Part shown: positions 1 through 64,000 of the stretch, in pieces
How the letters are laid out: each line of letters begins with the position of its first letter
How positions within the stretch are numbered: the stretch's first letter is position 1
Made by a program: the position numbers and the translations under genes
The notes under the pieces: model-generated
What the model was told of the DNA's origin: nothing
Databases searched by the model: none
What the model saw: only the letters and a program-made list of their open reading frames with translations
Assembly: GCA_963781585.1 (NCBI GenBank)
Contig: CAWAGQ010000013.1
Location: forward strand, 1 to 64,000
Origin: an uncultured Gemmatimonadaceae bacterium
GTDB lineage: Bacteria; Gemmatimonadota; Gemmatimonadetes; Gemmatimonadales; Gemmatimonadaceae
Direction: 5' to 3'
DNA length: 64,000 nucleotides

Positions 1-2
1 TC

Positions 3-1366
3 GTGCGGGAGATGCTGTGGGACGAGATCGCGGTGGTGGGGTTCGCCGACGTGCGCGACGAGGCGATCGACCAGCGGCTCCACGCGGCCGGATACGTCGA
101 GATCTACGGCAAGCCGGTGGTCCCGGAGGAAGTCGCCGCCGGGATCAGGCAGGTTCTCCATCGGAAGGAACTCGCGAACCTCACGGGTCTCACCGGCGAG
201 TCGGAGGCGATCCGCGAGGTGCTGGTCCAGGTGGAGCAGATCGCTCCGGTGTCGAGCACGGTGCTCATCGAGGGCGAGAGTGGAACGGGGAAGGAGCTGG
301 TGGCGCGCGCCATCCACCGCCTCAGTCCCCGGCGCAACAAGCCGTTCATCGCGGTGAACGTGGGCGCGCTCCCCGAGACGCTGCTGGAGAGCGAGCTGTT
401 CGGGCACGAGAAGGGGTCGTTCACCGGCGCGGCGGAGCGGCGGCTGGGGCGGTTCGAGCTGGCGCACGGCGGCACGATCTTCCTCGACGAGATCGGCGAG
501 GTGCCGTCGTCCACGCAGGTGAAGCTGCTGCGGGTGCTGGAGGAGCGGGAGCTCACGCGCGTGGGGGGCGTGCAGGCGATCCCGGTGGACGTGCGGGTGG
601 TGGCGGCGGCGAACCTCCCGCTGCGCGACGCGGTGGAGCAGGGGGCATTCCGGGCCGACCTGTTCTACCGGCTGAACGTGCTCGCGCATCTATCTCCCGC
701 CGCTGCGCGAGCGCAAGGACGACATCCCGCTCCTGGTGCGGCGTTTCGTGGGCGAGATCACGCGGCAGCACGACCGGCCGTTCCACGGCATCTCGGCGGA
801 CGCGCTGGAGCTGCTGGTGGAGTATCCGTGGCCGGGGAACGTGCGCGAGCTGCGCAACCTGGTGGAGAGCATGGTGGTGCTGGCGCCGGGTCGGGAGATC
901 GGGCCGGACGGACATTCCGCCGCAGATCCGCGACGCCGGCGCCGCGCGGTTCCTGCCGGTGCATCTGGGTCCCATGCTGCGGGAGCGGGCCGGGACCGAG
1001 GGGCGCGAGCTGGAGTTCATCCTCCGGAGCCTGGTGGAGCTCAAGCTGCACGTTGAGGAGTTGCGCCGCCGGGTGGACGATCTGAGCTCGGCGTCGTCGG
1101 CGTGGCTGGGCGAGGTGCGGCCGCAGGTTGCGTTGCCGGCCGCGTCAGGGATCGAGGCGCGGGATGCGGCGCCGCCGCCCAATACGGCCACGATCAAGGC
1201 GGGGATGAGCATGGCGGACGTGGAGCGCGCGGCGATCGAGGTGGCGCTCAGGGAGACGCGTGGGAACCGGCGGAAGGCGGCAGAGATGTTGCAGATCGGG
1301 GAGCGGACGCTGTACCGGAAGCTGAGGGAGTACCAGCTGCCGGTAGACGAAGTCGTCCTTGATTAA
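3..1366 (+). CDS. Sigma-54-dependent transcriptional regulator (AAA+ and Fis-type HTH), 5'-partial, two apparent frameshifts near 690 and 910
   Basis: GESGTGKE Walker A, ESELFGHEKGSFTGA, FLDEIGE, FRADLFYRLNV; continues in other frames as WPGNVRELRN and GNRRKAAEMLQIGERTLYRKL. Confidence 0.93.
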   Translation, partial: AGDAVGRDRGGGVRRRARRGDRPAAPRGRIRRDLRQAGGPGGSRRRDQAGSPSEGTREPHGSHRRVGGDPRGAGPGGADRSGVEHGAHRGREWNGEGAGGARHPPPQSPAQQAVHRGERGRAPRDAAGERAVRAREGVVHRRGGAAAGAVRAGARRHDLPRRDRRGAVVHAGEAAAGAGGAGAHARGGRAGDPGGRAGGGGGEPPAARRGGAGGIPGRPVLPAERARASISRRCASARTTSRSWCGVSWARSRGSTTGRSTASRRTRWSCWWSIRGRGTCASCATWWRAWWCWRRVGRSGRTDIPPQIRDAGAARFLPVHLGPMLRERAGTEGRELEFILRSLVELKLHVEELRRRVDDLSSASSAWLGEVRPQVALPAASGIEARDAAPPPNTATIKAGMSMADVERAAIEVALRETRGNRRKAAEMLQIGERTLYRKLREYQLPVDEVVLD

Positions 1367-1471
1367 TGCCGCTGCCGGCGGCATAATTTCGGCGCCGCCT
1401 AACCTGTTGAATTACAATCGCCTAAGCCTCGGGGTCCATGCAACGTCTGCGCGGTTGCGCGGGCGTTTCTG

Positions 1472-2245
1472 GTGCAGACGAATCGGGAGCACGCGATGAT
1501 GGTACCTCAGCCGCAGCCGTCCGCGATCGCGGGTAGCGTCCTGCCAATCAAGCGGGCGGAGGAGCTGTTGCAGACGTTGCCGGGGATCATTGCGGCGCGG
1601 ATCATCGCGGGTGAGACGGGGGCGGTGGACGAGATCCATGTGCTGACGTCCAATGAGGTTACGCCCAAGCAGACAGTAAGAAATATCGAGAGTGCGCTGA
1701 TTGCGCATCTCGGGATGCGTGTGGACCACCGGAAGATTTCGGTGGCGACGAGCCTGGAGCCCAGGAGGGCTCCGGAGCCGAAAGTGGAGGAGGCGCCGCC
1801 GGGCGCGCCGGTGGTGCCGGGAGCCCCGCCTGCTCAAGTGGAGGGTGTGGAGCGCCGAGACTTCCTGTTCGAGGATGTGGAGGTGCGGCGGTCGCGGGCG
1901 AAGGGCATTTCGTGTCGCGTGACGCTTACAAAGGGTGATCAGTCTTTCATCGGGGAAGCTGAGGGGTTGGAGACCGAGCGTTCGCGGGTGGAGTTGGCGG
2001 CGCGGGCGGCATTGCGGGCGATCGCGGACGGTGAGCCGACGGCGCGGTCGTTGGACCTCAGCGGGGCGCGGGTGGTGGATGCATTCGAGAGAGAGTTCGC
2101 CTTTGTGGGTGTGATGGCGCAGCTGGCGCGTGAGTCGTCGTTGTTGACGGGGACGTGTGAGGTGAAGGACAGTCCCGAGACGGCGAGTGTGCTGGCGGTG
2201 CTGGACGCGACGAATCGTTGGCTGGCGCATCCCCGGCGCATGTAG
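1472..2245 (+). CDS. Conserved hypothetical two-domain protein
   Basis: Clean 257-aa ORF; EIHVLT...PKQTVRNIESAL...VDHRKISVA segment, Pro-rich linker, second alpha/beta domain ending AVLDATNR. Confidence 0.8.
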   Translation: MQTNREHAMMVPQPQPSAIAGSVLPIKRAEELLQTLPGIIAARIIAGETGAVDEIHVLTSNEVTPKQTVRNIESALIAHLGMRVDHRKISVATSLEPRRAPEPKVEEAPPGAPVVPGAPPAQVEGVERRDFLFEDVEVRRSRAKGISCRVTLTKGDQSFIGEAEGLETERSRVELAARAALRAIADGEPTARSLDLSGARVVDAFEREFAFVGVMAQLARESSLLTGTCEVKDSPETASVLAVLDATNRWLAHPRRM

Positions 2246-2446
2246 CGTGCGCGGTGGCCGGCTGACTGGAGCAGGAGTCAGACAACCGGCAAAGAGGCGC
2301 GCGCGAAACCTAACGACAATTGAGCCCCCCGTTCCCGCTCGAGCGAAGGTAAGCGGGACCGGAAGTGTGTAGTACGAGCGGAGCCGACCGAAGGTCGCAT
2401 ATCCGAGTCAGGGTATGACGTTTTCCTAAGGGAGGTGACGCTGCTT

Positions 2447-2494
2447 ATGGAGTGGCTTCTTGCGCTCTTAAGTCAATGGGTTAGTTGGACGTAG
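2447..2494 (+). CDS. Small 15-aa Trp-rich hydrophobic peptide MEWLLALLSQWVSWT (below the ORF-track cut-off)
   Basis: AAGGGAGGTGA Shine-Dalgarno at 2428-2438, 8 nt before ATG 2447; TAG at 2492-2494. Confidence 0.65.
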   Translation: MEWLLALLSQWVSWT

Positions 2495-2565
2495 TGAGGA
2501 GCGGGGGGCAGTCACTCTGTGCAAGAACGAAGAGTTGAACTCTGACTTGACGTCGACAATCTCAA

Positions 2566-4029
2566 GTGGTCGCGAGCCGCTGTGGTCCACTACCGACGGG
2601 GCATCCGGAAGCAATTTGCGCTGTGATTGAGAATCGAGCTGTACTGCCCCGACTCAAGCCGCGTCCGTGGAGTCGCCTGACCGAACGCGCGCGCGTTGAT
2701 CGCGTGAGCGATCAGAATGCGAATCGCGCGATCCCTCTCGCGTGCGCCATAGCGCTACTCGCCGCGTTGGCCTTGTGGAAAGTGTCGAGGGGTGATCACC
2801 GTCTCGACGCGCACTCGATTGAGCTGGCTCTCACGCTCGTGGCCGTCGGGCTTGGGGCCGAGTTGCTCTCATACAATGCGACTCGCGCTGCTGCCGGCTC
2901 TATTGCATTGATGCCGTTTGCCGCGGCTGCTCTTCTAGCGCCCCATAGTCTCGCTGTTGCCGCCGTCGTAGCCGCAGAACTGGTAGTGCAGCTCCTGCAT
3001 CGGCGCTCCTGGGTCAAGTCGCTCTTCAACCTTGCCCAGTTCGCCCTAGGCATTTCGAGCGGAATCCTCGCGTATCGCCTGGCAGGAGGCTTCGAGTTTG
3101 CAGAAGTTGTTGGCGAGTCGTTCTTTGCAGCCGCCAAGGACCTGCTGTTGCCGACAACTTTCCTGGTAACGGCTATGCTGCTGGTAAACACCTTGAGCGT
3201 CAGTGCCGCAATTGCCGTGACGACCCGGAAGTCCCTGTTCGAGGTCTGGTATCAGATTACACGGGCCACAACAAAATTCTCCTTCTTGTTGGTGCTCTTG
3301 GCCTTCTATTTGACATGGTTGAGCCTCAACCTCGGAATAATGGGCACAGCCGGTCTGGTCATGCCGATGATCGCTGTGCGCCAGCTATATCGGAACACGG
3401 TTGAGCTAACGAATGTCACTGAGGAGTTGCTTGACCTGATGGTCGCTACAGTTGAGGCACGGGATCCCTACACTTCAGGACATAGCCAGCGGGTGGCTCG
3501 AGGCTCTGAAATCATCGCGCGCGCTCTTGGCCTCAGCGATTTGGACGTCGAGCGCGTGTCCATCGCTGCGCTGCTTCACGACGTGGGGAAGATCGACGAG
3601 CGGTTCGCCCCAATTCTAGCGAAGGAGGGGAGGCTTACTCCGGAGGAATGGGCCATCATGAAGGTGCATCCCATTCGAAGTGCAGAGTTGGTTGGAAAGC
3701 TCTCCACCTTGCGCGACATCGTCCCTTCTGTTCGGCATCACCATGAAAACTGGGATGGGACTGGATACCCAGATGGGATCCGAGGCGCAGAGATTCCAGC
3801 CGCATCAAGGATCATCATGTTCGCCGACACGCTGGATGCGATAACCACCGATCGCCCCTACAGGAAGGCCTTGGGAATCGAGGAGGCTCGCGCCGAGTTC
3901 ATTCGGTTCAGAGGAAAGCAGTTCGATCCTGAAATCTGCGATGCGGTGGTCTCACGCGATGTCTGGGCGGAGCTGTATACCTGCTTCGGAGACCAGAGCC
4001 GGGCCAGAAGTCACGCTGTAGCCTCATAG
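2566..4029 (+). CDS. Membrane-bound HD-GYP cyclic-dinucleotide phosphodiesterase (true start probably near 2704)
   Basis: Multiple N-terminal hydrophobic helices; RDPYTSGHSQRV, LLHDVGK, HHENWDGTGYPDG, DRPYRKAL. Confidence 0.92.
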   Translation: MVASRCGPLPTGHPEAICAVIENRAVLPRLKPRPWSRLTERARVDRVSDQNANRAIPLACAIALLAALALWKVSRGDHRLDAHSIELALTLVAVGLGAELLSYNATRAAAGSIALMPFAAAALLAPHSLAVAAVVAAELVVQLLHRRSWVKSLFNLAQFALGISSGILAYRLAGGFEFAEVVGESFFAAAKDLLLPTTFLVTAMLLVNTLSVSAAIAVTTRKSLFEVWYQITRATTKFSFLLVLLAFYLTWLSLNLGIMGTAGLVMPMIAVRQLYRNTVELTNVTEELLDLMVATVEARDPYTSGHSQRVARGSEIIARALGLSDLDVERVSIAALLHDVGKIDERFAPILAKEGRLTPEEWAIMKVHPIRSAELVGKLSTLRDIVPSVRHHHENWDGTGYPDGIRGAEIPAASRIIMFADTLDAITTDRPYRKALGIEEARAEFIRFRGKQFDPEICDAVVSRDVWAELYTCFGDQSRARSHAVAS

Positions 4030-7000
4030 CACTCAATTCCTAGCTCGGCCGCAATCCGACGAAGGGATAGAGGTAGGCCTCCGCGATCGCGCCTCGTCAC
4101 GCGCAAGTAGTCTGTAAGGATCGATCGCGCAACGTCCGGTCGGCCCGTGCTGGCTAGGCCGCGAGCCAAGACGGCGACTGGATAGTCCTGACACCCAAGC
4201 GCGCTCAGAGACGGATGGAGCTCGAGAAGCCGCGACAGCGCTACGGATGCTGACTGGTTCTCTCTCAGTACCAGCCCGGCGGCTAACTGGGAGGCTAGAA
4301 GCACTTGTAGTGGTCGTTTCAGCCTTAGCAGCGGGCTTGCATCGATCATGAGGTCAGCACGGTCGGTCAGGCTGCTAGGATCGTCGGCTTCGAACGCAAG
4401 TCGAGCTTCGAGCTCGAAGACCATCGCGCGGGAGAAGTATGTGGGGTGCGCGGCATCGATCTCTCGCGCTGCCGCCAAAGATTCGCGAGCCTTCTCGAAG
4501 TCGGCCATGTCTAGCGAGATGAAGCCGAGGAGCTCGATGGCCGTGAAGGCGCCGTCTGTAATCCTGAGTCGCTTGGCGATGGCAAGCGACTCGTAGCAGA
4601 GCTCGCGAGCGAGCGAATAGCTACCCGTCCGGCGATACGAGTACGCAGCAAGTCGTAGGAGGGAAACTCTCTTTGACGGATCAAGAATGGCGAGAGCCTG
4701 TGTCACGAGTTGTCCAGCGGCCCGGTCCGCAACATCGATGTCGCCAAACCCGGTGTGAAATACCATCTCGATTGTGAGCCGCTTGGCCACATCATCGAAG
4801 GAAGACTCCGTTACGCTTCTCGAAGCGTCGTAGTACGAGCGAGCTGCAATCGGGTCCGCGTCGTTGTCGGCATGCATCAAGCCCAGGATGGCGGCGTCAA
4901 GTCGATGGGCGTCTGACGCGCTTTGGCTCCTGATGCACAACTCTAGGTCTGCCGGAAGCTGTCCGAAGGTACCAGCCGAATGGTAGTGTGCCTCGAATTC
5001 AAGTAGCTCAAGATCATCGTGCGTCCGGTGACTCGGAGAATTCTGGACTGACGATCGGATCTGTCTTGCAATGTCAAGGAGGCGGTCCCAGTCACGGAGA
5101 ATCCGACTTCCACGCGCCGTAGCGAGCAAGATCCTGTGATGGTCCGCAGGCCCTGGGCAGTGAGCGTCAACGTCGTCCAGCACCCGAATGGCCTCTACGG
5201 CGAGGCCAGCTGACAACAGCTTCTCGGCAAGAGTCACAGCAAGTCGAGTTCCGCGTTCTGGGGCACCGGCGCACTTCCAATGATGGACGCACTGCCAGAG
5301 ATCCGGGACGGCTCGGCGCTTCGCAACCTCCCGAGATAGCAGCAGCGCAGCCTTCCTGTGTAGCCATCGTAGGGCGACCGACGGCGTCCGCTTTACAACC
5401 GCCTCGCGCAGGATCTCGTGGCGACACATCACGAGATTCTCGCTTGACGAGATCAGTCCGGCGGACTCAAGTTCCGAAACGGCGTCTAGCAAGGGGAACC
5501 CCAATGGGTCGACCATGCGTTCTAGCCGATCCATTGTTGAAAGCGATCCAAGAACTGCGCACGCCTGAAGGAGCTGGAAGGATGATTTGCTTAACAGGCC
5601 AAGCCTCTGTTCCAACAGTGCCTGAACTGATACAGGAAGCTCGGCTGCCGAGGAGAGGTCGCGGCGGTACCTGAGCAGTTCGATTAGAAAGTAGGGATTA
5701 CCACTCGACAGAGAGACCACGCGTTCTTTCGCGGCGGCCTCGACGATCACGCCATTCCGAACACTGTACTCTTTAACGAGTTCGGCAGCGCCGGCATCAG
5801 AGAGCGGGCCTAACCGGTGATGGATGCTTCGCTCGAACAAGCCCCTTAGCTTCTCAGACGCATTCGGACTTGCGGGGTCCCGAGCGCACAGGAGCAGGGC
5901 GAAAGGTTGCTTGTCGAAGACTTGAGCAAGATCCTCAAAGACGAGTAGGCTCGCCGGATCCGCATTCTGCAAGTCGTCGATGTGCAGGAGGAGAGGGCCT
6001 TCGCTGACAATCGCGTCTAGCAGGTCCCGGATTGCCCAACGAACCGACGCAAAACGGGTCTCTGCGTCCGAAGGCATCGCCGGGTCATCAATTCGTTCTT
6101 CGGTGCTCGGCGAGATCCACCGGAGGCATTCAAGCGCCTCGGGAGCGCAACCCAGCGCGCCGGGTAGGGCGAACAGTCGAGGTACCAACTCCGTCAATGT
6201 CGCGAGGGGTTGGTTCCGATTGCTAGGCTGCGTACTCATGCTCAACACACGCGCGCCCTGCAGCCGCACGATGCGGCAACACTCTCTCGCCAGCCGGGTC
6301 TTACCGATTCCGCCCTGCCCCGAGATGACGTACGAGATGCATTTCGGGCTCCTCAGGCGCTGGAGCGACGACACAACGCGTTCGACATCGCTTTCTCGTC
6401 CGATCAGGGATAGCTCGCGTCCTGCGAGTTCAGAGAATGCGATTCCATCCGCGATCCGCTCCCTCAGCACCTCCCCGGAAACCCGGAGTTCGACACCGTA
6501 ATGTCCCACTTCGCGCACGTACCGATCGATCATCCCCACCGCCTCCGCCTTCCCTCCGGCCAGCGCAATCGCTTCCGCCAACGCCAGTGTCGCCTCCTCG
6601 TTCAGCGGATCCAGCGCAATGCAGTGCCGCGCCAAGCGCTCCACCTCCGTATACCGCCCCCGCGCACGCATCTCCGCGATCGCGCGCACCAGACCGCGCC
6701 GCAGCTGCGCCCCGATCTCGCTCCGAAACTCCTCTACCCACCGCGTAAATGGAGCAGAAAACCGTGGGGTGTAGCCGGGGAGCACCGACACGTCGCTCAG
6801 CGCTGCGTACGCACTCGACGATGCCCCCTCGGCGATTACCGGTGTGTAATCCGACGCGACCATTCGCTCGTCGAGCATCGTAGTCTTCGCTCCGCTCCGC
6901 ACCGGCACACCCACCGCTCGCAGCCGATACAACGCCTGACGCAGACAGTGCCGCGCCCCCTCCAGGTCCTGCTCCGGCCAGAACAGCCCCGCGACCTCGT

Positions 7001-7139
7001 CTCGCGGTACATCGCGCCCCGCATTCGCGCAGTAGAACAACGCGAGCCCAAACTGACGCTCGGCCTCCGGCGTCAACCGGATCCCTTCCGTCCGAATGTC
7101 GGTCTGGCCGAGAATGCCGCAGTAGACTGTGCGCTCCAT
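4011..7139 (-). CDS. BTAD (SARP-like) + AAA/STAND ATPase + TPR-like regulator
   Basis: RDEVAGLFWPE...ARHCLRQALYRLR; ALDPLNEEA; LIGRE, GQGGIGKT Walker A, IDDLQNAD Walker B, SGNPYFLIEL; helical C-terminus. Confidence 0.88.
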   Translation of the reverse strand: MERTVYCGILGQTDIRTEGIRLTPEAERQFGLALFYCANAGRDVPRDEVAGLFWPEQDLEGARHCLRQALYRLRAVGVPVRSGAKTTMLDERMVASDYTPVIAEGASSSAYAALSDVSVLPGYTPRFSAPFTRWVEEFRSEIGAQLRRGLVRAIAEMRARGRYTEVERLARHCIALDPLNEEATLALAEAIALAGGKAEAVGMIDRYVREVGHYGVELRVSGEVLRERIADGIAFSELAGRELSLIGRESDVERVVSSLQRLRSPKCISYVISGQGGIGKTRLARECCRIVRLQGARVLSMSTQPSNRNQPLATLTELVPRLFALPGALGCAPEALECLRWISPSTEERIDDPAMPSDAETRFASVRWAIRDLLDAIVSEGPLLLHIDDLQNADPASLLVFEDLAQVFDKQPFALLLCARDPASPNASEKLRGLFERSIHHRLGPLSDAGAAELVKEYSVRNGVIVEAAAKERVVSLSSGNPYFLIELLRYRRDLSSAAELPVSVQALLEQRLGLLSKSSFQLLQACAVLGSLSTMDRLERMVDPLGFPLLDAVSELESAGLISSSENLVMCRHEILREAVVKRTPSVALRWLHRKAALLLSREVAKRRAVPDLWQCVHHWKCAGAPERGTRLAVTLAEKLLSAGLAVEAIRVLDDVDAHCPGPADHHRILLATARGSRILRDWDRLLDIARQIRSSVQNSPSHRTHDDLELLEFEAHYHSAGTFGQLPADLELCIRSQSASDAHRLDAAILGLMHADNDADPIAARSYYDASRSVTESSFDDVAKRLTIEMVFHTGFGDIDVADRAAGQLVTQALAILDPSKRVSLLRLAAYSYRRTGSYSLARELCYESLAIAKRLRITDGAFTAIELLGFISLDMADFEKARESLAAAREIDAAHPTYFSRAMVFELEARLAFEADDPSSLTDRADLMIDASPLLRLKRPLQVLLASQLAAGLVLRENQSASVALSRLLELHPSLSALGCQDYPVAVLARGLASTGRPDVARSILTDYLRVTRRDRGGLPLSLRRIAAELGIECYEATA

Positions 7140-7388
7140 GCCGGTTTACTCCCCCCGCGAATCCTGCCGCATCCGACGTGAGCACCTGCGCGTCACGCTG
7201 GCGTCACATGAAGGGGTGACATGACACGTCCGTTGGGGCGGCCGCAAGAGACGGGGAAGGGGCGCCGCGGATCGAACCGAAGGCGGGCCGAAGGTCGCCC
7301 GCACCCCCGAAGGGGGCTAGAAGGGGAGCACCGATGGATTCCCGCGCATGGCTCGAGCCCGACGGGAGCCGAGCACGCCGCGCCCCGA

Positions 7389-8414
7389 TTAGGCCTTCAG
7401 CACCAGCTCCACCAGCCGGTCGGCCCCCACCCCTTCAGCCTCCGCCTGGAAGTTCAGCACGATCCGGTGACGCAACACTGCCATCGCCACCCCGCGCACG
7501 TCGTCCAGGTCCGGCACCGACCGGCCGTCCATCGCCGCCCGCGCCTTGGCCCCCAGCGTGAGATACTGCGACGCCCGCGGACCAGCGCCATAGCTCACGT
7601 ACTTCCTGATCTCGCCTAACGCGCCGGGCTCCGTGGGACGCGTGGAACGCGCCAGCGCCACGGCGAACTTCACCAGCGTGGGCGGCGCCGGAATCCGCCG
7701 CACCAGATGCTGCAGCTCGATCACCTCCGCCCCCGTCAACACCGGCCGGATCACCGCCTCCGTATCACCCGTCGTCGACGACACGATCAGCTCCTCCTCA
7801 GCCACCGACGGATACTGCACCCGGAGCTCGAACATGAACCGGTCCAGCTGCGCCTCCGGCAACGGATACGTCGCCTCCTGCTCGATGGGGTTCTGCGTGG
7901 CCAGCACGAAAAACGGCGCCGGCAGCTTGTACGTCTGCCCCGCCACCGTCACCGACCGCTCCTGCATCGCCTGCAATAGCGCGGCCTGCGTCTTGGGCGG
8001 CGCCCGGTTGATCTCGTCCGCCAACACCACGTTCCCGAACACCGGACCCTGCACGAACTTGAAGATCCGCTTCCCCGTCGCGTGATCCTCCTCCAGCAGC
8101 TCGGTCCCCGTGATGTCGCTCGGCATCAGATCGGGCGTGAACTGCACGCGCGAAAACGTGAGATCGAGCGCCTCCGACACCGTCTGCACCAAGAGCGTCT
8201 TCGCCAGCCCCGGCACCCCCACGATCATTACGTGACCGCTCGCGAGAATCGCCGCCACCAGGTTCTCCACCACCTCCTGGTGCCCGATGATCCGGCGCGC
8301 GATCTGACCCGTGAGCGACGTCCGCGCCACCGCGAGCTTCTCCAGCAGCTCGAGATCGTGCGCGTCATCCATCCGCTGCGAGGACGATGCGGCCTGCGTT
8401 GCCACGACTGGCAT
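7389..8414 (-). CDS. MoxR family AAA+ ATPase
   Basis: GVPGLAKT, RVQFTPDLMPSDITG, DEINRAPPKTQAALL, ATQNPIEQE. Confidence 0.95.
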   Translation of the reverse strand: MPVVATQAASSSQRMDDAHDLELLEKLAVARTSLTGQIARRIIGHQEVVENLVAAILASGHVMIVGVPGLAKTLLVQTVSEALDLTFSRVQFTPDLMPSDITGTELLEEDHATGKRIFKFVQGPVFGNVVLADEINRAPPKTQAALLQAMQERSVTVAGQTYKLPAPFFVLATQNPIEQEATYPLPEAQLDRFMFELRVQYPSVAEEELIVSSTTGDTEAVIRPVLTGAEVIELQHLVRRIPAPPTLVKFAVALARSTRPTEPGALGEIRKYVSYGAGPRASQYLTLGAKARAAMDGRSVPDLDDVRGVAMAVLRHRIVLNFQAEAEGVGADRLVELVLKA

Positions 8415-8554
8415 GCCCCTGAGTGAGGTCCCGGAAATTAACCGCCGCCACACGAGGGGTTAAGGGAGCCCGGCCATGCATCCATCACGCACGAACGGCG
8501 CGCCACACCGGCGCGCCGCCCATGTACCGCGTGCTCCCTGGATACCGCGCGCGC

Positions 8555-9002
8555 TCAGGGGAGCGCGAAATCCACCCGGTGCTCCAGCGGATGATTCTCG
8601 CTCATCAGCGAAGCCACCGCCACGTACTGGCCGTGATGCTGCGCCGGATCCCAGCGCGCCTCGTACGTCATCGTCTCGCTCGTGTCGAGCAGCGTGTTCT
8701 GCATCACCTGCGTGAACAGCCGCCCGTCGCTCCAGCGCCAGACCTCGTGCCCGATGGAATCCAGTACCACGATGTCGTGCGTCTTCCCCGACGGGAAAAC
8801 GGATCTCGAGCTGCTTCCCCGCGTTGTTGGTCACATGGAACGCGAACGCGACGTGATCGTTCACGCGCACATCGAGCGACGACGCCACCGCCGGTCCCTC
8901 CACCGCCTGCTTCCGCGCCGGCTCGGCGGATGGCGAGTGCGGACCGCACGACAACGCGAGCGCCGCTGCCGCGAAAAGGCCGAGGATCAAACGACTGCGC
9001 AT
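8555..9002 (-). CDS. BsuPI-like (proteinase inhibitor fold) lipoprotein, frameshift near 8795
   Basis: Lipobox ALSC; TNNAGKQLEIRFP joins in another frame to VLDSIGHEVWRWSDGRLFTQ. Confidence 0.7.
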
Positions 9003-9217
9003 GAAACCGTTGTGGGGATGAATCGACGTGACGCGGGCTGGACGAACGGGAAGGTACAGGGCGACGGCGGCCAAATTAGTGATGTCTGTCACACCTGTCA
9101 AGAAATGGGAATCCGCTAAGGCATCGGCAGCCAGGCCATCTTCACGCGCTCACCTGAAGCCAGATCTTCCCCCTTGCGGGTCCGCATATCACAAAAATTG
9201 CGTCACCGTCCGGTTGC

Positions 9218-9246
9218 TTGCGAAAAATTTCACAAAGTCCTAGATT
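9218..9246 (+). promoter_or_regulatory. Sigma-70 promoter of the atp operon overlapped by a Rex-type operator
   Basis: TTGCGA-17 nt-TAGATT; palindrome TTGCGAA-AAAT-TTCACAA at 9218-9235. Confidence 0.65.
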
Positions 9247-9260
9247 CCCGCCCGGCATGG

Positions 9261-9878
9261 ATGGAGAACCCAGCGCGCCAACGCCTCATCGGGAGCAACC
9301 GGATCGGCGGCAAGTCGGTCGGCAGCGCAGCCGCGTACGCCGGCATGGGCGTGCAGTTCGTGGTGGCGATCCTCCTCTGTCTCTACGCCGGACGCTGGGT
9401 GGATGCGAAGCTCGGCACCGGTCCGCTGTTTCTCGTGGTCGGAGTCTTCGTCGGCGCCGCCGCCGGATTCTGGGCAATCCTGCGGCGCGTCGCCGCCGAC
9501 CAGCGCCGGGAGGACCAGATCGCGACGCTCGTGAGACGCCTGACGGGGTTCGTGCTCGCCTGCCTGACGATCATCGCGGGCACGGGTCTGCTGCTGACGC
9601 TCGCGTTCCGCCAGCCGGCCGACCGGCACGCGCTGGTGGTGGGTGGCATAGTGGCGCTGGCGGTGCAGATCGGGGCGTTCGCCGCGGCCCGGTCGATGGC
9701 CCGCGAGAACGTGATCGCCGGATGGGGACTGGGAGTGGTGGTGCGGCTGGTGTCGTTCGCGGTCTTTGCGCTTGTGGTCGTGCCCTGGCTCGGACTGCCG
9801 CTTACCGCGGCGCTGGTCAGCACCGCGTTGTACCTGTTTCTTTCCACCCTCATCGAACCGTTCTTCCTCAAGCCATGA
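9261..9878 (+). CDS. AtpZ/AtpI family proteins (read here as one fused ORF)
   Basis: GRWVDAKLGTGPLFLVVGVFVG (AtpZ-like) followed by a four-helix AtpI-like part, upstream of atpB. Confidence 0.75.
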   Translation: MENPARQRLIGSNRIGGKSVGSAAAYAGMGVQFVVAILLCLYAGRWVDAKLGTGPLFLVVGVFVGAAAGFWAILRRVAADQRREDQIATLVRRLTGFVLACLTIIAGTGLLLTLAFRQPADRHALVVGGIVALAVQIGAFAAARSMARENVIAGWGLGVVVRLVSFAVFALVVVPWLGLPLTAALVSTALYLFLSTLIEPFFLKP

Positions 9879-10903
9879 GATCGGCCGCCTCGCTCCTGCT
9901 GATGCTCACGGTCGCCGTGCAGGCACGCGCCGCGATTCCCGCGATCCCCCCGGCCGCCGCGCGCCCGCGCCGCGCCGGCGACCGCTGCGCGGGCGGTTGT
10001 GGCCATGCAGGCGCAAGGCCCCCCGCGGAGCCGCCGAGCCCAAGGTCGACATCATCACCCCGCACATCCGGGACTCGTACGAGATCGAGATCCCGTACTG
10101 GGCGCCGCCGTTCACGAAGGAGCTCTGCCTGGGCCGCGGAGACCGACGGCCGCTGCGGCCCGCTCTGGGAGCCGGTCCGCATCGGCCCCCTCACGCTCCA
10201 GCTCTCGCCCACCAAGCACGTCGTGATGCTGCTGTTCTCGTCGACGCTGTGCGTGCTGGTCCTGGTGGGCATCGCGCGTTCGCACACCCGCGCCACTTCC
10301 ATGATCGGGCGGCCGAAGGGCTTCGCCAACGGCATCGAGGCCACCGTCCTGTACCTGCGCGACGAGATCATCCTCCCCACCGTGGGTCCCCACGGCGAAC
10401 GCTACGTGCCGTACCTGCTGTCGCTCTTCTTCTTCATCCTGTTCGCCAACCTCCTCGGCCTGATCCCGTTCGGCGCCACGCCCACCGGCAACATCTCGGT
10501 CACCGCGATGATGGCCATTCTGTCCTTCATCGTGATCGAGATCTCGGGGATGGTGTCGCTGGGGCGCGGCTACCTGAACACGATCTTCTACTGGAACCAC
10601 GACCTGCCGCTCTACCTCCGGGTGCTGCTGTTCGTGATCATGTCGCCGATCGAGTTCGTCTCCAAGCTCACCAAGCCGTTCGCCCTCGCCATCCGGTTGT
10701 TCGCCAACATGACCGCCGGGCACATCGTGGTGCTGGCGTTCATCGGGCTGATCTTCACGTTCCGCAGCCTCGCGTCGGGCGCGCCGTTCCTGATGGCGGT
10801 GGGCGTGATGCTGCTGGAGATCTTCGTGGCGTTTCTGCAGGCGTTCATCTTCATGCTCCTGACCAGCGTGTTCATCGGCCAGGTGCGGGAAGCGCATCAT
10901 TGA
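9875..10903 (+). CDS. atpB: ATP synthase F0 subunit a (frameshifts in the N-terminal part)
   Basis: FILFANLLGLIP, KPFALAIRLFANMTAGH, FVAFLQAFIFMLLT. Confidence 0.95.
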   Translation: MRSAASLLLMLTVAVQARAAIPAIPPAAARPRRAGDRCAGGCGHAGARPPAEPPSPRSTSSPRTSGTRTRSRSRTGRRRSRRSSAWAAETDGRCGPLWEPVRIGPLTLQLSPTKHVVMLLFSSTLCVLVLVGIARSHTRATSMIGRPKGFANGIEATVLYLRDEIILPTVGPHGERYVPYLLSLFFFILFANLLGLIPFGATPTGNISVTAMMAILSFIVIEISGMVSLGRGYLNTIFYWNHDLPLYLRVLLFVIMSPIEFVSKLTKPFALAIRLFANMTAGHIVVLAFIGLIFTFRSLASGAPFLMAVGVMLLEIFVAFLQAFIFMLLTSVFIGQVREAHH

Positions 10904-11062
10904 GACAGGATGTGGTCAGTGGCGGCTGGAGCAGGCTCCATCTCCAGTCGCGGTTACCCGGCCGGGTGGCCGGGGAAGCCCGTTGAGGCCCGGGCCTCGG
11001 TGACGGGCGGCGGCGCGCGGTGCGGCGCCGCGGGGTTCCGAAAGCTGGTTTCATCGACCTAA

Positions 11063-11440
<378 letters not shown>

Positions 11441-11493
11441 TAGCGTCGCGCCGGCGCGGTGCGCCGGCTTCACCCCCACGGTTTTCTCCGACG

Positions 11494-12089
11494 ATGATCC
11501 GACACCCATTTCGCGCGAGTTTCGCCGGCGCAGCGCTGCTGGCCGTCCGGGCCCTGCCGGCTGCCGCCCAGGAAGGGGGGCGGCCGAGGTGAACCTGCTC
11601 TCGCCCAACGGCGGGCTGATGTTCTGGACGATCATCATCTTCGCCGTCCTGCTGTTCGTCCTGTCGCGCTACGCCTTCAAGCCGATGCTGGCCGCGGTGG
11701 AGGCGCGCGAGCAGTCGCTGCAGCGCGCGCTGGACGAAGCGCGGCAGAACCGCGAGGAGGCCATCCGCGTGCTGGAGCAGCACCGCCAGCAGCTGGAGGC
11801 CGCCCGCGGCGAGGCCCAGCGGCTGATCGCCGAGGGGCGCGCCACCGCCGAGAAGGTGCGGACCGACCTGCTGGAGCAGACGCGCGCGCAGCAGCAGGAG
11901 ATGCTCGCGCGGGCGCGCCGCGACATCGAGACCGAGAAGACCAACGCCATCGCCGATCTGCGTCGCGAGGCGGTCGATCTCGCCATCGCCGGCGCCAGCA
12001 AGGTGATCGAGCGCAACCTCGATACCCAGGCGGACCGCAAGCTCGTGGAGACCTTCCTGTCGACGCTGCAACTCACGGGGAAGCGATAG
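11494..12089 (+). CDS. atpF: ATP synthase F0 subunit b (frameshift in the G run near 11578)
   Basis: GLMFWTIIIFAVLLFVLSRYAFKP followed by a long coiled coil. Confidence 0.92.
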
Positions 12090-12631
12090 TGCGCGACACG
12101 ACCATCGCGCGCAACTACGCCGAGGCGCTGCTGGCGCTGGCCCGCAAGGCCGGCGCCCTGGACGCGTGGGGGACGGCGTTCAGTGGGGTCGCTGTCGCCG
12201 TCCGTGACGACGAGCGCCTCTGGAACTTCCTCGCCGCGCCGCAGATCTCGGCCGCCGCGAAGAAGGCCGTGATCGCCAAGGCGTTCGCCGGAAAGCTCCC
12301 CCGCCTGATGGTGCTGTTCCTGGAGAAGCTGTTCGACAACCGCCGGCAGCTGCTGATCCCCCAGATCGCGGTGGAGTACGGCAACCTGGTGGACGAGGCC
12401 GAGGGCCGCCTGCACGCCCAGGTGACCGTGGCGCGGGAGGTGGAGGAGGCGGACCGGCAGCTCATCGCGCGCGAGCTGTCGCGCGCATTTGCCAAGGTCG
12501 TGGTGCCGCACATCCACGTGAACGCCGCGCTCATCGGCGGGGTGGTGGTGCGGGTGGGGGACCGGGTGATGGACGGTTCGGTGCGGCGACGGCTGGCGAC
12601 GTTGCGGCACCAGGTGATGCGCAACGCGTAG
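12089..12631 (+). CDS. atpH: ATP synthase F1 subunit delta
   Basis: IARNYAEAL, LIGGVVVRVGDRVMDGSVRRRL. Confidence 0.95.
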   Translation: MRDTTIARNYAEALLALARKAGALDAWGTAFSGVAVAVRDDERLWNFLAAPQISAAAKKAVIAKAFAGKLPRLMVLFLEKLFDNRRQLLIPQIAVEYGNLVDEAEGRLHAQVTVAREVEEADRQLIARELSRAFAKVVVPHIHVNAALIGGVVVRVGDRVMDGSVRRRLATLRHQVMRNA

Positions 12632-12736
12632 TGCGCCAACACCCGTTACAATGCAGCAGCGGCTGGCCGGCGGGCGTCGACCCGCGTGCGGGCGCAGCGC
12701 ACGTCTCCCTCTCCTGAGATCCGGATCCTCCGTGCC

Positions 12737-13255
12737 ATGACCGACCGCAGCGAAGTCGCCGTGGTGCCGAAGCCGTGGGGATACGAGCGGATCTGGGCGC
12801 ACACCGACCGCTACCTCGGCAAGATCCTGCACATCAACGCCGGCCACGCGTTGTCGGTGCAGTACCACGAGCGGAAGGACGAGACCGTGTATCTGTTGTC
12901 GGGTGAACTGAAGTACTGGGTGGAGCCGGTGGCGGGCGCGAGTGCGGGTGGGGGCGGGGACGGGGTCGGGGGCGACGCGGCGGCGGGCTCGCGGGACGGT
13001 GGAGGCGGAGGCGGTGGCGGCGGCGGCGCCGGCCCCGGCCGGTTCGGCGGCATGCCGGCCGATCTCGGGCGCCGCGTGGCGGCGCTCGTCGACGTGCGGC
13101 TGCGGCCGGGCGAGGCGTTCCGGATCACCGCCGGCACGATTCATTATATGGAAGCGGTGACCGACTGCGACGTACTGGAGGTGTCGACGCCTGACGACGG
13201 GGACGTCGTGCGGCTCAGGGATCGCTACGGACGGGAGGGGACGAGCGCGCCATGA
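12737..13255 (+). CDS. Cupin-domain protein (mannose-6-phosphate isomerase-like) with Gly-rich insertion
   Basis: KPWGYE, LSVQYHERKDET, LEVSTP, DVVRLRDRYGR. Confidence 0.85.
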   Translation: MTDRSEVAVVPKPWGYERIWAHTDRYLGKILHINAGHALSVQYHERKDETVYLLSGELKYWVEPVAGASAGGGGDGVGGDAAAGSRDGGGGGGGGGGAGPGRFGGMPADLGRRVAALVDVRLRPGEAFRITAGTIHYMEAVTDCDVLEVSTPDDGDVVRLRDRYGREGTSAP

Positions 13256-14259
13256 AGGTGATCATTCCGCTGGCGGGGAAGGGAACGCGGCTCCGGCCGC
13301 ACACGCACGTGACGCCCAAGCCGATGCTGCGCGTGGCGGGCAAGCCGGTGATGGCGTACATCCTGGAGGACCTCGAGCGGCTCGGCGACGTCGAACAGAT
13401 CGTCTACATCACCGGTCACCTGAAGGACAAGGTGGAGGAGTACGCGCGGCGCGAATTCCGCATCCCGTCGGTGTTCATCGAGCAGGTGGTGCAGGACGGG
13501 ACCGCGGGCGCGGTGGCGCTGGCGCGCGGGTACGTCGATCAGCCGGTGCTGATCATCTTCGTCGACACCATCTTCGACGCCGACCTGAGCGTGGTGCATC
13601 GCAGCGACGCCGACGGGATCATCTGGGTGAAGGAGGTCGAGGATTACCAGCGGTTCGGCGTGGTGGTGACCGACGCCGGCGGCAACATGACGAAGATCGT
13701 GGAGAAGCCCGATACCCCGATTTCGAAGCGCGCCAACATCGGGCTGTACTACGTGCGCAACTGGAAGCTGCTGTTCGAGGGGATCGACTGGGTGCTGCGG
13801 CAGCCGAAGAACAAGGGGGAGTATTTTCTCACCGACGCCTTCCAGTACATGATCGATCACGGTGCCAGGATCCAGGTGATCGACGTGGAAGGGTGGTACG
13901 ACGCCGGGAAGCTGGAGACGCTGCTGGAGACCAACCGGGCGATGCTGGAGAAGGGGCGAGCGCGGATTCCGGTGACGGTCGGGCGCGATCAGGTCATCGA
14001 GCCGGTGTACATCGAGGACGGCGTGACGATCATCAACTCGCGCGTGGGGCCTAACGTGTCGGTCGGCACCGGCACCGAGATCGTGGATTCGACCCTGCGC
14101 GACACGATCGTGGGTGACGGCTCGCGGATCGCGCGGTCGGTGCTGCGGGATTCGCTGATCGGCGACTCGGCGGTGGTGCAGGGGATCGAGGGGGCGGTGA
14201 GTGTGGGGGATCACGCGGAAGTGCGGGGCGGGGGAGCGGGGCAGGGGCGGCCGGGCTGA
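13252..14259 (+). CDS. Sugar-phosphate nucleotidyltransferase
   Basis: IIPLAGKGTRLRPHT...KP, VEKP, C-terminal hexapeptide-like repeats. Confidence 0.93.
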   Translation: MKVIIPLAGKGTRLRPHTHVTPKPMLRVAGKPVMAYILEDLERLGDVEQIVYITGHLKDKVEEYARREFRIPSVFIEQVVQDGTAGAVALARGYVDQPVLIIFVDTIFDADLSVVHRSDADGIIWVKEVEDYQRFGVVVTDAGGNMTKIVEKPDTPISKRANIGLYYVRNWKLLFEGIDWVLRQPKNKGEYFLTDAFQYMIDHGARIQVIDVEGWYDAGKLETLLETNRAMLEKGRARIPVTVGRDQVIEPVYIEDGVTIINSRVGPNVSVGTGTEIVDSTLRDTIVGDGSRIARSVLRDSLIGDSAVVQGIEGAVSVGDHAEVRGGGAGQGRPG

Positions 14260-14328
14260 GCGAGCGACCTGGACCAGCAGCCGGTGGCCGGATCAGCAGG
14301 TTCGAGGAACGGGCAGCGGGAGGATCGC

Positions 14329-14511
14329 TCAAATCGCGGGGCGATTGCGCCGCGAGTGCCGTGCTATCCTGGATGCCGCCGCCCGCGCGATGGCGCCCTG
14401 CACGGCGCCGGCGAAGGCCCCACCCAAGCGCGGTCGCTTATTCTCGTACCAATCGATCGCGTCGTAGAAATCGCTGCGTGCTTCAGGATGGAATTCGACC
14501 GCGAGCGACAC
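14329..14511 (-). pseudogene. ParE/RelE family toxin, apparently truncated
   Basis: VEFHPEARSDFYDAIDWYE...LGGAF; only 60 aa; coupled to the upstream antitoxin. Confidence 0.7.
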
Positions 14512-14756
14512 TACCGCCGCGCGCGAGCTGCGGCGCCAACAAACACTTGATCGGCCGGAATACCAGCGACCGTGCCCTGTCGCAGTTCCGCCAGCCTACG
14601 TTCCCCTTCGGCCTGCCACGCCGGTTCTACGTCCGCGACAGGCTCGAGCGAGCTGTCCGCGTCGAAACTCGAGAGCAGCACCTCGGCAAGCCTGGCGCGA
14701 TCCTTGGGCGGGAGGCTAAGGAGTTCCGTTTCGAGCCGGTCGTTCGAGCGCACCAT
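14511..14756 (-). CDS. Addiction-module antitoxin
   Basis: LSLPPKDRARLAEVLLSS...AW..E..RRL..L..G pattern. Confidence 0.85.
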   Translation of the reverse strand: MVRSNDRLETELLSLPPKDRARLAEVLLSSFDADSSLEPVADVEPAWQAEGERRLAELRQGTVAGIPADQVFVGAAARARR

Positions 14757-14817
14757 GGCGAACTCCTACGCAATGATTCCGAAAACTGACATCGCGGGCT
14801 CTGCATCGCACCGCTCG

Positions 14818-14927
14818 GCGTAACGTGTGGCTTCTGCTGCGCCGCACTCAATAGTTGGCCGTACTGGCGAAGCACAGCACGGCCTTCACTCGGAGTGTGC
14901 GGCGTGTGCAGCAAGCCTTGGTTAGGC
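14818..14927 (-). repeat. attC-like recombination site
   Basis: Minus strand GCCTAAC-caaggc-TTGCTGC...GCAGCAGAAgccacac-GTTACGC with extended imperfect inverted repeat. Confidence 0.8.
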
Positions 14928-14997
14928 GGCACGCGCAGGACGGCCCATACGACTTGTGTCGACGTATGGGCTCATCGAGTGCAGGGCGGCGAGTAGG

Positions 14998-15579
14998 TCA
15001 AGAAGAGGAGGCATCTCGTTGGGATATGGCTAGTCGAACTTGGGCGAGCAACTCGTCCTGCCACTGCTCGCGAATAGCGGTAGACTTCTGGAGTTGCTCC
15101 TCAAGGACCTTGAGCTCCGCTAGCTCAGCACTGATCCACGGATTAAGCGCTGCTTTTGCAGCGACGCCCAGAAACCGATGCTGATCTCGCGGAATGAACT
15201 GCTCCGCCAGTGCCCAAGAGGATAAGATGGGAACTCCGAGTACGAGACTTACACGAAGTGTCACGAGCGATGTTTCTGAGTTCCACGCCCACACAACAAT
15301 TGCCGCCAGGGCGCCGCAAATGGCCACTAGGATGCGAGTAGGCCGGCTACCAGGTCGAGCGAACACATCCAGAGTACCCCGGAAGACGATTAGTCCCATG
15401 CCAGCGCCGACGATGGCTTGGAGGAGCACCGATCCAACCGAGTCTCTACCTGACTGTGCGGGGAAGGCCAGAACGCATGCAAGCGCGTAAACCAAGACCG
15501 CGGCGGCGTTACGCGAGCGCCGCGCGAATGCTCGTGCGCTCAAGAAGCGGCTGAATAGCGCGTCTAGATCAGATCCCAT
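14998..15579 (-). CDS. Hypothetical membrane protein (cassette-like, between attC-like sites)
   Basis: About four hydrophobic helices plus C-terminal coiled coil; lower GC. Confidence 0.6.
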   Translation of the reverse strand: MGSDLDALFSRFLSARAFARRSRNAAAVLVYALACVLAFPAQSGRDSVGSVLLQAIVGAGMGLIVFRGTLDVFARPGSRPTRILVAICGALAAIVVWAWNSETSLVTLRVSLVLGVPILSSWALAEQFIPRDQHRFLGVAAKAALNPWISAELAELKVLEEQLQKSTAIREQWQDELLAQVRLAISQRDASSS

Positions 15580-15620
15580 GCAGCCTGCTCTCCTCGAAGC
15601 CGTTATCACCCCATCGGTCC

Positions 15621-15721
15621 GGCTACCGTGCTGCAATGGGCTGCAAGCGCCGCTCAAATGGTGCGGGCGCGCAGCGGCCGTCCTCAATAGTGCGCTGTTC
15701 TGCTCGAATGTCTTGTTAGGC
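15621..15721 (-). repeat. Degenerate attC-like site
   Basis: Minus strand GCCTAAC-aagaca-TTCGAGC...gcagcac-GGTAGCC. Confidence 0.6.
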
Positions 15722-15889
15722 GGCAGGCAGGTGAGTCACGTCAGCAAGACCGCATTCACGAGTACTCGCCCGAAAGTATCGCAGAGGGCGCGCTCATTCC
15801 CGAGACCTGCCAATTCGTGGGCGGAGCCCAGCGGTGGCGTCGGGCGCACCTCCGATCGGTCCTGGTTAGCGAAGCCATTCGGTGTTGCG

Positions 15890-16033
15890 CGCCGGCGTCG
15901 TCAATGGCGCAGGCGGTGATGTAGCGATTGTGGAGATCGAGACCGACCGTAACCATGAGTCCTCCCGAGAGCGGAACCGGGAAGGTGCCCTGCGCGTCGC
16001 GCTTCAGCGACGCGTCAGGCTCTGGTAAGGTCG
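15890..16033 (-). mobile_element. IS110-family relic (non-coding leader plus about 22 transposase codons)
   Basis: MVTVGLDLHNRYITACAIDDAG; leader very similar to the one at 23130-23206. Confidence 0.75.
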
Positions 16034-16136
16034 AGCGCGCCGCCAAGGCGATATTCTACCCGATTCGAAACGTGGCGTGGAATTCCCTCCGAACGACGTA
16101 GGCTTGGGTCGGAGGCGCTATTCGCAAGCGCTGCTT

Positions 16137-18081
16137 CTATAGGGGCTGCGCGAAGGGCGCGACTCCAGTGTTCCAATGGCCATACCCAGTCGACAAATCA
16201 CGGAAGCCGATGATGCCTGCCTGGTACAGAAAGATGAAGAGAACTTCTGAGCGAAGGGCCCCCTGCACAATCTTGCTCCGGCAGACCTTGTCGAACCTCC
16301 GCTGCATGTAAAACGGGATCAGGAATAGGCCAATTAGCCACGGTGCCGACGTCATGCCCTGCGAAAGCGTGTAGAGGAGAAGAATGCAGAGAATGATGGC
16401 CATCCACGTCATTGCACGAGCCATCGGCAGAATCGGATTGGCTAGTACCATAGCTACGTAGCCAAACGGTAAGGCCAAGAGAAGCAGTGGATCGCGACGA
16501 ATGATCGCGAGGAGTACCGAGAGCAAGGCGCTGATCACCGGACCTGAGAAGTGGCTCCGCTTCTCTGTACAGCCTGATAGGGTGAGTTAACTGGATCGGC
16601 GGGCGGGTTAAGCTGCCGCGGGGAGCGACAGTGGGAGGAAGTATGCCTCATCGGGGGTCTGGTCGGCGAGGCTGGAATGGGGACGACGAGTGTTGTAGAG
16701 GGTGAGGTAGCGCTCGATGCCGGCTTTCGCGGACGACACCGAGTCGTAGGCGTGCAGATAGACCTCCTCGTACTTGAGGGTGCGCCAGAGGCGCTCGACG
16801 AAGATGTTGTCCCGCCAGCAGCCCAGGCCATCCATGCTGATCTGGATCCCGTGATCAAGCAGCAGGCCGGTGAACGCCGCACTGGTGAACTGCGCGCCCT
16901 GGTCGGTGTTGAAGATCTCCGGCCGGCCGTAGCGCGCGATCGCCTCCTCCACGGTGGCGATGCAGAAGGCGCTGTCCAGCGTGATCGAGAGGCCCCAGCT
17001 GAGCACCCGGCGACTCGCCCAGTCCATCACCGCGGCGAGATAGATGAAGCCGCGCGCCATCGGGATGTAGGTGATGTCCATGGCCCAGACCTCGTTCGGC
17101 CGCGTGATCACGCGCTGCCGCAGCAGGTACGGATAGACCGGATGCGCGCGATGCCGGCGACTGGTGCCCGGCTGGGGCGCGATCGCGCTGATGCCCATCG
17201 TGCGCATCAGGGTGCCGATGTGTCGACGCCCCACGCCAGGGAATTCCGTCTTCAGCACGCGACGCAGGCCGCGCGCTCCGAACCAGGGCATCTCGAGGTG
17301 GACGGCATCAATCCGGCGCATCAGGGCGAGATCGAAGACCGAGGTCGGCCGGGGCGTGTAGTACACTGCGCCCCGGCTGATCCCCAGCGCCGCCGCCTGC
17401 TTCGTGATCGGCAAGGCGTGCGTCCGGTCGATCATCGCTTGGCGCTCAGCAGGCCGGCCTTGCCGAGCGCGCGTTCTAAAAAATCATTCTCGAGGGCGAG
17501 TTCGCCGATCTTCGCGTGCAGCGTCTTCACGTCGATCGGCGGATCCGCCGATCTCCCGCGCTCGCCGAAGAGCTCCGCAGCACCGGCGAGGAGCTGGTCC
17601 TTCCACGCGGTAACCTGCGCGGGGTGCACATCAAAGCGCTTGGCCAATTCGGCGAGCGTGCCTTCGTTGCGGACGGCGGCCAAGGCGACCTTCGCCTTGA
17701 AGGCGGGGGCATGGGTCCGGCGGGATCTCTTCGGCATGGTGAGCTCCTGAGTACAGGGCGAAATCTCGCCCGGGGAGCCCGCCTGTCCACCTAACTCACG
17801 TGTTCAGAAAACCGGGACCACTTCTCTGAGCCCAGGAGTTTAGCATTACTGGTGAAACGCCGGCCGCCCACACGCCATAGCACCGCCCAAGCTAAGTCGA
17901 GTCTCACTCCCGCAAGAAATCGCCCCGCGGCGATGTCTTGCTGAGCGTCTGCAAAGCTTGAGAATGGGAAATCCGGGATGCTTTCGACGTTCTGCCAGCG
18001 GAGGCGTGTGAGAATCTCGCGCTCCAACTCCTTGATGCGAAAGTCGAACTCCGAATCCCGAGACCGAGGACTTGTTTCCAA
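16137..18081 (-). pseudogene. Hypothetical membrane protein interrupted by IS3
   Basis: Deleting 16545-17826 rejoins ...NAKLLGS and GPVISALL... in frame; TTG start at 18081 preceded by GGAG. Confidence 0.7.
16545..17826 (-). mobile_element. IS3-family insertion sequence (orfA 17432-17737, orfB 16608-17435)
   Basis: HTH orfA; DDE orfB (WAMDITY, NTDQGAQFTS, ERLWRTLKYE); imperfect terminal inverted repeats GAGAAGTGG...CCACTTCTC. Confidence 0.95.
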
Positions 18082-18181
18082 CGGGAACTCCGCGTGGACA
18101 AATCTGGTGGCAGTCAGGTCCTGCGTTGCGCTGGACTTGCGCCGCGTAAATGGCGTGAGCCGAGTGTGGAACGAGACAGAT

Positions 18182-18967
18182 TCACGCCTTCTCCTTATTT
18201 GACAACGACTGCACGGAGTATGAGGCCGAGGCGGTCTCGTCCGGCTCGGCCGTGAACTGCACTCTCTTGATGGCATACACCGTGCAACGAATAAGCTCAG
18301 CAGCGGCCAGGTCGAAGAGCGCGAGGTTGTGTCCGGGTCCAAGAGAGCTTCGATAGGCGATGCCGTCGAAGCCGTTGGCATGGAAGCACTCCGCGAGGAT
18401 CTGCGTCGGAGCGTACGATGCGAGGTCGTCCGACGGCGTGACTGGAACGGAATAAGCGTAGTCAATCTCGCGCCACACCACGCGCTCGCACTCAGCCTCA
18501 TTCGGCTTCTCAAAGTAAAGCCGAAATCGTCGATCATCCGCTGTGCAGTTGACAATCCGCGCTGGCCTAATGAGCCGGAACTGGCCCACCGACACGTGCG
18601 CTCCTATCCAAGGCCGCACCTCGGCGATCGCAGTCTCCGCGTGGCTTGCGCCATACAAGTAGACTATTCCCTGCGGGTTAGCCCGTCCCTCCTTGGCTCT
18701 GTCGGGGAGAGGGCGCATTCTGCTCGGAGTAAACGGGCTCGGTTCCTGGGCCACGCACACGCCGTCCTGTTCGACGGGCACCCAGTCACAGCCCAGCTGC
18801 GCCCGCCAGAAACTCGTATCAGCTCCGAGAAGTTGTTCCCGAACCGGTGACGTCGTGAGCACGGTCGCCAGAAATTGCTGCTGGCGGTCCTCGAGAATGT
18901 AACGCCGATGGTGCCGAGTTGCATCGGCGAATTCCTGGTAGCTGCGATGCGACGGAAACCCTTTCAT
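18182..18967 (-). CDS. RES domain protein (NAD+-consuming family)
   Basis: GRANPQGIVYLY, TAIAEVRP, YAPTQILAE, DGIAYRSS. Confidence 0.88.
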   Translation of the reverse strand: MKGFPSHRSYQEFADATRHHRRYILEDRQQQFLATVLTTSPVREQLLGADTSFWRAQLGCDWVPVEQDGVCVAQEPSPFTPSRMRPLPDRAKEGRANPQGIVYLYGASHAETAIAEVRPWIGAHVSVGQFRLIRPARIVNCTADDRRFRLYFEKPNEAECERVVWREIDYAYSVPVTPSDDLASYAPTQILAECFHANGFDGIAYRSSLGPGHNLALFDLAAAELIRCTVYAIKRVQFTAEPDETASASYSVQSLSNKEKA

Positions 18968-18989
18968 TGAAGAGGCGATCGTTGAAGGC

Positions 18990-19047
18990 GCCTAACGCAG
19001 TGCAGATTCTTGATACGCGTAGCCCTATCGAGAATCTGAAGTTGGAC
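18990..19047 (-). repeat. Short (58 bp) attC-like site
   Basis: Minus strand GTCCAAC..CAGATTCTCGATA-gggctacgcg-TATCAAGAATCTG..GTTAGGC, 22 nt before the RES ATG. Confidence 0.65.
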
Positions 19048-19191
19048 TCCGCAGTTGCGCGTGCCGGAGCTGCTTATGGGCTTTCTATTCAGCGCCCGGA
19101 GTTCACGGACCGGTCGGGCCTGAGCCGAAGATGCTGAGGCGCGGGCGTCGCGGCAAGCGCAGGCACCGCCGTGATTGCGGCGATGCGGAGT

Positions 19192-19573
19192 TCACTGCCC
19201 ATCGGGGGGTTGCCACAGCTCGACTTTGTTGGCCTCTGCGTCAATCACCCAGCCGAACTTCCATACTCAGATTCACTGACGTTTCGACATGCACGCCCTC
19301 CGATCGAAGCGCAGCCAGCAGCTCATCCAGGTCCGCGACGCGGTAGTGGACCATGAACGGTGCCGCGCTCGGGGCGAAGTGCTTCGTGTCGGCAGGAAAC
19401 AGGCTCCAGGCCGTCGTTCCAACACCTTCTGGATTGTCCGGACCATTCCAGTCGAAGGCAGCGCCGCCCCATGGCTGGACATCGATTCCCAGGTGGGTCT
19501 TGAACCAGTCGCCCAGGGCCTTTGGATCTTTGGACTTGAAGAAGATGCCACCGATGCCAGTGACTCGCTTCAT
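19192..19573 (-). CDS. VOC/glyoxalase family protein (frameshift near the C-terminus)
   Basis: MKRVTGIGGIFFKSKDPKAL..., other frame ends NKVELWQPPDGQ*. Confidence 0.88.
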
Positions 19574-19832
19574 GACTCCTCCAGTGCTGAAACGGGCGCA
19601 GGCACAGGCGCAGCGTCCCGGAACTGACGTGAGCCACCAACGGAATACCGCGATCCTCGTTCACAGGCCGGCGACTGAGGACTTCCAGTGCACACGGAAT
19701 CCGGCGCCCACGGGCTCATTGCAGGGTCTGTTCGAAGAACCGCACGATCATCGTTGTCAATTCAGAACGAGAGGGCTTTCCACCAGAAGGGGCCGACCCG
19801 ACGCGGCAGCATGCCGACTCCATGGAGTCAAT

Positions 19833-20290
19833 ATGACGCACCCTGAGGTTTCAGTGCATCGCCGCCAGTATCGTTGCTCGCAGGAGTCGAAACTGCTCTG
19901 CCGGATAGCGTTCGCCTTGTTCGCGTTGTCTCTTGGTGGAGTGGCACCCAGCTGTTACTCGCCCACTGCGTGTGTTGGTGTGGGGGTTTTTGGAGTCACT
20001 GTGGAGATCAGGGATGCCGTCACCGGCTTGCCGGCGGCGTACAGGGCCACGGTGACGGTGCGCGACGGGCGTATGGCCAAAGTCTCACCAATAACAGTTC
20101 GCCGTCCGACTCCCTGACCGCGCTCTGGATCGGCCTCGCTGCAGATCGGCCTGGGGCGTATGCTGTCAGTATCAGCCGACCCGGCTACGCGGACACAACG
20201 ATTGGTCCCGTTGTGGTCGAGCGATCGCGGGGACGGTGCGGCACTCTCAAGGGCGCCGTCCTTCAGGTAGCCCTCAGGCCGACCTCGTAG
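19833..20290 (+). CDS. Secreted/lipoprotein with carboxypeptidase-regulatory-like beta sandwich (frameshift near 20070)
   Basis: Hydrophobic leader with Cys; VTVEIRDAVTG...RPGAYAVSISRPGY. Confidence 0.55.
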
Positions 20291-20544
20291 TCTCGTGTCC
20301 CAGCGCAGCGCGCCGCGGCGCATCTGATGCCGCGTCTTTTCGCGACTCCAAGGCGGTCAACGTGAATGAGCGTGCCTGCCTCATCCTCTTGGCGTCTGGA
20401 CCAAAGACAGGGGTCACCTCACACGAGCGTTCCAGATCAATACCTTCAGTACTGTCAGCGGACTCCCGATCCTGTTTGTCGCAATCATGCGACGAATTGC
20501 GATGTTCGGGGTGTCCCAGGTGTGGCATTATTCTGGGAGCTGCA

Positions 20545-20898
20545 GTGAAATCACTTCTCCTTGGCCTCACGTTCCCAGCTGCAACCGCCTGCCACTCACC
20601 GTCACGTCCAACAGCCCTTCCGACACGCATCGACCTCAAGGTCAACGGGCTCGATCATGAGCTCAACATCGTTGGCGGCGCCGCCGTGCCAATGACCGTC
20701 ACGGTCTACGACGCGAACGATCGGCCCATCGTGGCATCCTTCACCGTGACGTCCTCGAATCCGGGCGTGGTCCGTATCATCGGTACCGACTCTGTCTTTC
20801 CGGATGCGATTGGCCAGGCCTGGGTCATCGCGTCGCTGGTCAACGCACCAGCCGGCGTGAAGCACGCGCTCCAAATCAGCGTGCGCGATTTCCCCTGA
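20545..20898 (+). CDS. Small lipoprotein with Ig-like domain
   Basis: Leader ending ATAC; TVTVYDANDRPI...TSSNPGVVRI. Confidence 0.55.
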   Translation: MKSLLLGLTFPAATACHSPSRPTALPTRIDLKVNGLDHELNIVGGAAVPMTVTVYDANDRPIVASFTVTSSNPGVVRIIGTDSVFPDAIGQAWVIASLVNAPAGVKHALQISVRDFP

Positions 20899-20939
20899 GT
20901 CGGCCGGAGCCACGCCACCTACGCCTTCAGCAGAAACTG

Positions 20940-21009
20940 CGGCAGGCGAGCGCCGCGAGCCAGCCGCTTCTTTGATTTTGCGTTCGGCAGCAGCAACGCC
21001 TCGTTAGCG
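20940..21009 (-). repeat. Partial attC-like site directly after the hicA stop
   Basis: Minus strand CGCTAAC-gaggcg-TTGCTGCTG; no clear distal GTTRRRY. Confidence 0.5.
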
Positions 21010-21015
21010 AGCGCT

Positions 21016-21228
21016 TCAGAGATGGTTGCGGAACTCTTCGGGCGTCAGTCCAGCATCGCGCACGATCCCGCCCATCGTGAAGGCGTTGACCGGATTGTGG
21101 CGTGGAATTGTGACAATGCGCTGCCCGTCGGTCATGACGATATGCTTTCCCTGGCGCGCGATTCGGAAGCCGAGTTTCTCGAGCACCCGGACGGCATCGA
21201 GGTGATTGACGCCCGGGATCTTCGGCAC
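21016..21228 (-). CDS. hicA: HicA family toxin
   Basis: VRVLEKLGF...QGKHIVM...VTIPRH...GIVRDAGL. Confidence 0.9.
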   Translation of the reverse strand: MPKIPGVNHLDAVRVLEKLGFRIARQGKHIVMTDGQRIVTIPRHNPVNAFTMGGIVRDAGLTPEEFRNHL

Positions 21229-21230
21229 CC

Positions 21231-21425
21231 TTACGCGACCTCGACCTCGCGGATCTCGGCACTATCCAGCAACTCGTCGCGTACGGCGAGATACTCTCGA
21301 ATTGCATCGCGGATGTTGTCGAGAGCTTCGGCTTCTGTGACGCCCTGCGACCAACAGCCCGGTAGACCGGGAACAGAGACGCTGTAGCCTTCGTCTGTAC
21401 GCTGGAGAGCGATCTTGTACTTCAT
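21231..21425 (-). CDS. hicB: HicB family antitoxin (short form)
   Basis: GYSVSVPGLPGCWSQGVTEAEALDNIRDAI. Confidence 0.9.
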   Translation of the reverse strand: MKYKIALQRTDEGYSVSVPGLPGCWSQGVTEAEALDNIRDAIREYLAVRDELLDSAEIREVEVA

Positions 21426-21467
21426 ACGGCCTCCGATGCCTCGAAGCTAACCAACGCGTGCACGTCT

Positions 21468-21526
21468 CGCGAACGAAGTAGAGGTTTTGCGGCGCGTAGC
21501 CGACGCAAAAGCTCAGCGCATTGACG
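21468..21526 (-). repeat. Short degenerate attC-like site upstream of hicB
   Basis: Minus strand GAGCTTTTGCG-tcggctacgcgc-CGCAAAACCTC-tacttc-GTTCGCG; same GGCTACGCG loop as 18990-19047. Confidence 0.55.
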
Positions 21527-21955
21527 GGCGGGCTGCAGCTCGCCTGGACGTGGACCTGTCGCTGCTCGTCATAGTGGCCTCGCGACCGGTACGACCGTCC
21601 GGACCCGCGGGAGCCGGCGGAGGATCCGCCTTACCCCACTGGCACAGTGCGGACAGCGCCGCACCGGGGACCTGCATCCGTCGGTGCGGCCGTGGCGACG
21701 GTGGTCGAGAAACGTGGGGGCGTGCGGAGCGGTGGCGCCAAGGCGACCTGCGGCCGCGCGCGGATCGGTGCGGCGTGCGCGCGCCACAGTCCTAATAGTA
21801 GCGCGCTGGGGTGAGCCGGGCTGAGCGGCGGGCGGCACGCAGGGCAGCTACGAGGTACTAGCTCGAGCGGTCAGCACCGATCCCTCGGCGTACGCCAGGC
21901 GCCCAGCTCTGAGTTCAAAACGAGGCAACGCCGCCCTTCGGCGACACACCGGAGG

Positions 21956-22459
21956 TCACTGGACCCGGTGGAACCCGAATAGACCTGATGTAATGGTGCT
22001 GATGTGAAGCGGCACCTCCAGGTCAACCACCACGCTATCGGCTCCGTACGCTGTGATTCCGCCGATGACCAATCCAGTGACCATTCCCGGGTATTCCTGT
22101 TCTCGCAGGCCCGCGGCGCTGCCCGCGAGCGGAAACATCATGCCCGTGATGACTGAGCGGCTCACGATCGTGCCGGTCGTTTTCCGATGCGCCAGGAACC
22201 ACCCGAAGTGCCAGGTTGCGCTGATGGTGAGAGTGTCCGGGAAGATCAGGTCCCACGTGGAGCAGAAGGAACACGAGGGGATCGAATCCGGAACCGCACG
22301 GCCGTCCACGGTGGACAGGAGGTAGTTGCCCTCCGCGATGTCGCTCGGAGAGGTGTACGCCACCGGGTCGTCGCTGGAATGCGAACACCCATTGAGGACC
22401 AGGCCCGCGACGATCGCGGCGAGCAGCATTCGCGGTACGGGGTCTCGAGCTTTGACCAT
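21956..22459 (-). CDS. Hypothetical lipoprotein
   Basis: Lipobox LNGC; GNYLLSTVDGRAVP. Confidence 0.65.
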   Translation of the reverse strand: MVKARDPVPRMLLAAIVAGLVLNGCSHSSDDPVAYTSPSDIAEGNYLLSTVDGRAVPDSIPSCSFCSTWDLIFPDTLTISATWHFGWFLAHRKTTGTIVSRSVITGMMFPLAGSAAGLREQEYPGMVTGLVIGGITAYGADSVVVDLEVPLHISTITSGLFGFHRVQ

Positions 22460-22531
22460 CGGTGAAATGCTGTTCTCCGAAGACGGACGTCCGTCGGGAT
22501 TACCGAACGGCAGGTTGAAGACACGCGAGAA

Positions 22532-22880
22532 TCAGTCGACCCGCACGGCGTAGAGGCCGTGCGTGCCGCCGGCGTACATGACGTTCCCGTCGAATGCGCC
22601 ACCGTGCTGGAACGAGTGACCGTCGGGTGACGTGAAGTTGTCTGTAATTCCCCAAAGCAAGTTCCCCGAACGTGCCTCGAATGCCTCGAGTTGACCACCG
22701 GGATAGAAGTTGTAGATCTTCTCCCGATAGTAGTGGACCCACCCGGGCCCTCCCCAGAAAGACGGCGGTGTGCGCCATCGCTCTACACCGGTGGCCGCGT
22801 CGTTGGCCACGATGATTCGCGCCGCACAGGGAGAAGATAAGAGCCCCGTCCCTCACATGTGCGTGGGCGAGGTCCCTTCG
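22532..22880 (-). pseudogene. C-terminal fragment of a PQQ-type beta-propeller protein
   Basis: DAATGVERWR, AFEARSGNLLW, YAGGTHGLYAV; 5' part missing next to the IS110 relic. Confidence 0.55.
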
Positions 22881-22924
22881 TTCGGAAGTTTATGCTCGCG
22901 TCTTCTTCCTGATCGATGGCCGCA

Positions 22925-23206
22925 CTCGGTGAGCTGGCGCTCCAGCCAGTGCCAGTAGAGGGTGGCTTCGAGCGCGACCGTGGCGGGGCTGTGGGAGCGC
23001 GCTGAGCCAGCGGCCTAACGCGTCGAGCGTGGGCTCGAGGCGGCGGGATTCAGCGAGCACGGTGCCGGCGTCGTCGATGGCGCAGGCAGTGATGTAGCGC
23101 TTGTGAAGATCGAGGCCGACGGTGACCATGAGTCCTTCCGAGAGTGGAAGCGGGAAGGTGCCCCCCGCGTCGCGATTCAGCGACCCGTCAGGCTCACATA
23201 AGGTCG
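22925..23206 (-). mobile_element. IS110-family relic (leader plus N-terminal DEDD fragment)
   Basis: MVTVGLDLHKRYITACAIDDAG...; VALEATLYWHWL in a shifted frame. Confidence 0.8.
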
Positions 23207-23281
23207 TGTTAGGTGGCCCATCTACGTAGTGTCCCACGGCGACAGCATTCGTGAGAATAGTGCGCGAGTGAACAAATGGGC

Positions 23282-24376
23282 TTACTTGTTCCTGGTCACC
23301 CTCACGACCATGACTCGTTCTTCACCGCTGGGCAGTTCATCGACTATCGTGAGGAAACCCTTTCCAGCGCTCATTACCCGTGCCGCGCGTGGCAGGAGCA
23401 AAGTCTCCGCGTCGTGCCCGTTCGACGCCACCGCGAGCCACGAGGCGGCTGTGTCATCTGCAGCTGGTGTTCGGCGAACCCAGATGGTACCGTCCTGGCC
23501 AGCGATCAAGCGATCGAGTTGCGGAATACGACTCGCCCATTCTGCTTCCGCAAGAACCCGTCGAAGCGTTAGGCGCGCTGCGGAGTCAGGTTCCACCTCC
23601 AGCCGCTCCTCCAGGTAGAGTTCCCGATCTCGTGCGGTGACGGTGCGCTCACCAAGCTCTTGGGAGTACAGCGTTCGTCGATCCCCAGTCTCTTCAATGG
23701 AGGTGAGCTCCAGTTTGGAACTCTCAGCATATAGCGGGCCCGAAGGCCCGATGGCGACGAAAGTCTTGAGGCCAAATGGGATGTCGCGAAAGGCGTGCCA
23801 CCTATTGCTCACGAATATCTCTATTCCGGGCAGCACCGCCACGCTGTCGATGGCTTCTCCAGGTGGCACGTAGCGGAGCAGTCTGATCGATCTTATCTGT
23901 CGCCCAGGCGACACGCGATCATCTACCATCTTGGTGAAATACCTTCGTCCTGCGGCATCGCATCCCACGAAATCAGCCGTGAGTAACGCCGTCGGTAGCT
24001 GTTCCTCCTGTCCGAAGCCGTCTTGAGTTACGGCGGTCAGACGGCTGTGCACGAAGTCATATGCGAGGATTTCCGAACCACACCGCCTGAGTCGAAGGAG
24101 GTAGCGAAACTCGCCGGGTCCGTCGCCCGCGCGACCGAATACATGGGCCGCCCCTTCCGACGGACCTCTAACGTACACGCCGAGCCTTGAGAAATCGGCG
24201 ATGAAAACGACACCACTCGAATCGACATCGGCACCCATAACGTGCCAGTTGCCGCTCGAAGCGAACGAAGTATCAACGATCGTGAGCGTGGGAATGCCGT
24301 TGCCACGGCCATCGGGTGGTTTGCCGCCACACCCGATGGCCATGGCAACCAGAAATGGCAACACCTTGGGAGTCAT
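23282..24376 (-). CDS. 6-bladed beta-propeller-like lipoprotein
   Basis: Lipobox AIGC; VFIAD, FGRAGDGPGEFR, DGTIWVR. Confidence 0.8.
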   Translation of the reverse strand: MTPKVLPFLVAMAIGCGGKPPDGRGNGIPTLTIVDTSFASSGNWHVMGADVDSSGVVFIADFSRLGVYVRGPSEGAAHVFGRAGDGPGEFRYLLRLRRCGSEILAYDFVHSRLTAVTQDGFGQEEQLPTALLTADFVGCDAAGRRYFTKMVDDRVSPGRQIRSIRLLRYVPPGEAIDSVAVLPGIEIFVSNRWHAFRDIPFGLKTFVAIGPSGPLYAESSKLELTSIEETGDRRTLYSQELGERTVTARDRELYLEERLEVEPDSAARLTLRRVLAEAEWASRIPQLDRLIAGQDGTIWVRRTPAADDTAASWLAVASNGHDAETLLLPRAARVMSAGKGFLTIVDELPSGEERVMVVRVTRNK

Positions 24377-24394
24377 GATGCCAGATACGTGGTA

Positions 24395-24586
24395 CTAATG
24401 TTCTGACGAACCGTAAAAATTCAGCTTGTTTTCACAAGTAGCCTCAAACCACACCTTGCAGATGGACTCTGCGCACCCATCGTTAGGCGTTAGCCGGAGT
24501 TGACCCGTGGTTGGTTTCGAGACTGTGACGGGGCTCATGAGCGCGACGAGTAGTCCCACGCCGAGGTAGATGCGCATTGCTTTCAT
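24395..24586 (-). CDS. 63-aa secreted Cys-containing peptide
   Basis: GGGGAGG ribosome binding site; MKAMRIYLGVGLLVALMSP signal; GCAESICKVWFEATCE. Confidence 0.6.
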   Translation of the reverse strand: MKAMRIYLGVGLLVALMSPVTVSKPTTGQLRLTPNDGCAESICKVWFEATCENKLNFYGSSEH

Positions 24587-24608
24587 CTTGCCCTCCCCCA
24601 AAGGTTGT

Positions 24609-25490
24609 CTATAGGACTTCGATATTCGCGGCTCTATACTGTGGCTTGCCGTAGATGGCCCCAAGCAAACGCATCGAGCGGCCAATCCAGCGAGTCGCCA
24701 GCTCGCTGTGCTCGTAGTGCAACGAACTCTCGGGGCTGCCTGGCACCATGACACGGATGTCGGAGATGTTACCCACAGACCGATCAAAGTAGATCGAGAA
24801 CGAAGAGTCGCCGCGCGTTGCCATGTAGAGGTCCACTTGAGCGATCTGTTGCGGCGCGCCAAACTGCTTGTCCAGCGCGGCTCGGATGGTGAACGCGGAT
24901 TCACTGGTCACGAGGAGTCCGGCGAGCGTCCCCGGCCGAGGCGTCGAGCCAGCAGGAGCCTGCGGGAGGGTGGGGCGAGCGGGCAGGAAAGGCTCTGCTG
25001 GCCACAGCGTAGAGTGCGCCTTTGAAAGCAGCGCCTGCGACGTTGCCGAGAGCGTCCTCCCCGAACGCAACGTAGTTCGCGGAAGTCCCCCCGCAACGCT
25101 TACCTCGATCCTGGATATCACATCTGGCGCCGGCACTCCACGGGGAACCAGCACTGCCGCGGCGCTGTGCGTCGGCGCCAGCGTCATCACTGCATTCCAT
25201 CCGCCGTCTTCAGCACGACTCTCGTCCAAGTGGAAGCTCGGTGCCTGCAGCGTTCGACTAACGTTCGAGCCGCTGGCGTCGAGCAGCTCCGTCGTGGACT
25301 CAACGTCCGCGGAGAACCCCGACCAATTCATTGCGGCCCGCACCCCCACTGCTCGCAACGTCGTGGGATGTGGCCGTGCGCGAGGGGACGTTCCATCGTC
25401 GCGGCAGCCAAACAGAACGACAAGCGAAACAGCGACCATTAGCTCGGCGCGCAGAAGAAGTGGGACGAATCGGTGATGAGAGCGCGTCAT
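24609..25490 (-). CDS. Hypothetical lipoprotein
   Basis: Lipobox LFGC; AAGAGGAGG ribosome binding site; beta-rich body. Confidence 0.65.
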   Translation of the reverse strand: MTRSHHRFVPLLLRAELMVAVSLVVLFGCRDDGTSPRARPHPTTLRAVGVRAAMNWSGFSADVESTTELLDASGSNVSRTLQAPSFHLDESRAEDGGWNAVMTLAPTHSAAAVLVPRGVPAPDVISRIEVSVAGGLPRTTLRSGRTLSATSQALLSKAHSTLWPAEPFLPARPTLPQAPAGSTPRPGTLAGLLVTSESAFTIRAALDKQFGAPQQIAQVDLYMATRGDSSFSIYFDRSVGNISDIRVMVPGSPESSLHYEHSELATRWIGRSMRLLGAIYGKPQYRAANIEVL

Positions 25491-25884
25491 GAGGGCCTCC
25501 TCTTTAGGCGGTGCCACGAATCACCTGCAATCTGGCGCTGCCAAGCAATCGCGCACCCCCGGCGATCCACCAGCAAGCGCTCGTGCTGGCTCGCATCACG
25601 CACCCGACCGGTCCAAATCCGGCCACCTGCGGTCAAACGCGGCCACCAGCCGCCGAATCCGGCCATATGTGCGTCGGTTCGCACCATCCCGCCCTGCACT
25701 CCGAGCGTCTGACCGGCCTCGCGACGAGCGCGCCTGTGCGCCGTCCAGTGACGTCTCAGCGGCGAGCGTGTGGTTGGGCTACGCTATTGACACCCTCGCA
25801 ACCTCCGATCCAAGATTCCCGCAGCACGCGGTAGAGGTCAGCCGAATCGGCCGGGCAGGAAGCGCCGCCTGCGAGGGCGGGACG

Positions 25885-26133
25885 ATGCTGCATCTGTAGA
25901 CGTACCTCGACGAACAGAAATCCAGAAGGCTGCACGCCGCCATTTCGGGTCCCTACGGCGAGCTGGCTGCGCGAACCTGGAGCGAGTTCGTCCGGGCACT
26001 GGACCTGCGACGCGTCGATCTCGCGGTGGTGGACCCCTTGAGGGGCGCAAGCGACACGCGACGGCTGGCAATCCCGCGCGACGTTCGCTGCACCCTCGCG
26101 TCGCTGCCTGGCAATGCACAGGGACTACGGTGA
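25885..26133 (+). pseudogene. Relic of a receiver-like/HTH regulator homologous to 43847-44662
   Basis: MLHL*TYLDEQ...TWSEFVRALDLRRVDLAVVDP aligns with MRVLCCLDRE...DLGELVRRAQRSAFDVAVLDP. Confidence 0.55.
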
Positions 26134-26241
26134 CCATGGCGACGCGACGGTGGTGCCTTTCCCTAACGCGTATCGTGGCGTCCTGCTCTATCAACCGGAG
26201 TTCCCCTACAGCCTCGTTAATCCTCCAGGCCAGGGTGGCGT

Positions 26242-26781
26242 ATGCATGCGAGACTATCCGAATCCGTAGCCGGGCACGTCAGAAGAGCGGTCTTGGTTGC
26301 GGGGACCTTCGTGGCGGTCCTCATGCTCTCCCTCACGTCCACATTCCCACAAGCAGTGGCCCTCCCCCACTCACAGGACGAGTCAGAGTGGAAAGAGATG
26401 GCGGCCATCGTACGAGCATATTGGTTGACCCGACTGAAACTCTTTGGGGACACCGCTAAGCTCAATGTCTGCGGCACGACGTTTCGCAAGTTTGGTCAAC
26501 CTCTGGCCGGAGACTCTGAGCGGCTCCACAGGGCTGATACGGCGACGGCAAAGAAACTGGTTCCGTGTGACGCTCTCCATCGCGGCGCGCCGCAACGGTT
26601 CCTGGAGATCCATTTGGAGTCGGTAGATGCGAAGGCAAGTATCGCGACCGTATTGACAACGGTCATGCGCGGTGAATGGCTCTTTCACGAAGAGGTACGA
26701 TTGACGATTTCACCGCTGCCTCCCCAGAGCTGGATCATTGCGAGCCTCGATATTACGGGGGTAATGCACGTAACTCGCTAG
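26242..26781 (+). CDS. Hypothetical secreted protein
   Basis: Hydrophobic signal-like segment; lower-GC ORF. Confidence 0.55.
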   Translation: MHARLSESVAGHVRRAVLVAGTFVAVLMLSLTSTFPQAVALPHSQDESEWKEMAAIVRAYWLTRLKLFGDTAKLNVCGTTFRKFGQPLAGDSERLHRADTATAKKLVPCDALHRGAPQRFLEIHLESVDAKASIATVLTTVMRGEWLFHEEVRLTISPLPPQSWIIASLDITGVMHVTR

Positions 26782-27024
26782 AGTGTGCTTGGAGGGAGAT
26801 CCGCCGAGAGTTCGGTGAAACTAGACGTGTGTCCTCGCCCTTCCGACGGTGTTACGTTGGTGTTGTCAAGCCACCATCTACCTGGGAGGAGATGGGCACC
26901 CGCGAGCCTTGTCTCCACCCGGATCCGCGCGCCAGCCTTGGCCGGCGAACGCAGGAAACATCGGCCAGGCCTGTCGGCATGCCGCGCGCCGGTGCCGCAT
27001 GCGGAATCCTCGCGGAGTGATTCA

Positions 27025-27157
27025 TCAGCCGGTGTTTGTCTTCAAGCGTCGGCCCCTGAAGTCGCGGCGCGCGTGCCGGAGCTCCATCTGCCTCGGCTGC
27101 CGTTGGGCGATTTCAGGTTCGCGGTCTCTCGTGGAAGCACTCCTGACAACCAGCGGT
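27025..27157. ncRNA. Candidate rod-like structured RNA
   Basis: CTGAAGTCGC/GCGATTTCAG, TTGTC/GACAA and GCCG.AG/CTCGGC nested pairings. Confidence 0.3.
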
Positions 27158-27161
27158 TGGC

Positions 27162-28355
27162 CTACGCCAGTCCCGCCGCCGCCGCTACCAGCATCAGCGC
27201 CCGTACCACGCCCCGCGCGCCGTCGCGGTTCTCGTACCACTCGTGCGGCGTGTGGGTGTCGCCGCCGCGTCCGCCTCCGCCGATCGCCACCGCCGGGATG
27301 CCGAGGCTGATCGGGATGTTCGCGTCGGTCGACGCCACCGCCAGTTCGGGTGCGCGCCCGATGTAGCGCGTGGCCGACGCCGCGGCCTGCACGAGCGGAT
27401 GATCGTCCGGCACCTCGCCGGCCGGGCGGTCGCTCAGCGGCGTGATGGTGACTGCGAGTAGAGGGGTCCCCGATGCGCGGCGCGCGTTCTCTTCCTCCAG
27501 TGCTTCGCGCGCCGAGACGCGCAGATGGCGGTCGAGCCGATCGAGCTCGGCGGTCGACGTGGACCGCATGTCGACGTCGACCCAAGCGTCGGCGGGAATG
27601 GCGTTGATCGCGCTGCCGCCGCCGATCCGGCTCACGGTGAGCGTGGCGCCGCCGCGCCGGGTGAGCGGAAGCGCCGTCAGCCGCGTGACCAGTCCGGCCG
27701 CGGCGTGCACCGCGTTAGGCGTGCCCCAGGCGGCCCAGCTGTGCCCGCCCGCACCGCGATATTCCACGCGGTAGCGCCGGCAGCCGAGCGCCCGGGCGAC
27801 GATGCGCTCGTCGCCGGCGCCGTCGATAGCGATGGCCGCGCGTACCCCGCGCCCCAGCGTGTCGAACAGGTGGCGCGCGCCCCGCAGATCGCCGGCCCCT
27901 TCCTCGCCCGTGGTCGCCGCGAAGACGATGCTGTGCGCCGGGCGCAAGTGCGCGGCGAACTCGTCGGCCAGCGCGAGCATGGTGGCCAGGCCGCGCGCGT
28001 TGTCGCCGATCCCGGGGCCCGCCATCCGGTCACCACGCGTCACGACACCCACCGGCACGTCGGCGGCGAAGACGGTGTCGAGATGCGCGCACACGACCAC
28101 CGGCTCCTCGTCATGCGCGCCGCGCCGCATCCCGATGGCATTCCCGGCGGCATCGATGGTGACGTTTTCCAGTCCGCCCGCCGCGAGGCGCGCGGCGACG
28201 AGCCGGGCCCGACGGTCTTCCTGTCCGGTGGGCGCCGCCACCTGGGCGATGGTCACCTGGTCGTGGAGGATGCTGTCGTCACGGGCGTGGACGCGCACCC
28301 GCGCGGGCGCGAGGGCGTCGAATACCGTGGAGAAATCCGGGTCGGCGCGCGGCAC
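27162..28355 (-). CDS. M20/M25/M40 family metallopeptidase
   Basis: CAHLDTVF, GIGDN, TGEEGAGDLRG, GGHSW, STDAN, HTPHEW. Confidence 0.92.
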   Translation of the reverse strand: MPRADPDFSTVFDALAPARVRVHARDDSILHDQVTIAQVAAPTGQEDRRARLVAARLAAGGLENVTIDAAGNAIGMRRGAHDEEPVVVCAHLDTVFAADVPVGVVTRGDRMAGPGIGDNARGLATMLALADEFAAHLRPAHSIVFAATTGEEGAGDLRGARHLFDTLGRGVRAAIAIDGAGDERIVARALGCRRYRVEYRGAGGHSWAAWGTPNAVHAAAGLVTRLTALPLTRRGGATLTVSRIGGGSAINAIPADAWVDVDMRSTSTAELDRLDRHLRVSAREALEEENARRASGTPLLAVTITPLSDRPAGEVPDDHPLVQAAASATRYIGRAPELAVASTDANIPISLGIPAVAIGGGGRGGDTHTPHEWYENRDGARGVVRALMLVAAAAGLA

Positions 28356-28410
28356 ACCCGAGAGATGCGCGGTCGTGAGGCGGGCCGCAAGGCGCGTCTG
28401 GCCGCCGTCA

Positions 28411-28525
28411 GCGGACTGGGGCGGTCCCGCTCAGCAGCAGCGGGTGCCGCGGCCGCTGTGGCAATCGTCCCACGCGCTGCTTCGCGAACTCGTCCCGCGT
28501 CATCGGCACGTGGTACAGACGACGC
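28411..28525 (-). repeat. Decayed copy of the ybdD 3' end (repeat of 32378-32490)
   Basis: tcccgctcagcagcagcg and gctgcttcgcgaactcgtc.cgcgtcatcggcacg shared by both sites. Confidence 0.85.
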
Positions 28526-28695
28526 GCTCTTGGGAGTTACCTTCTACATGACACCCTCCCGATACACTCGTCCTTCGAGGTGGCCACGATCTCACGCGAC
28601 CGAGGGTCTCTGCATAAGGCTTGATCGTCCATGCGAATCACACGCAAGGGATCGCGGCGCGCAAGCGTACCTGAGCCCGCCAAGATCCAACACCC

Positions 28696-29094
28696 TTATT
28701 CCAGAGAGCAAGCGCCCGAAAGCTGCGGCTTCGCTCCTGCTGTGGCTACAAAGCTTGAGGTCGACGCGGGCCCGACGGAGCGGGTGATGGTCGCTTGGAA
28801 TTCGATAACCTGCGGCGAGGCTCGTCCCTGAATCAAGGCGAGTACAGGTCGTGCACCTGACAGGGTGGTCGCCGCGTCGAACGAGAAGTTCCCCGCTGCA
28901 TCCGGCACCAGCGGATGTTCGACCTGGACACGAAAGCATGGGAACTGGAATAATGTGGCCGTTGCGGCTGCGATCAGCTCAATGCTTGGCCCTCCGAAAC
29001 GTCCAATGACTGCACCAGGTGGAGCCATCGGGGCGCTGGCACATCCCGCAAAGGCGAATGCACTCAGAAGAAGCATGGGACGCAATCGTGACAT
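28696..29094 (-). CDS. Hypothetical lipoprotein
   Basis: Lipobox FAGC; GGAGG ribosome binding site. Confidence 0.6.
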   Translation of the reverse strand: MSRLRPMLLLSAFAFAGCASAPMAPPGAVIGRFGGPSIELIAAATATLFQFPCFRVQVEHPLVPDAAGNFSFDAATTLSGARPVLALIQGRASPQVIEFQATITRSVGPASTSSFVATAGAKPQLSGACSLE

Positions 29095-29132
29095 AGGTCC
29101 TCCATGTTCAATTCACACGCTCTCAAGGTCTC

Positions 29133-30605
29133 TTGGAGCTACCAGGAGGGCAAGACTTGCGCGGACTGACTGTGAGTTGCGTGTTGTTCCTGGTAGCGTG
29201 CACGGATGCCCCAAGCCTCGCTCCGCGCTCATCGCTCCGCCCATCCCTCTCCCAAAACGTTTCCGTCGCCGCAGGCCAGGAGCTTGTTGCCGCGGCGCAA
29301 GGCCGCGTCTCTCGCGGCATCGAGGATGAGATCCTTCGCCTTGAAAACACTGTGCCCGGGGTTGGAGGCCTGTTTGCAGACTCGACGGGCCAGTTGGTCC
29401 TATATCTCCACGACGAGAGCCTCACGAACAATCTGCGAAATGCCTTGCGTACTCTTCGACCAGTTGAACTGCTACCTCCGCAGTTGAGTGCTCAGCTGCA
29501 CGACGCCGATGCCGTTCGGATTCGCCATGGTGAGTATGCCTTCTCGGAACTCGTGGCGCTGGTCCACGCTATTTCGCGCGTTCTGCCCCGGAGGAAGGAT
29601 CTGGTCTCAATCGACGCGGATGAAGCGGTGAACCGCGTCAGGCTGACAATCGCCAGTGCGTCCGCTGAGCAAGAGATTCTCCAGCTGATGGCCTCAGCTG
29701 GTTTGCCAACCCAGGCGATCACGTTTGAACTCGGGCCCGTGCCTGTGGCCGTGAGTTCGATCCGCGGCACTTTCCGCCCAACTGGAGGCGGCCTCCAAGT
29801 GGACAATTCCAGTGAGGCACTCTGCTCGCTTGGCTACAATGTGCGAAACTACCTTGGACAGTACGGGTTACTTGTCGCCAGCCACTGCGCTCCTGGAACA
29901 ATAGGTGCGGGCTCTACAGGTGCGACGCTGTACCAACCCCTCGTCGGTTATCCAGTGGCAATTGTGAGCATAAACCCTCCCTTCAATTACTCATCACCCG
30001 ATTGTCGTGGGTACACGAGCTGTACTCAAGCAGACGCCCTGTTCGCCACGTACACCAACTCAGCGAACTGGAAGTCGCAGGTCGCACATACAACGGTTCT
30101 GGGCCAGAACAATAGTGGGGGCGGCATCACGTTTGACAACTTCTGGTATAACGTATGGCCGCCAGTCACTCCTTACGTGGGCATGTCAGTTGACAAGGTT
30201 GGGCGGTCGACGGGCTGGACACGCGGCATCGTAGCAGGAACGTGCGAGAATCCTCTAATCGATAGCACGCAGACGGATCAGTACGTTGTTCTTTGCGCGG
30301 TGAGAGTAACCGGATCGCGAACCGGCCAAGGCGACAGCGGTGCTCCCTTCTTTCAGTCCGGGGTGCATTTTACAAACGACCCCCTGTACCCGCTCGGCAT
30401 CCTTTTCGCTGGGGGGCCGCTATCGGCGGTGGACAACACCGATCCGCAGCACCCCTTCGCTTTATTGCGTGGTTCCCTACATGGGCATCAACACATGTAC
30501 GACCTATTTTTCTCCTTGGGTGCAAATAAGCATGCGCCTGGGAGGAATCTTCTTGCAGTGACCGCCAGTGGTCGGAGGCGTCGTCAAATTACTCGACCCA
30601 CTTAG
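29133..30605 (+). CDS. S1 (chymotrypsin-clan, alpha-lytic-like) serine protease with pro-region, lipoprotein; C-terminal frameshift likely
   Basis: Lipobox LVAC; CSLG, VASHC, DALF, KVGRSTGWTRG, GDSGAP. Confidence 0.85.
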   Translation: MELPGGQDLRGLTVSCVLFLVACTDAPSLAPRSSLRPSLSQNVSVAAGQELVAAAQGRVSRGIEDEILRLENTVPGVGGLFADSTGQLVLYLHDESLTNNLRNALRTLRPVELLPPQLSAQLHDADAVRIRHGEYAFSELVALVHAISRVLPRRKDLVSIDADEAVNRVRLTIASASAEQEILQLMASAGLPTQAITFELGPVPVAVSSIRGTFRPTGGGLQVDNSSEALCSLGYNVRNYLGQYGLLVASHCAPGTIGAGSTGATLYQPLVGYPVAIVSINPPFNYSSPDCRGYTSCTQADALFATYTNSANWKSQVAHTTVLGQNNSGGGITFDNFWYNVWPPVTPYVGMSVDKVGRSTGWTRGIVAGTCENPLIDSTQTDQYVVLCAVRVTGSRTGQGDSGAPFFQSGVHFTNDPLYPLGILFAGGPLSAVDNTDPQHPFALLRGSLHGHQHMYDLFFSLGANKHAPGRNLLAVTASGRRRRQITRPT

Positions 30606-30653
30606 GATGCCGCGGCGCCGAGTCCAATTGAGGTGACCGTTACAAGACCCTCG

Positions 30654-31094
30654 TTAGGGCTTGTTGGGAACGGGGACGGCGATCACGGCGAGCCCCGCAA
30701 TGTCGGCGAAATCGGCGGGATTGCAGGTGTACAGCGGAAGCTCGTTGGCGATCGCGGTGGCGGCGATCATGGCGTCGTACGAGCGCGCGGCGGACTTTCG
30801 TCCGGAACGCCGGAGCGACGCGGCCACCTGCCCGAACGCACGCGCGGCATTGGCGTCGAACGGCAGCGGGTCGAAATCCGCCTCGGCTTGCTGGAGATGT
30901 GCCTGTCGTGCCGCGCGCTCGTCGTCGGACTCTGCGACGAGCGGCCCAACGGTCAGCTCGGCGAGGGTGATCGCTGTGATGAGGGGCTCCTCGGGGAGGA
31001 ACGCCGCGTCGTCGATGCGCGGCAGGAGGATCACCGCGCTCGTGTCGAGAATGCCGCGCGGGTGGCGTGCGCCTTCCGGCGCGCGGGCGATCAT
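30654..31094 (-). CDS. vapC: VapC/PIN toxin
   Basis: ILDTSAVI, ITLAEL, DAMIAATA, LYTCNPADF. Confidence 0.92.
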   Translation of the reverse strand: MIARAPEGARHPRGILDTSAVILLPRIDDAAFLPEEPLITAITLAELTVGPLVAESDDERAARQAHLQQAEADFDPLPFDANAARAFGQVAASLRRSGRKSAARSYDAMIAATAIANELPLYTCNPADFADIAGLAVIAVPVPNKP

Positions 31095-31330
31095 CAGAGC
31101 GAGGTGTCGAGCACGCGATCGAGATCGGCGCGAAGCGCGGCGGGATCGACGCGCGGCAGCCGACGCCAGCGGGCGAGCAGCGTCTGGGCCGAGAGCGCGG
31201 GGCCGCGGAGCGGGCGCAGCTCGGCCACTGGGCGTCCGTCGAGGGTGACGGTGAGCGACTCGCCTTTGGCGACTCGTTCGAGGACGCGCCCGCCATTGTT
31301 GCGGAGGTCCCGGACCGTGACGTTGCGCAT
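31094..31330 (-). CDS. Phd/YefM family antitoxin
   Basis: VTVRDLRNNGGRVLERVAKGESLTVTLDGRPVAEL. Confidence 0.9.
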   Translation of the reverse strand: MRNVTVRDLRNNGGRVLERVAKGESLTVTLDGRPVAELRPLRGPALSAQTLLARWRRLPRVDPAALRADLDRVLDTSL

Positions 31331-31368
31331 GGTGCACTGTATCACCGGTGAGACACGGACGCAACTGC

Positions 31369-31449
31369 TGCCTACGCCAATCCCGACGCAGCGCCCACCA
31401 GCGGCAGCGCGCACACCACGCCGCGCGTGCCGTCGCGGTTATCGTACCG
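31369..31449 (-). repeat. Decayed copy of the M20 peptidase 3' end (repeat of about 27160-27240)
   Basis: gcctacgcca.tcccg...accacgcc.cgcg.gccgtcgcggtt.tcgtacc shared. Confidence 0.8.
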
Positions 31450-31594
31450 TGCGCCGAGAACATCGGACCGCGGTCGGAGCCTGACGGTGACCATCCGCAC
31501 AAGGGGAGTCGTGACCTCGGCCCCCCCAGCAGGCCAGCCACTTGTCGCCATTGTCAGGTCAGCGGCACGGATCTGATCTCAGCGAGAGCCGCGA

Positions 31595-32023
31595 TCAGGT
31601 CGGGTCGACGGCCAGTCCGAGCGCGCTCGCGTTGTCGCGAATCCGGTCATCGATCGAGAGGACCCGCACCTTGCCCAGCGTGTCGTCGAACACGATCGCC
31701 GTGGCGAGATGCAGCGCGTCCAGCGTCCTGACCGGTTCCAGCGGGAACGGTCCGCGAGCCCGATGGGCAACACGGTCGGAGATATCGAGCACGCTCCACG
31801 CGGTCGCGGCCTCATCCAGCAGATGAAGCGCTGCCAGTTCTTCCGCCGCCGTGGCCCGCCCAAGCGCGCGCGCGCGCGCCAGGCCGCGACTGCATTCGAT
31901 GACCGTCAGCGTGGAGCTGACGACGCGGTCCGCGGCCGACAACACGGCGAGAACGGCGTCCTGTCGCGGTTCGCCGAGCAGCCACGCGAGCACCGCGCTC
32001 GACTCGGCGTAAACGACGCTCAC
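31595..32023 (-). CDS. vapC: VapC/PIN toxin
   Basis: YAESSAVLAWLLGE, VRTLDALHLATA, DDRIRDNA. Confidence 0.88.
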   Translation of the reverse strand: MSVVYAESSAVLAWLLGEPRQDAVLAVLSAADRVVSSTLTVIECSRGLARARALGRATAAEELAALHLLDEAATAWSVLDISDRVAHRARGPFPLEPVRTLDALHLATAIVFDDTLGKVRVLSIDDRIRDNASALGLAVDPT

Positions 32024-32319
32024 TCGTCGCGGTCCTCGTCGATCAACCGCCGCGCGAGCCCATCCGGTGAACTGAGCGGTGACGCTCGATAAGTCGCACG
32101 CGGCCGCTCGGCCATGCGCAGGTGACCCTCCGCGGCGAGGCGCGCGAGGGCGCGCTCGTCCGGCGACACCAGCCACTGCCCGGCGTCGGGGCGGCGGAGT
32201 TCGGCGATGACGCGACCGCGGTCCGTGATCAGATACACGTCTCCGTCGCGCACGCCGCGCAACACCTGACTGAGGGTCGCCTTGAGCTCCCGAACGCCGA
32301 TGGTCCGCATGCGACGCAA
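32020..32319 (-). CDS. Phd/YefM family antitoxin
   Basis: IGVRELKATLSQVLRGV..G...ITDRGRVIAEL. Confidence 0.88.
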   Translation of the reverse strand: MRRMRTIGVRELKATLSQVLRGVRDGDVYLITDRGRVIAELRRPDAGQWLVSPDERALARLAAEGHLRMAERPRATYRASPLSSPDGLARRLIDEDRDE

Positions 32320-32340
32320 TGTAGTCTCGTGTGACTACAT
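32319..32340. promoter_or_regulatory. Putative toxin-antitoxin autoregulatory operator
   Basis: Perfect inverted repeat ATGTAGTC-N6-GACTACAT at the antitoxin start. Confidence 0.6.
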
Positions 32341-32396
32341 CGTCAATCCGCGAGTAATGCCTGGGAGCGCGCGCCGAGCGGGCTGGGCGCTCCCGC

Positions 32397-32597
32397 TCAG
32401 CAGCAGCGATTCCCCGGCCGGCTGTAACGATCCTCCAGCCGCTGCTTCGCGAACTCGTCGCGCGTCATCGGCACGCGGTCCGGATGACACTGCCGCACGT
32501 GCTCCACGTACCGCTCGTAATCCGGCGCACCGATGATCGTGCGTAGCGTGCGCGCCGCCTTCCGCGCCCAGCCGCGGACGTGCTCTCGCGTGGTCAT
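32397..32597 (-). CDS. ybdD: YbdD/YjiX family CstA-associated protein
   Basis: [12 protein letters not shown]...HP...MTRDEF...RCC*. Confidence 0.9.
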
Positions 32598-35179
32598 CGT
32601 TCGCGCCCTCCCATGCCCGTCGCCCTGGTGGGCAAGTGCGCCTCGAACAACTCGAAGATACGCCGGTACTCGTCGGTCCACGAGTCGGGACGCACGAAGC
32701 CGTGATTCTCCACCGGATACACCGCGAGCTGCCATCCGGTTTTCCCGAGCTCGATGAGCCGCTGGGTGAGCCGCACGATGTCCTGGAAATGCACGTTGGT
32801 GTCCACCATGCCGTGCGCCATCAGCAGCGGATCCTCCAGCCCCTCGGCGAAGAAGATCGGCGACGAGCGTCGATAGGCGAGGGTGTCGGTCTGCGGCAGG
32901 TTGAGGATCTGCGACGTGTACGGGTGATTGTAGTGCGCCCAGTCGGTCACCGACCGCAGCGCGGCGCCGGCGCCGAAATCCTTCGGGGCCGTGAACAGCG
33001 CCATCAGCGTCATGAAGCCGCCGTAGCTTCCGCCGTAGATGCCGATGCGGTCCGGCGAGATCCCGAATTCCTTCTGGAGGTACCGCGATCCGTCGACGTT
33101 GTCCTGCAGGTCGCGTCCGCCCATCCACCGGTAGATGGCCGTGCGCCAGTCGCGTCCGTACCCCGCCGACGCGCGATAGTCGACCGCCAGCACCACGTAT
33201 CCCTTCGACGCGAGGAACTGGTTGAACATGTACTCGCGGGCGTAGTAGTCTGCGACCAGTAGTTGTGCACGTTGTGCGCGTAGCCCGCCCCATGCACGAA
33301 GATCACGCCGGCCCCGTTAGGCCGCGCTCCCATGTCGGCGGGCCGGTAAAGCTGCGCCGGCACCTTCACCCCGTCGGACGCGGTGAACCAGATGATCTCG
33401 GGCTTGATCCAGGGGAAGCTGAGCCAGTCGGCGGTGGGCGAGGTGGTGAGCTGGGTCAGCGGCGCGCCCGCGCGGTACGGCATGACGAACAGCTCGGGCG
33501 GCCGATTGGCCGTGGAGTAGACGTCGGCGAGCATCGTGCCGGCCGGCGACACCACCACGTCGTGCCCTCCCACCTGCGTCGTTATGCGCTCGGCCGGGCC
33601 GCCGCCCACCGGCATCCGGTAGAACTGCCGCTCGAACGGCGACACCTCGCTGGTGTGGAGCTCGAAGTACCGGCCGTCGTCGGAAATGCGCGCGTCCAGT
33701 ACTTCCCACTGTCCGTGGGTGAGCTGCCGGCGGTCGCTGCCGTCGGTGTTCATCGTGTACAGGTGCGCGAAGCCGTCGGCCTCGCTCACGAACCAGACGC
33801 GGCCGCCGCCGGCACCCGCGCTCGAAATTCGAGCCTGACCCTTATTCTGGGCGGGCGGCTCCGGGACGAACCCACCGCACGGGAAGCACGGCCCGCCCAC
33901 CCACGCCGAATCGCGCAGCACGTCGAGCGTCGTCAGGCGGCCGTTGCCGGCGTCCAGCCGGTAGAAGTAGCGCTCCTTCCAGTCGCGTCGCTCGGCGAAC
34001 AGCAGCGCCTGGGTGCCGTCGTCGTTCCAGTCGAGCACCGCGACCTGGGCCGCGGTCTGCGTGGTGTCGTCGGGGATCGGGTGGATCCAGCGCAGCTGCC
34101 CCGACGGCAGCTCCATGAAGGCGACCCGCCCGCCGTTGGGGACGTCGCCCACCTTGGTTCGGGCGGTGAGATCTTCGGTGTACCCGCTGAGGGTGACGTA
34201 GCTCGGCACTTCCGCCTGACGATCGTCGGCGGCCGGAATCGTGGTGGTGAGGACGAGCGCCTTGCCCGAGGGCGACACCGACAGGCTGGTGACGCGCTCG
34301 TTCTTCATCAGATAGAGCGTCTTCGGGTGCAGCGAGTCGCGCGCCGCGCGCTCGGCCTTGGCGATCGAGTCCTGGCGCATCCGGTCGCGGATGACCTCGA
34401 ACAGCTCCTTCTGCTGCGCCTCCAGCGCCGCGCGCTGCGCGTCGGGCTTGGGCGGCTCGGCCGGCGCCGGACCGGCGCGGATGTCGGTGAGCTGGTGCAC
34501 CAGCGGAGAGTCGAGGTCGAGCGACATGACGTTCATGCCGTCGCGCACGAACAACACGCTCTTGCCGTCCGCCGAGAAGTGCGGGTTGCGCTCGTCGACC
34601 ATGGTCTCGGTGAGGCGGCGCACGGCCGACGTCTTCATGTCCACCAGGAAGAGGTCGCCGTTGTACGAGACGACCTTGCGGAGCCGGTCGCGCGACAGGG
34701 AGCCGGGTTCGAGGAGCGGGCCGGCGCTGTCCATCTGCGACTTCGGTGAGCCGCTCGGGCGCGGCGCCCGCCTGCGCGCGCACGCGGTACGGGGCCATGG
34801 ACTCCCGCCAGTCCGAGCCCGGCGGGAGCCACATGAAGTAGAGGTAGTTGCCGTCTGGCGTCCACCGGACGCGCTGCGGCGCGCGGCCGAACACCTCCGG
34901 CCCGCGCATGATGTTCTGGATGGTGAAGTCGAAGCGGGGAGCGGCAGACTGTCCCGGAGCCGGTTGCGGGGTTGTCGCGTGCGCCGCACCGGCTGCGGTG
35001 GCGCCGGGTCGCGTGCCGTCGGATTGCGCTACCGCCGGAAGGGCCGTGGGCGCCAGCAGCGCGGTGGCGGCGAGACCAGCCCTCGTCAGGCGGAGGGCCG
35101 AAATCACGCACGCTCGCGGCGCGCGCGCCCGGCGTGCGGTGGCCCGCACGGCGACTGCAACCGGAATGCGCGAGCGCAT
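32594..35179 (-). CDS. S9 family (dipeptidyl-peptidase-IV-like) peptidase, several frameshifts
   Basis: Beta-propeller region; [29 protein letters not shown]. Confidence 0.9.
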
Positions 35180-37248
35180 CAGTCCCCCGCCACCGCCACT
35201 CTGGGCTCGAAGGGGATTTCGGTCGATATCGCCGGCTTGTGCGCCACGACGACCGCCCACCATTCCCTGGCCGAGGCGGCGAGGATGACGATCACCGAGA
35301 GGCCGAAGAATGCCGTGACCGCCGCGTCGAAGCGGTCGTTGAAGATGAACCGCGACGCCGCCGCCGCGCTGGCCACCCCCGCCGGGACGTTGCCCGCCGC
35401 CACGGTGGACTCGAACAGCCGTGCGTGCGCCAGGAAACCCAGCCGCGGGTCGTCGGCGAAAACCTTCATCCAGCTCGCCGTCATGGTGACGGCGGTGAGC
35501 CAGGCGAGCGGCAGCAGGGTGATCCAGGCGTAGCGCGCCTTCCCCATCTTGATGATCACCGTGGTCCCCACGCACAGCGCCACCGCCGCCAGCAGCTGGT
35601 TGGCGATCCCGAACAACGGCCACAGCGTGTTCACGCCGCCTAACGGGTCGATCACCCCCTGGTACAGGAAGTATCCCCACATGAAGACGAACACCGCGCT
35701 GGTGAGCACGGTGATGGGATACGACGATCCCCGGCCGAGCGGCGCCCAGACGTGCTTCAGGAGGTCCTGGAGCATGAACCGCCCCACCCGGGTGCCGGCG
35801 TCGAGCGTGGTCAGGATGAACAGCGCCTCGAACATGATGGCGAAGTGATACCAGATGCCGAGCGCGGTCGTCCCGCCGAGCACGTTCGAGAAGAGGTGGG
35901 CCATCCCCACCGCCAGGCTCGGCGCGCCGCCGGTGCGCGAGAGGAGCGACACCTCGCCGATGTTCTGCGTGAGCTGCTGGAATTGCGCCGGGTCGAGACT
36001 GAAGCCCCAGTTCCGCACCGCCTCGGCCGCCGTCTGCACCGTGCCGCCCAGCGCGCCGGCTGGCGCGTTGATGGCGAAGTAGGTCCCCGGCGTGAGCACG
36101 CAGGCGGCGATCAGGGCCAGCGTGGCGACCAGCGACTCGGTGAGCATGCTCCCGTAGCCGATGAACCGCGCGTCGGGCTCGCGCTCCAGCAGCTTGGGCG
36201 TGGTGCCTGACGAGATGAGCGCGTGGAACCCCGAGATGGCGCCGCAGGCGATGGTGATGAACGCGAACGGGAACACCTTGCCCGCGAAGATCGGTCCGGT
36301 GCCGTCCACGAACCGCGTGAGCGCCGGCATCTGGAGCGGCGGGAGCACGATCAGCACGCCCGCCGCCAGCGCCACCACCACCCCGATCTTGACGAACGCC
36401 GAGAGGTAGTCGCGCGGCGCGAGCAGCAACCAGACCGGCAGCACCGACGCCGCGAATCCGTAGGCCATGATCAGCCAGGCGAGGGTCGACCGGCTGAGCG
36501 TGAACGCCGGCGCCAGCGCCGGGTTCTCCGACACCGCGCGCCCCACGAACAGCGCCACGATCACCAGCACGATCCCCATCAGCGTGGCCTCGAGCACCCG
36601 GTGGGGACGGATCCATCGCATGTAGCCGCCCATCAGCAGCGCGATCGGAATCGTCAGCCCCACGGTCACCACGCCCCACGGACTCGAGCCGAGCGCGTTC
36701 ACCACCACCAGCGCCAGCACCGCGATCAGCACGATCATGATGCCGAGCACGGCGACCAGGGCCGTCATCCCCGCGACCGGGCCGATCTCCTCCCTGGCCA
36801 TCTGCCCCAGCGTCTTGCCGTTCCGCCGCACCGACGCGCACAGAATCACGAAATCCTGCACCGCTCCGCCGAGCACGACGCCCACCACGATCCAGATGAT
36901 GCCGGGGAGAAACCCGAACTGCGCGGCGAGCGTCGGCCCCACCAGCGGGCCCGGTCCGGCGATGGCCGCGAAGTGGTGCCCGAAGACGATCCACCGGTTG
37001 GTGGGGACGTAGTCGCGCCCGTCGTTGAGCCGCTCGGCGGGGGTGCGCCGGTTGGCATCGAGCGCGAAGATGTTGGACGCGATGATCCGGCTGTAGAACC
37101 GGTACCCGACGAGATACGTGCACACCGCCGCCGTCACCAACCACGCGGCGTTGACCGTCTCGCCGCGCGAGAGCGCAAGGAAGGCGAACGAGCCCGCGCC
37201 GGCCAACGCGACGAGCACCCAGATCAGAATCGAAAGAGGTCGGGGCAT
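35179..37248 (-). CDS. cstA: Carbon starvation protein A family transporter
   Basis: FGHHFAAIAGPGPLVGP, APRDYLS, IACGAISGFH, LWPLFGIANQLLA. Confidence 0.96.
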   Translation of the reverse strand: MPRPLSILIWVLVALAGAGSFAFLALSRGETVNAAWLVTAAVCTYLVGYRFYSRIIASNIFALDANRRTPAERLNDGRDYVPTNRWIVFGHHFAAIAGPGPLVGPTLAAQFGFLPGIIWIVVGVVLGGAVQDFVILCASVRRNGKTLGQMAREEIGPVAGMTALVAVLGIMIVLIAVLALVVVNALGSSPWGVVTVGLTIPIALLMGGYMRWIRPHRVLEATLMGIVLVIVALFVGRAVSENPALAPAFTLSRSTLAWLIMAYGFAASVLPVWLLLAPRDYLSAFVKIGVVVALAAGVLIVLPPLQMPALTRFVDGTGPIFAGKVFPFAFITIACGAISGFHALISSGTTPKLLEREPDARFIGYGSMLTESLVATLALIAACVLTPGTYFAINAPAGALGGTVQTAAEAVRNWGFSLDPAQFQQLTQNIGEVSLLSRTGGAPSLAVGMAHLFSNVLGGTTALGIWYHFAIMFEALFILTTLDAGTRVGRFMLQDLLKHVWAPLGRGSSYPITVLTSAVFVFMWGYFLYQGVIDPLGGVNTLWPLFGIANQLLAAVALCVGTTVIIKMGKARYAWITLLPLAWLTAVTMTASWMKVFADDPRLGFLAHARLFESTVAAGNVPAGVASAAAASRFIFNDRFDAAVTAFFGLSVIVILAASAREWWAVVVAHKPAISTEIPFEPRVAVAGD

Positions 37249-37444
37249 GGTGATCCGAGGTGGAGGTCAGGGACCGGAGAAGAGAGGAAGTGAGGGCGGC
37301 GCGACCCCGCCCTCACGCCTCGAGACCCGGGCGCGAGACTGCGGCTCGAACTTGTGCCGCCGTCGGGCCGGGGTCAACGACATTCCCTGAGCCGCTGCCG
37401 GGCCTCCGACGAGCGACGTACCTTTCGCCGTGCCTTGCCAAGTG

Positions 37445-38098
37445 GTGAAGTCCCGTCGCGTCATTCTCGCGGTGTTGCTGGCCGGGTGCGCCAGCGCGGG
37501 CGGCCCGTCGCTCGCGGACACCGCGCCCGTCCTGTCGGAGCCGCTGTCGTCGTTTGCCACGCTCCGCATGATCGTCTTTCCCGTGCAATCGCTGCGCGGC
37601 GGAGACACCCTGGGCTGGGCCGCACACGTGGGCAATCCGAAGGCGTTCCTGGCCACGGTGGACTCGGCACTGGAAACCGAATTCCGGGACCGCGGGCTGG
37701 GTACCACCTGGGCGATGCCGAGCGACCTGGCCCGCACCGCGAAGCGCAATCCGACCTATGCGACGGACCCCGCGCTGATCCGCGCCGGCGATGCCTCACG
37801 AGTCATCGAGCGGCGGCGCGATGGGCAGATTCCCGAGCCGGTGGCATCGCAGATGCGCGCTCTGGCCGGTTTCCATGACGCCAGGCACGCGCTGGTCCCG
37901 GTGGAGCTCCGCTTCGAGCCGGCCCCGGTGGGCGCCGACTCGGGGCAGCGCCTGGTGCTGCACGTGGTGGTGCTGGATGTGCGCGGGTCGCGCCTGGCCT
38001 GGGTCGGGGATGTCGCGGGCGCCGCCGCGACGACATTCTCGCCGGCGATGGCAACCGATCTGGCGCGACGGTTCGCGGATCTGGTGGTCGCGCGGTGA
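37445..38098 (+). CDS. Hypothetical lipoprotein
   Basis: Lipobox LAGC; first gene of the operon. Confidence 0.7.
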   Translation: MKSRRVILAVLLAGCASAGGPSLADTAPVLSEPLSSFATLRMIVFPVQSLRGGDTLGWAAHVGNPKAFLATVDSALETEFRDRGLGTTWAMPSDLARTAKRNPTYATDPALIRAGDASRVIERRRDGQIPEPVASQMRALAGFHDARHALVPVELRFEPAPVGADSGQRLVLHVVVLDVRGSRLAWVGDVAGAAATTFSPAMATDLARRFADLVVAR

Positions 38099-38108
38099 GG
38101 TAGGTGCG

Positions 38109-39125
38109 ATGGATGTCCCATGTACGTTGATCCCGGGCGACGGGATCGGGCCTGACATCGCGGCCGCAGCGGTGGGGATCCTCGAGGCCGCCGGCGCATC
38201 GTTCGAATGGGACCGGCAACTGGCGGGGGCGGCCGCGCTGAAGGCTTGTGGCACGCCGATGCCGGAGGCGACGCTCGATTCGATCCGCCGCACGCGCCTG
38301 GCGCTCAAGGGTCCCCTCGAGACGCCGGTGGGCGAGGGCTATCGGTCGGTGAACGTGGCGCTGCGGCAGACCTTCGACCTGTACGCGAACGTCCGTCCCG
38401 CGCGCGACATCGTCCCCGGTGGTCGATTCGAGAACGTCGACGTGGTGCTGATCCGCGAGAACACCGAGGGGCTCTACGCCGGCCTCGAACACTACATCCG
38501 GATCGGCGACGATCCCCAGGCGGCCGCCGAGTCGATCGCGCTGATCACCCGCGTCGGGTCGGAGCGGATCGTGCGTTATGCGTTCGACTACGCGGTACGG
38601 CACGGCCGGCGCAAAGTCACGCTGGTGCACAAGGCGAACATCCTCAAGTTCTCGCAGGGGCTCTTTCGCGCGGTGGGACAGCGGATCGCGAAGGAGTACG
38701 AGGGGCGGCTGATCTACGAGGAGCGGATCATCGACGCGGCGGCGATGCATCTGGTGATCCGGCCCGAGCAGTACGACGTGATCGTGACGACCAATCTGTT
38801 CGGCGACATCCTGTCCGATCTGGTCTCCGGCTTGGTAGGCGGACTGGGGCTGGCGCCAGGCGCCAACATCGGCCGCGACACGGCCATCTTCGAGGCGGTG
38901 CACGGTACCGCGCCCGACATCGCGGGACAGGGCATCGCGAACCCCGGCGCGCTGCTGCTGGCCGGATGTCTGATGCTCGAGCACGTGGGCGAGCACGACC
39001 GGGCGCAGCGGATCCGGCGCGCGCTGGAGTCGACCATCCGCGACGGGGCGACGCTCACCCGCGACCTGGGCGGGACTGCGTCCACGGCGGAGTTCTCGGC
39101 GGCGGTGGTCGCCCGGCTGGCGTGA
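38109..39125 (+). CDS. Isocitrate/isopropylmalate dehydrogenase family (NAD-dependent IDH-like)
   Basis: IPGDGIGP, RENTEG, VHKANI, NLFGDILSD, FEAVHGTAPDIAG. Confidence 0.93.
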   Translation: MDVPCTLIPGDGIGPDIAAAAVGILEAAGASFEWDRQLAGAAALKACGTPMPEATLDSIRRTRLALKGPLETPVGEGYRSVNVALRQTFDLYANVRPARDIVPGGRFENVDVVLIRENTEGLYAGLEHYIRIGDDPQAAAESIALITRVGSERIVRYAFDYAVRHGRRKVTLVHKANILKFSQGLFRAVGQRIAKEYEGRLIYEERIIDAAAMHLVIRPEQYDVIVTTNLFGDILSDLVSGLVGGLGLAPGANIGRDTAIFEAVHGTAPDIAGQGIANPGALLLAGCLMLEHVGEHDRAQRIRRALESTIRDGATLTRDLGGTASTAEFSAAVVARLA

Positions 39126-39235
39126 CCACGCCTAACGACTCGGGCGCCGGCGGGCGTGGCGGCGGCGATCGGGCCGGCGGCACCGGGCGCTCCGATCGCG
39201 GTGAGGGGCCAGGGCAGGCGGGCGGCGCGCTCTCC

Positions 39236-40048
39236 ATGTTGCACGTCTCGGACCTCCACTTCGGACGCCCCGCGGTGCCGGCGGTGGTCGACGCGATCGA
39301 GGAACTGATCCGCCAACACCGGTACGACGTGGTGGCGGTGAGCGGCGACCTCAGCCAGCGGTCGCGCGCCGGCGAGTTCCAGCGGGCCCACGCCTTCCTC
39401 CGCGATGCGGCTCGGGTGAGCCACGTGGTGGTGGTGCCGGGGAACCACGACGTGGCGTGGTGGCGCTCGCCCCTCCATCTGGTCGGCGCCGCCACCATCT
39501 ATGGAGCGTATCGTCGCTACATCTCCGACGACCTGGAGCCGGTGCTGCGCGTTCGCGGGGCCACGATCGTCGGCCTCAACACCGCGCACGGCGTGAGCGT
39601 GGGGACGCTCACCCGCAACCCGCGCGACATCTCCATCATCGGCGACGTGCGGCCGCGGCAGCTGGAGCGGGTGCGCGCCGAATTCGCGGCATCGCCGGAG
39701 CGGGACGCGCGGATTATCATCATGCATCACAACCCGGTTCGCGGCGCCCTGTCGCGCCGCTTCGGGCTCAAGGCGCCGGCGCGGTTGCTCGACGCCCTGT
39801 CTCAGATGGGGGTGGATCTCGTGCTGTGCGGGCACGACCATCAGGAGTCGATCGATCTGATTGAGCGCACCGAGAAGGGGATGGTGATTTCGACCGCGGG
39901 TACGGTGTCGAACCGCTCGCGCGGCGGCCGCCCGTCGTCGGTCAACGAGATCCGGCTCGCGCCGTCTTCGATCGAGGTCCGTACGCTGGTCTGGTCGTCA
40001 GGCGACGGCGCGTTCGCGCCCGGCCCGGCGCGGTGCTTCCCGCGATGA
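39236..40048 (+). CDS. Metallophosphoesterase
   Basis: HVSDLHFG, SGDL, PGNHD, MHH, LCGHDH. Confidence 0.9.
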   Translation: MLHVSDLHFGRPAVPAVVDAIEELIRQHRYDVVAVSGDLSQRSRAGEFQRAHAFLRDAARVSHVVVVPGNHDVAWWRSPLHLVGAATIYGAYRRYISDDLEPVLRVRGATIVGLNTAHGVSVGTLTRNPRDISIIGDVRPRQLERVRAEFAASPERDARIIIMHHNPVRGALSRRFGLKAPARLLDALSQMGVDLVLCGHDHQESIDLIERTEKGMVISTAGTVSNRSRGGRPSSVNEIRLAPSSIEVRTLVWSSGDGAFAPGPARCFPR

Positions 40049-40797
40049 ACGCACGCCCGGACGCGCGCGTGCACGCGGCGCAGTTCGAGCTGGCGTTCGC
40101 GCCGGTGGCGCTTCCGGCTCGAGCGGCATCGACGGACGCCGGAGACGCTGCCGCGCTCCTGGCGTCGTTGCGCGCCCTCGGCCTCCGCGGCATCGCGCGC
40201 TGCTGCCTGACGAGCAACCGGACGGTGATGGTCTCGTTCCGCGGCGCCGAGCTGCGCGTGCATCGCACGTTCTGCTCGGCGCCGCGCGACGTGCTCCAGG
40301 CGATCGTGACGTTCGTGCAGGGGCGGGGGCCGGCGCGGCGCCGGGCCCGGCGCCTCATCCTGTCGTATCAGGTGGATACGTCGGACCGCGCGCCGCGGCG
40401 CCGCCTGCCCACCCATCCGGACGACAGCCTGCTCGCGGCGCGGCTGGCCCAGATGCACGCGCGCTCCAATCGCGAGCTGTTCGACGGCTGCCTGACGCCT
40501 GCCGCCATTCGCGTCTCGCGCCGGATGCGGGCGGCGCTGGGCAGCTACCACCCGGCGCGCGCGGGCGACGCCGGTGCGGAGATCGTCATCAGCCGGCGGC
40601 ACATCCGGCGGCATGGCTGGGCCGCCGCGCGCGAGACGCTGCTGCACGAGATGGTGCACCAGTGGCAGGATGAATCCGGCCTGCCGCTGGATCACGGCGC
40701 TTCGTTCCGGGGCAAGGCGCGCCAGGTCGGCATCACCGCGTCGGCCCGGCGTCGTCCGGAACGGCTGCCGCCCAACCTCCTTTCCCGCTCGGCGTGA
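40045..40797 (+). CDS. SprT-like zinc metalloprotease
   Basis: TLLHEMVHQWQ...DHGASF. Confidence 0.85.
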   Translation: MNARPDARVHAAQFELAFAPVALPARAASTDAGDAAALLASLRALGLRGIARCCLTSNRTVMVSFRGAELRVHRTFCSAPRDVLQAIVTFVQGRGPARRRARRLILSYQVDTSDRAPRRRLPTHPDDSLLAARLAQMHARSNRELFDGCLTPAAIRVSRRMRAALGSYHPARAGDAGAEIVISRRHIRRHGWAAARETLLHEMVHQWQDESGLPLDHGASFRGKARQVGITASARRRPERLPPNLLSRSA

Positions 40798-43283
40798 TGC
40801 GCGCGCTGGGGAGCGCAGCGGCGGCGGTGGGACTCGGCGTCGGGCTCTGGGCGGGCGCGCGCGGCATCGGACCGCTGCCGCCGCTGGGGGGACTGCTGGA
40901 TCCGGCCAACGGCGCCTGGGCGGCGGCGCGGTTCGCCGACCTGCCGCCGGGCGGCCAGGTGCGGATTCCGCACCTGTCGGCGCCGGTCGAGGTGCGCTAC
41001 GACCGCCGGTGGGTTCCGCACATCTTCGCCGCGACCGAGGACGACGCGATTCGCGCGTTAGGCTTCGTGGTGGCGCGCGACCGGCTCTTTCAGCTCGACG
41101 CCCAGGCCCACGCGGCATCGGGGCGGCTGACCGAGTGGGCGGGAGCGCTGGCGCTGGACGACGACCGCGAGATGCGCCAGCTGGGCCTGCCGCGCGCCGC
41201 GGAACGGGAGTTCGCCTCGCTCGCCCCCGACGGTCCCTCGCGCCGCCTGCTCGACGCCTATACCGACGGGGTCAATGCGTACATCGACGGGCTCTCGCGC
41301 GCCGAGCGGCCCATCGAGTACAAGCTGCTCGGCGCGGCGCCCGAGCGCTGGGCGCCCGTCAATTCGGTTCACATGTTCAACCGGATGGGGTGGACATTGG
41401 CGCTGCTCGAGGGCGAGCGCGCGCGGCTGGCGGCCGCCGGCGTGGTGGGAGACAGCGCCGCCCGCGCCCTCTTCCCCCTCGATGCCGTCATCCAGGAGCC
41501 GATTCAGCCTGACGGGCAGCATCACCCGCGCTTCGACTTCCGGCAGCTGCCGCCGCCCGGCCGGCCCGACACCCAGGCGCTGCGGCTCTCGGCGCTGCTC
41601 GGCGTGCCGGGCACGAACGACACCGGGGAACCGCGGTGGCTCGCAAGCAACAACTGGGCGGTGGCCCCCCGCCGCACGCAGAACGGGCACGCCCTGCTGG
41701 AGGGCGATCCCCATCTCCCGCTCACGCTGCCCAGCATCTGGTACGAGGCCCATCTGGTCGTGCCCGGGCAGTTGGACGTCTACGGCGTGACGATTCCGGG
41801 CATACCGGGAATCGTGATCGGATTCACCCGGGACCTCGCCTGGTCGTTCACCAACACCGGCGCCGACGTGCTCGACTTCTACCGGGAGACGGTCGACGAC
41901 AGCGTGCGCCCCACCAGGTACCGGGTGGACGACGTGTGGCGACCGGTGGAGTCGCGGGTGGAGACCTATCGCGGCAAATCGGGCGAGGCCCTGCACACCG
42001 ATACCGTCCTGTTCACGCACCGCGGCCCGCTGTCGCGCGTGAACGGGAGCTGGGTGTCGATGCGCTGGACGATCCTGGACGGCGGGCCTGACGAGCGTGC
42101 GTTCCTGAGCGCGGCGCACGCGCACACGGCGCGCCAGTTCCTCGATACGATGGCGGCGCAGTACGGGAATGCCCCGGCGCAGAACATGCTCGTCGCCGAC
42201 CGCGCCGGATCGATCGCCATCCGCTCCACCGGCGAGTTCCCGATCCGGGCCGGGCGCGGAGACGGGCTCGTCATCCGCGACGGCTCGCGGAGCGCCAACG
42301 ACTGGCAAGGCTACTGGCCGGTGGAGCAGTATCCCCAGGCCTTCGATCCGGAGCAGGGCTATCTGGCGTCGGCCAACCAGCAGCCCATCGATCCGCGCGC
42401 CGCGCCCGCCTATCTCGGCTACGAAGCCGCGTTCGATCCGTGGCGCGCGCTGCGCATCAATCATCTGCTGCGCGACGATTCGGCGGTGACGGTTGACGCG
42501 ATGCGCCGCTTCCAGACCGACCCGGGGAGCGAGCGCGCCGAGCTGCTGGCGCCGTTCTTCGTGGCGCCGGACGCGGACGCGCCGATGCGCGGGAGCGATG
42601 CGTCGCGCCTCGACTCGGCGCGCGCCTGGCTGGCCGGATGGGATCGCCGCTATACGCGGGAGAACGAGCGCACGGTGCTGTTCGAGGCGGCGGTGCGCCA
42701 GCTGATATCTCGGGCGTGGGACGAGCTGGCGCCCGAGGGCGGACGTCGCGTGGCCACGCCCACCACCGAGATACTGCTCGAGCTTCTGCACGACTCCGCC
42801 AGCGTGTGGTGGGACGACCGCCGCACGCCGGACCGGGTGGAGCGGCGCGGGGACATCGTCGGCGCATCCCTGCTCGCTGCCTACGACAGCCTCGTCAGGC
42901 GGCTGGGGCCGCCCGGGCCTGCGTGGCGGTGGGATCGGGTTCAGCCGGCGCGGGTGAACCACTTGCTCGGGTTACCGGGCTTCTCGGTGCGCAACATTCC
43001 GGTGCAGGGAGGACCGGGGACGCTCAATCCGGCCGGTCCGGGCGGCGACGGGCCGAGCTGGCGGATGGTGGTGGAGCTCGGGGCCGAGGTCCGCGCCTGG
43101 GGCACGTATCCCGGGGGGCAGAGCGGGAATCCCGCGAGCCGGCGCTATCTCGATCGCCTGCCGCTCTGGCGCGAAGGGCAGCTCGACACGCTGTTCGTGC
43201 CGCGCGACACCGGCGCGGTCGCGCCGTCGCCGGCGCGGGTGCGGCTCGTTCCATCGTCGGCCGCGAAAGGAGGAACGCCGTGA
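40797..43283 (+). CDS. Penicillin acylase family (Ntn hydrolase)
   Basis: VPHIFA, RDRLFQLD, ASNNWAV, DPHL, SANQ, PGGQSGNP. Confidence 0.93.
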   Translation: MRALGSAAAAVGLGVGLWAGARGIGPLPPLGGLLDPANGAWAAARFADLPPGGQVRIPHLSAPVEVRYDRRWVPHIFAATEDDAIRALGFVVARDRLFQLDAQAHAASGRLTEWAGALALDDDREMRQLGLPRAAEREFASLAPDGPSRRLLDAYTDGVNAYIDGLSRAERPIEYKLLGAAPERWAPVNSVHMFNRMGWTLALLEGERARLAAAGVVGDSAARALFPLDAVIQEPIQPDGQHHPRFDFRQLPPPGRPDTQALRLSALLGVPGTNDTGEPRWLASNNWAVAPRRTQNGHALLEGDPHLPLTLPSIWYEAHLVVPGQLDVYGVTIPGIPGIVIGFTRDLAWSFTNTGADVLDFYRETVDDSVRPTRYRVDDVWRPVESRVETYRGKSGEALHTDTVLFTHRGPLSRVNGSWVSMRWTILDGGPDERAFLSAAHAHTARQFLDTMAAQYGNAPAQNMLVADRAGSIAIRSTGEFPIRAGRGDGLVIRDGSRSANDWQGYWPVEQYPQAFDPEQGYLASANQQPIDPRAAPAYLGYEAAFDPWRALRINHLLRDDSAVTVDAMRRFQTDPGSERAELLAPFFVAPDADAPMRGSDASRLDSARAWLAGWDRRYTRENERTVLFEAAVRQLISRAWDELAPEGGRRVATPTTEILLELLHDSASVWWDDRRTPDRVERRGDIVGASLLAAYDSLVRRLGPPGPAWRWDRVQPARVNHLLGLPGFSVRNIPVQGGPGTLNPAGPGGDGPSWRMVVELGAEVRAWGTYPGGQSGNPASRRYLDRLPLWREGQLDTLFVPRDTGAVAPSPARVRLVPSSAAKGGTP

Positions 43284-43323
43284 GGCGGGCGTGGATGCCG
43301 GAGCGCAGCGCGCGAGGGACGCC

Positions 43324-43716
43324 GTGAGGCACGCGCCGCGCATCGTGCTCGGCGCCGCGGTCGTGGCGTTAGGCACCTGGTTCGGGGGATGGCTGGCGCC
43401 GCCGGTGTGGGGAGCGCTGCTGGGGGCGGCGTTGCCCCGCGGGCGTCCCGCCCGGTGGGCCGCGCTCGACGCGGCGGTGGGGTGGGCCGCGATTCTGGCC
43501 CTGCTTGCCGTGGGGGGCGATCCGGTGGGCACGCTGGCGGGGCGTCTGGCGGGCGCGATGGGGGTGCCGGTCGTGGCGCTGGTGGCGGCGACGGTGGCCT
43601 TCCCGGCGCTCCTGGCCTCGTGCGCGGCGTGGCTGGCGGCGCAGATCCCGACCCCGCGGCGCACCGACACGCGTGGCAGCAAGTCGCCGGCGATGATCAT
43701 GAGGGACGCGGCCTAG
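43324..43716 (+). CDS. Hypothetical membrane protein
   Basis: Hydrophobic ORF following the acylase. Confidence 0.55.
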   Translation: MRHAPRIVLGAAVVALGTWFGGWLAPPVWGALLGAALPRGRPARWAALDAAVGWAAILALLAVGGDPVGTLAGRLAGAMGVPVVALVAATVAFPALLASCAAWLAAQIPTPRRTDTRGSKSPAMIMRDAA

Positions 43717-43846
43717 CCCGGGTTCGGGTTACGGCGCGGTGTCTCGCCGGCCTTTCGGGTCGTCGCAGGATGGTCGACGCTGGATCAAGTGCGCTCGTGC
43801 CAGATGGTTTGGTCACTTCACACCTGCCGCGCAATAGGCACTCCGG

Positions 43847-44662
43847 TCAGGCGCTTCGCGAATTGGTTGTGTCGAAGTGGTCGCGCGCGGCGCGCACGCA
43901 GATGCCCACCAAGGTTGCTTCGTCCAGTACTGCGCAGAGGCGGCCTGGGGTCAGTCCCGTGAGCTTGCTTACCTCTTCGATCAAGGCGTTCCGTGAGTCG
44001 ATCCCTGCCGCGTGTGATGCTTGCTTGAGCCCGTAGTTGAAGTTGCGCACGAGATTGAAGACGAGTGCCACCCTGGCCGCGCGGCGAAGGACGCGAAACC
44101 GTCGTAGCCCGGCGCCCGCGAGTTCCCGGTTCAACCTGCGGATCCGCACGTCGAGCGGTCGTCCGACCTCCTTTTCGGTTCGGTACAGCGCGGGCTCCTG
44201 AAAAAGGTGTCCGAGGAGGCAGGCGGCGTCGCGCGAGAGGGGCCGGGGCAACGATGCGCAGATCGCATCGAGCACGCGAATGCCGAGGGCGCCGGCGGCG
44301 GCACGTTCAATCGCAGCGCGACAACCGACGGCGAGCGCGGTCGAGGTGCGAAGGGCGACGTGAATCCACGCGTTATGGGCCGCCATCGCGACCCACTGCA
44401 ACGCTCCGAGGGATGCCGGCGTCAGCAGGACGACGGGGAGCCCCAGCCGGCGGTAGAACGCGCGGAACTGACCTTCGGGATCGTCTCCGGAACAGATGGA
44501 ATCCAGATCGCCAGGGTCGAGGACCGCTACGTCAAACGCGGATCGCTGCGCGCGGCGAACCAACTCACCCAGATCAGTGGTCCATTCGAGCGCATGCTCA
44601 GGCCCGAGCTCCTGGCGCACTGCTTCGAAGCCTTCTCGGTCAAGGCAACACAGGACACGCAT
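43847..44662 (-). CDS. Receiver-like + AraC-like HTH transcriptional regulator
   Basis: DVAVLDP...LPVVLLT receiver-like N-terminus; C-terminal LKQASHAAGIDSRNAL...KLTGLTP. Confidence 0.65.
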   Translation of the reverse strand: MRVLCCLDREGFEAVRQELGPEHALEWTTDLGELVRRAQRSAFDVAVLDPGDLDSICSGDDPEGQFRAFYRRLGLPVVLLTPASLGALQWVAMAAHNAWIHVALRTSTALAVGCRAAIERAAAGALGIRVLDAICASLPRPLSRDAACLLGHLFQEPALYRTEKEVGRPLDVRIRRLNRELAGAGLRRFRVLRRAARVALVFNLVRNFNYGLKQASHAAGIDSRNALIEEVSKLTGLTPGRLCAVLDEATLVGICVRAARDHFDTTNSRSA

Positions 44663-44965
44663 ACCGCGACATTCGCCTCACTACGCTCGCGCGCGCGGGC
44701 ACGTTCAACCTGCCGCGCGTTCCTCGTCCGATTTCCACGCCGAGCGTACGGTGCGATTCCACGCATCCTTCGTCAAGGCCATGCCTGGTTCCGCCGTTTG
44801 GCGCGCGCGGCGCGGGTCAAAAACAGGACAAATATGCGCAAAACGGGACTGTCCATGCGTCCCGGGCCGCCGGACTGTTCATCGGGTCGGAAGCAAGCGA
44901 ACGAAGCAAGCCTCAGGATCTGCGAGTCGCATTAGGCAACGCAACACCCTCACGCGGAGAATCCC

Positions 44966-46107
44966 ATGCAAGAGAGAACCGCTCTATTCCTTCTGACCAC
45001 ACTGGCTCTTGTTGCATCCCATCTGCATGCCGCGAGGCGCCGACCGAAGCCAGGCCAGGTGTTCCTCGCCTTTCGGCAGATCCTGCAAGAGTGAATCCAC
45101 CTCTGGAAGACACGAGCGCGTTGACGCTTTCGGACGCACTCGTCGAACCAAAGCGTTCTGTCCTTCAGACCATGGATTTCTACAAGGCTAATGGAACCCT
45201 TGAACAGCACATCGAAGGTCACGACCTCTCGGCGAAGATGTTGTCCTCCGTAACGGAAGCGCGTGGTTCGGAGCCCTCCGCTCTCGACAGTCTTAGTCGC
45301 GTCCTGGAGCAGCATGCCCAGCGCCCGTTTGCGAACACTGAGCGGGTGCTCCAAATCATCGATGCCATTCGGGCACAAACAGCGGCAGAGTTTCACCAGC
45401 GCGTCCGGAACCTACCTGTTACGCTCACCATGTCCTTGACCCGGGACGCGCAAGGACGTCAAGGGGTTGAGAAGGTATACACCCATGTCACCGGGCGAAA
45501 GCTCGTGGTGTTTACCGTGACCAACCAGACAGATGAACTGAACCCTCTGACGGGCCTGCAGGACCCAAGTGATGGCGCCACCGAGAACAGAACGGTGGAA
45601 GGGGAGTTGGAGGTTCAGAATTCGACAACGGAGGGCGCGGAATCGAGCGCATATGATTGCGACTATACCGATGACGAGTCAAACTACTGGTCAGGTGAGT
45701 GTGCTACCGAGCAGGACATTGAGGACGCTACGATCGTGGCGCTCAGCATGGATGCCGAGAGCGAAGCTGTTGTCAACCAGGAGGATTCCGAGATAGCGTC
45801 GTACTGCCTCAGCCATAATGAAGATGAGCTCTGTGCGGCGCAGGAGGAGTCCGGGAAGTCCTTCGCGATCGGAGACATGACCGGTCCAAATGCCTTCGGA
45901 GGAGGAGGGCTTAGCTGCTCCGCCGCGGGAATAACATTCTTCGGAACAGCTGTGAACTATGGCTACAGGGCGTGGAAGCTGTGGCGAGTGATCAACGCGA
46001 TAGACCCGCCCGCCGGCGCGCTCGGTGACGCAGTTATCCTGGGCGGCATAGCTCTTGCCGGTGTCTCGGCAGCGGGTATTGTCTTGCACGATTGCTTGGC
46101 GCAGTAA
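44966..46107 (+). CDS. Secreted lipoprotein with hydrophobic Cys-bounded C-terminal domain (bacteriocin/toxin-like); frameshift in the signal region near 45018
   Basis: MQERTALFLLTTLALVAS joins PSACREAPT; acidic Cys-containing linker; GGGGLSCSAAG...GIVLHDCLAQ*. Confidence 0.6.
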
Positions 46108-46154
46108 GAGCGCGCTTGGCGCGCACGCGGCCACTCTCCATAATCGGAGGCACA

Positions 46155-46415
46155 ATGACGTGGGCTCTGATGTTCACAAGCTTGGCCATTGGGGGCTGCA
46201 TTGCGTTCATCATTGTGCGCGTGAGGCGATACAAGAGCGCGTCACGATCGGCACTCCTCGGAGCGTTCGCGACTTTGAACCTCGCAGTGGCGGTACTGCT
46301 CTTCCAAATACTATCGGCCAGCGCTATCCGCTCAATAATGGTGGCCCTCCTTCTGTTTGTTGCGCTTTGGTTTTTCGTCGCGGAAATCCGAACATCGAGA
46401 GATACCCTAACGTAG
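46155..46415 (+). CDS. 86-aa three-helix membrane protein (putative immunity)
   Basis: GGAGG ribosome binding site; three hydrophobic segments with a basic loop. Confidence 0.65.
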   Translation: MTWALMFTSLAIGGCIAFIIVRVRRYKSASRSALLGAFATLNLAVAVLLFQILSASAIRSIMVALLLFVALWFFVAEIRTSRDTLT

Positions 46416-46658
46416 TCAGTGGAGTTGATCGCGCTCCCACCGCCGATCCCGCAGTTCCAGTGGGAGGTATCGGGACTGGCGCATTCAGAGACGATCACGA
46501 CTGCTCCGGGGGCAAACGCGGTTGTGGCAGTGATTCGGGCCATGACGGGCCAAGGCTAAGACGCTGCACGCTGAATGACCTGCTCCTATAACGGCCGGCT
46601 GTTCTCGAAGAAGACTGATCGCCCCCGGGATGGAGAGCGGGGTGCGCTGGTTCGGAGG

Positions 46659-47935
46659 ATGAGTCACGGGGTACAGCGAGCGTCGCTTGCAATGCTCCTG
46701 GCTCATGGGCTCGCGAGTTGCAAGCTCGAGCGGGCGGTGCTGGGATCCAGTGGCGCACTGCCGCACGCGGGCGGTATCAACCCCCTCAGTTTGCTCATCT
46801 GGCGGAATGCACAGGTGCGTGACATCGCACGCGTGCCCGTCCTGGATTCCGAGAACGTCTACACCCTGAGCCGCACGCATGTGGTCTCGGCGCTGGCAAA
46901 GGCCGAGGGACGCTCCGCTGGCAGATCACGCTGCCTGTTTCGCACCCCGAGCGCGGTGGGTTTGGACTTGCGCTGGCGGGTAGCACACTGGTCGTGGGCG
47001 ACATCGATCTGTTTGGACTGGATCCCGCCACAGGACAAGTTCGTTGGACATATCACCCCTCGGTGGGTGCGTGGCCGGGGTTCGGGACGCTGACCAGTGA
47101 TGGCACGACGGTCTTCACGGGCTCGGCCACAGGCCACGTCTTCGCCGTGGACGGAGCCTCGGGTGCGGAGCGCTGGACGGCCCACATCGCGGCCGACACA
47201 AACACGAATGTCTTCACGCCCATCGTGAGGCACGGCGTGGTCTATGCCGCATACACCGACTTCTATCTTGATTCACCGCCGGCGACGCGAGGCCTGCGCG
47301 GGGGGGCGGCGGCGCTCGACGCCGCCACCGGGCGGATCGTGTGGTCGACCTATCTGCCCAAGGCCGACGCCTTGGTCCGTACCGACGTTTACGACGTCGG
47401 CCTCACGGATGACCGTGTAGTCCTGGCGCCCGGCAACGAAACGCGTGTACGGGCTGGATCGGGCCACCGGGGCACTACGGGACACGGTTCCGGCCAGCAC
47501 GTACCTGCAGGTGAGCACGACGCTCCCGCAGGGGGACTTGAGGGGAGAGTTGGTGCGAGCCCTAGCGAGCGCGGGCAACCTCGTTGTGGTCTCCAGCAAC
47601 TTCGTACGACCTAACGGGCCGAATGTGACAGCGCTGTCCGTGCCCGATCTGAACCGGCGCGTGTGGCATACGCTCACGATCGGCTCGGCGATGAGCGTCG
47701 CCCTCGACTCGTCGTTCGCGTACGTGGGAAATTTCGCGGGCAGTTGCTGGTCCTGCGTCTCTCGGATGGCAGCGCAGTCTGGCAGATCAACCGCTTCGAT
47801 CTGCGGCCGAACGACGGCGAAGAGGGACTCTTCAGCGGTCCCGCCATCGAGGGCGACCGGCTCTATCTGGGTGTCGTTGCGGAGGTCTACGCGTTCAGGA
47901 AACCGCGAGCCAACGCGGCCGGGCAGCTTGGTAGA
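46659..47935 (+). CDS. PQQ-type (BamB-like) beta-propeller lipoprotein, multiple frameshifts, end approximate
   Basis: Lipobox LASC; LDPATGQVRW, VDGASGAERW, LDAATGRIVW repeats. Confidence 0.75.
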
Positions 47936-48028
47936 CGCGTCTCGACGTTGCCAGCGCGGTGGCACGACAGTGCCTCGCGACCACGGCTGCTAGGCTCGGC
48001 GCACCGTCAGGCACTATGTTTCGCCCCG

Positions 48029-49210
48029 ATGGCCGCCCCTGCCGACTTCTTCAACATCGATAGCGCGCTCTCCGAGGAGGAACGCGCGGTGCGCGACAGC
48101 GTCCGCCGCTGGGTGGACGAACGCGTGCTGCCCGTGATCGGCGATGCCTACGTGAAGGGCCACTTCCCGAAGCAGTTGGTGCCCGAGATGGCGGAGCTGG
48201 GTGTGTTCGGCGCCAATCTGCCGGAAGAATACGGCTGCGCGGGGCTCAACAACGTGGCGTATGGCCTCATCATGCAGGAACTGGAGCGTGGCGATTCGGG
48301 GGTGCGCTCGTTCGCCTCGGTGCAGGGCGCGCTCGTGATGTACCCGATCTTCGCGTTTGGCAGCGAGGCGCAGAAGCGCCACTACCTCCCGCGGATGGCA
48401 AAGGGCGAGATCATCGGCTGCTTCGGCCTCACCGAGCCGGACTTCGGCTCCAACCCCGGCGGCATGATCACCATGGCGCGCGAGCAGTCCGATGGCACCT
48501 GGCTCCTCAATGGCGGCAAGATGTGGATCACCAACGGCTCCACCGCGCAGGCCGCGATCGTGTGGGCCAAGACAAACGGCGACGCCGATCCCCGTTCCAT
48601 TCGCGGATTCGTCGTCCCCACCGACAGCCGCGGATTTACGGCGCGCGACCAGAAGGGAAAGCTCTCGCTGCGCGCGTCCGACACGAGCGAACTGGTCTTC
48701 CAGGACGTGGCGCTGCCCGCCGACGCGCTGCTCCCGGGTTCCGGAGGACTCAAGTCGCCGCTCATGTGCCTCACCCAGGCACGCTACGGGATCGCCTGGG
48801 GCGCGGTGGGCGCGGCGATGGCGTGCTTCGAGGAGGCCGTGTCGTACGGCAAGAATCGCGTGATGTTCGACAAGCCGGTGGCGGCCTACCAGATCCAGCA
48901 GCAGCGGCTGGCCGACATGCTCACCGAGATCGTGAAGGGACAGCTGGTCGCGCTGCACCTGGGGCGCCTCAAGGACGCCGGCACCTACACCCCCCAGCAG
49001 GTGTCGCTCGCCAAGCGGAACAACGTGAGCATGGCCACCGACGTCGCCCGAGAGGCGCGTCGCTTGTTAGGCGCCGTGGGCATTCTGGCCGAGTACGCGT
49101 CGATGCGGCACATGGCGAACCTCGAGAGCGTGTACACCTACGAGGGCACGCACGATGTGCACTCGCTGGTGCTCGGACAGGCGATTACCGGATTGAATGC
49201 GTTCAGCTGA
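48029..49210 (+). CDS. Acyl-CoA dehydrogenase (glutaryl-CoA dehydrogenase-like)
   Basis: ERGDSGVRSFASVQ, CFGLTEPDFGSNP, KMWITNG, YTYEGTHDVH. Confidence 0.93.
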   Translation: MAAPADFFNIDSALSEEERAVRDSVRRWVDERVLPVIGDAYVKGHFPKQLVPEMAELGVFGANLPEEYGCAGLNNVAYGLIMQELERGDSGVRSFASVQGALVMYPIFAFGSEAQKRHYLPRMAKGEIIGCFGLTEPDFGSNPGGMITMAREQSDGTWLLNGGKMWITNGSTAQAAIVWAKTNGDADPRSIRGFVVPTDSRGFTARDQKGKLSLRASDTSELVFQDVALPADALLPGSGGLKSPLMCLTQARYGIAWGAVGAAMACFEEAVSYGKNRVMFDKPVAAYQIQQQRLADMLTEIVKGQLVALHLGRLKDAGTYTPQQVSLAKRNNVSMATDVAREARRLLGAVGILAEYASMRHMANLESVYTYEGTHDVHSLVLGQAITGLNAFS

Positions 49211-49304
49211 GGGGACGCCCCGGTCCTGGCGCGGACGGACGGCGTTGAGGGGGACCTGCGCCCGCCTGCGGCACGCAGGGACGAGGCGTCGCGCTCGAAG
49301 GCGA

Positions 49305-50300
49305 ATGGGGCGCGCCGCCGTGGTCATCGTAGCGCTCGCCGGCGCGTCACGGTCGGTCGCCGGCCAGGCCGCGTGGCTGCCGCGGGTCCGCCTGGACAAT
49401 GACGCCTACGACTTCTGGCTGCGGCCTGGACAGCGTCCCGACGACGAATACACCAACGGCGTCCGGCTGTCGCTGGAAAGCGCGAGCGCGCCCTGGTGGG
49501 GTCGCCACTTCGCCCGGGGACGCCGCGACTGTGCCGAGGGAGTCAGGGAACGAGCGCCGTGCCGCGCGACCGTCGTCACGTTAGGCCAGGATCTCTACAC
49601 GCCGCGGCTGGATCGCGCGCCGTTCGCGGTTCCGGACTGGGAGAGCGAGCGCCCGTACTTCGCGTGGCTCTACCTGAGCGGTGAAGCGCGCATGCTGGCC
49701 GCGCGCGCCATGCGGTCGATCACCATCGCGCTCGGCGTCACCGGGCCGCCGGCCGGGGGCGAGCTCGCTCAACGCGTCGCGCACGCCGTGAATCACCGCT
49801 TCACGCGCCCGGCGACCGGCTGGGAGACGCAGATCGGGTTCGAGCCGGGGATCATCGCCGCCATGCGACAGCGCTTCCTGGCGGCGCGCCTCGGCTCTGG
49901 AAGCGGCATCGGCTTCGACCTCGCGCCAGCGGTCGGCGTCTCGCTGGGCAACATCCTCACCAGCGCCGATGCCGGCGGCGCCATGCGCCTGGGGTGGAAT
50001 CTCTCGCATCCCTGGGATCCGCGCGCATGGGGCGAGCGCGACGCGGCGGAAGCGTGGCTCTCGGCTGGCGCGCGGGGTCTCTATGTTGCGCGCAACATCT
50101 CACTCGACGGGACCACGCTGAACGCCGTGCGCCACGTGCAACGGGTGCCGGGGGTCTTCGAGTACGAATTCGGCGCCGGGCTGCGCTTGCGTCGGTTGCT
50201 ACTGACCTACCGCGCCGTGACGCGAACCAGGGAGTACCTCACTGGCCCTGCGCATCACACCTACGGCTCCATGGCGGCCGGCATCGATTTCGTGCCGTAG
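49305..50300 (+). CDS. LpxR family lipid A deacylase-like outer-membrane protein
   Basis: LDND...DDEYTNG, GQDLYTP, RPYFAWLY, GVTGPPAGGE. Confidence 0.85.
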   Translation: MGRAAVVIVALAGASRSVAGQAAWLPRVRLDNDAYDFWLRPGQRPDDEYTNGVRLSLESASAPWWGRHFARGRRDCAEGVRERAPCRATVVTLGQDLYTPRLDRAPFAVPDWESERPYFAWLYLSGEARMLAARAMRSITIALGVTGPPAGGELAQRVAHAVNHRFTRPATGWETQIGFEPGIIAAMRQRFLAARLGSGSGIGFDLAPAVGVSLGNILTSADAGGAMRLGWNLSHPWDPRAWGERDAAEAWLSAGARGLYVARNISLDGTTLNAVRHVQRVPGVFEYEFGAGLRLRRLLLTYRAVTRTREYLTGPAHHTYGSMAAGIDFVP

Positions 50301-50390
50301 CCGACGCTGTACCAGACGCTGCGTGCTCGGGCACGATGGGTCATCTGGCGGACTTGAAATCTCCGCCGGCAACAGGTCCGTGGGTAACGC

Positions 50391-51197
50391 TCAGCGCCCG
50401 GCGCCCTCCGCACGTCCCGAGTCCGTGAAACGCCGGCCCAACCGGAGCCGGAAGAGCGCCCGAAACACGGACCGCGGCAGCCGCAGGAAGACAAGCAGAA
50501 TCAGGCGGTAGCGGAGTCCCGGCACTACACGAGCAGGGCGACCGCGTCGCATTGCGTCGAGCGACTCGCGCACCACGCGATCGGCGTTCATCCACATCCA
50601 GGCCGGGATGCGCCGCTTGTCCGAGCCCATGCGCTGATGAAACTCGGTGTGCGTGTATCCGGGGCAGAGGGCCTGCACGTACACGCCCGTCCCGTCCAGC
50701 TCGACCGCGAGCGCCTCGGTGTAGACCCGCAGGTATGCCTTGGTCGCCGCGTAGTTGATGTTGCCCGGCGCTGTGAGAAACGATGCCACGGAAGACACAT
50801 TGATGATGGCGCCATGCCCACGCGACAGCATCCCCTGCACGGCGGCATGCGTTAGGCGGTGCGCCGCCAGCACGTGGACGCGCACCATGTCGTCCTGCGG
50901 CTTGCGCGGCATGCGCGCCAGTCGGCCGGAGAGGCCGAAGCCGGCGTTGTTGACCAGGACGTCCAGCGGCAGCGCGTCGATCCGCTCCACCACACGGCTC
51001 ACGTCGTCATCCACTGACAGGTCGGCGGGCAGGACGTCGACGCGATGCGCGTGACGCGACGAGAGCTCGGCGGCCGCTGCCTGGAGGCGCTGAACGTCGC
51101 GCGCCGCGAGCACGAGGTCGAAGCCGCTCGCCGCGAGCTGCTCGGCGAACTCCCGGCCAAGGCCGGAGCTGGCTCCGGTGATGAGGGCAAGCGGCAT
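50391..51197 (-). CDS. SDR family oxidoreductase
   Basis: TGASSGLG, NNAG, YAATK. Confidence 0.93.
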   Translation of the reverse strand: MPLALITGASSGLGREFAEQLAASGFDLVLAARDVQRLQAAAAELSSRHAHRVDVLPADLSVDDDVSRVVERIDALPLDVLVNNAGFGLSGRLARMPRKPQDDMVRVHVLAAHRLTHAAVQGMLSRGHGAIINVSSVASFLTAPGNINYAATKAYLRVYTEALAVELDGTGVYVQALCPGYTHTEFHQRMGSDKRRIPAWMWMNADRVVRESLDAMRRGRPARVVPGLRYRLILLVFLRLPRSVFRALFRLRLGRRFTDSGRAEGAGR

Positions 51198-51294
51198 GAG
51201 ATGCGAAGGGGGAGGAAGGCGGATCGGTGGCTGTCTGTACCCGTGGGAAGATGCGTTGCGAATGCGCCAACGCGAGGCCGGCTTGGTTCCCGGG

Positions 51295-51376
51295 AGCGGC
51301 GCGGAGAATTCGACTCTGACTCCATCTTTCCTCCGAAGCGGCGCGCAGAATTCGACTCTGACCCCACTTTTCCTCC
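51295..51376. repeat. Two-copy 42-bp-period tandem repeat
   Basis: agcggcgcg.agaattcgactctgac.cca..tttcctcc twice. Confidence 0.85.
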
Positions 51377-51405
51377 CGCCTACTATATCCGGGCGCTATC
51401 TTCGA

Positions 51406-51423
51406 TTGTGAAATCATTCACAT
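51406..51423. promoter_or_regulatory. Rex-type operator upstream of etfB
   Basis: TTGTGAA-ATCA-TTCACAT, 9 nt before the ATG. Confidence 0.75.
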
Positions 51424-51432
51424 ACTGAACCC

Positions 51433-52191
51433 ATGCCCGTGAAGATCGCGGTCTGCATCAAACGCGTCCCCGAAATGGACGTGAAATTCCGAATCGCGGA
51501 CTCCGGACTCGACGTCGACCAGACCGGCCTCAAGTACGACATGGGCGACTTCGACGGCTATGCCGTCGAGTTCGCGCTGCAGCAGATCGAGAAGCAGGGC
51601 GGTGGCGAGGTCGTCGTCGTCTCGTTAGGTGCGCACTCGGTGCAGGAGACGCTGCGGAAGGCCCTCAGCATGGGCGCCACGCGCGCCGTCCACCTGCGGT
51701 GCGAGTCGGTCCCGGTGGACAGCATGGCGGTGGCCGAGGCGCTGGCGGCCGAGCTCAAGGGCGGGGAATTCGATCTGATTCTCTTCGGACGGATGTCGCA
51801 GGATACCGCTAACGGCGCGGTGGGACTTATGGTCGCGGAACTGCTCGACCTCCCCGCGGTCCATGCCTGCTCGAAGCTCGATCTTGGGGACGGTCGCGGT
51901 ACCGCCCGACGCGAGCTCGAGGGAGGCGCCGAGATGGTGGAATTCCCGCTTCCCGCCGTGCTTACCATAGACGAAGGCATCGCCCGTCCCAGGTATCCGT
52001 CGCTCAAGGGGATCATGGCGGCGAAGAAGAAACCGCTCGACGTGAAACCCGCGCAACTGGGGGCCGAACGGCTCGCCGTGGTGCGCATGGAGCTTCCGCC
52101 CGAGCGGAAGGCCGGACGCATTATTGGTGAGGGTGCGGCCGCCGTGCCGGAACTCGTGCGGCTCCTTCGCACCGAAGCGAAGGTGCTGTGA
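51433..52191 (+). CDS. etfB: Electron transfer flavoprotein beta subunit
   Basis: VCIKRVP, ALSMGA, PRYPSLKGIMAAKKKP. Confidence 0.95.
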   Translation: MPVKIAVCIKRVPEMDVKFRIADSGLDVDQTGLKYDMGDFDGYAVEFALQQIEKQGGGEVVVVSLGAHSVQETLRKALSMGATRAVHLRCESVPVDSMAVAEALAAELKGGEFDLILFGRMSQDTANGAVGLMVAELLDLPAVHACSKLDLGDGRGTARRELEGGAEMVEFPLPAVLTIDEGIARPRYPSLKGIMAAKKKPLDVKPAQLGAERLAVVRMELPPERKAGRIIGEGAAAVPELVRLLRTEAKVL

Positions 52192-53180
52192 TGGGAAACA
52201 TCCTCGCGTTCGCGGAGACACGCGACGGTACGCTTCGCAACGTCGCCTTGGAGACGGTGTCGGCAGCGCACGCGCTCGCACAACGGGCGGGAGGCGAGGT
52301 GCACGCCATCCTGGCGGGTGCCTCGGCGATGAGCCCCATTGCGCCGCGACTCGGCGAGTACGGCGCGGAGACGGTGTTCGTGACCGAGGCCGCGGCGTTC
52401 GCCAGGTACAATCCCGAAGCGACGGCGTCGCTGGTGGCGGAGCGCGCCAGCTCCGGCGGTTACCGCGCCGTGATCTTCGCTGCGTCCGCCCAGGGCAGGG
52501 ATCTCGCCCCTCGGGTCGCCGCGAAGCTCCGCGTCCCGCTGGCCGCCGACGTTCTCTCCATCGCGATGGACGCCGACGCGATCGCGGTAACCCACTTTGC
52601 CTACGCCGGCAAGGTGGTGGCAACCCTTCGACTGTCGGCCGAACCAGCCGTCATTTCCGTGCGCCCGGGAACGCTGCCGCCAACGAAAGCGGCCGGTGCG
52701 GGTCGCGTGGAATCGGCGTCACCGGTTGGCGATCCGTCCGCGGCGCGGGTCGTGGTCACCGAGACGATTCTCGGCGATTCGCGAAAGCTCGACCTGGCGG
52801 ATGCGCCGGTGATCGTGAGTGGCGGACGGGGACTCCGGGCCGCCGAGAACTTTCAGCTGGTCGAGGCGCTCGCCGCAGCATTCGGGAACGCGGCGGTCGG
52901 GGCCACGCGCGCGGTGACGGACGAAGGATGGCGTCCGCACAGCGATCAGATCGGACAGACCGGACGCCAGGTGAGTCCCGACCTGTACGTGGCCCTTGGT
53001 ATTTCCGGCGCCATTCAGCACCTGGCCGGCATGAAGACATCGAAGACGATCGTCGCCATCAACAAGGATCGTGAGGCGCCGATCTTCAAGATCGCGGACT
53101 ACGGGATCGTGGGTGACGTGTTCGACGTGGTGCCCGCACTCACCACCGCCGTGCAGGAGGCAAGGAAGCACGGGGCATGA
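52191..53180 (+). CDS. etfA: Electron transfer flavoprotein alpha subunit
   Basis: VSGGRG, QIGQTG, GISGAIQHLAGM, AINKD. Confidence 0.95.
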   Translation: MGNILAFAETRDGTLRNVALETVSAAHALAQRAGGEVHAILAGASAMSPIAPRLGEYGAETVFVTEAAAFARYNPEATASLVAERASSGGYRAVIFAASAQGRDLAPRVAAKLRVPLAADVLSIAMDADAIAVTHFAYAGKVVATLRLSAEPAVISVRPGTLPPTKAAGAGRVESASPVGDPSAARVVVTETILGDSRKLDLADAPVIVSGGRGLRAAENFQLVEALAAAFGNAAVGATRAVTDEGWRPHSDQIGQTGRQVSPDLYVALGISGAIQHLAGMKTSKTIVAINKDREAPIFKIADYGIVGDVFDVVPALTTAVQEARKHGA

Positions 53181-55267
53181 CCACGCAGAACATCGTCTTC
53201 GCGCTTGTCCTCGCCGTGGCAGCCGCCACGTTCTCGTTCAGCGTGCAGCGGCTGTATCGCTTCCTCCGGCTGGGCGTCGACACGAGCCGCGCCGATGAGC
53301 CCCTGCGACGCCTGTGGAATGTGTTCTCGATCGGCATCGCGCAGCGCAAAATCCTGCGGGACCGCGTGGCGGGTCCGCTCCACGCGCTCGTCTTCTGGGG
53401 ATTCATCGTGCTCACCGCCGGAAGCGCCGAGATACTGGTGCGCGGTGTGGTCCCGGCGTTCTCATACGAAAGCCTCGTCCCCGGACCACTCTACGGCGCG
53501 TTTCTCTTCTCCCAGGAGATCTTCGCCCTCTTCGTCCTGGTCGCCGTCGCCGTATTGCTGTACCGGCGGATCGTGGTAAGGCCACCGCGGCTGCAGGGTG
53601 ACAACGTACATAGCGGCGACGCCATTCTCATTCTGTCGATGATCGCCGTGCTGATGATCACGCTGTTCCTCATGGCGGCCTTCGATCGCAACCTGGGCGC
53701 GGCCCGCGCCCCGGCCGTGCAGCCGGTGTCCACGCCCATGGCCATGGCATTGGCGTGGATGTCGCCCGCCGCGGCGCGGGCCGGTCACGACGTGAGCTGG
53801 TGGATGCACGCCACCGTTATCCTGATCTTCCTGAACTATCTGCCGTATTCGAAACACCTCCACATCATCGTCGCCCTGCCGAACACCTGGCTCTCGAACA
53901 CCAGCGGTCCGGGGGTCATCGGCGCCATGCGGCCGATGGACCTTGAGCGCGAGGACGCGACGTTCGGCGCCGAGGACGTCACCCAGCTCACCTGGAAGAA
54001 CCTCCTCGATGGGTATGCGTGCACCGAGTGCGGGCGCTGCACCGCGGCGTGTCCGGCGAGCATCACGGGCAAGCCCCTCTCCCCGCGCAAGATCGTCATC
54101 AACACACGGCAGAGGTTGATGGAGCTGGCACCTGTCCTGCTCGGCGACCGGGATCCGGCGGCGGCTTCGTTCCTGGGCACTCCCGGGCCGAACGAGGCCG
54201 ACGCAGCGGAACTGCGCGGTCACCGCCTGCTCGATCACTACATCAGCGAAGAGGAGCTGTGGGCGTGCACGTCCTGTCGCGCGTGTGTGCAGGAATGTCC
54301 GGTGTCCATCGATCAGCTGGAAATCATCAACGAACTCCGCCGCAGCCTGGTCCTCTCGGAGTCGCGCTTCCCCGAGGAAGTGCTCCCCGCGTTCGAATCG
54401 CTCGAGCGCAATGGGTCCCCCTGGGCGTTCCAGCGCGACGACCGCGCCCAATGGGCCGAGGGCCTCGGCATTCCCACCATGGCCGACCTGGCCGCGCGGG
54501 GCGAGCGCCCCGAGGTACTGTTCTGGGTGGGCTGCATGGGATCGTTCGACGACCGGGCGAAGAAGATCGCGGTGGCATTCGCGCGGATCCTCCAGGCCGC
54601 CGGCGTCCGATTCGCAATCCTCGGACGGGAGGAGAGCTGTCACGGCGATCCGGCGCGCCGCATGGGGAACGAGTATCTCTACCAGATCCTCGCGAAACAG
54701 GCGATCGAGACCCTGGATCGGTACGCCGTCACCACGATCGTTACCAGCTGCCCGCACTGCTTCCACCAGATGGCGCGGGAATTTCCGCAGCTCGGCGGTC
54801 ACTACGAGGTCATCCACCACTCGACCTATATCGCGCTGCTCCTCCAGCAGGGTCGCGTTCCCCTCGACAACGACGAGAACGAGCGGCTCACCATCGCCTA
54901 TCACGACAGCTGCTACCTCGGACGGTACAACGGGATCTACGATTCCCCCCGCGAGACCCTGCGCCGGGCGCTCCCGATCGTGACCCTCTCCGAGCCGGCC
55001 CGCTCGCGCGATCGCGGCCTCTGCTGCGGGGCCGGCGGCGGTCGGATGTTCATGGAGGAGCGGGTCGGAAAGCGCATCAACGTCGAGCGCACCGAGGAGC
55101 TGCTCCAGACGGGAGCCGACGCGCTGGCGGTGGCCTGCCCGTTCTGCATGACCATGATTTCCGATGGAGCCGCGGCACTCGGCAGCGATACGCCGGTTCT
55201 GGACGTAGCCGAGGTAGTGGCACAGCGGCTCTCCGGCACCCTGGTGACCCCGCAGGCGCGAGGCTAG
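53177..55267 (+). CDS. Membrane Fe-S oxidoreductase (FadF-like; transmembrane domain, two 4Fe-4S motifs, CCG domains)
   Basis: CTECGRCTAACP, CTSCRACVQECP, YHDSCYLGR, CCGAGGG. Confidence 0.9.
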   Translation: MTTQNIVFALVLAVAAATFSFSVQRLYRFLRLGVDTSRADEPLRRLWNVFSIGIAQRKILRDRVAGPLHALVFWGFIVLTAGSAEILVRGVVPAFSYESLVPGPLYGAFLFSQEIFALFVLVAVAVLLYRRIVVRPPRLQGDNVHSGDAILILSMIAVLMITLFLMAAFDRNLGAARAPAVQPVSTPMAMALAWMSPAAARAGHDVSWWMHATVILIFLNYLPYSKHLHIIVALPNTWLSNTSGPGVIGAMRPMDLEREDATFGAEDVTQLTWKNLLDGYACTECGRCTAACPASITGKPLSPRKIVINTRQRLMELAPVLLGDRDPAAASFLGTPGPNEADAAELRGHRLLDHYISEEELWACTSCRACVQECPVSIDQLEIINELRRSLVLSESRFPEEVLPAFESLERNGSPWAFQRDDRAQWAEGLGIPTMADLAARGERPEVLFWVGCMGSFDDRAKKIAVAFARILQAAGVRFAILGREESCHGDPARRMGNEYLYQILAKQAIETLDRYAVTTIVTSCPHCFHQMAREFPQLGGHYEVIHHSTYIALLLQQGRVPLDNDENERLTIAYHDSCYLGRYNGIYDSPRETLRRALPIVTLSEPARSRDRGLCCGAGGGRMFMEERVGKRINVERTEELLQTGADALAVACPFCMTMISDGAAALGSDTPVLDVAEVVAQRLSGTLVTPQARG

Positions 55268-55443
55268 CCATCACGCGTCGGCTTCGTTCCGGTTTGGCGG
55301 AGAGGTACGGATGCGGGGGAGACCACCGGTGCGGACGAGCCTGGCACGTTGCCATCGCTCGACGTGAAAGACAATTTGCAGTACCCACGCAGCGCGGCGG
55401 GTACCGCCGCGCCGACCTGCTGACGGGATCAGGAGAAACAGCA

Positions 55444-55884
55444 ATGCGTCATGCTAGAGCCGCCTCCCCTCTGGGCCTGTTCGCCCTGCTCGTCGCCGCC
55501 GTGGCCATCGCGGCCTGCGGTGGCGGAAGTGAGCAGGCAACGCCGAGCGCTGACAGTGCGGTCGCTGCCGCGCCCCCACCTCCACCCGAGTCCTTCGCTG
55601 TGACGGGGAAGGACGACTCGTGGACGGTTGATATCACCCCGGCCAACATCGTGTGGCACAAGGTGAAGGGCCGGAAGGACTCGATCGTCTTCGATTTCAA
55701 GGCGCCCACGATCGACGGCGCCATTCACGAGTACGAGTCGATCCTGACCGCGCCGGATACGCACACGATCCACGTCACCCTCTCCATGGTGCCCTGCGCG
55801 GACAACAGCAAGAAGGAATACACGCACCAGGCGCAGGTGTGGGTGGATCGCGTCGCGTACAGCGGCTGTGCGGTGAAGAAGTAG
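55444..55884 (+). CDS. Hypothetical lipoprotein
   Basis: Lipobox IAAC; PCAD...YSGCA Cys pair. Confidence 0.7.
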   Translation: MRHARAASPLGLFALLVAAVAIAACGGGSEQATPSADSAVAAAPPPPPESFAVTGKDDSWTVDITPANIVWHKVKGRKDSIVFDFKAPTIDGAIHEYESILTAPDTHTIHVTLSMVPCADNSKKEYTHQAQVWVDRVAYSGCAVKK

Positions 55885-55890
55885 CGCTGT

Positions 55891-57141
55891 TCAGAGCGCA
55901 AACGACTCGGCGAGTTCCGCGTCGTCACTCACCAGCAGCGCGTTCAGCCGATCGCCCGCTTCTGATCGCGGGCGATCGTCGGGGACGATCAGCAGGGCAT
56001 TGGCGCGCGCCATCGACGTGAGGATCGCAGAGCCCTGAGGGCCCGTGAGGCGCGCACCAAGGGCACCGTCGTCGCGCACGTGCACCACCGCTCGCAGGAA
56101 GTGAGTGAGCCGTGCGCCGATCGCGACGGGTTCCTCCAGTACGACCGGGACCGGTCGTCGGAAGAGACGCGCGTGTCCCAGCATCCGGCGAATCACGGGC
56201 CTCACGAACAGCTCGAACGTCACCATTGCCGAGACGGGGTTTCCCGGCAGGCCGACCCACGGAATGGCGCCGAGCGTGCCGAAGCCCAGTGGGGCACCGG
56301 GACGCATCCGCACCCGCCAGAACCGGATCTCCGCACCAAGGGATTGCAGCACGTCGCGCGTGTAGTCGAATTCCCCCACCGACGCGCCGGCCGACGTCAC
56401 CAGCAGATCCGCGCCGGCCGATCGCTGCAGCATCGCGCGCAGGGCCTCGGGCGCATCCGCGGAGTTGCCGAGGTTGATCGGCGTCCCGCCGGCCTGCCTC
56501 ACGAGGGCGCTCAACGAATAGCTGTTCGAGGCCAGGACCTTCTTCCCGTCCAGCACCTCATGAAAGCGGTCCAGGTCCACCAGCTCATCGCCTGACCCGG
56601 CGATGGCCACCACCGGTCGCCGGTGGACCTCGACTGCGGCGTACCCAAGGCTGGCCAGCACGCCGATCTGTGCCGGCGCCAGGGGCGTTCCGGCAGGCAG
56701 CACCAACTCGCCTTCGCGAAAATCTTCGCCACGCGGGCGAATGTTGCGGTGCCGATCGCGGTCGTTGCGAATGACTACCCGCTCGGTGCCGCCGTCGGTG
56801 TCTTCGACCCTGATCACGCTGTCGGCGTCCTGGGGAAGCGGGGCCCCGGTCATGATGCGGGTCGCCTCGCCGGCCCCCACGGCAACGCTCGGGAAGTCTC
56901 CCGCCGCCACGGTCTCCACCACGCGCAACGTCAGCGGGTGCGACGCGGTGGCACCCGCCACATCGCTCCCCCGCACGGCATAGCCGTCCATCGCGGAGTT
57001 GTCCCACTGCGGTAGCGTGTACGAGGCCGACGCCGGGGCAGCGAGCACCCGGCCCAGCGCGTCGAGCAGCGGTACGCGCTCGGTGAGCAGCGGGCGGATT
57101 CCGGCCAGAATCTGGCGGCTGGCTTCGGGGACGCTGAGCAT
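55891..57141 (-). CDS. moeA: Molybdopterin molybdotransferase
   Basis: SAMDGYAV, RIMTGAPLP, SGDEL, GLPGNPVS. Confidence 0.95.
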   Translation of the reverse strand: MLSVPEASRQILAGIRPLLTERVPLLDALGRVLAAPASASYTLPQWDNSAMDGYAVRGSDVAGATASHPLTLRVVETVAAGDFPSVAVGAGEATRIMTGAPLPQDADSVIRVEDTDGGTERVVIRNDRDRHRNIRPRGEDFREGELVLPAGTPLAPAQIGVLASLGYAAVEVHRRPVVAIAGSGDELVDLDRFHEVLDGKKVLASNSYSLSALVRQAGGTPINLGNSADAPEALRAMLQRSAGADLLVTSAGASVGEFDYTRDVLQSLGAEIRFWRVRMRPGAPLGFGTLGAIPWVGLPGNPVSAMVTFELFVRPVIRRMLGHARLFRRPVPVVLEEPVAIGARLTHFLRAVVHVRDDGALGARLTGPQGSAILTSMARANALLIVPDDRPRSEAGDRLNALLVSDDAELAESFAL

Positions 57142-58688
57142 CAGGGGCGACCGAGTCGCATGCGGGTGAGTCGCGCGGCGATTGAGTCCTGCACCGCAGT
57201 GACCAGGGTTGGCGGGACCGTCCAGTTGTTGCTCAGCATGCTGAAGATGAGCCGGTGCCCGTCTGCGGTGGTGGTGTAGCCCGAGAGTGAACGCACCATG
57301 TCGAGCGAGCCGGTCTTGGCGTGCACGACGCCTTCGGCTGCGGTCCCCCGCATGCGCGTGGCGATGGTGCCATCCACCCCCGCCACCGGCAACGCGTCGT
57401 AGAACGCCGCGAAGGCGGTGTCGCGGCGGATGGCGGCCAGCGCGCGGACGATCGTCTCCGGCGTGACAAGGTCGTGGCGGGACAGTCCGCTGCCGTCCCG
57501 CATCACGAAGCCGTCGGGCGCGGCGCCCCACTCGAGGAGCTGGCGCCGGACCACCGCGGCGCCACTGTCGGCGCGGCCGACGCCGGCTACCGACCTGCCT
57601 AACGTCTTGAGCAGAATCTCGGCGATCTGGTTCTGCGACGGCTTGAGAAACGGGGGCAGAATCTCACGCAAGGGTGGCGAGAGAACCGAGAACAGCGGAT
57701 AGGCGTCGCCGGCAGTCGGCGCCCGCACCAGTGGCATGTCCCCCGACCCCATCGAGTCCGCGACTGGAGCCGGGACCGTCCGTTCGCGGACCCGGCTTCG
57801 GACGTTCCCGTCGACCGCGATGCCGCGTTCGGTCAGGGCCTCACGCAGCGCGGTGAGATAGGCGGCCACGTTGTCGCGGTAGGTGATCGTCGCGGTCGCG
57901 CTGTCGCGCGGCGCCACCTCGCCGCTGGCAATGATGGCCCCTGGGTCGGTGGAGTCCTGGGTAACGCGCAGCTGACTCGGGCGGCTCGAGTCGGGCGGCG
58001 CCGTCACGACGCTGCTGCGGACGCGCGGGTAGGTGTGCGAGGGAGCCGTGGTGACGATCGCCGGGTCTCCGACGGCGGCGCCGCCGTGCGCCACCACGCG
58101 CGTGAATCCTTCATTGAAGTAGAGCTCGTCGACCCCCGCCCCGTAGGCCGCGTCGAGATCGTCCCAGTCCCATCCATAACCGAGCGACGCGTCAGGAAAC
58201 GCGTCGATCCCCGTCGCCAGATCGCCCGTGATGCGGACGATGCCTCGCGACGCCAGCGAGTCGGCCAATTCGCGCATACCTGACATGGCGTCGCCGCGCA
58301 TATGGTCGCTGATGCTCGGATCGCCCGTCCCGAACACCACCAGATCGCCGTTGATGACGCCATCAGCCGGCGCGGCTGTTGTCCCGACCGTGGTCGAGAA
58401 CCGGAACGCCGGTCCCAGCAGATGGAGCGCCACCGTGCTGGTGAGGATCTTCTGATTCGACGCGGGCATGAAGAGCTTCCCGGCGTTGCGCGAGTACAGC
58501 GTGTCGCCGCGGTCCGGCTCGACGATGAGAATGCCCCACTCCGCATTTCGGAATCGCGCGTCGGTGACGAGGGAGTCGATCGCGGCGGTGAGGGCCGCGA
58601 CCGCCGGCACCGGACGGCTCCGCACCGCCACCCGGCCGGTGGCACAGGCGGCGATCGCGATTCCCAGCGCCGGCCACGCACGCCGCAT
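57141..58688 (-). CDS. dacB: D-alanyl-D-alanine carboxypeptidase/endopeptidase (PBP4 class)
   Basis: PASNQK, SQN, DGSGLSR, KTGSL. Confidence 0.93.
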   Translation of the reverse strand: MRRAWPALGIAIAACATGRVAVRSRPVPAVAALTAAIDSLVTDARFRNAEWGILIVEPDRGDTLYSRNAGKLFMPASNQKILTSTVALHLLGPAFRFSTTVGTTAAPADGVINGDLVVFGTGDPSISDHMRGDAMSGMRELADSLASRGIVRITGDLATGIDAFPDASLGYGWDWDDLDAAYGAGVDELYFNEGFTRVVAHGGAAVGDPAIVTTAPSHTYPRVRSSVVTAPPDSSRPSQLRVTQDSTDPGAIIASGEVAPRDSATATITYRDNVAAYLTALREALTERGIAVDGNVRSRVRERTVPAPVADSMGSGDMPLVRAPTAGDAYPLFSVLSPPLREILPPFLKPSQNQIAEILLKTLGRSVAGVGRADSGAAVVRRQLLEWGAAPDGFVMRDGSGLSRHDLVTPETIVRALAAIRRDTAFAAFYDALPVAGVDGTIATRMRGTAAEGVVHAKTGSLDMVRSLSGYTTTADGHRLIFSMLSNNWTVPPTLVTAVQDSIAARLTRMRLGRP

Positions 58689-58690
58689 GC

Positions 58691-59218
58691 CTAACGCCCC
58701 ATGATGTCGCGCTCCACCAGCGACGCCAGCTCGTCGAGCCAATCGCCGGAATCGAGCCGGAGAATCGGGAGCGGCGCCGCGAACGTCGCGTCGTCGGTGA
58801 CCACCGCACGGTAGTACGCCGCCGCCTCGGATTCCGGGAGCCAGAGCGGCCGCGGGTGCACCGCGCGTCGGTGGATCTCGATCTTCGGCAGGGCGGACGA
58901 CTTGAATCCTTCGCACAGCACCACGTCGGCATCGCTCATGTACGACCTCGCAACCTCCTCGGCGTCCCGCTCGTCGCTCCAGCGCATCACCAGCGCGAAC
59001 TTGTCCGGCGCGACCATTGCCACCCGTTCGGCGTTTCCCTCGTGGAAATGCCGGTAGGTGTCGGTGGTCGCCGGGTCGATGTTGAAGGTGTGCGTGCCGT
59101 GCTTGATCGTCATCACCCGATGTCCCCGACGATGCAACTCGGCCGCCAGCTTCACCAGCAGCGTCGTCTTGCCGCTGTTCTTACGTCCGATGATCGACAC
59201 CATCGGGGGTCGTCGCAT
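58691..59218 (-). CDS. mobB: Molybdopterin-guanine dinucleotide biosynthesis protein B
   Basis: GRKNSGKTTL, IKH, VLCEGFK. Confidence 0.92.
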   Translation of the reverse strand: MRRPPMVSIIGRKNSGKTTLLVKLAAELHRRGHRVMTIKHGTHTFNIDPATTDTYRHFHEGNAERVAMVAPDKFALVMRWSDERDAEEVARSYMSDADVVLCEGFKSSALPKIEIHRRAVHPRPLWLPESEAAAYYRAVVTDDATFAAPLPILRLDSGDWLDELASLVERDIMGR

Positions 59219-59822
59219 GCGCCTCCGCCCGGACCAGCTCGTCCGGGGTGTTCACGTTCATGAACAGCCACTCGGGATCGCCGAAAGCTGCCACCTGCGC
59301 CCACCGAAGGCGAGCGACGCGTACCGCGTCGAAGAAGCCGACCACACGCCGGTCGCCGGCCGTGACACACCGCTCGATCGCCGGCCGGCACGACGGGGCG
59401 TACCAGGCGCAGAGCGGTTCGACCCCGCGCCGCGAGCCGCTCTCCGGAACGGCCGCGTCGGCCCCGGCGCCGAGTTCCCGCAACCGACGCAGCAGCCCGG
59501 AAGGCACGAACGGCATGTCCCACGCCACCACCAGCACTGAACCGGGCGCGTGCGTCAGCGCCGCGTGAATGCCTCCCAGGCCGCCCACCCCGGCCAGTAC
59601 GTCACCCGCATGCCTAACGCCGGGAAGCCACGTTCCGGCGGCCGGGTCGTTGGCCACCAGCAGCAGGTCGTCGGTCGCCTCGCGCAGGGCGTCTGCCACC
59701 CGATCGATGATGCGCCGGCCTCCCACCCGCTCCAGTCCCTTCGGAAGTCCGCCGTATCGGGATGCCGCGCCGCCCGCCAGCACCACGCCGGTGCAGGGCA
59801 CTGTCTCGCCGCTCGGCGCCAC
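59181..59822 (-). CDS. mobA: Molybdenum cofactor guanylyltransferase
   Basis: VLAGGAASRYG..K, GGIHAAL, DMPF, NVNTPDEL. Confidence 0.92.
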   Translation of the reverse strand: MAPSGETVPCTGVVLAGGAASRYGGLPKGLERVGGRRIIDRVADALREATDDLLLVANDPAAGTWLPGVRHAGDVLAGVGGLGGIHAALTHAPGSVLVVAWDMPFVPSGLLRRLRELGAGADAAVPESGSRRGVEPLCAWYAPSCRPAIERCVTAGDRRVVGFFDAVRVARLRWAQVAAFGDPEWLFMNVNTPDELVRAEAHATTPDGVDHRT

Positions 59823-59825
59823 CGC

Positions 59826-60557
59826 TCAGAATCGGTGCAGCTGCGGCTGTCCGCTCACCGCCCGGCCGATCAGCGTCATCCCGGAGGCGCGGGCAATCTC
59901 CACCGCCACGGTCGACGGCACCGACGGCGTCGCGATCACCGCGATGTTCGCACGCGCGGCCTTGTACGCCAGCTCGCCCGAGATCCGTCCCGTTACCAGC
60001 AGCACCAGGTCGTCGGGCCGCTTCCCGTCCTGAATGGCCGCGCCCAGCACCTTGTCCACCGCGTTGTGCCGGCCGATGTCCTCCGCGTGATAGAGCAGCG
60101 ACTCGCCGTCGGTGAGCGCCGCGGCGTGCACCCCCCCCGTTTCCTTGTACCGCGACCCGCGACCGAACATCGCCTTGAACAAGCCCCGCAGCTGGGGTGT
60201 GTCGAGCCGGGGAATCGCACCGCTGCGCCGGGGGACCGCCGCCAGGCTTCCCAGGAATTGCGTGACCGAGCCGCATCCCGAGGCGAGCACCCGTCGCCGC
60301 CCCGATCGCTCCACCGCCGCGACGCGCTCCGCCTCGATGTCCACCCAGAAACCGAGCTCACGCGTGCATGGACGCATGCGCTGAATGTCACCCATGCCGT
60401 CGATGTATCCCTCGCCGAACAGCCACCCCACCACCAGCTCGTCAAGCTGGTCCGGCGTGCACATCCATGTGACCACCGGCGCCCCGTTCACTTCGAGCCA
60501 GACAGGGGTCTCCTCGACGGCATCGAGGGGTACTTCGGTGCGTGTTGCCTCACCCAT
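59826..60557 (-). CDS. fdhD: Formate dehydrogenase accessory sulfurtransferase
   Basis: TGGVHAAAL, EDIGRHNAVDK, TGRIS. Confidence 0.92.
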   Translation of the reverse strand: MGEATRTEVPLDAVEETPVWLEVNGAPVVTWMCTPDQLDELVVGWLFGEGYIDGMGDIQRMRPCTRELGFWVDIEAERVAAVERSGRRRVLASGCGSVTQFLGSLAAVPRRSGAIPRLDTPQLRGLFKAMFGRGSRYKETGGVHAAALTDGESLLYHAEDIGRHNAVDKVLGAAIQDGKRPDDLVLLVTGRISGELAYKAARANIAVIATPSVPSTVAVEIARASGMTLIGRAVSGQPQLHRF

Positions 60558-60699
60558 GGTTCGTAATCTCGCGCGACGGCCGCGCGGCAGGAAGCATCGG
60601 CGCCGCCGGTGAATCCGGTTCGGTCTCCCGAACGAGGCACACCTGCCCATCGACGGCCGGCGTCGATCGCCGGCCCGCGGGCCGATGGCTCTCCCGGCG

Positions 60700-61122
60700 T
60701 CAGGCGCTCCGGACGGACACCCGCAGCGTGTCGTCCTCGGCGATCGTGACTTCGCTCACCACCACGCCGGCCCCAAGCGCGCCCTGCACGCGCTCGAAAA
60801 TGAACTGCGCGAGGTTCTCCCCCGTGGGCACCTGCCTGCCCTCGGCGAATTCCGGAACCTCGAGGTTGATGTTGCGGTGGTCGAAACGCTCGATCACCTC
60901 GCGGCGCAGGACGTCGTCGAGCACCCGCAGATCGACCATCATCCCCGTGACCGGATCCACGTTCCCTTCCACCGTCACCGCGCAGGTGTAGGTGTGCCCG
61001 TGAAAATGGGGGCGGGCGCACTGGCCGAAGACCTCCGTGTTGCGACGATCATCCCACTCCGGCCGCCGATACCGATGCGCCGCGGCGAAGCGGACGGTGC
61101 GGGTGAGAAACGCGGAAGGCAT
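60700..61122 (-). CDS. queD: 6-carboxytetrahydropterin / 6-pyruvoyltetrahydropterin synthase
   Basis: FAAAHR...C...HGHTY, FDHRNIN, TGENLA. Confidence 0.88.
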   Translation of the reverse strand: MPSAFLTRTVRFAAAHRYRRPEWDDRRNTEVFGQCARPHFHGHTYTCAVTVEGNVDPVTGMMVDLRVLDDVLRREVIERFDHRNINLEVPEFAEGRQVPTGENLAQFIFERVQGALGAGVVVSEVTIAEDDTLRVSVRSA

Positions 61123-61157
61123 GCGAGGCATGGCGGCGATCAGGCGCGTCCGCGGCG

Positions 61158-61877
61158 TTAGCGGCGGAACAGATACGATATCCCGATCTGATACGATACG
61201 TTGCGCCGCCACAACGAGCGCGGCTCGTCAGGCAGGCGAACGGGATCGTCCGTTCCGGTCTTGAGGTAGTAGGAGTCCGGGTAGTGGATCCGATAGATGT
61301 AGTTGGACCAGTCGAGCCTCGCCTGCCACCGGTTGCCCGACGGCACCCATTTCAGCCCCGTGCCGAACGTGAACGTCAGCGGAAGGCCGAACCGATACCC
61401 CGCGATGTCGTTCTTCCCCCGAAGGTCACCGACAAAGCCGATCCCGCCGCTCACGACCGGGGCCAGTGAATGCCAGGTCCGGAATCCCGTCAGATTGAGC
61501 GAGAGCGCCGCGTCAACGAAGGTCAGCGGCACGGTCTCCTCGCCCACGATGCGCTGGCCGATCGGCTTGGTGGGATCGAGGATCCGTCGCTTGAGCGCGG
61601 CTCCACCGACCCGCGTCGTCACGTATGCCGGGCCACCAAGGCGAACGTCCCACCGCGTGCCGAAGATCGGACCGCTGCGGGGCGCAATGCCCTCGGGATC
61701 CTTGCGCGCGTCGAAATAGCCGACGAACCAGGTCCACTCCTGCCGGTATTCCAGATCGCGATACGGACTGGTCGCGGGCGTGTGTCCCACCTGCCCGATC
61801 GCGCGGGGCGCAATGGCCACGCACAGTGTCACTGCCAGCCATCCCCTCACCATGCCTCCCTCAATCCGGTGGGTCAC
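61158..61877 (-). CDS. Hypothetical outer-membrane beta-barrel-like protein
   Basis: Signal peptide, alternating beta pattern, ends GISYLFRR. Confidence 0.6.
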   Translation of the reverse strand: MTHRIEGGMVRGWLAVTLCVAIAPRAIGQVGHTPATSPYRDLEYRQEWTWFVGYFDARKDPEGIAPRSGPIFGTRWDVRLGGPAYVTTRVGGAALKRRILDPTKPIGQRIVGEETVPLTFVDAALSLNLTGFRTWHSLAPVVSGGIGFVGDLRGKNDIAGYRFGLPLTFTFGTGLKWVPSGNRWQARLDWSNYIYRIHYPDSYYLKTGTDDPVRLPDEPRSLWRRNVSYQIGISYLFRR

Positions 61878-63408
61878 GAAGGTCCCGCCCAGTCATCTCG
61901 TCAGGTCGGTCGATACCCAGCATCGCCAGCACCGTCGGCCCCACGTCGCGCAACGCACCGCCGGCGCGCAACGGTCGATCGCCGTCAGGGTCCACGACTA
62001 CCAGAGGCACCGGATTGGTGGTGTGCGCCGTGTGTGGTCCACCGGTCTCCGGATCGATCATCGTCTCGCAATTGCCGTGATCGGCGGTAACCAGCACCCG
62101 CACGCCCGCCCGCTCCGCCGAGCGCAGCACTCGGGACAGACACGCGTCCACCGTCTCGACCGCCCGGATCACCGCCGGGAGCACGCCGGTGTGCCCCACC
62201 ATGTCGCAGTTCGCATAGTTACACAGCGTGAAGTCGTATGATCCCCCGTCGATCGACTTGCACAGTACGTCGGTGACTTCGTTCGCCGACATCTCCGGCT
62301 GGAGATCGTAGGTCGCGACCTTCGGGCTGGGCACCAGCAATCGCTCTTCACCGGCGAATGGTACCTCGATGCCGCCGTTGAAGAAGTACGTGACGTGAGG
62401 ATACTTCTCCGTCTCCGCGGTCCGGAACATCGTCATTTGCGCGTCCGAAACGACTTCGGCCACGATCCGCGCCATCGAAAACGGCGGAAACGCAATCGGA
62501 AAGCTGAAGGTCGTGTCGTACGAGGTCATGGTCGCCAGCGTCACCCGCGGACGTCCACTCAGGTCGAAGCCACTGAAGTCGGGGTCCATCATCGCCCGGA
62601 CGATCTGACGCATCCGGTCCGACCGGAAATTGAAGCAGATCACGCCGTCGCCGTCGGTCATAGGGGCGAGCGGACGGCCGTCGGGACCGACCACGACCGC
62701 CGGCGTGATGAACTCATCGGTCTCTCCTCGTGCGTACGCCTGACGAATCGCCTCCACGGGATCGGGGACCGTTGGTCCCACTCCGCGAACCGCGGCATCG
62801 TACCAGCGCTGGATCCGCTCCCAACGCCGGTCGCGATCCATGCCGAAGTACCGCCCCCCGAGACTGGCGATTACCGCACGTCCCTGCGCGCGCGCCACCA
62901 GCTGCTGCATGAAGCCAAGGCCGGAGGTCGGCATGGTGTCGCGACCGTCGACCAAAGCGTGAATCGCGACCCGCCGAACACGCTGCTGCTCGGCCAGATC
63001 CAGCAGCGCGAACAGATGCCGGTCGAGCGCATGCACGCCGCCATTCCCGATCAGCCCCATGAGGTGCAGCGTGCGGTCCTGTTCCCGTACGTGTGCGCAG
63101 ACGTCGAGAAAGGCCCGCCGGGTGAAGAATGACCCGTCGGCTATCGCGTCGCTGATCCGGACGATGTCCTGCTCCACCACGCGGCCGGCGCCGAGGTTGA
63201 GATGTCCCACTTCGCTGTTGCCCATCTGCCCCTCTGGCAGTCCCACCGCCAGACCGGACGCGTCGAGAAGCGTGCCCGGACGGCTCTCCCGAAGTGCGGT
63301 CCAGGTCGGCGTCCGCGCCAGGGCGATCGCGTTCCCCTCCCGCTCTTCGCGATAGCCGAATCCATCCAGGACGACGAGCAGTACCGGGCGCGAAGGGCGG
63401 GAAGCCAT
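61861..63408 (-). CDS. gpmI: 2,3-bisphosphoglycerate-independent phosphoglycerate mutase
   Basis: VLDGFG, GQMGNSEVGH, AETEKYPHVT, DMVGHTG, TADHGN. Confidence 0.96.
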   Translation of the reverse strand: MASRPSRPVLLVVLDGFGYREEREGNAIALARTPTWTALRESRPGTLLDASGLAVGLPEGQMGNSEVGHLNLGAGRVVEQDIVRISDAIADGSFFTRRAFLDVCAHVREQDRTLHLMGLIGNGGVHALDRHLFALLDLAEQQRVRRVAIHALVDGRDTMPTSGLGFMQQLVARAQGRAVIASLGGRYFGMDRDRRWERIQRWYDAAVRGVGPTVPDPVEAIRQAYARGETDEFITPAVVVGPDGRPLAPMTDGDGVICFNFRSDRMRQIVRAMMDPDFSGFDLSGRPRVTLATMTSYDTTFSFPIAFPPFSMARIVAEVVSDAQMTMFRTAETEKYPHVTYFFNGGIEVPFAGEERLLVPSPKVATYDLQPEMSANEVTDVLCKSIDGGSYDFTLCNYANCDMVGHTGVLPAVIRAVETVDACLSRVLRSAERAGVRVLVTADHGNCETMIDPETGGPHTAHTTNPVPLVVVDPDGDRPLRAGGALRDVGPTVLAMLGIDRPDEMTGRDLRDPPD

Positions 63409-63466
63409 CCTTGGTGTGGAAGCGGACCAGACGATAAACTGAGAGGCGGGGACGCCGGTGGAATGT

Positions 63467-64000
63467 ATGCACGCACCAGGAACCGCTCCAGCAACGAAGG
63501 CGAAGTGGCGCATGTTGCGCCGCAATCATCCCAGGATGGTGGCGGCGCTGATGATCATGATTGGCGGCGCGCTGCTGGCAAACGTTGCGCTGGGATCGCA
63601 GCTCCTCCGTTACCGTGGTGAGGTGAGGCGTCTCCGCGCGGGCATGAGCGACGCCGAGCGGCGTCGCGCCGACCTCGTGCTGTCCTCCGAGCAGCATCGC
63701 ATGCGCGTGATGCTCGAACTGGTGCGGCGCCAGGCGCGTGGTGATCGGGACCTGCACCTTGCGGTGGCGGTCGACAGCGGCCGGATGTACCTCGAGCGCG
63801 AGGGCGTGGTGCTGCGGACCATGACGGTCCGCATCGGCCCCGAGCGACTGGTCGGAACTGCTCCTGACACGCTGCGTCTGGTCGCGCCCAGGGGCGCGCG
63901 CACCGTGGCGCGCATTCTTTCTGCGCGCGACGCCTGGGACGTGCCGCCCTGGGTGTTCCAGGAGCGCGGGCTTCCGGTGCCGGACGACCGGCAGCTGAGT
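63467..64000 (+). CDS. Membrane-anchored protein, possibly L,D-transpeptidase-like, 3'-partial
   Basis: Open frame to the window end; transmembrane helix, then LHLAVAVDSGRMYLER...PRGARTV; catalytic motif not visible. Confidence 0.5.
   Translation, partial: MHAPGTAPATKAKWRMLRRNHPRMVAALMIMIGGALLANVALGSQLLRYRGEVRRLRAGMSDAERRRADLVLSSEQHRMRVMLELVRRQARGDRDLHLAVAVDSGRMYLEREGVVLRTMTVRIGPERLVGTAPDTLRLVAPRGARTVARILSARDAWDVPPWVFQERGLPVPDDRQLS

Follow-up and report, generated by a model that had tools for sequence, protein, structure and literature searches.

Directly upstream of the gene for a predicted membrane HD-GYP phosphodiesterase, a Gemmatimonadaceae genome carries a very small open reading frame (the micro-ORF) within a structured RNA leader. 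Comparison across genomes shows that this micro-ORF, its leader, the HD-GYP gene and the gene of a two-domain protein (hyp257) form a module conserved across the Gemmatimonadota and seen again in Actinomycetota. Judging from these sequences, the micro-ORF is best explained as a genuine gene that is translated, belonging to a family of hydrophobic micro-genes of which it is the shortest local example. No Rfam, Pfam or NCBIfam family describes the module, nor does the literature we searched. A micro-gene module not previously described spans one phylum (Gemmatimonadota) and enters a second (Actinomycetota).

The locus and its proteins

The window is the whole stretch of DNA analysed, 64,000 nt in length. 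The genes of interest within it are the following.

1-1366, plus strand: 3' part of a sigma-54 enhancer-binding activator gene (ORF frames, sequence and homologues)
1472-2245, plus strand: hyp257, a two-domain protein of 257 aa, likely start ATG 1496
2447-2494, plus strand: micro-ORF of 15 codons with Trp at 3, 11 and 14 (second-last) (direct reading, family statistics and pN/pS)
2566-4029, plus strand: predicted membrane HD-GYP phosphodiesterase of 487 aa with a MASE9-like N-terminal domain (Pfam HD_5)
4011-7139, minus strand: STAND-like regulator (AAA_16, TPR, BTAD), convergent (Pfam)

An earlier note on this DNA had described a Shine-Dalgarno (SD) sequence followed by a Trp-rich ORF of 15 codons, and direct reading upholds this. 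The SD-like run lies at 2428-2438, the ATG at 2447 and the stop codon (TAG) at 2492-2494, and the peptide has the 15 residues quoted there. The GGAGG core is separated from the ATG by 11 nt, a spacer near the upper limit of what is usual. The note had also placed both flanking ORFs in the same orientation downstream of a sigma-54 activator. Both are indeed on the plus strand and 3' of it; as a correction, the activator gene has two apparent +1 frameshifts (near 689 and 906) and is truncated by the contig start. Full-length activator homologues (L126, L128) carry Sigma54_activat, AAA_lid_14 and HTH_8, and a homologue of the activator C-terminus is present upstream in 40/47 Gemmatimonadaceae loci with sufficient flank. 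A consensus scan with the textbook motif, reaching as far as 1350 nt 5' of the leader, revealed no conserved sigma-54 promoter; an A-rich tract precedes the C-run of the leader. No tRNA or tmRNA was found within the window. On the other side of the module, the STAND-like regulator gene overlaps the 3' end of the HD-GYP gene by 19 nt. This regulator is present in L126 and L128 too, and a homologue of its C-terminus lies on the opposite strand, just past the HD-GYP gene, in 23/55 loci with sufficient flank. It is a frequent neighbour whose membership in the module is uncertain.

The downstream protein matches Pfam HD_5 over residues 292-457 (3e-34) and contains the HD-GYP motifs (HD at 338, HHH at 391 and GYP at 400), and some 6-7 hydrophobic stretches lie within residues 55-271. 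Its start codon is ambiguous (GTG 2566 or GTG 2623). The nearest solved HD-GYP domains are 5z7c (5.5e-40) and 4mcw (1.4e-34). The best solved relative is a cGAMP-specific enzyme, and the candidate substrates are c-di-GMP or 3'3'-cGAMP. Against the MASE9 model (PF20972) the window protein scores 17.3-17.7 bits, under the Pfam cut-off of 24.3, whereas its homologues in L126 and L127 score above it (33.0 and 27.2 bits). It is 30-36% identical to Actinomycetota proteins found via PF20972. The describers of MASE9 propose intramembrane ligand binding and name no ligand in the accessible part of their paper (Galperin and Chou, bioRxiv 10.1101/2021.11.05.467447); a MASE9-like domain that binds ligands as proposed there fits the idea of the peptide as an intramembrane modulator.

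For hyp257, searches returned no Pfam family at E up to 0.01, no NCBIfam family and no PDB sequence relatives at E up to 1, and the protein atlas gave unnamed Gemmatimonadota clusters only. Its conserved portion starts near ATG 1496. The AlphaFold2 model (mean pLDDT 86.5) has domains at 18-85 and 124-243. According to this model, hyp257 is a ferredoxin-like N-domain, a disordered Pro/Ala linker and a C-domain resembling the regulatory domain of LeuA/citramalate synthase. The modelled C-domain contains the two beta-beta-beta-alpha units of the LeuA_dimer fold. It aligns with the LiCMS regulatory domain (3f6g) at Z 9.4 (rmsd 3.2, 110/115 residues) and with LeuA (3fig) at Z 7.7, and Foldseek matches it to 1sr9 at E 2e-5. 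Fold comparison revealed no clear match of hyp257 to an RNA-binding fold, TRAP is not among the listed fold matches, and neither domain is basic (median net charges of 0 and -1), so that charge gives no indication of nucleic-acid binding.

A micro-gene family in two phyla

Plain DNA similarity recovers the intergenic element in just 4/40 relatives, and a pattern scan is far more sensitive. The module recurs in 82 further Gemmatimonadaceae loci. Together with the window this gives 83 loci in which a micro-ORF of the same kind stands behind the same SD, encoding 76 distinct peptides of 15-28 aa; over Gemmatimonadota and Actinomycetota together, the family measures 14-31 codons. The leader pattern (including the SD) is present in 48/93 Gemmatimonadaceae genomes, with one match in most genomes having any. 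One locus with a weak P1 helix (L099, -13.9 kcal/mol) was excluded by the energy threshold. Pattern matches in L014, L015, L025, L036, L048 and L054 were rejected as chance, every other part of the module being missing, and so were those in L058, L064, L073, L078 and L084, again without other module parts. Such chance matches in unrelated genomes, of which these loci are examples, were left out of all family counts.

The neighbours of the micro-ORF are fixed. Counting for each figure only the Gemmatimonadaceae loci with sufficient flank, a hyp257 homologue lies upstream in 50/50 and an HD-GYP gene downstream in 43/43. The suggestion in the earlier note that the hyp257 family adjoins HD-GYP genes is borne out (50/50 in Gemmatimonadaceae and 12/12 loci of other Gemmatimonadota families), and the family also occurs at 9/16 Actinomycetota MASE9-HD-GYP loci within the 1.5-kb flank covered. 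In the other Gemmatimonadota families, leader and micro-ORF directly follow the hyp257 gene in 11/12 sampled loci; in the twelfth they come after an inserted gene, immediately 5' of their own HD-GYP gene. A related micro-ORF accompanies 16/16 Actinomycetota MASE9-HD-GYP loci as against 0/8 MASE9 loci of other architecture. The same note had suggested Trp-ending peptides before similar sensors in other phyla, and these were found at 10/16 Actinomycetota loci, ending basic-Trp; the remaining 6/16 have a clearly related peptide with a different ending.

Of the 76 distinct Gemmatimonadaceae peptides, 58 have Trp as the second-last residue and 9 have it at the very end, and Trp accounts for 8.1% of residues. 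Their mean GRAVY is 0.95, and conservation peaks in the last six residues. Stop codons at the 83 loci are TAG (33), TAA (27) and TGA (23). The Actinomycetota peptides have a basic N-terminus, a hydrophobic core, small residues and a tail of about four residues ending basic-Trp. Their last residues vary, and the pattern of N-terminal basic residues plus hydrophobic helix is retained. These N-terminal basic residues are missing from the Gemmatimonadaceae peptides, and the micro-ORF peptides are neutral to acidic. The terminal Trp is missing in 6/16 Actinomycetota peptides and in 1/12 from Gemmatimonadota outside Gemmatimonadaceae. At 15 residues the window peptide is too short for a membrane-spanning helix, while for the 22-31-aa peptides of Actinomycetota and the other Gemmatimonadota families the length of a membrane-inserting helix is plausible. 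An NCBIfam search with 21 micro-ORF peptides gave nothing above noise, with noise-level matches to signal-sequence models. One locus carries a tandem pair of micro-ORF copies.

Codon-level conservation, a check that the earlier note had proposed, shows that the micro-ORF is under purifying selection: pN/pS is 0.42 in frame versus 1.00 and 1.49 in the other frames (79 pairs, non-independent). RNA constraints may add to this signal, and the compared pairs are related.

The structured leader and its possible role

The micro-ORF sits inside a folded RNA leader of about 190 nt, which the earlier note had overlooked. In the window its elements are as follows.

2323-2340, plus strand: P1 5' strand, an invariant C-run (2325-2330) plus 10 nt, in duplex with 2492-2510
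2341-2389, plus strand: GAG pentamer-repeat region (invariant columns in alignments A1, A2 and A4), with repeat 1 at 2341-2348, repeat 2 at 2352-2357 and repeat 3, the anti-SD strand, at 2376-2389
2398-2417, plus strand: P4, a variable hairpin between the anti-SD strand and the SD (covariation)
2428-2441, plus strand: micro-ORF SD and the conserved bases after it (P3 3' strand), invariant in 68/68 sequences
2492-2510, plus strand: P1 3' strand, from the stop codon to the G-run (2503-2508), in duplex with 2323-2340

In the alignments, helix P1 joins the leader's 5' end to the stretch beginning at the micro-ORF stop, and covariation backs this pairing. At the window locus the P1 duplex reaches -34.0 kcal/mol. 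Family-wide, cognate strands give -29.4 kcal/mol versus -21.9 for non-cognate and -14.0 for shuffled strands, 417/4556 non-cognate pairs being equally stable. In 70/83 loci, the distance between the micro-ORF stop and the beginning of the P1 3' strand is -3 to +4 nt. In P4, three pairs show compensatory changes, with 21, 18 and 31 of the 68 sequences changing both sides and keeping the pair. RNAalifold pairs 2376-2389 with 2430-2441 (P3) and keeps 8 pairs in 68/68 sequences; P3 lacks covariation support within Gemmatimonadaceae because it is invariant there. The minimum-free-energy fold of the window leader contains P1, P3 and P4 and is modestly better than shuffles (z -1.65, 10/200 shuffles as good). 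Reading the hairpin at 2398-2417 and its U-run as a terminator was dropped because the U-run is not kept in relatives. In Actinomycetota, long-range helices flank leader and ORF in 8 loci (read by eye), and the Gemmatimonadaceae covariance model reaches the leaders weakly (E 0.048, 0.5 and 0.81).

A leader contains 6.9 GAG on average, and a GAG is followed by the next at 5 nt 147 times, compared to 4.9 in shuffles. By co-occurrence, hyp257 may be linked to these repeats. Among 16 Actinomycetota loci, all 9 with hyp257 in the flank fall among the 12 with at least two AGCGRR leader motifs, and none of the 4 motif-less loci has it (one-sided Fisher 0.019, the loci being kin and not independent). 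CsrA is the other obvious candidate for reading GGA-rich leaders. No CsrA was detected in G000 (93.5% complete) or in 10/12 relatives; G003 and G004, where it was not found either, both carry the leader element.

Downstream, the HD-GYP gene starts 23-43 nt 3' of the micro-ORF stop in 34/44 loci. In the examples inspected, the G-run of P1 stands 8-13 nt ahead of the HD-GYP ATG with no other SD. In the window and in the clade nearest to it, the earliest in-frame start codon of the HD-GYP gene is 71 nt past the micro-ORF stop and 55 nt past P1. The G-run therefore cannot be its SD, and direct coupling is less obvious there.

Our preferred reading, to which we give about an even chance, is that the micro-ORF within its leader unlocks translation of the HD-GYP gene, that its peptide is a membrane partner of the enzyme and that hyp257 is a third component, most likely one that reads the repeats. 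P3 would silence the micro-ORF until some factor frees its SD. A ribosome completing the micro-ORF would then have to melt P1, whose 3' strand in most relatives would hold the sole purine-rich, SD-like G-run, 8-13 nt 5' of the HD-GYP start. As this sole G-run sits in P1, translation of the HD-GYP gene would be tied to that of the micro-ORF and the two products would be made together. The freed peptide (a hydrophobic helix with a short Trp-terminal tail) might remain in the membrane as partner or modulator of the MASE9 domain. As a dedicated third component, hyp257 would most likely be a ligand-responsive reader of the GAG pentamer repeats (a TRAP-like logic), thereby freeing the SD. A bolder version, which we think rather unlikely, is an ancient three-part unit of at least two phyla in which hyp257 senses a ligand, reads the repeats and switches on the micro-ORF, the micro-ORF unlocks the mRNA and the peptide is the in-membrane ligand or subunit of MASE9. 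If true, three new families, one each of RNAs, RNA-binding proteins and micro-proteins, would jointly act on second-messenger turnover.

A rival reading gives the peptide no role after its release. The micro-ORF could be a pure regulatory leader, whose peptide C-terminus pauses termination in the exit tunnel so that P1 stays open and the HD-GYP gene is induced. Such a leader would be TnaC- or PepNL-like, possibly ligand- or Trp-dependent, with induction as in translational attenuation of the erm/cat type. The peak of conservation in the last six residues, the Trp in last or second-last place (67/76 peptides) and the position of the stop codon at P1 (70/83 loci) all favour it. Ribosome exit tunnel size is established, and peptides of 15-28 aa fit in the tunnel entirely. 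A precedent comes from the accessible part of a report (PMC11890864) on a peptide of 14 aa that prevents termination and has a connection to Trp-tRNA. Yet the use of TAG, TAA and TGA alike means that there is no release-factor specificity. Moreover, in Actinomycetota it is the last residues that vary and the N-terminal pattern, typical of membrane insertion, that is kept; hydrophobicity is conserved over the full length in two phyla, and one locus has two tandem copies. We consider a pausing leader unlikely, though it is the strongest of the alternatives to a membrane partner.

The peptide could also act from outside the cell. The earlier note had put forward peptide-to-c-di-GMP signalling, an interpretation that is in part supported, its secreted-signal version being less likely. 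Here the micro-ORF would encode a pheromone precursor of the ComS/SHP kind, familiar as an analogy, whose C-terminal piece is sensed outside by the MASE9 domain. The Actinomycetota peptides do resemble bare signal peptides, the noise-level NCBIfam matches are to signal-sequence models and the micro-ORF adjoins a membrane sensor gene. On the other hand, the Pfam-scanned neighbours in three 19-kb contexts include no exporter, protease or oligopeptide permease, the Gemmatimonadaceae peptides have no basic N-terminus, and the tight translational linkage suggests stoichiometric co-production rather than a diffusible signal. We accord this little probability.

Equally improbable, in our view, is that the leader is a riboswitch, in which a small ligand is bound directly by the conserved core of GAG repeats that P1 closes, and hyp257 has another role. 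The ligand could be, for example, c-di-GMP, pGpG or 3'3'-cGAMP, as feedback on the phosphodiesterase. Genes for cyclic-dinucleotide phosphodiesterases are classic riboswitch targets, covarying stems surround invariant unpaired bases with the SD within the conserved core, and the domains of hyp257 are not basic. However, a search of Rfam 15 (including c-di-GMP-I and -II) with E up to 1 matched nothing in positions 1300-4300 of the window, nor in L007, L142, L145 and L147. Short tandem 5-nt repeats typify protein sites rather than ligand pockets, these repeats co-occur with hyp257 in two phyla, and P1 encloses a variable ORF of 45-90 nt, which is unusual in aptamers. Finally, a hydrophobic toxin similar to type I toxin-antitoxin systems, its mRNA silenced by a 5'-3' fold-back helix, would share with hok/tisB mRNAs the small hydrophobic ORF, the masked SD and the long-range helix between the 5' end and the ORF's 3' side, but a single copy in most genomes with a match, neighbours fixed in 50/50 and 43/43 loci and across phyla, the lack of any mobility sign seen and the neutral to acidic peptides make it very improbable.

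The coupled membrane-partner reading bears on a wider question. Within cyclic-dinucleotide turnover, the HD-GYP enzymes form the branch that is least understood, and we know of no ligand or partner of the MASE-type membrane sensor domains. Here, conservation ties a specific peptide (14-31 residues), an RNA switch and an accessory protein to one MASE9-HD-GYP subfamily, so that the control of a MASE9 sensor becomes a question that is directly testable with few constructs. Further gains are a micro-protein family that lacks annotation and an RNA element missing from Rfam; gene callers overlook this conserved micro-gene in hundreds of genomes.

Relation to known systems

The downstream gene has the same architecture as the MASE9-HD-GYP proteins of the Thermotoga maritima TM1467 type and HdgA of Streptomyces venezuelae, as far as the accessible text describes them; that part of the paper (bioRxiv 10.1101/2021.11.05.467447) mentions no upstream micro-ORF, leader RNA or two-domain partner.

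Several features recall leaders of other kinds. The window has a leader ORF with its own SD upstream of the downstream gene, as do translational attenuation leaders (ermC, cat/cmlA type), in which a short SD-led ORF precedes a gene whose ribosome binding site lies in a helix opened by the leader ribosome. Unlike in erm/cat leaders, P1 is long-range, running from the RNA 5' end to the stop codon and enclosing the whole ORF. In addition, the SD of the micro-ORF is masked too, the peptide keeps its hydrophobic-helix character from one phylum to the other, and a link of the micro-ORF module to antibiotics is not evident. Similar to TRAP and the (G/U)AG-repeat trp leader of Bacillus, GAG triplets with 2-nt spacers, within the 2-3 nt characteristic of such sites, stand beside an SD-masking structure, and the neighbour protein hyp257 has a domain of an amino-acid-binding fold. 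In contrast to TRAP, hyp257 has no detected TRAP similarity, each leader has about 7 GAG and the binding of the repeats is putative. With TnaC and PepNL, as the accessible part of the report presents them (PMC11890864), the micro-ORF has in common the extreme shortness of the leader peptide, the importance of its C-terminus, a stop codon that coincides with the site of regulation and a link to Trp; it differs in having no stop-codon preference or conserved C-terminal Pro, and a membrane-like composition.

Small membrane proteins offer the other comparison. MgrB-PhoQ, SafA-PhoQ, AcrZ-AcrB and KdpF are examples of small membrane-protein modulators of sensors and pumps, and as in the MgrB type, a tiny hydrophobic protein is encoded beside a larger membrane protein, presumably its target. 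The micro-ORF peptides (14-31 aa) are shorter than most of these, are encoded within the structured leader of the presumed target's mRNA, and would have as target a predicted cyclic-dinucleotide phosphodiesterase. The riboswitch-controlled small membrane proteins of c-di-GMP signalling likewise combine a small membrane protein with control at the RNA level. Those proteins are preceded by riboswitches of known classes and affect sporulation, whereas the window RNA has no Rfam family and the neighbour of the micro-ORF is the phosphodiesterase gene itself.

The micro-ORF and its peptide family

The earlier note had described a Shine-Dalgarno-led, Trp-rich micro-ORF between two co-oriented genes, and reading the sequence bears out both its layout and its placement. 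A Shine-Dalgarno-like run (2428-2438) is separated by 8 nt from an ATG at 2447, which opens 15 codons closed by a TAG at 2492-2494. The flanking ORFs at 1472-2245 and 2566-4029 encode, respectively, an unknown two-domain protein (hereafter hyp257) and an HD-GYP protein; all share the + strand and are preceded by the 3' portion of a sigma-54 activator gene.

By DNA search, the middle of the intergenic region was matched in 4/40 relatives, and in every aligned match an invariant core, with the Shine-Dalgarno at its 3' end, is followed by a small hydrophobic ORF. A pattern of two invariant blocks, run on species-representative genomes, returned at least 120 stretches, mostly in Gemmatimonadaceae assemblies. 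About a dozen matches in unrelated genomes are due to chance: they lack all other parts of the module and were excluded from the counts. At least 83 loci (window included) have an ORF of 15-28 codons after the pattern. Among the matches listed, 83 loci use ATG (73) or GTG (10) as start codon and TAG (33), TAA (27) or TGA (23) as stop codon, and encode 76 distinct peptides. Also among the matches listed, these peptides are hydrophobic (mean GRAVY 0.95) and rich in Trp (8.1% of residues); Trp stands second-last in 58 of them, last in 9, third-last in 1 and farther from the C-terminus in 7, and 1 peptide lacks it. The codon-level conservation proposed as a check was indeed found, with a pN/pS of 0.42 in the ORF frame vs 1.00 and 1.49 in the other frames (79 related pairs, not independent). 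The ratio is low only in the ORF frame, which argues, at the level of sequence, that the peptide itself is under selection.

In the window's clade, where the family's peptides are shortest (15-18 aa), the HD-GYP protein is extended at its N-terminus by about 70 residues (window 2566-2780); the two may be linked.

The folded leader and its proposed coupling to the HD-GYP gene

The micro-ORF is embedded in a folded leader RNA, in which three helices (P1, P3 and P4) were recognized. The strands of P1 and P3 in the window are as follows.

2323-2340, + strand: P1 5' strand, an invariant C-run and some 12 further nt (C-run and length are family-wide)
2492-2510, + strand: P1 3' strand, beginning at the micro-ORF stop codon and ending in a G-run
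2376-2389 with 2430-2441, + strand: P3, an invariant GAG-repeat strand against the Shine-Dalgarno plus the following bases

P1 is a long-range duplex of -34.0 kcal/mol in the window. Its conservation was assessed on the family loci among the matches listed (82 besides the window, some near-identical), of which 68 were left after removing those more than 90% alike. In this set, the mean P1 energy is -29.4 kcal/mol for cognate strands, -21.9 for non-cognate strands and -14.0 for a shuffled partner, and 417 of 4556 non-cognate pairs are as stable as the cognate ones. Since cognate strands pair more stably than both controls, the strands of P1 covary. Moreover, the 3' strand starts within -3 to +4 nt of the micro-ORF stop in 70/83 of the listed loci. 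P4, a hairpin of variable sequence, shows compensatory double changes at three pairs (21, 18 and 31 among the 68 listed sequences). In P3, all eight predicted pairs are kept in 68/68 of these listed sequences, so that this helix is supported by complementarity, not covariation. The minimum-free-energy fold of the window's leader contains P1, P3 and P4, with an energy modestly better than that of shuffles (z -1.65). Further copies of the GAG pentamer precede P3; the 68 listed leaders contain 147 pairs of GAG spaced 5 nt apart, vs 4.9 in shuffles. No Rfam family matched the leader in the window region or in four other loci.

Directly before the invariant C-run lies an A-rich tract (2305-2322), found at the same place in 66 loci within G+C-rich surroundings (A frequency 0.42-0.61 per position from -15 to -3). 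It could be a promoter -10 region or the 5' end of the transcript; no sigma-54 or sigma-70 consensus was found in it.

The downstream gene encodes an HD-GYP enzyme (Pfam HD_5, 3e-34; HD at 338, HHH at 391 and GYP at 400), with six to seven hydrophobic segments N-terminal to the catalytic domain. Its nearest solved relatives are the HD-GYP domains 5z7c (5.5e-40) and 4mcw (1.4e-34). Two homologues pass the Pfam cut-off (33.0 and 27.2 bits) for the membrane sensor domain MASE9 (PF20972); the window protein scores 17.3 bits. Among the control genomes, PF20972 matches also occur in Thermotoga and Thermus. MASE9 was defined by Galperin and Chou (bioRxiv 10.1101/2021.11.05.467447), who proposed that ligands bind within the membrane.

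In 34/44 loci, the HD-GYP frame has its first start codon 23-43 nt past the micro-ORF stop, a few nucleotides beyond P1. The one purine-rich run in the examples read is the G-run, 8-13 nt before the HD-GYP ATG. A ribosome terminating on the micro-ORF would cover or melt P1. Because the helix would thereby be opened, the simplest inference is that HD-GYP translation depends on that of the micro-ORF. The window's own locus supports this reading least: 71 nt separate the micro-ORF stop from the first in-frame HD-GYP start, and the clade has its N-terminal extension.

Distribution in Gemmatimonadota and Actinomycetota

The exact leader pattern occurs in 48/93 sampled genomes of the window's family vs 0/307 from eleven further families in the phylum (the reversed pattern, as a control, had 0 matches), and four family loci without it carry one-base variants with the Trp-ending ORF still in place. 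The earlier note's suggestion that hyp257 neighbours HD-GYP genes proved right: it lies upstream of the leader on the same strand in all 50 listed family loci with at least 1000 nt of flank. Among the matches listed, the HD-GYP gene lies downstream of the leader in 43/43 loci with at least 1500 nt of flank, and a sigma-54 activator lies further upstream in 40/47. The reach of hyp257 in the phylum is far wider than that of the leader pattern (27/31, 71/71, 2/2, 3/3 and 3/3 genomes in five families, fewer in others).

Twelve loci were fetched from seven other Gemmatimonadota families. In 11, a diverged leader directly follows the hyp257 gene and is itself followed by a Shine-Dalgarno-led hydrophobic ORF (14-31 codons, ending in Trp or Trp-x) and the HD-GYP gene. 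In the twelfth (locus L141 from genome G080; positions 1232-2495 of the locus), a gene is inserted between the hyp257 gene and the leader; what remains beside the HD-GYP gene is the leader (covariance-model match at 1996-2135, E 1.8e-5) with an ORF of 24 codons that does not end in Trp. This covariance model, constructed on the leaders of the window's family, matches those of other Gemmatimonadota families with E-values of 1.8e-5 to 7e-3. The genome tallies include genomes flagged as unpublished (G008, G091, G130 and G446), on which no individual claim rests; locus L173 was left out.

The module extends to a second phylum. A PF20972 profile search of 81 Actinomycetota genomes gave a match in 24, and sixteen fetched loci are MASE9-HD-GYP genes with 30-36% identity to that of the window. 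The earlier suggestion that short Trp-ending peptides precede similar sensors in other phyla stands as regards the ORF and in part as regards its ending: one ORF family (20-30 codons; basic N-terminus, hydrophobic helix, short tail) lies upstream in 16/16, of which 10 end in basic-Trp and 6 otherwise. No such ORF was found at any of eight fetched MASE9 loci of other architecture. A hyp257 homologue (27-43% identity) lies within the 1.5-kb flank in 9/16 loci, and 12/16 leaders carry two to five AGCGRR motifs, at about ten times background density. All nine hyp257-carrying loci are among these twelve, and the four motif-less loci have no hyp257 in the flank (one-sided Fisher 0.019; 16 loci, kin not independent). 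A long-range helix flanking leader and ORF was recognized by eye in eight loci, and the covariance model matches these leaders weakly, at the right places (E 0.048, 0.5 and 0.81). At one locus, L165, the micro-ORF is present twice in tandem; the copies are identical, each has a Shine-Dalgarno of its own, and they lie about 310 and 420 nt before the point where the HD-GYP match begins.

Neighbouring proteins and reading of the module

No sequence relatives of hyp257 were found in Pfam, NCBIfam or PDB. Its predicted fold (pLDDT 86.5) has two domains, neither of them basic, and a disordered linker. The modelled N-domain has a common ferredoxin-like fold, and the modelled C-domain resembles the amino-acid-binding regulatory domain of citramalate synthase (Z 9.4) and LeuA (Z 7.7; Foldseek 2e-5). 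TRAP reads (G/U)AG repeats. The constant pairing of hyp257 with a GAG-repeat leader in two phyla suggests that it may read GAG repeats ligand-dependently, as TRAP does, although no other part of the model is less secure. A search for CsrA found none in the genome of the window, nor in two relatives carrying the leader. Shorter paralogues matching only the LeuA-regulatory-like C-domain occur on the same contig (203174-203593, outside the window) and in many other genomes.

The sigma-54 activator gene (window 1-1366), cut by the contig start, spans three frames, apparently through one additional base near 689 and a second near 906, and is either a pseudogene or affected by assembly indels. On the other side, one gene converges on the HD-GYP gene with a 19-nt overlap.

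4011-7139, - strand: STAND-like regulator of 1042 aa (AAA_16, TPR, BTAD)

A homologue of its C-terminal part is found at the same place in 23/55 loci with enough flank, followed in L126 and L128 by a MoxR-type AAA_3 gene, and the regulator may be a further module member. G+C drops from about 0.70 to 0.56-0.62 over 2250-6300 (leader, HD-GYP gene and part of this regulator). Since the module keeps its position throughout the family, a recent island is a less likely cause of this drop than the composition of the genes themselves.

Altogether, the micro-ORF reads as a genuine gene, to which two linked roles may be assigned: its translation would gate the sensor mRNA, and the peptide most likely serves as a small membrane partner of the sensor. 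A leader ORF acting purely through an arrest peptide is less favoured, because it is the hydrophobic helix pattern rather than the exact tail that persists from one phylum to the other, each of the three stop codons occurs and one genome duplicates the ORF. Lower odds go to a secreted peptide signal, to a leader that is a direct riboswitch and to a type I toxin. The leader RNA, the peptide family and the hyp257 family are absent from Rfam, Pfam and NCBIfam, and neither these nor their combination on a cyclic-dinucleotide phosphodiesterase was found in the literature searched by full text. Precedents exist for each principle: control of a masked ribosome site by a leader ORF, small protein modulators of membrane sensors and repeat-reading RNA regulators.
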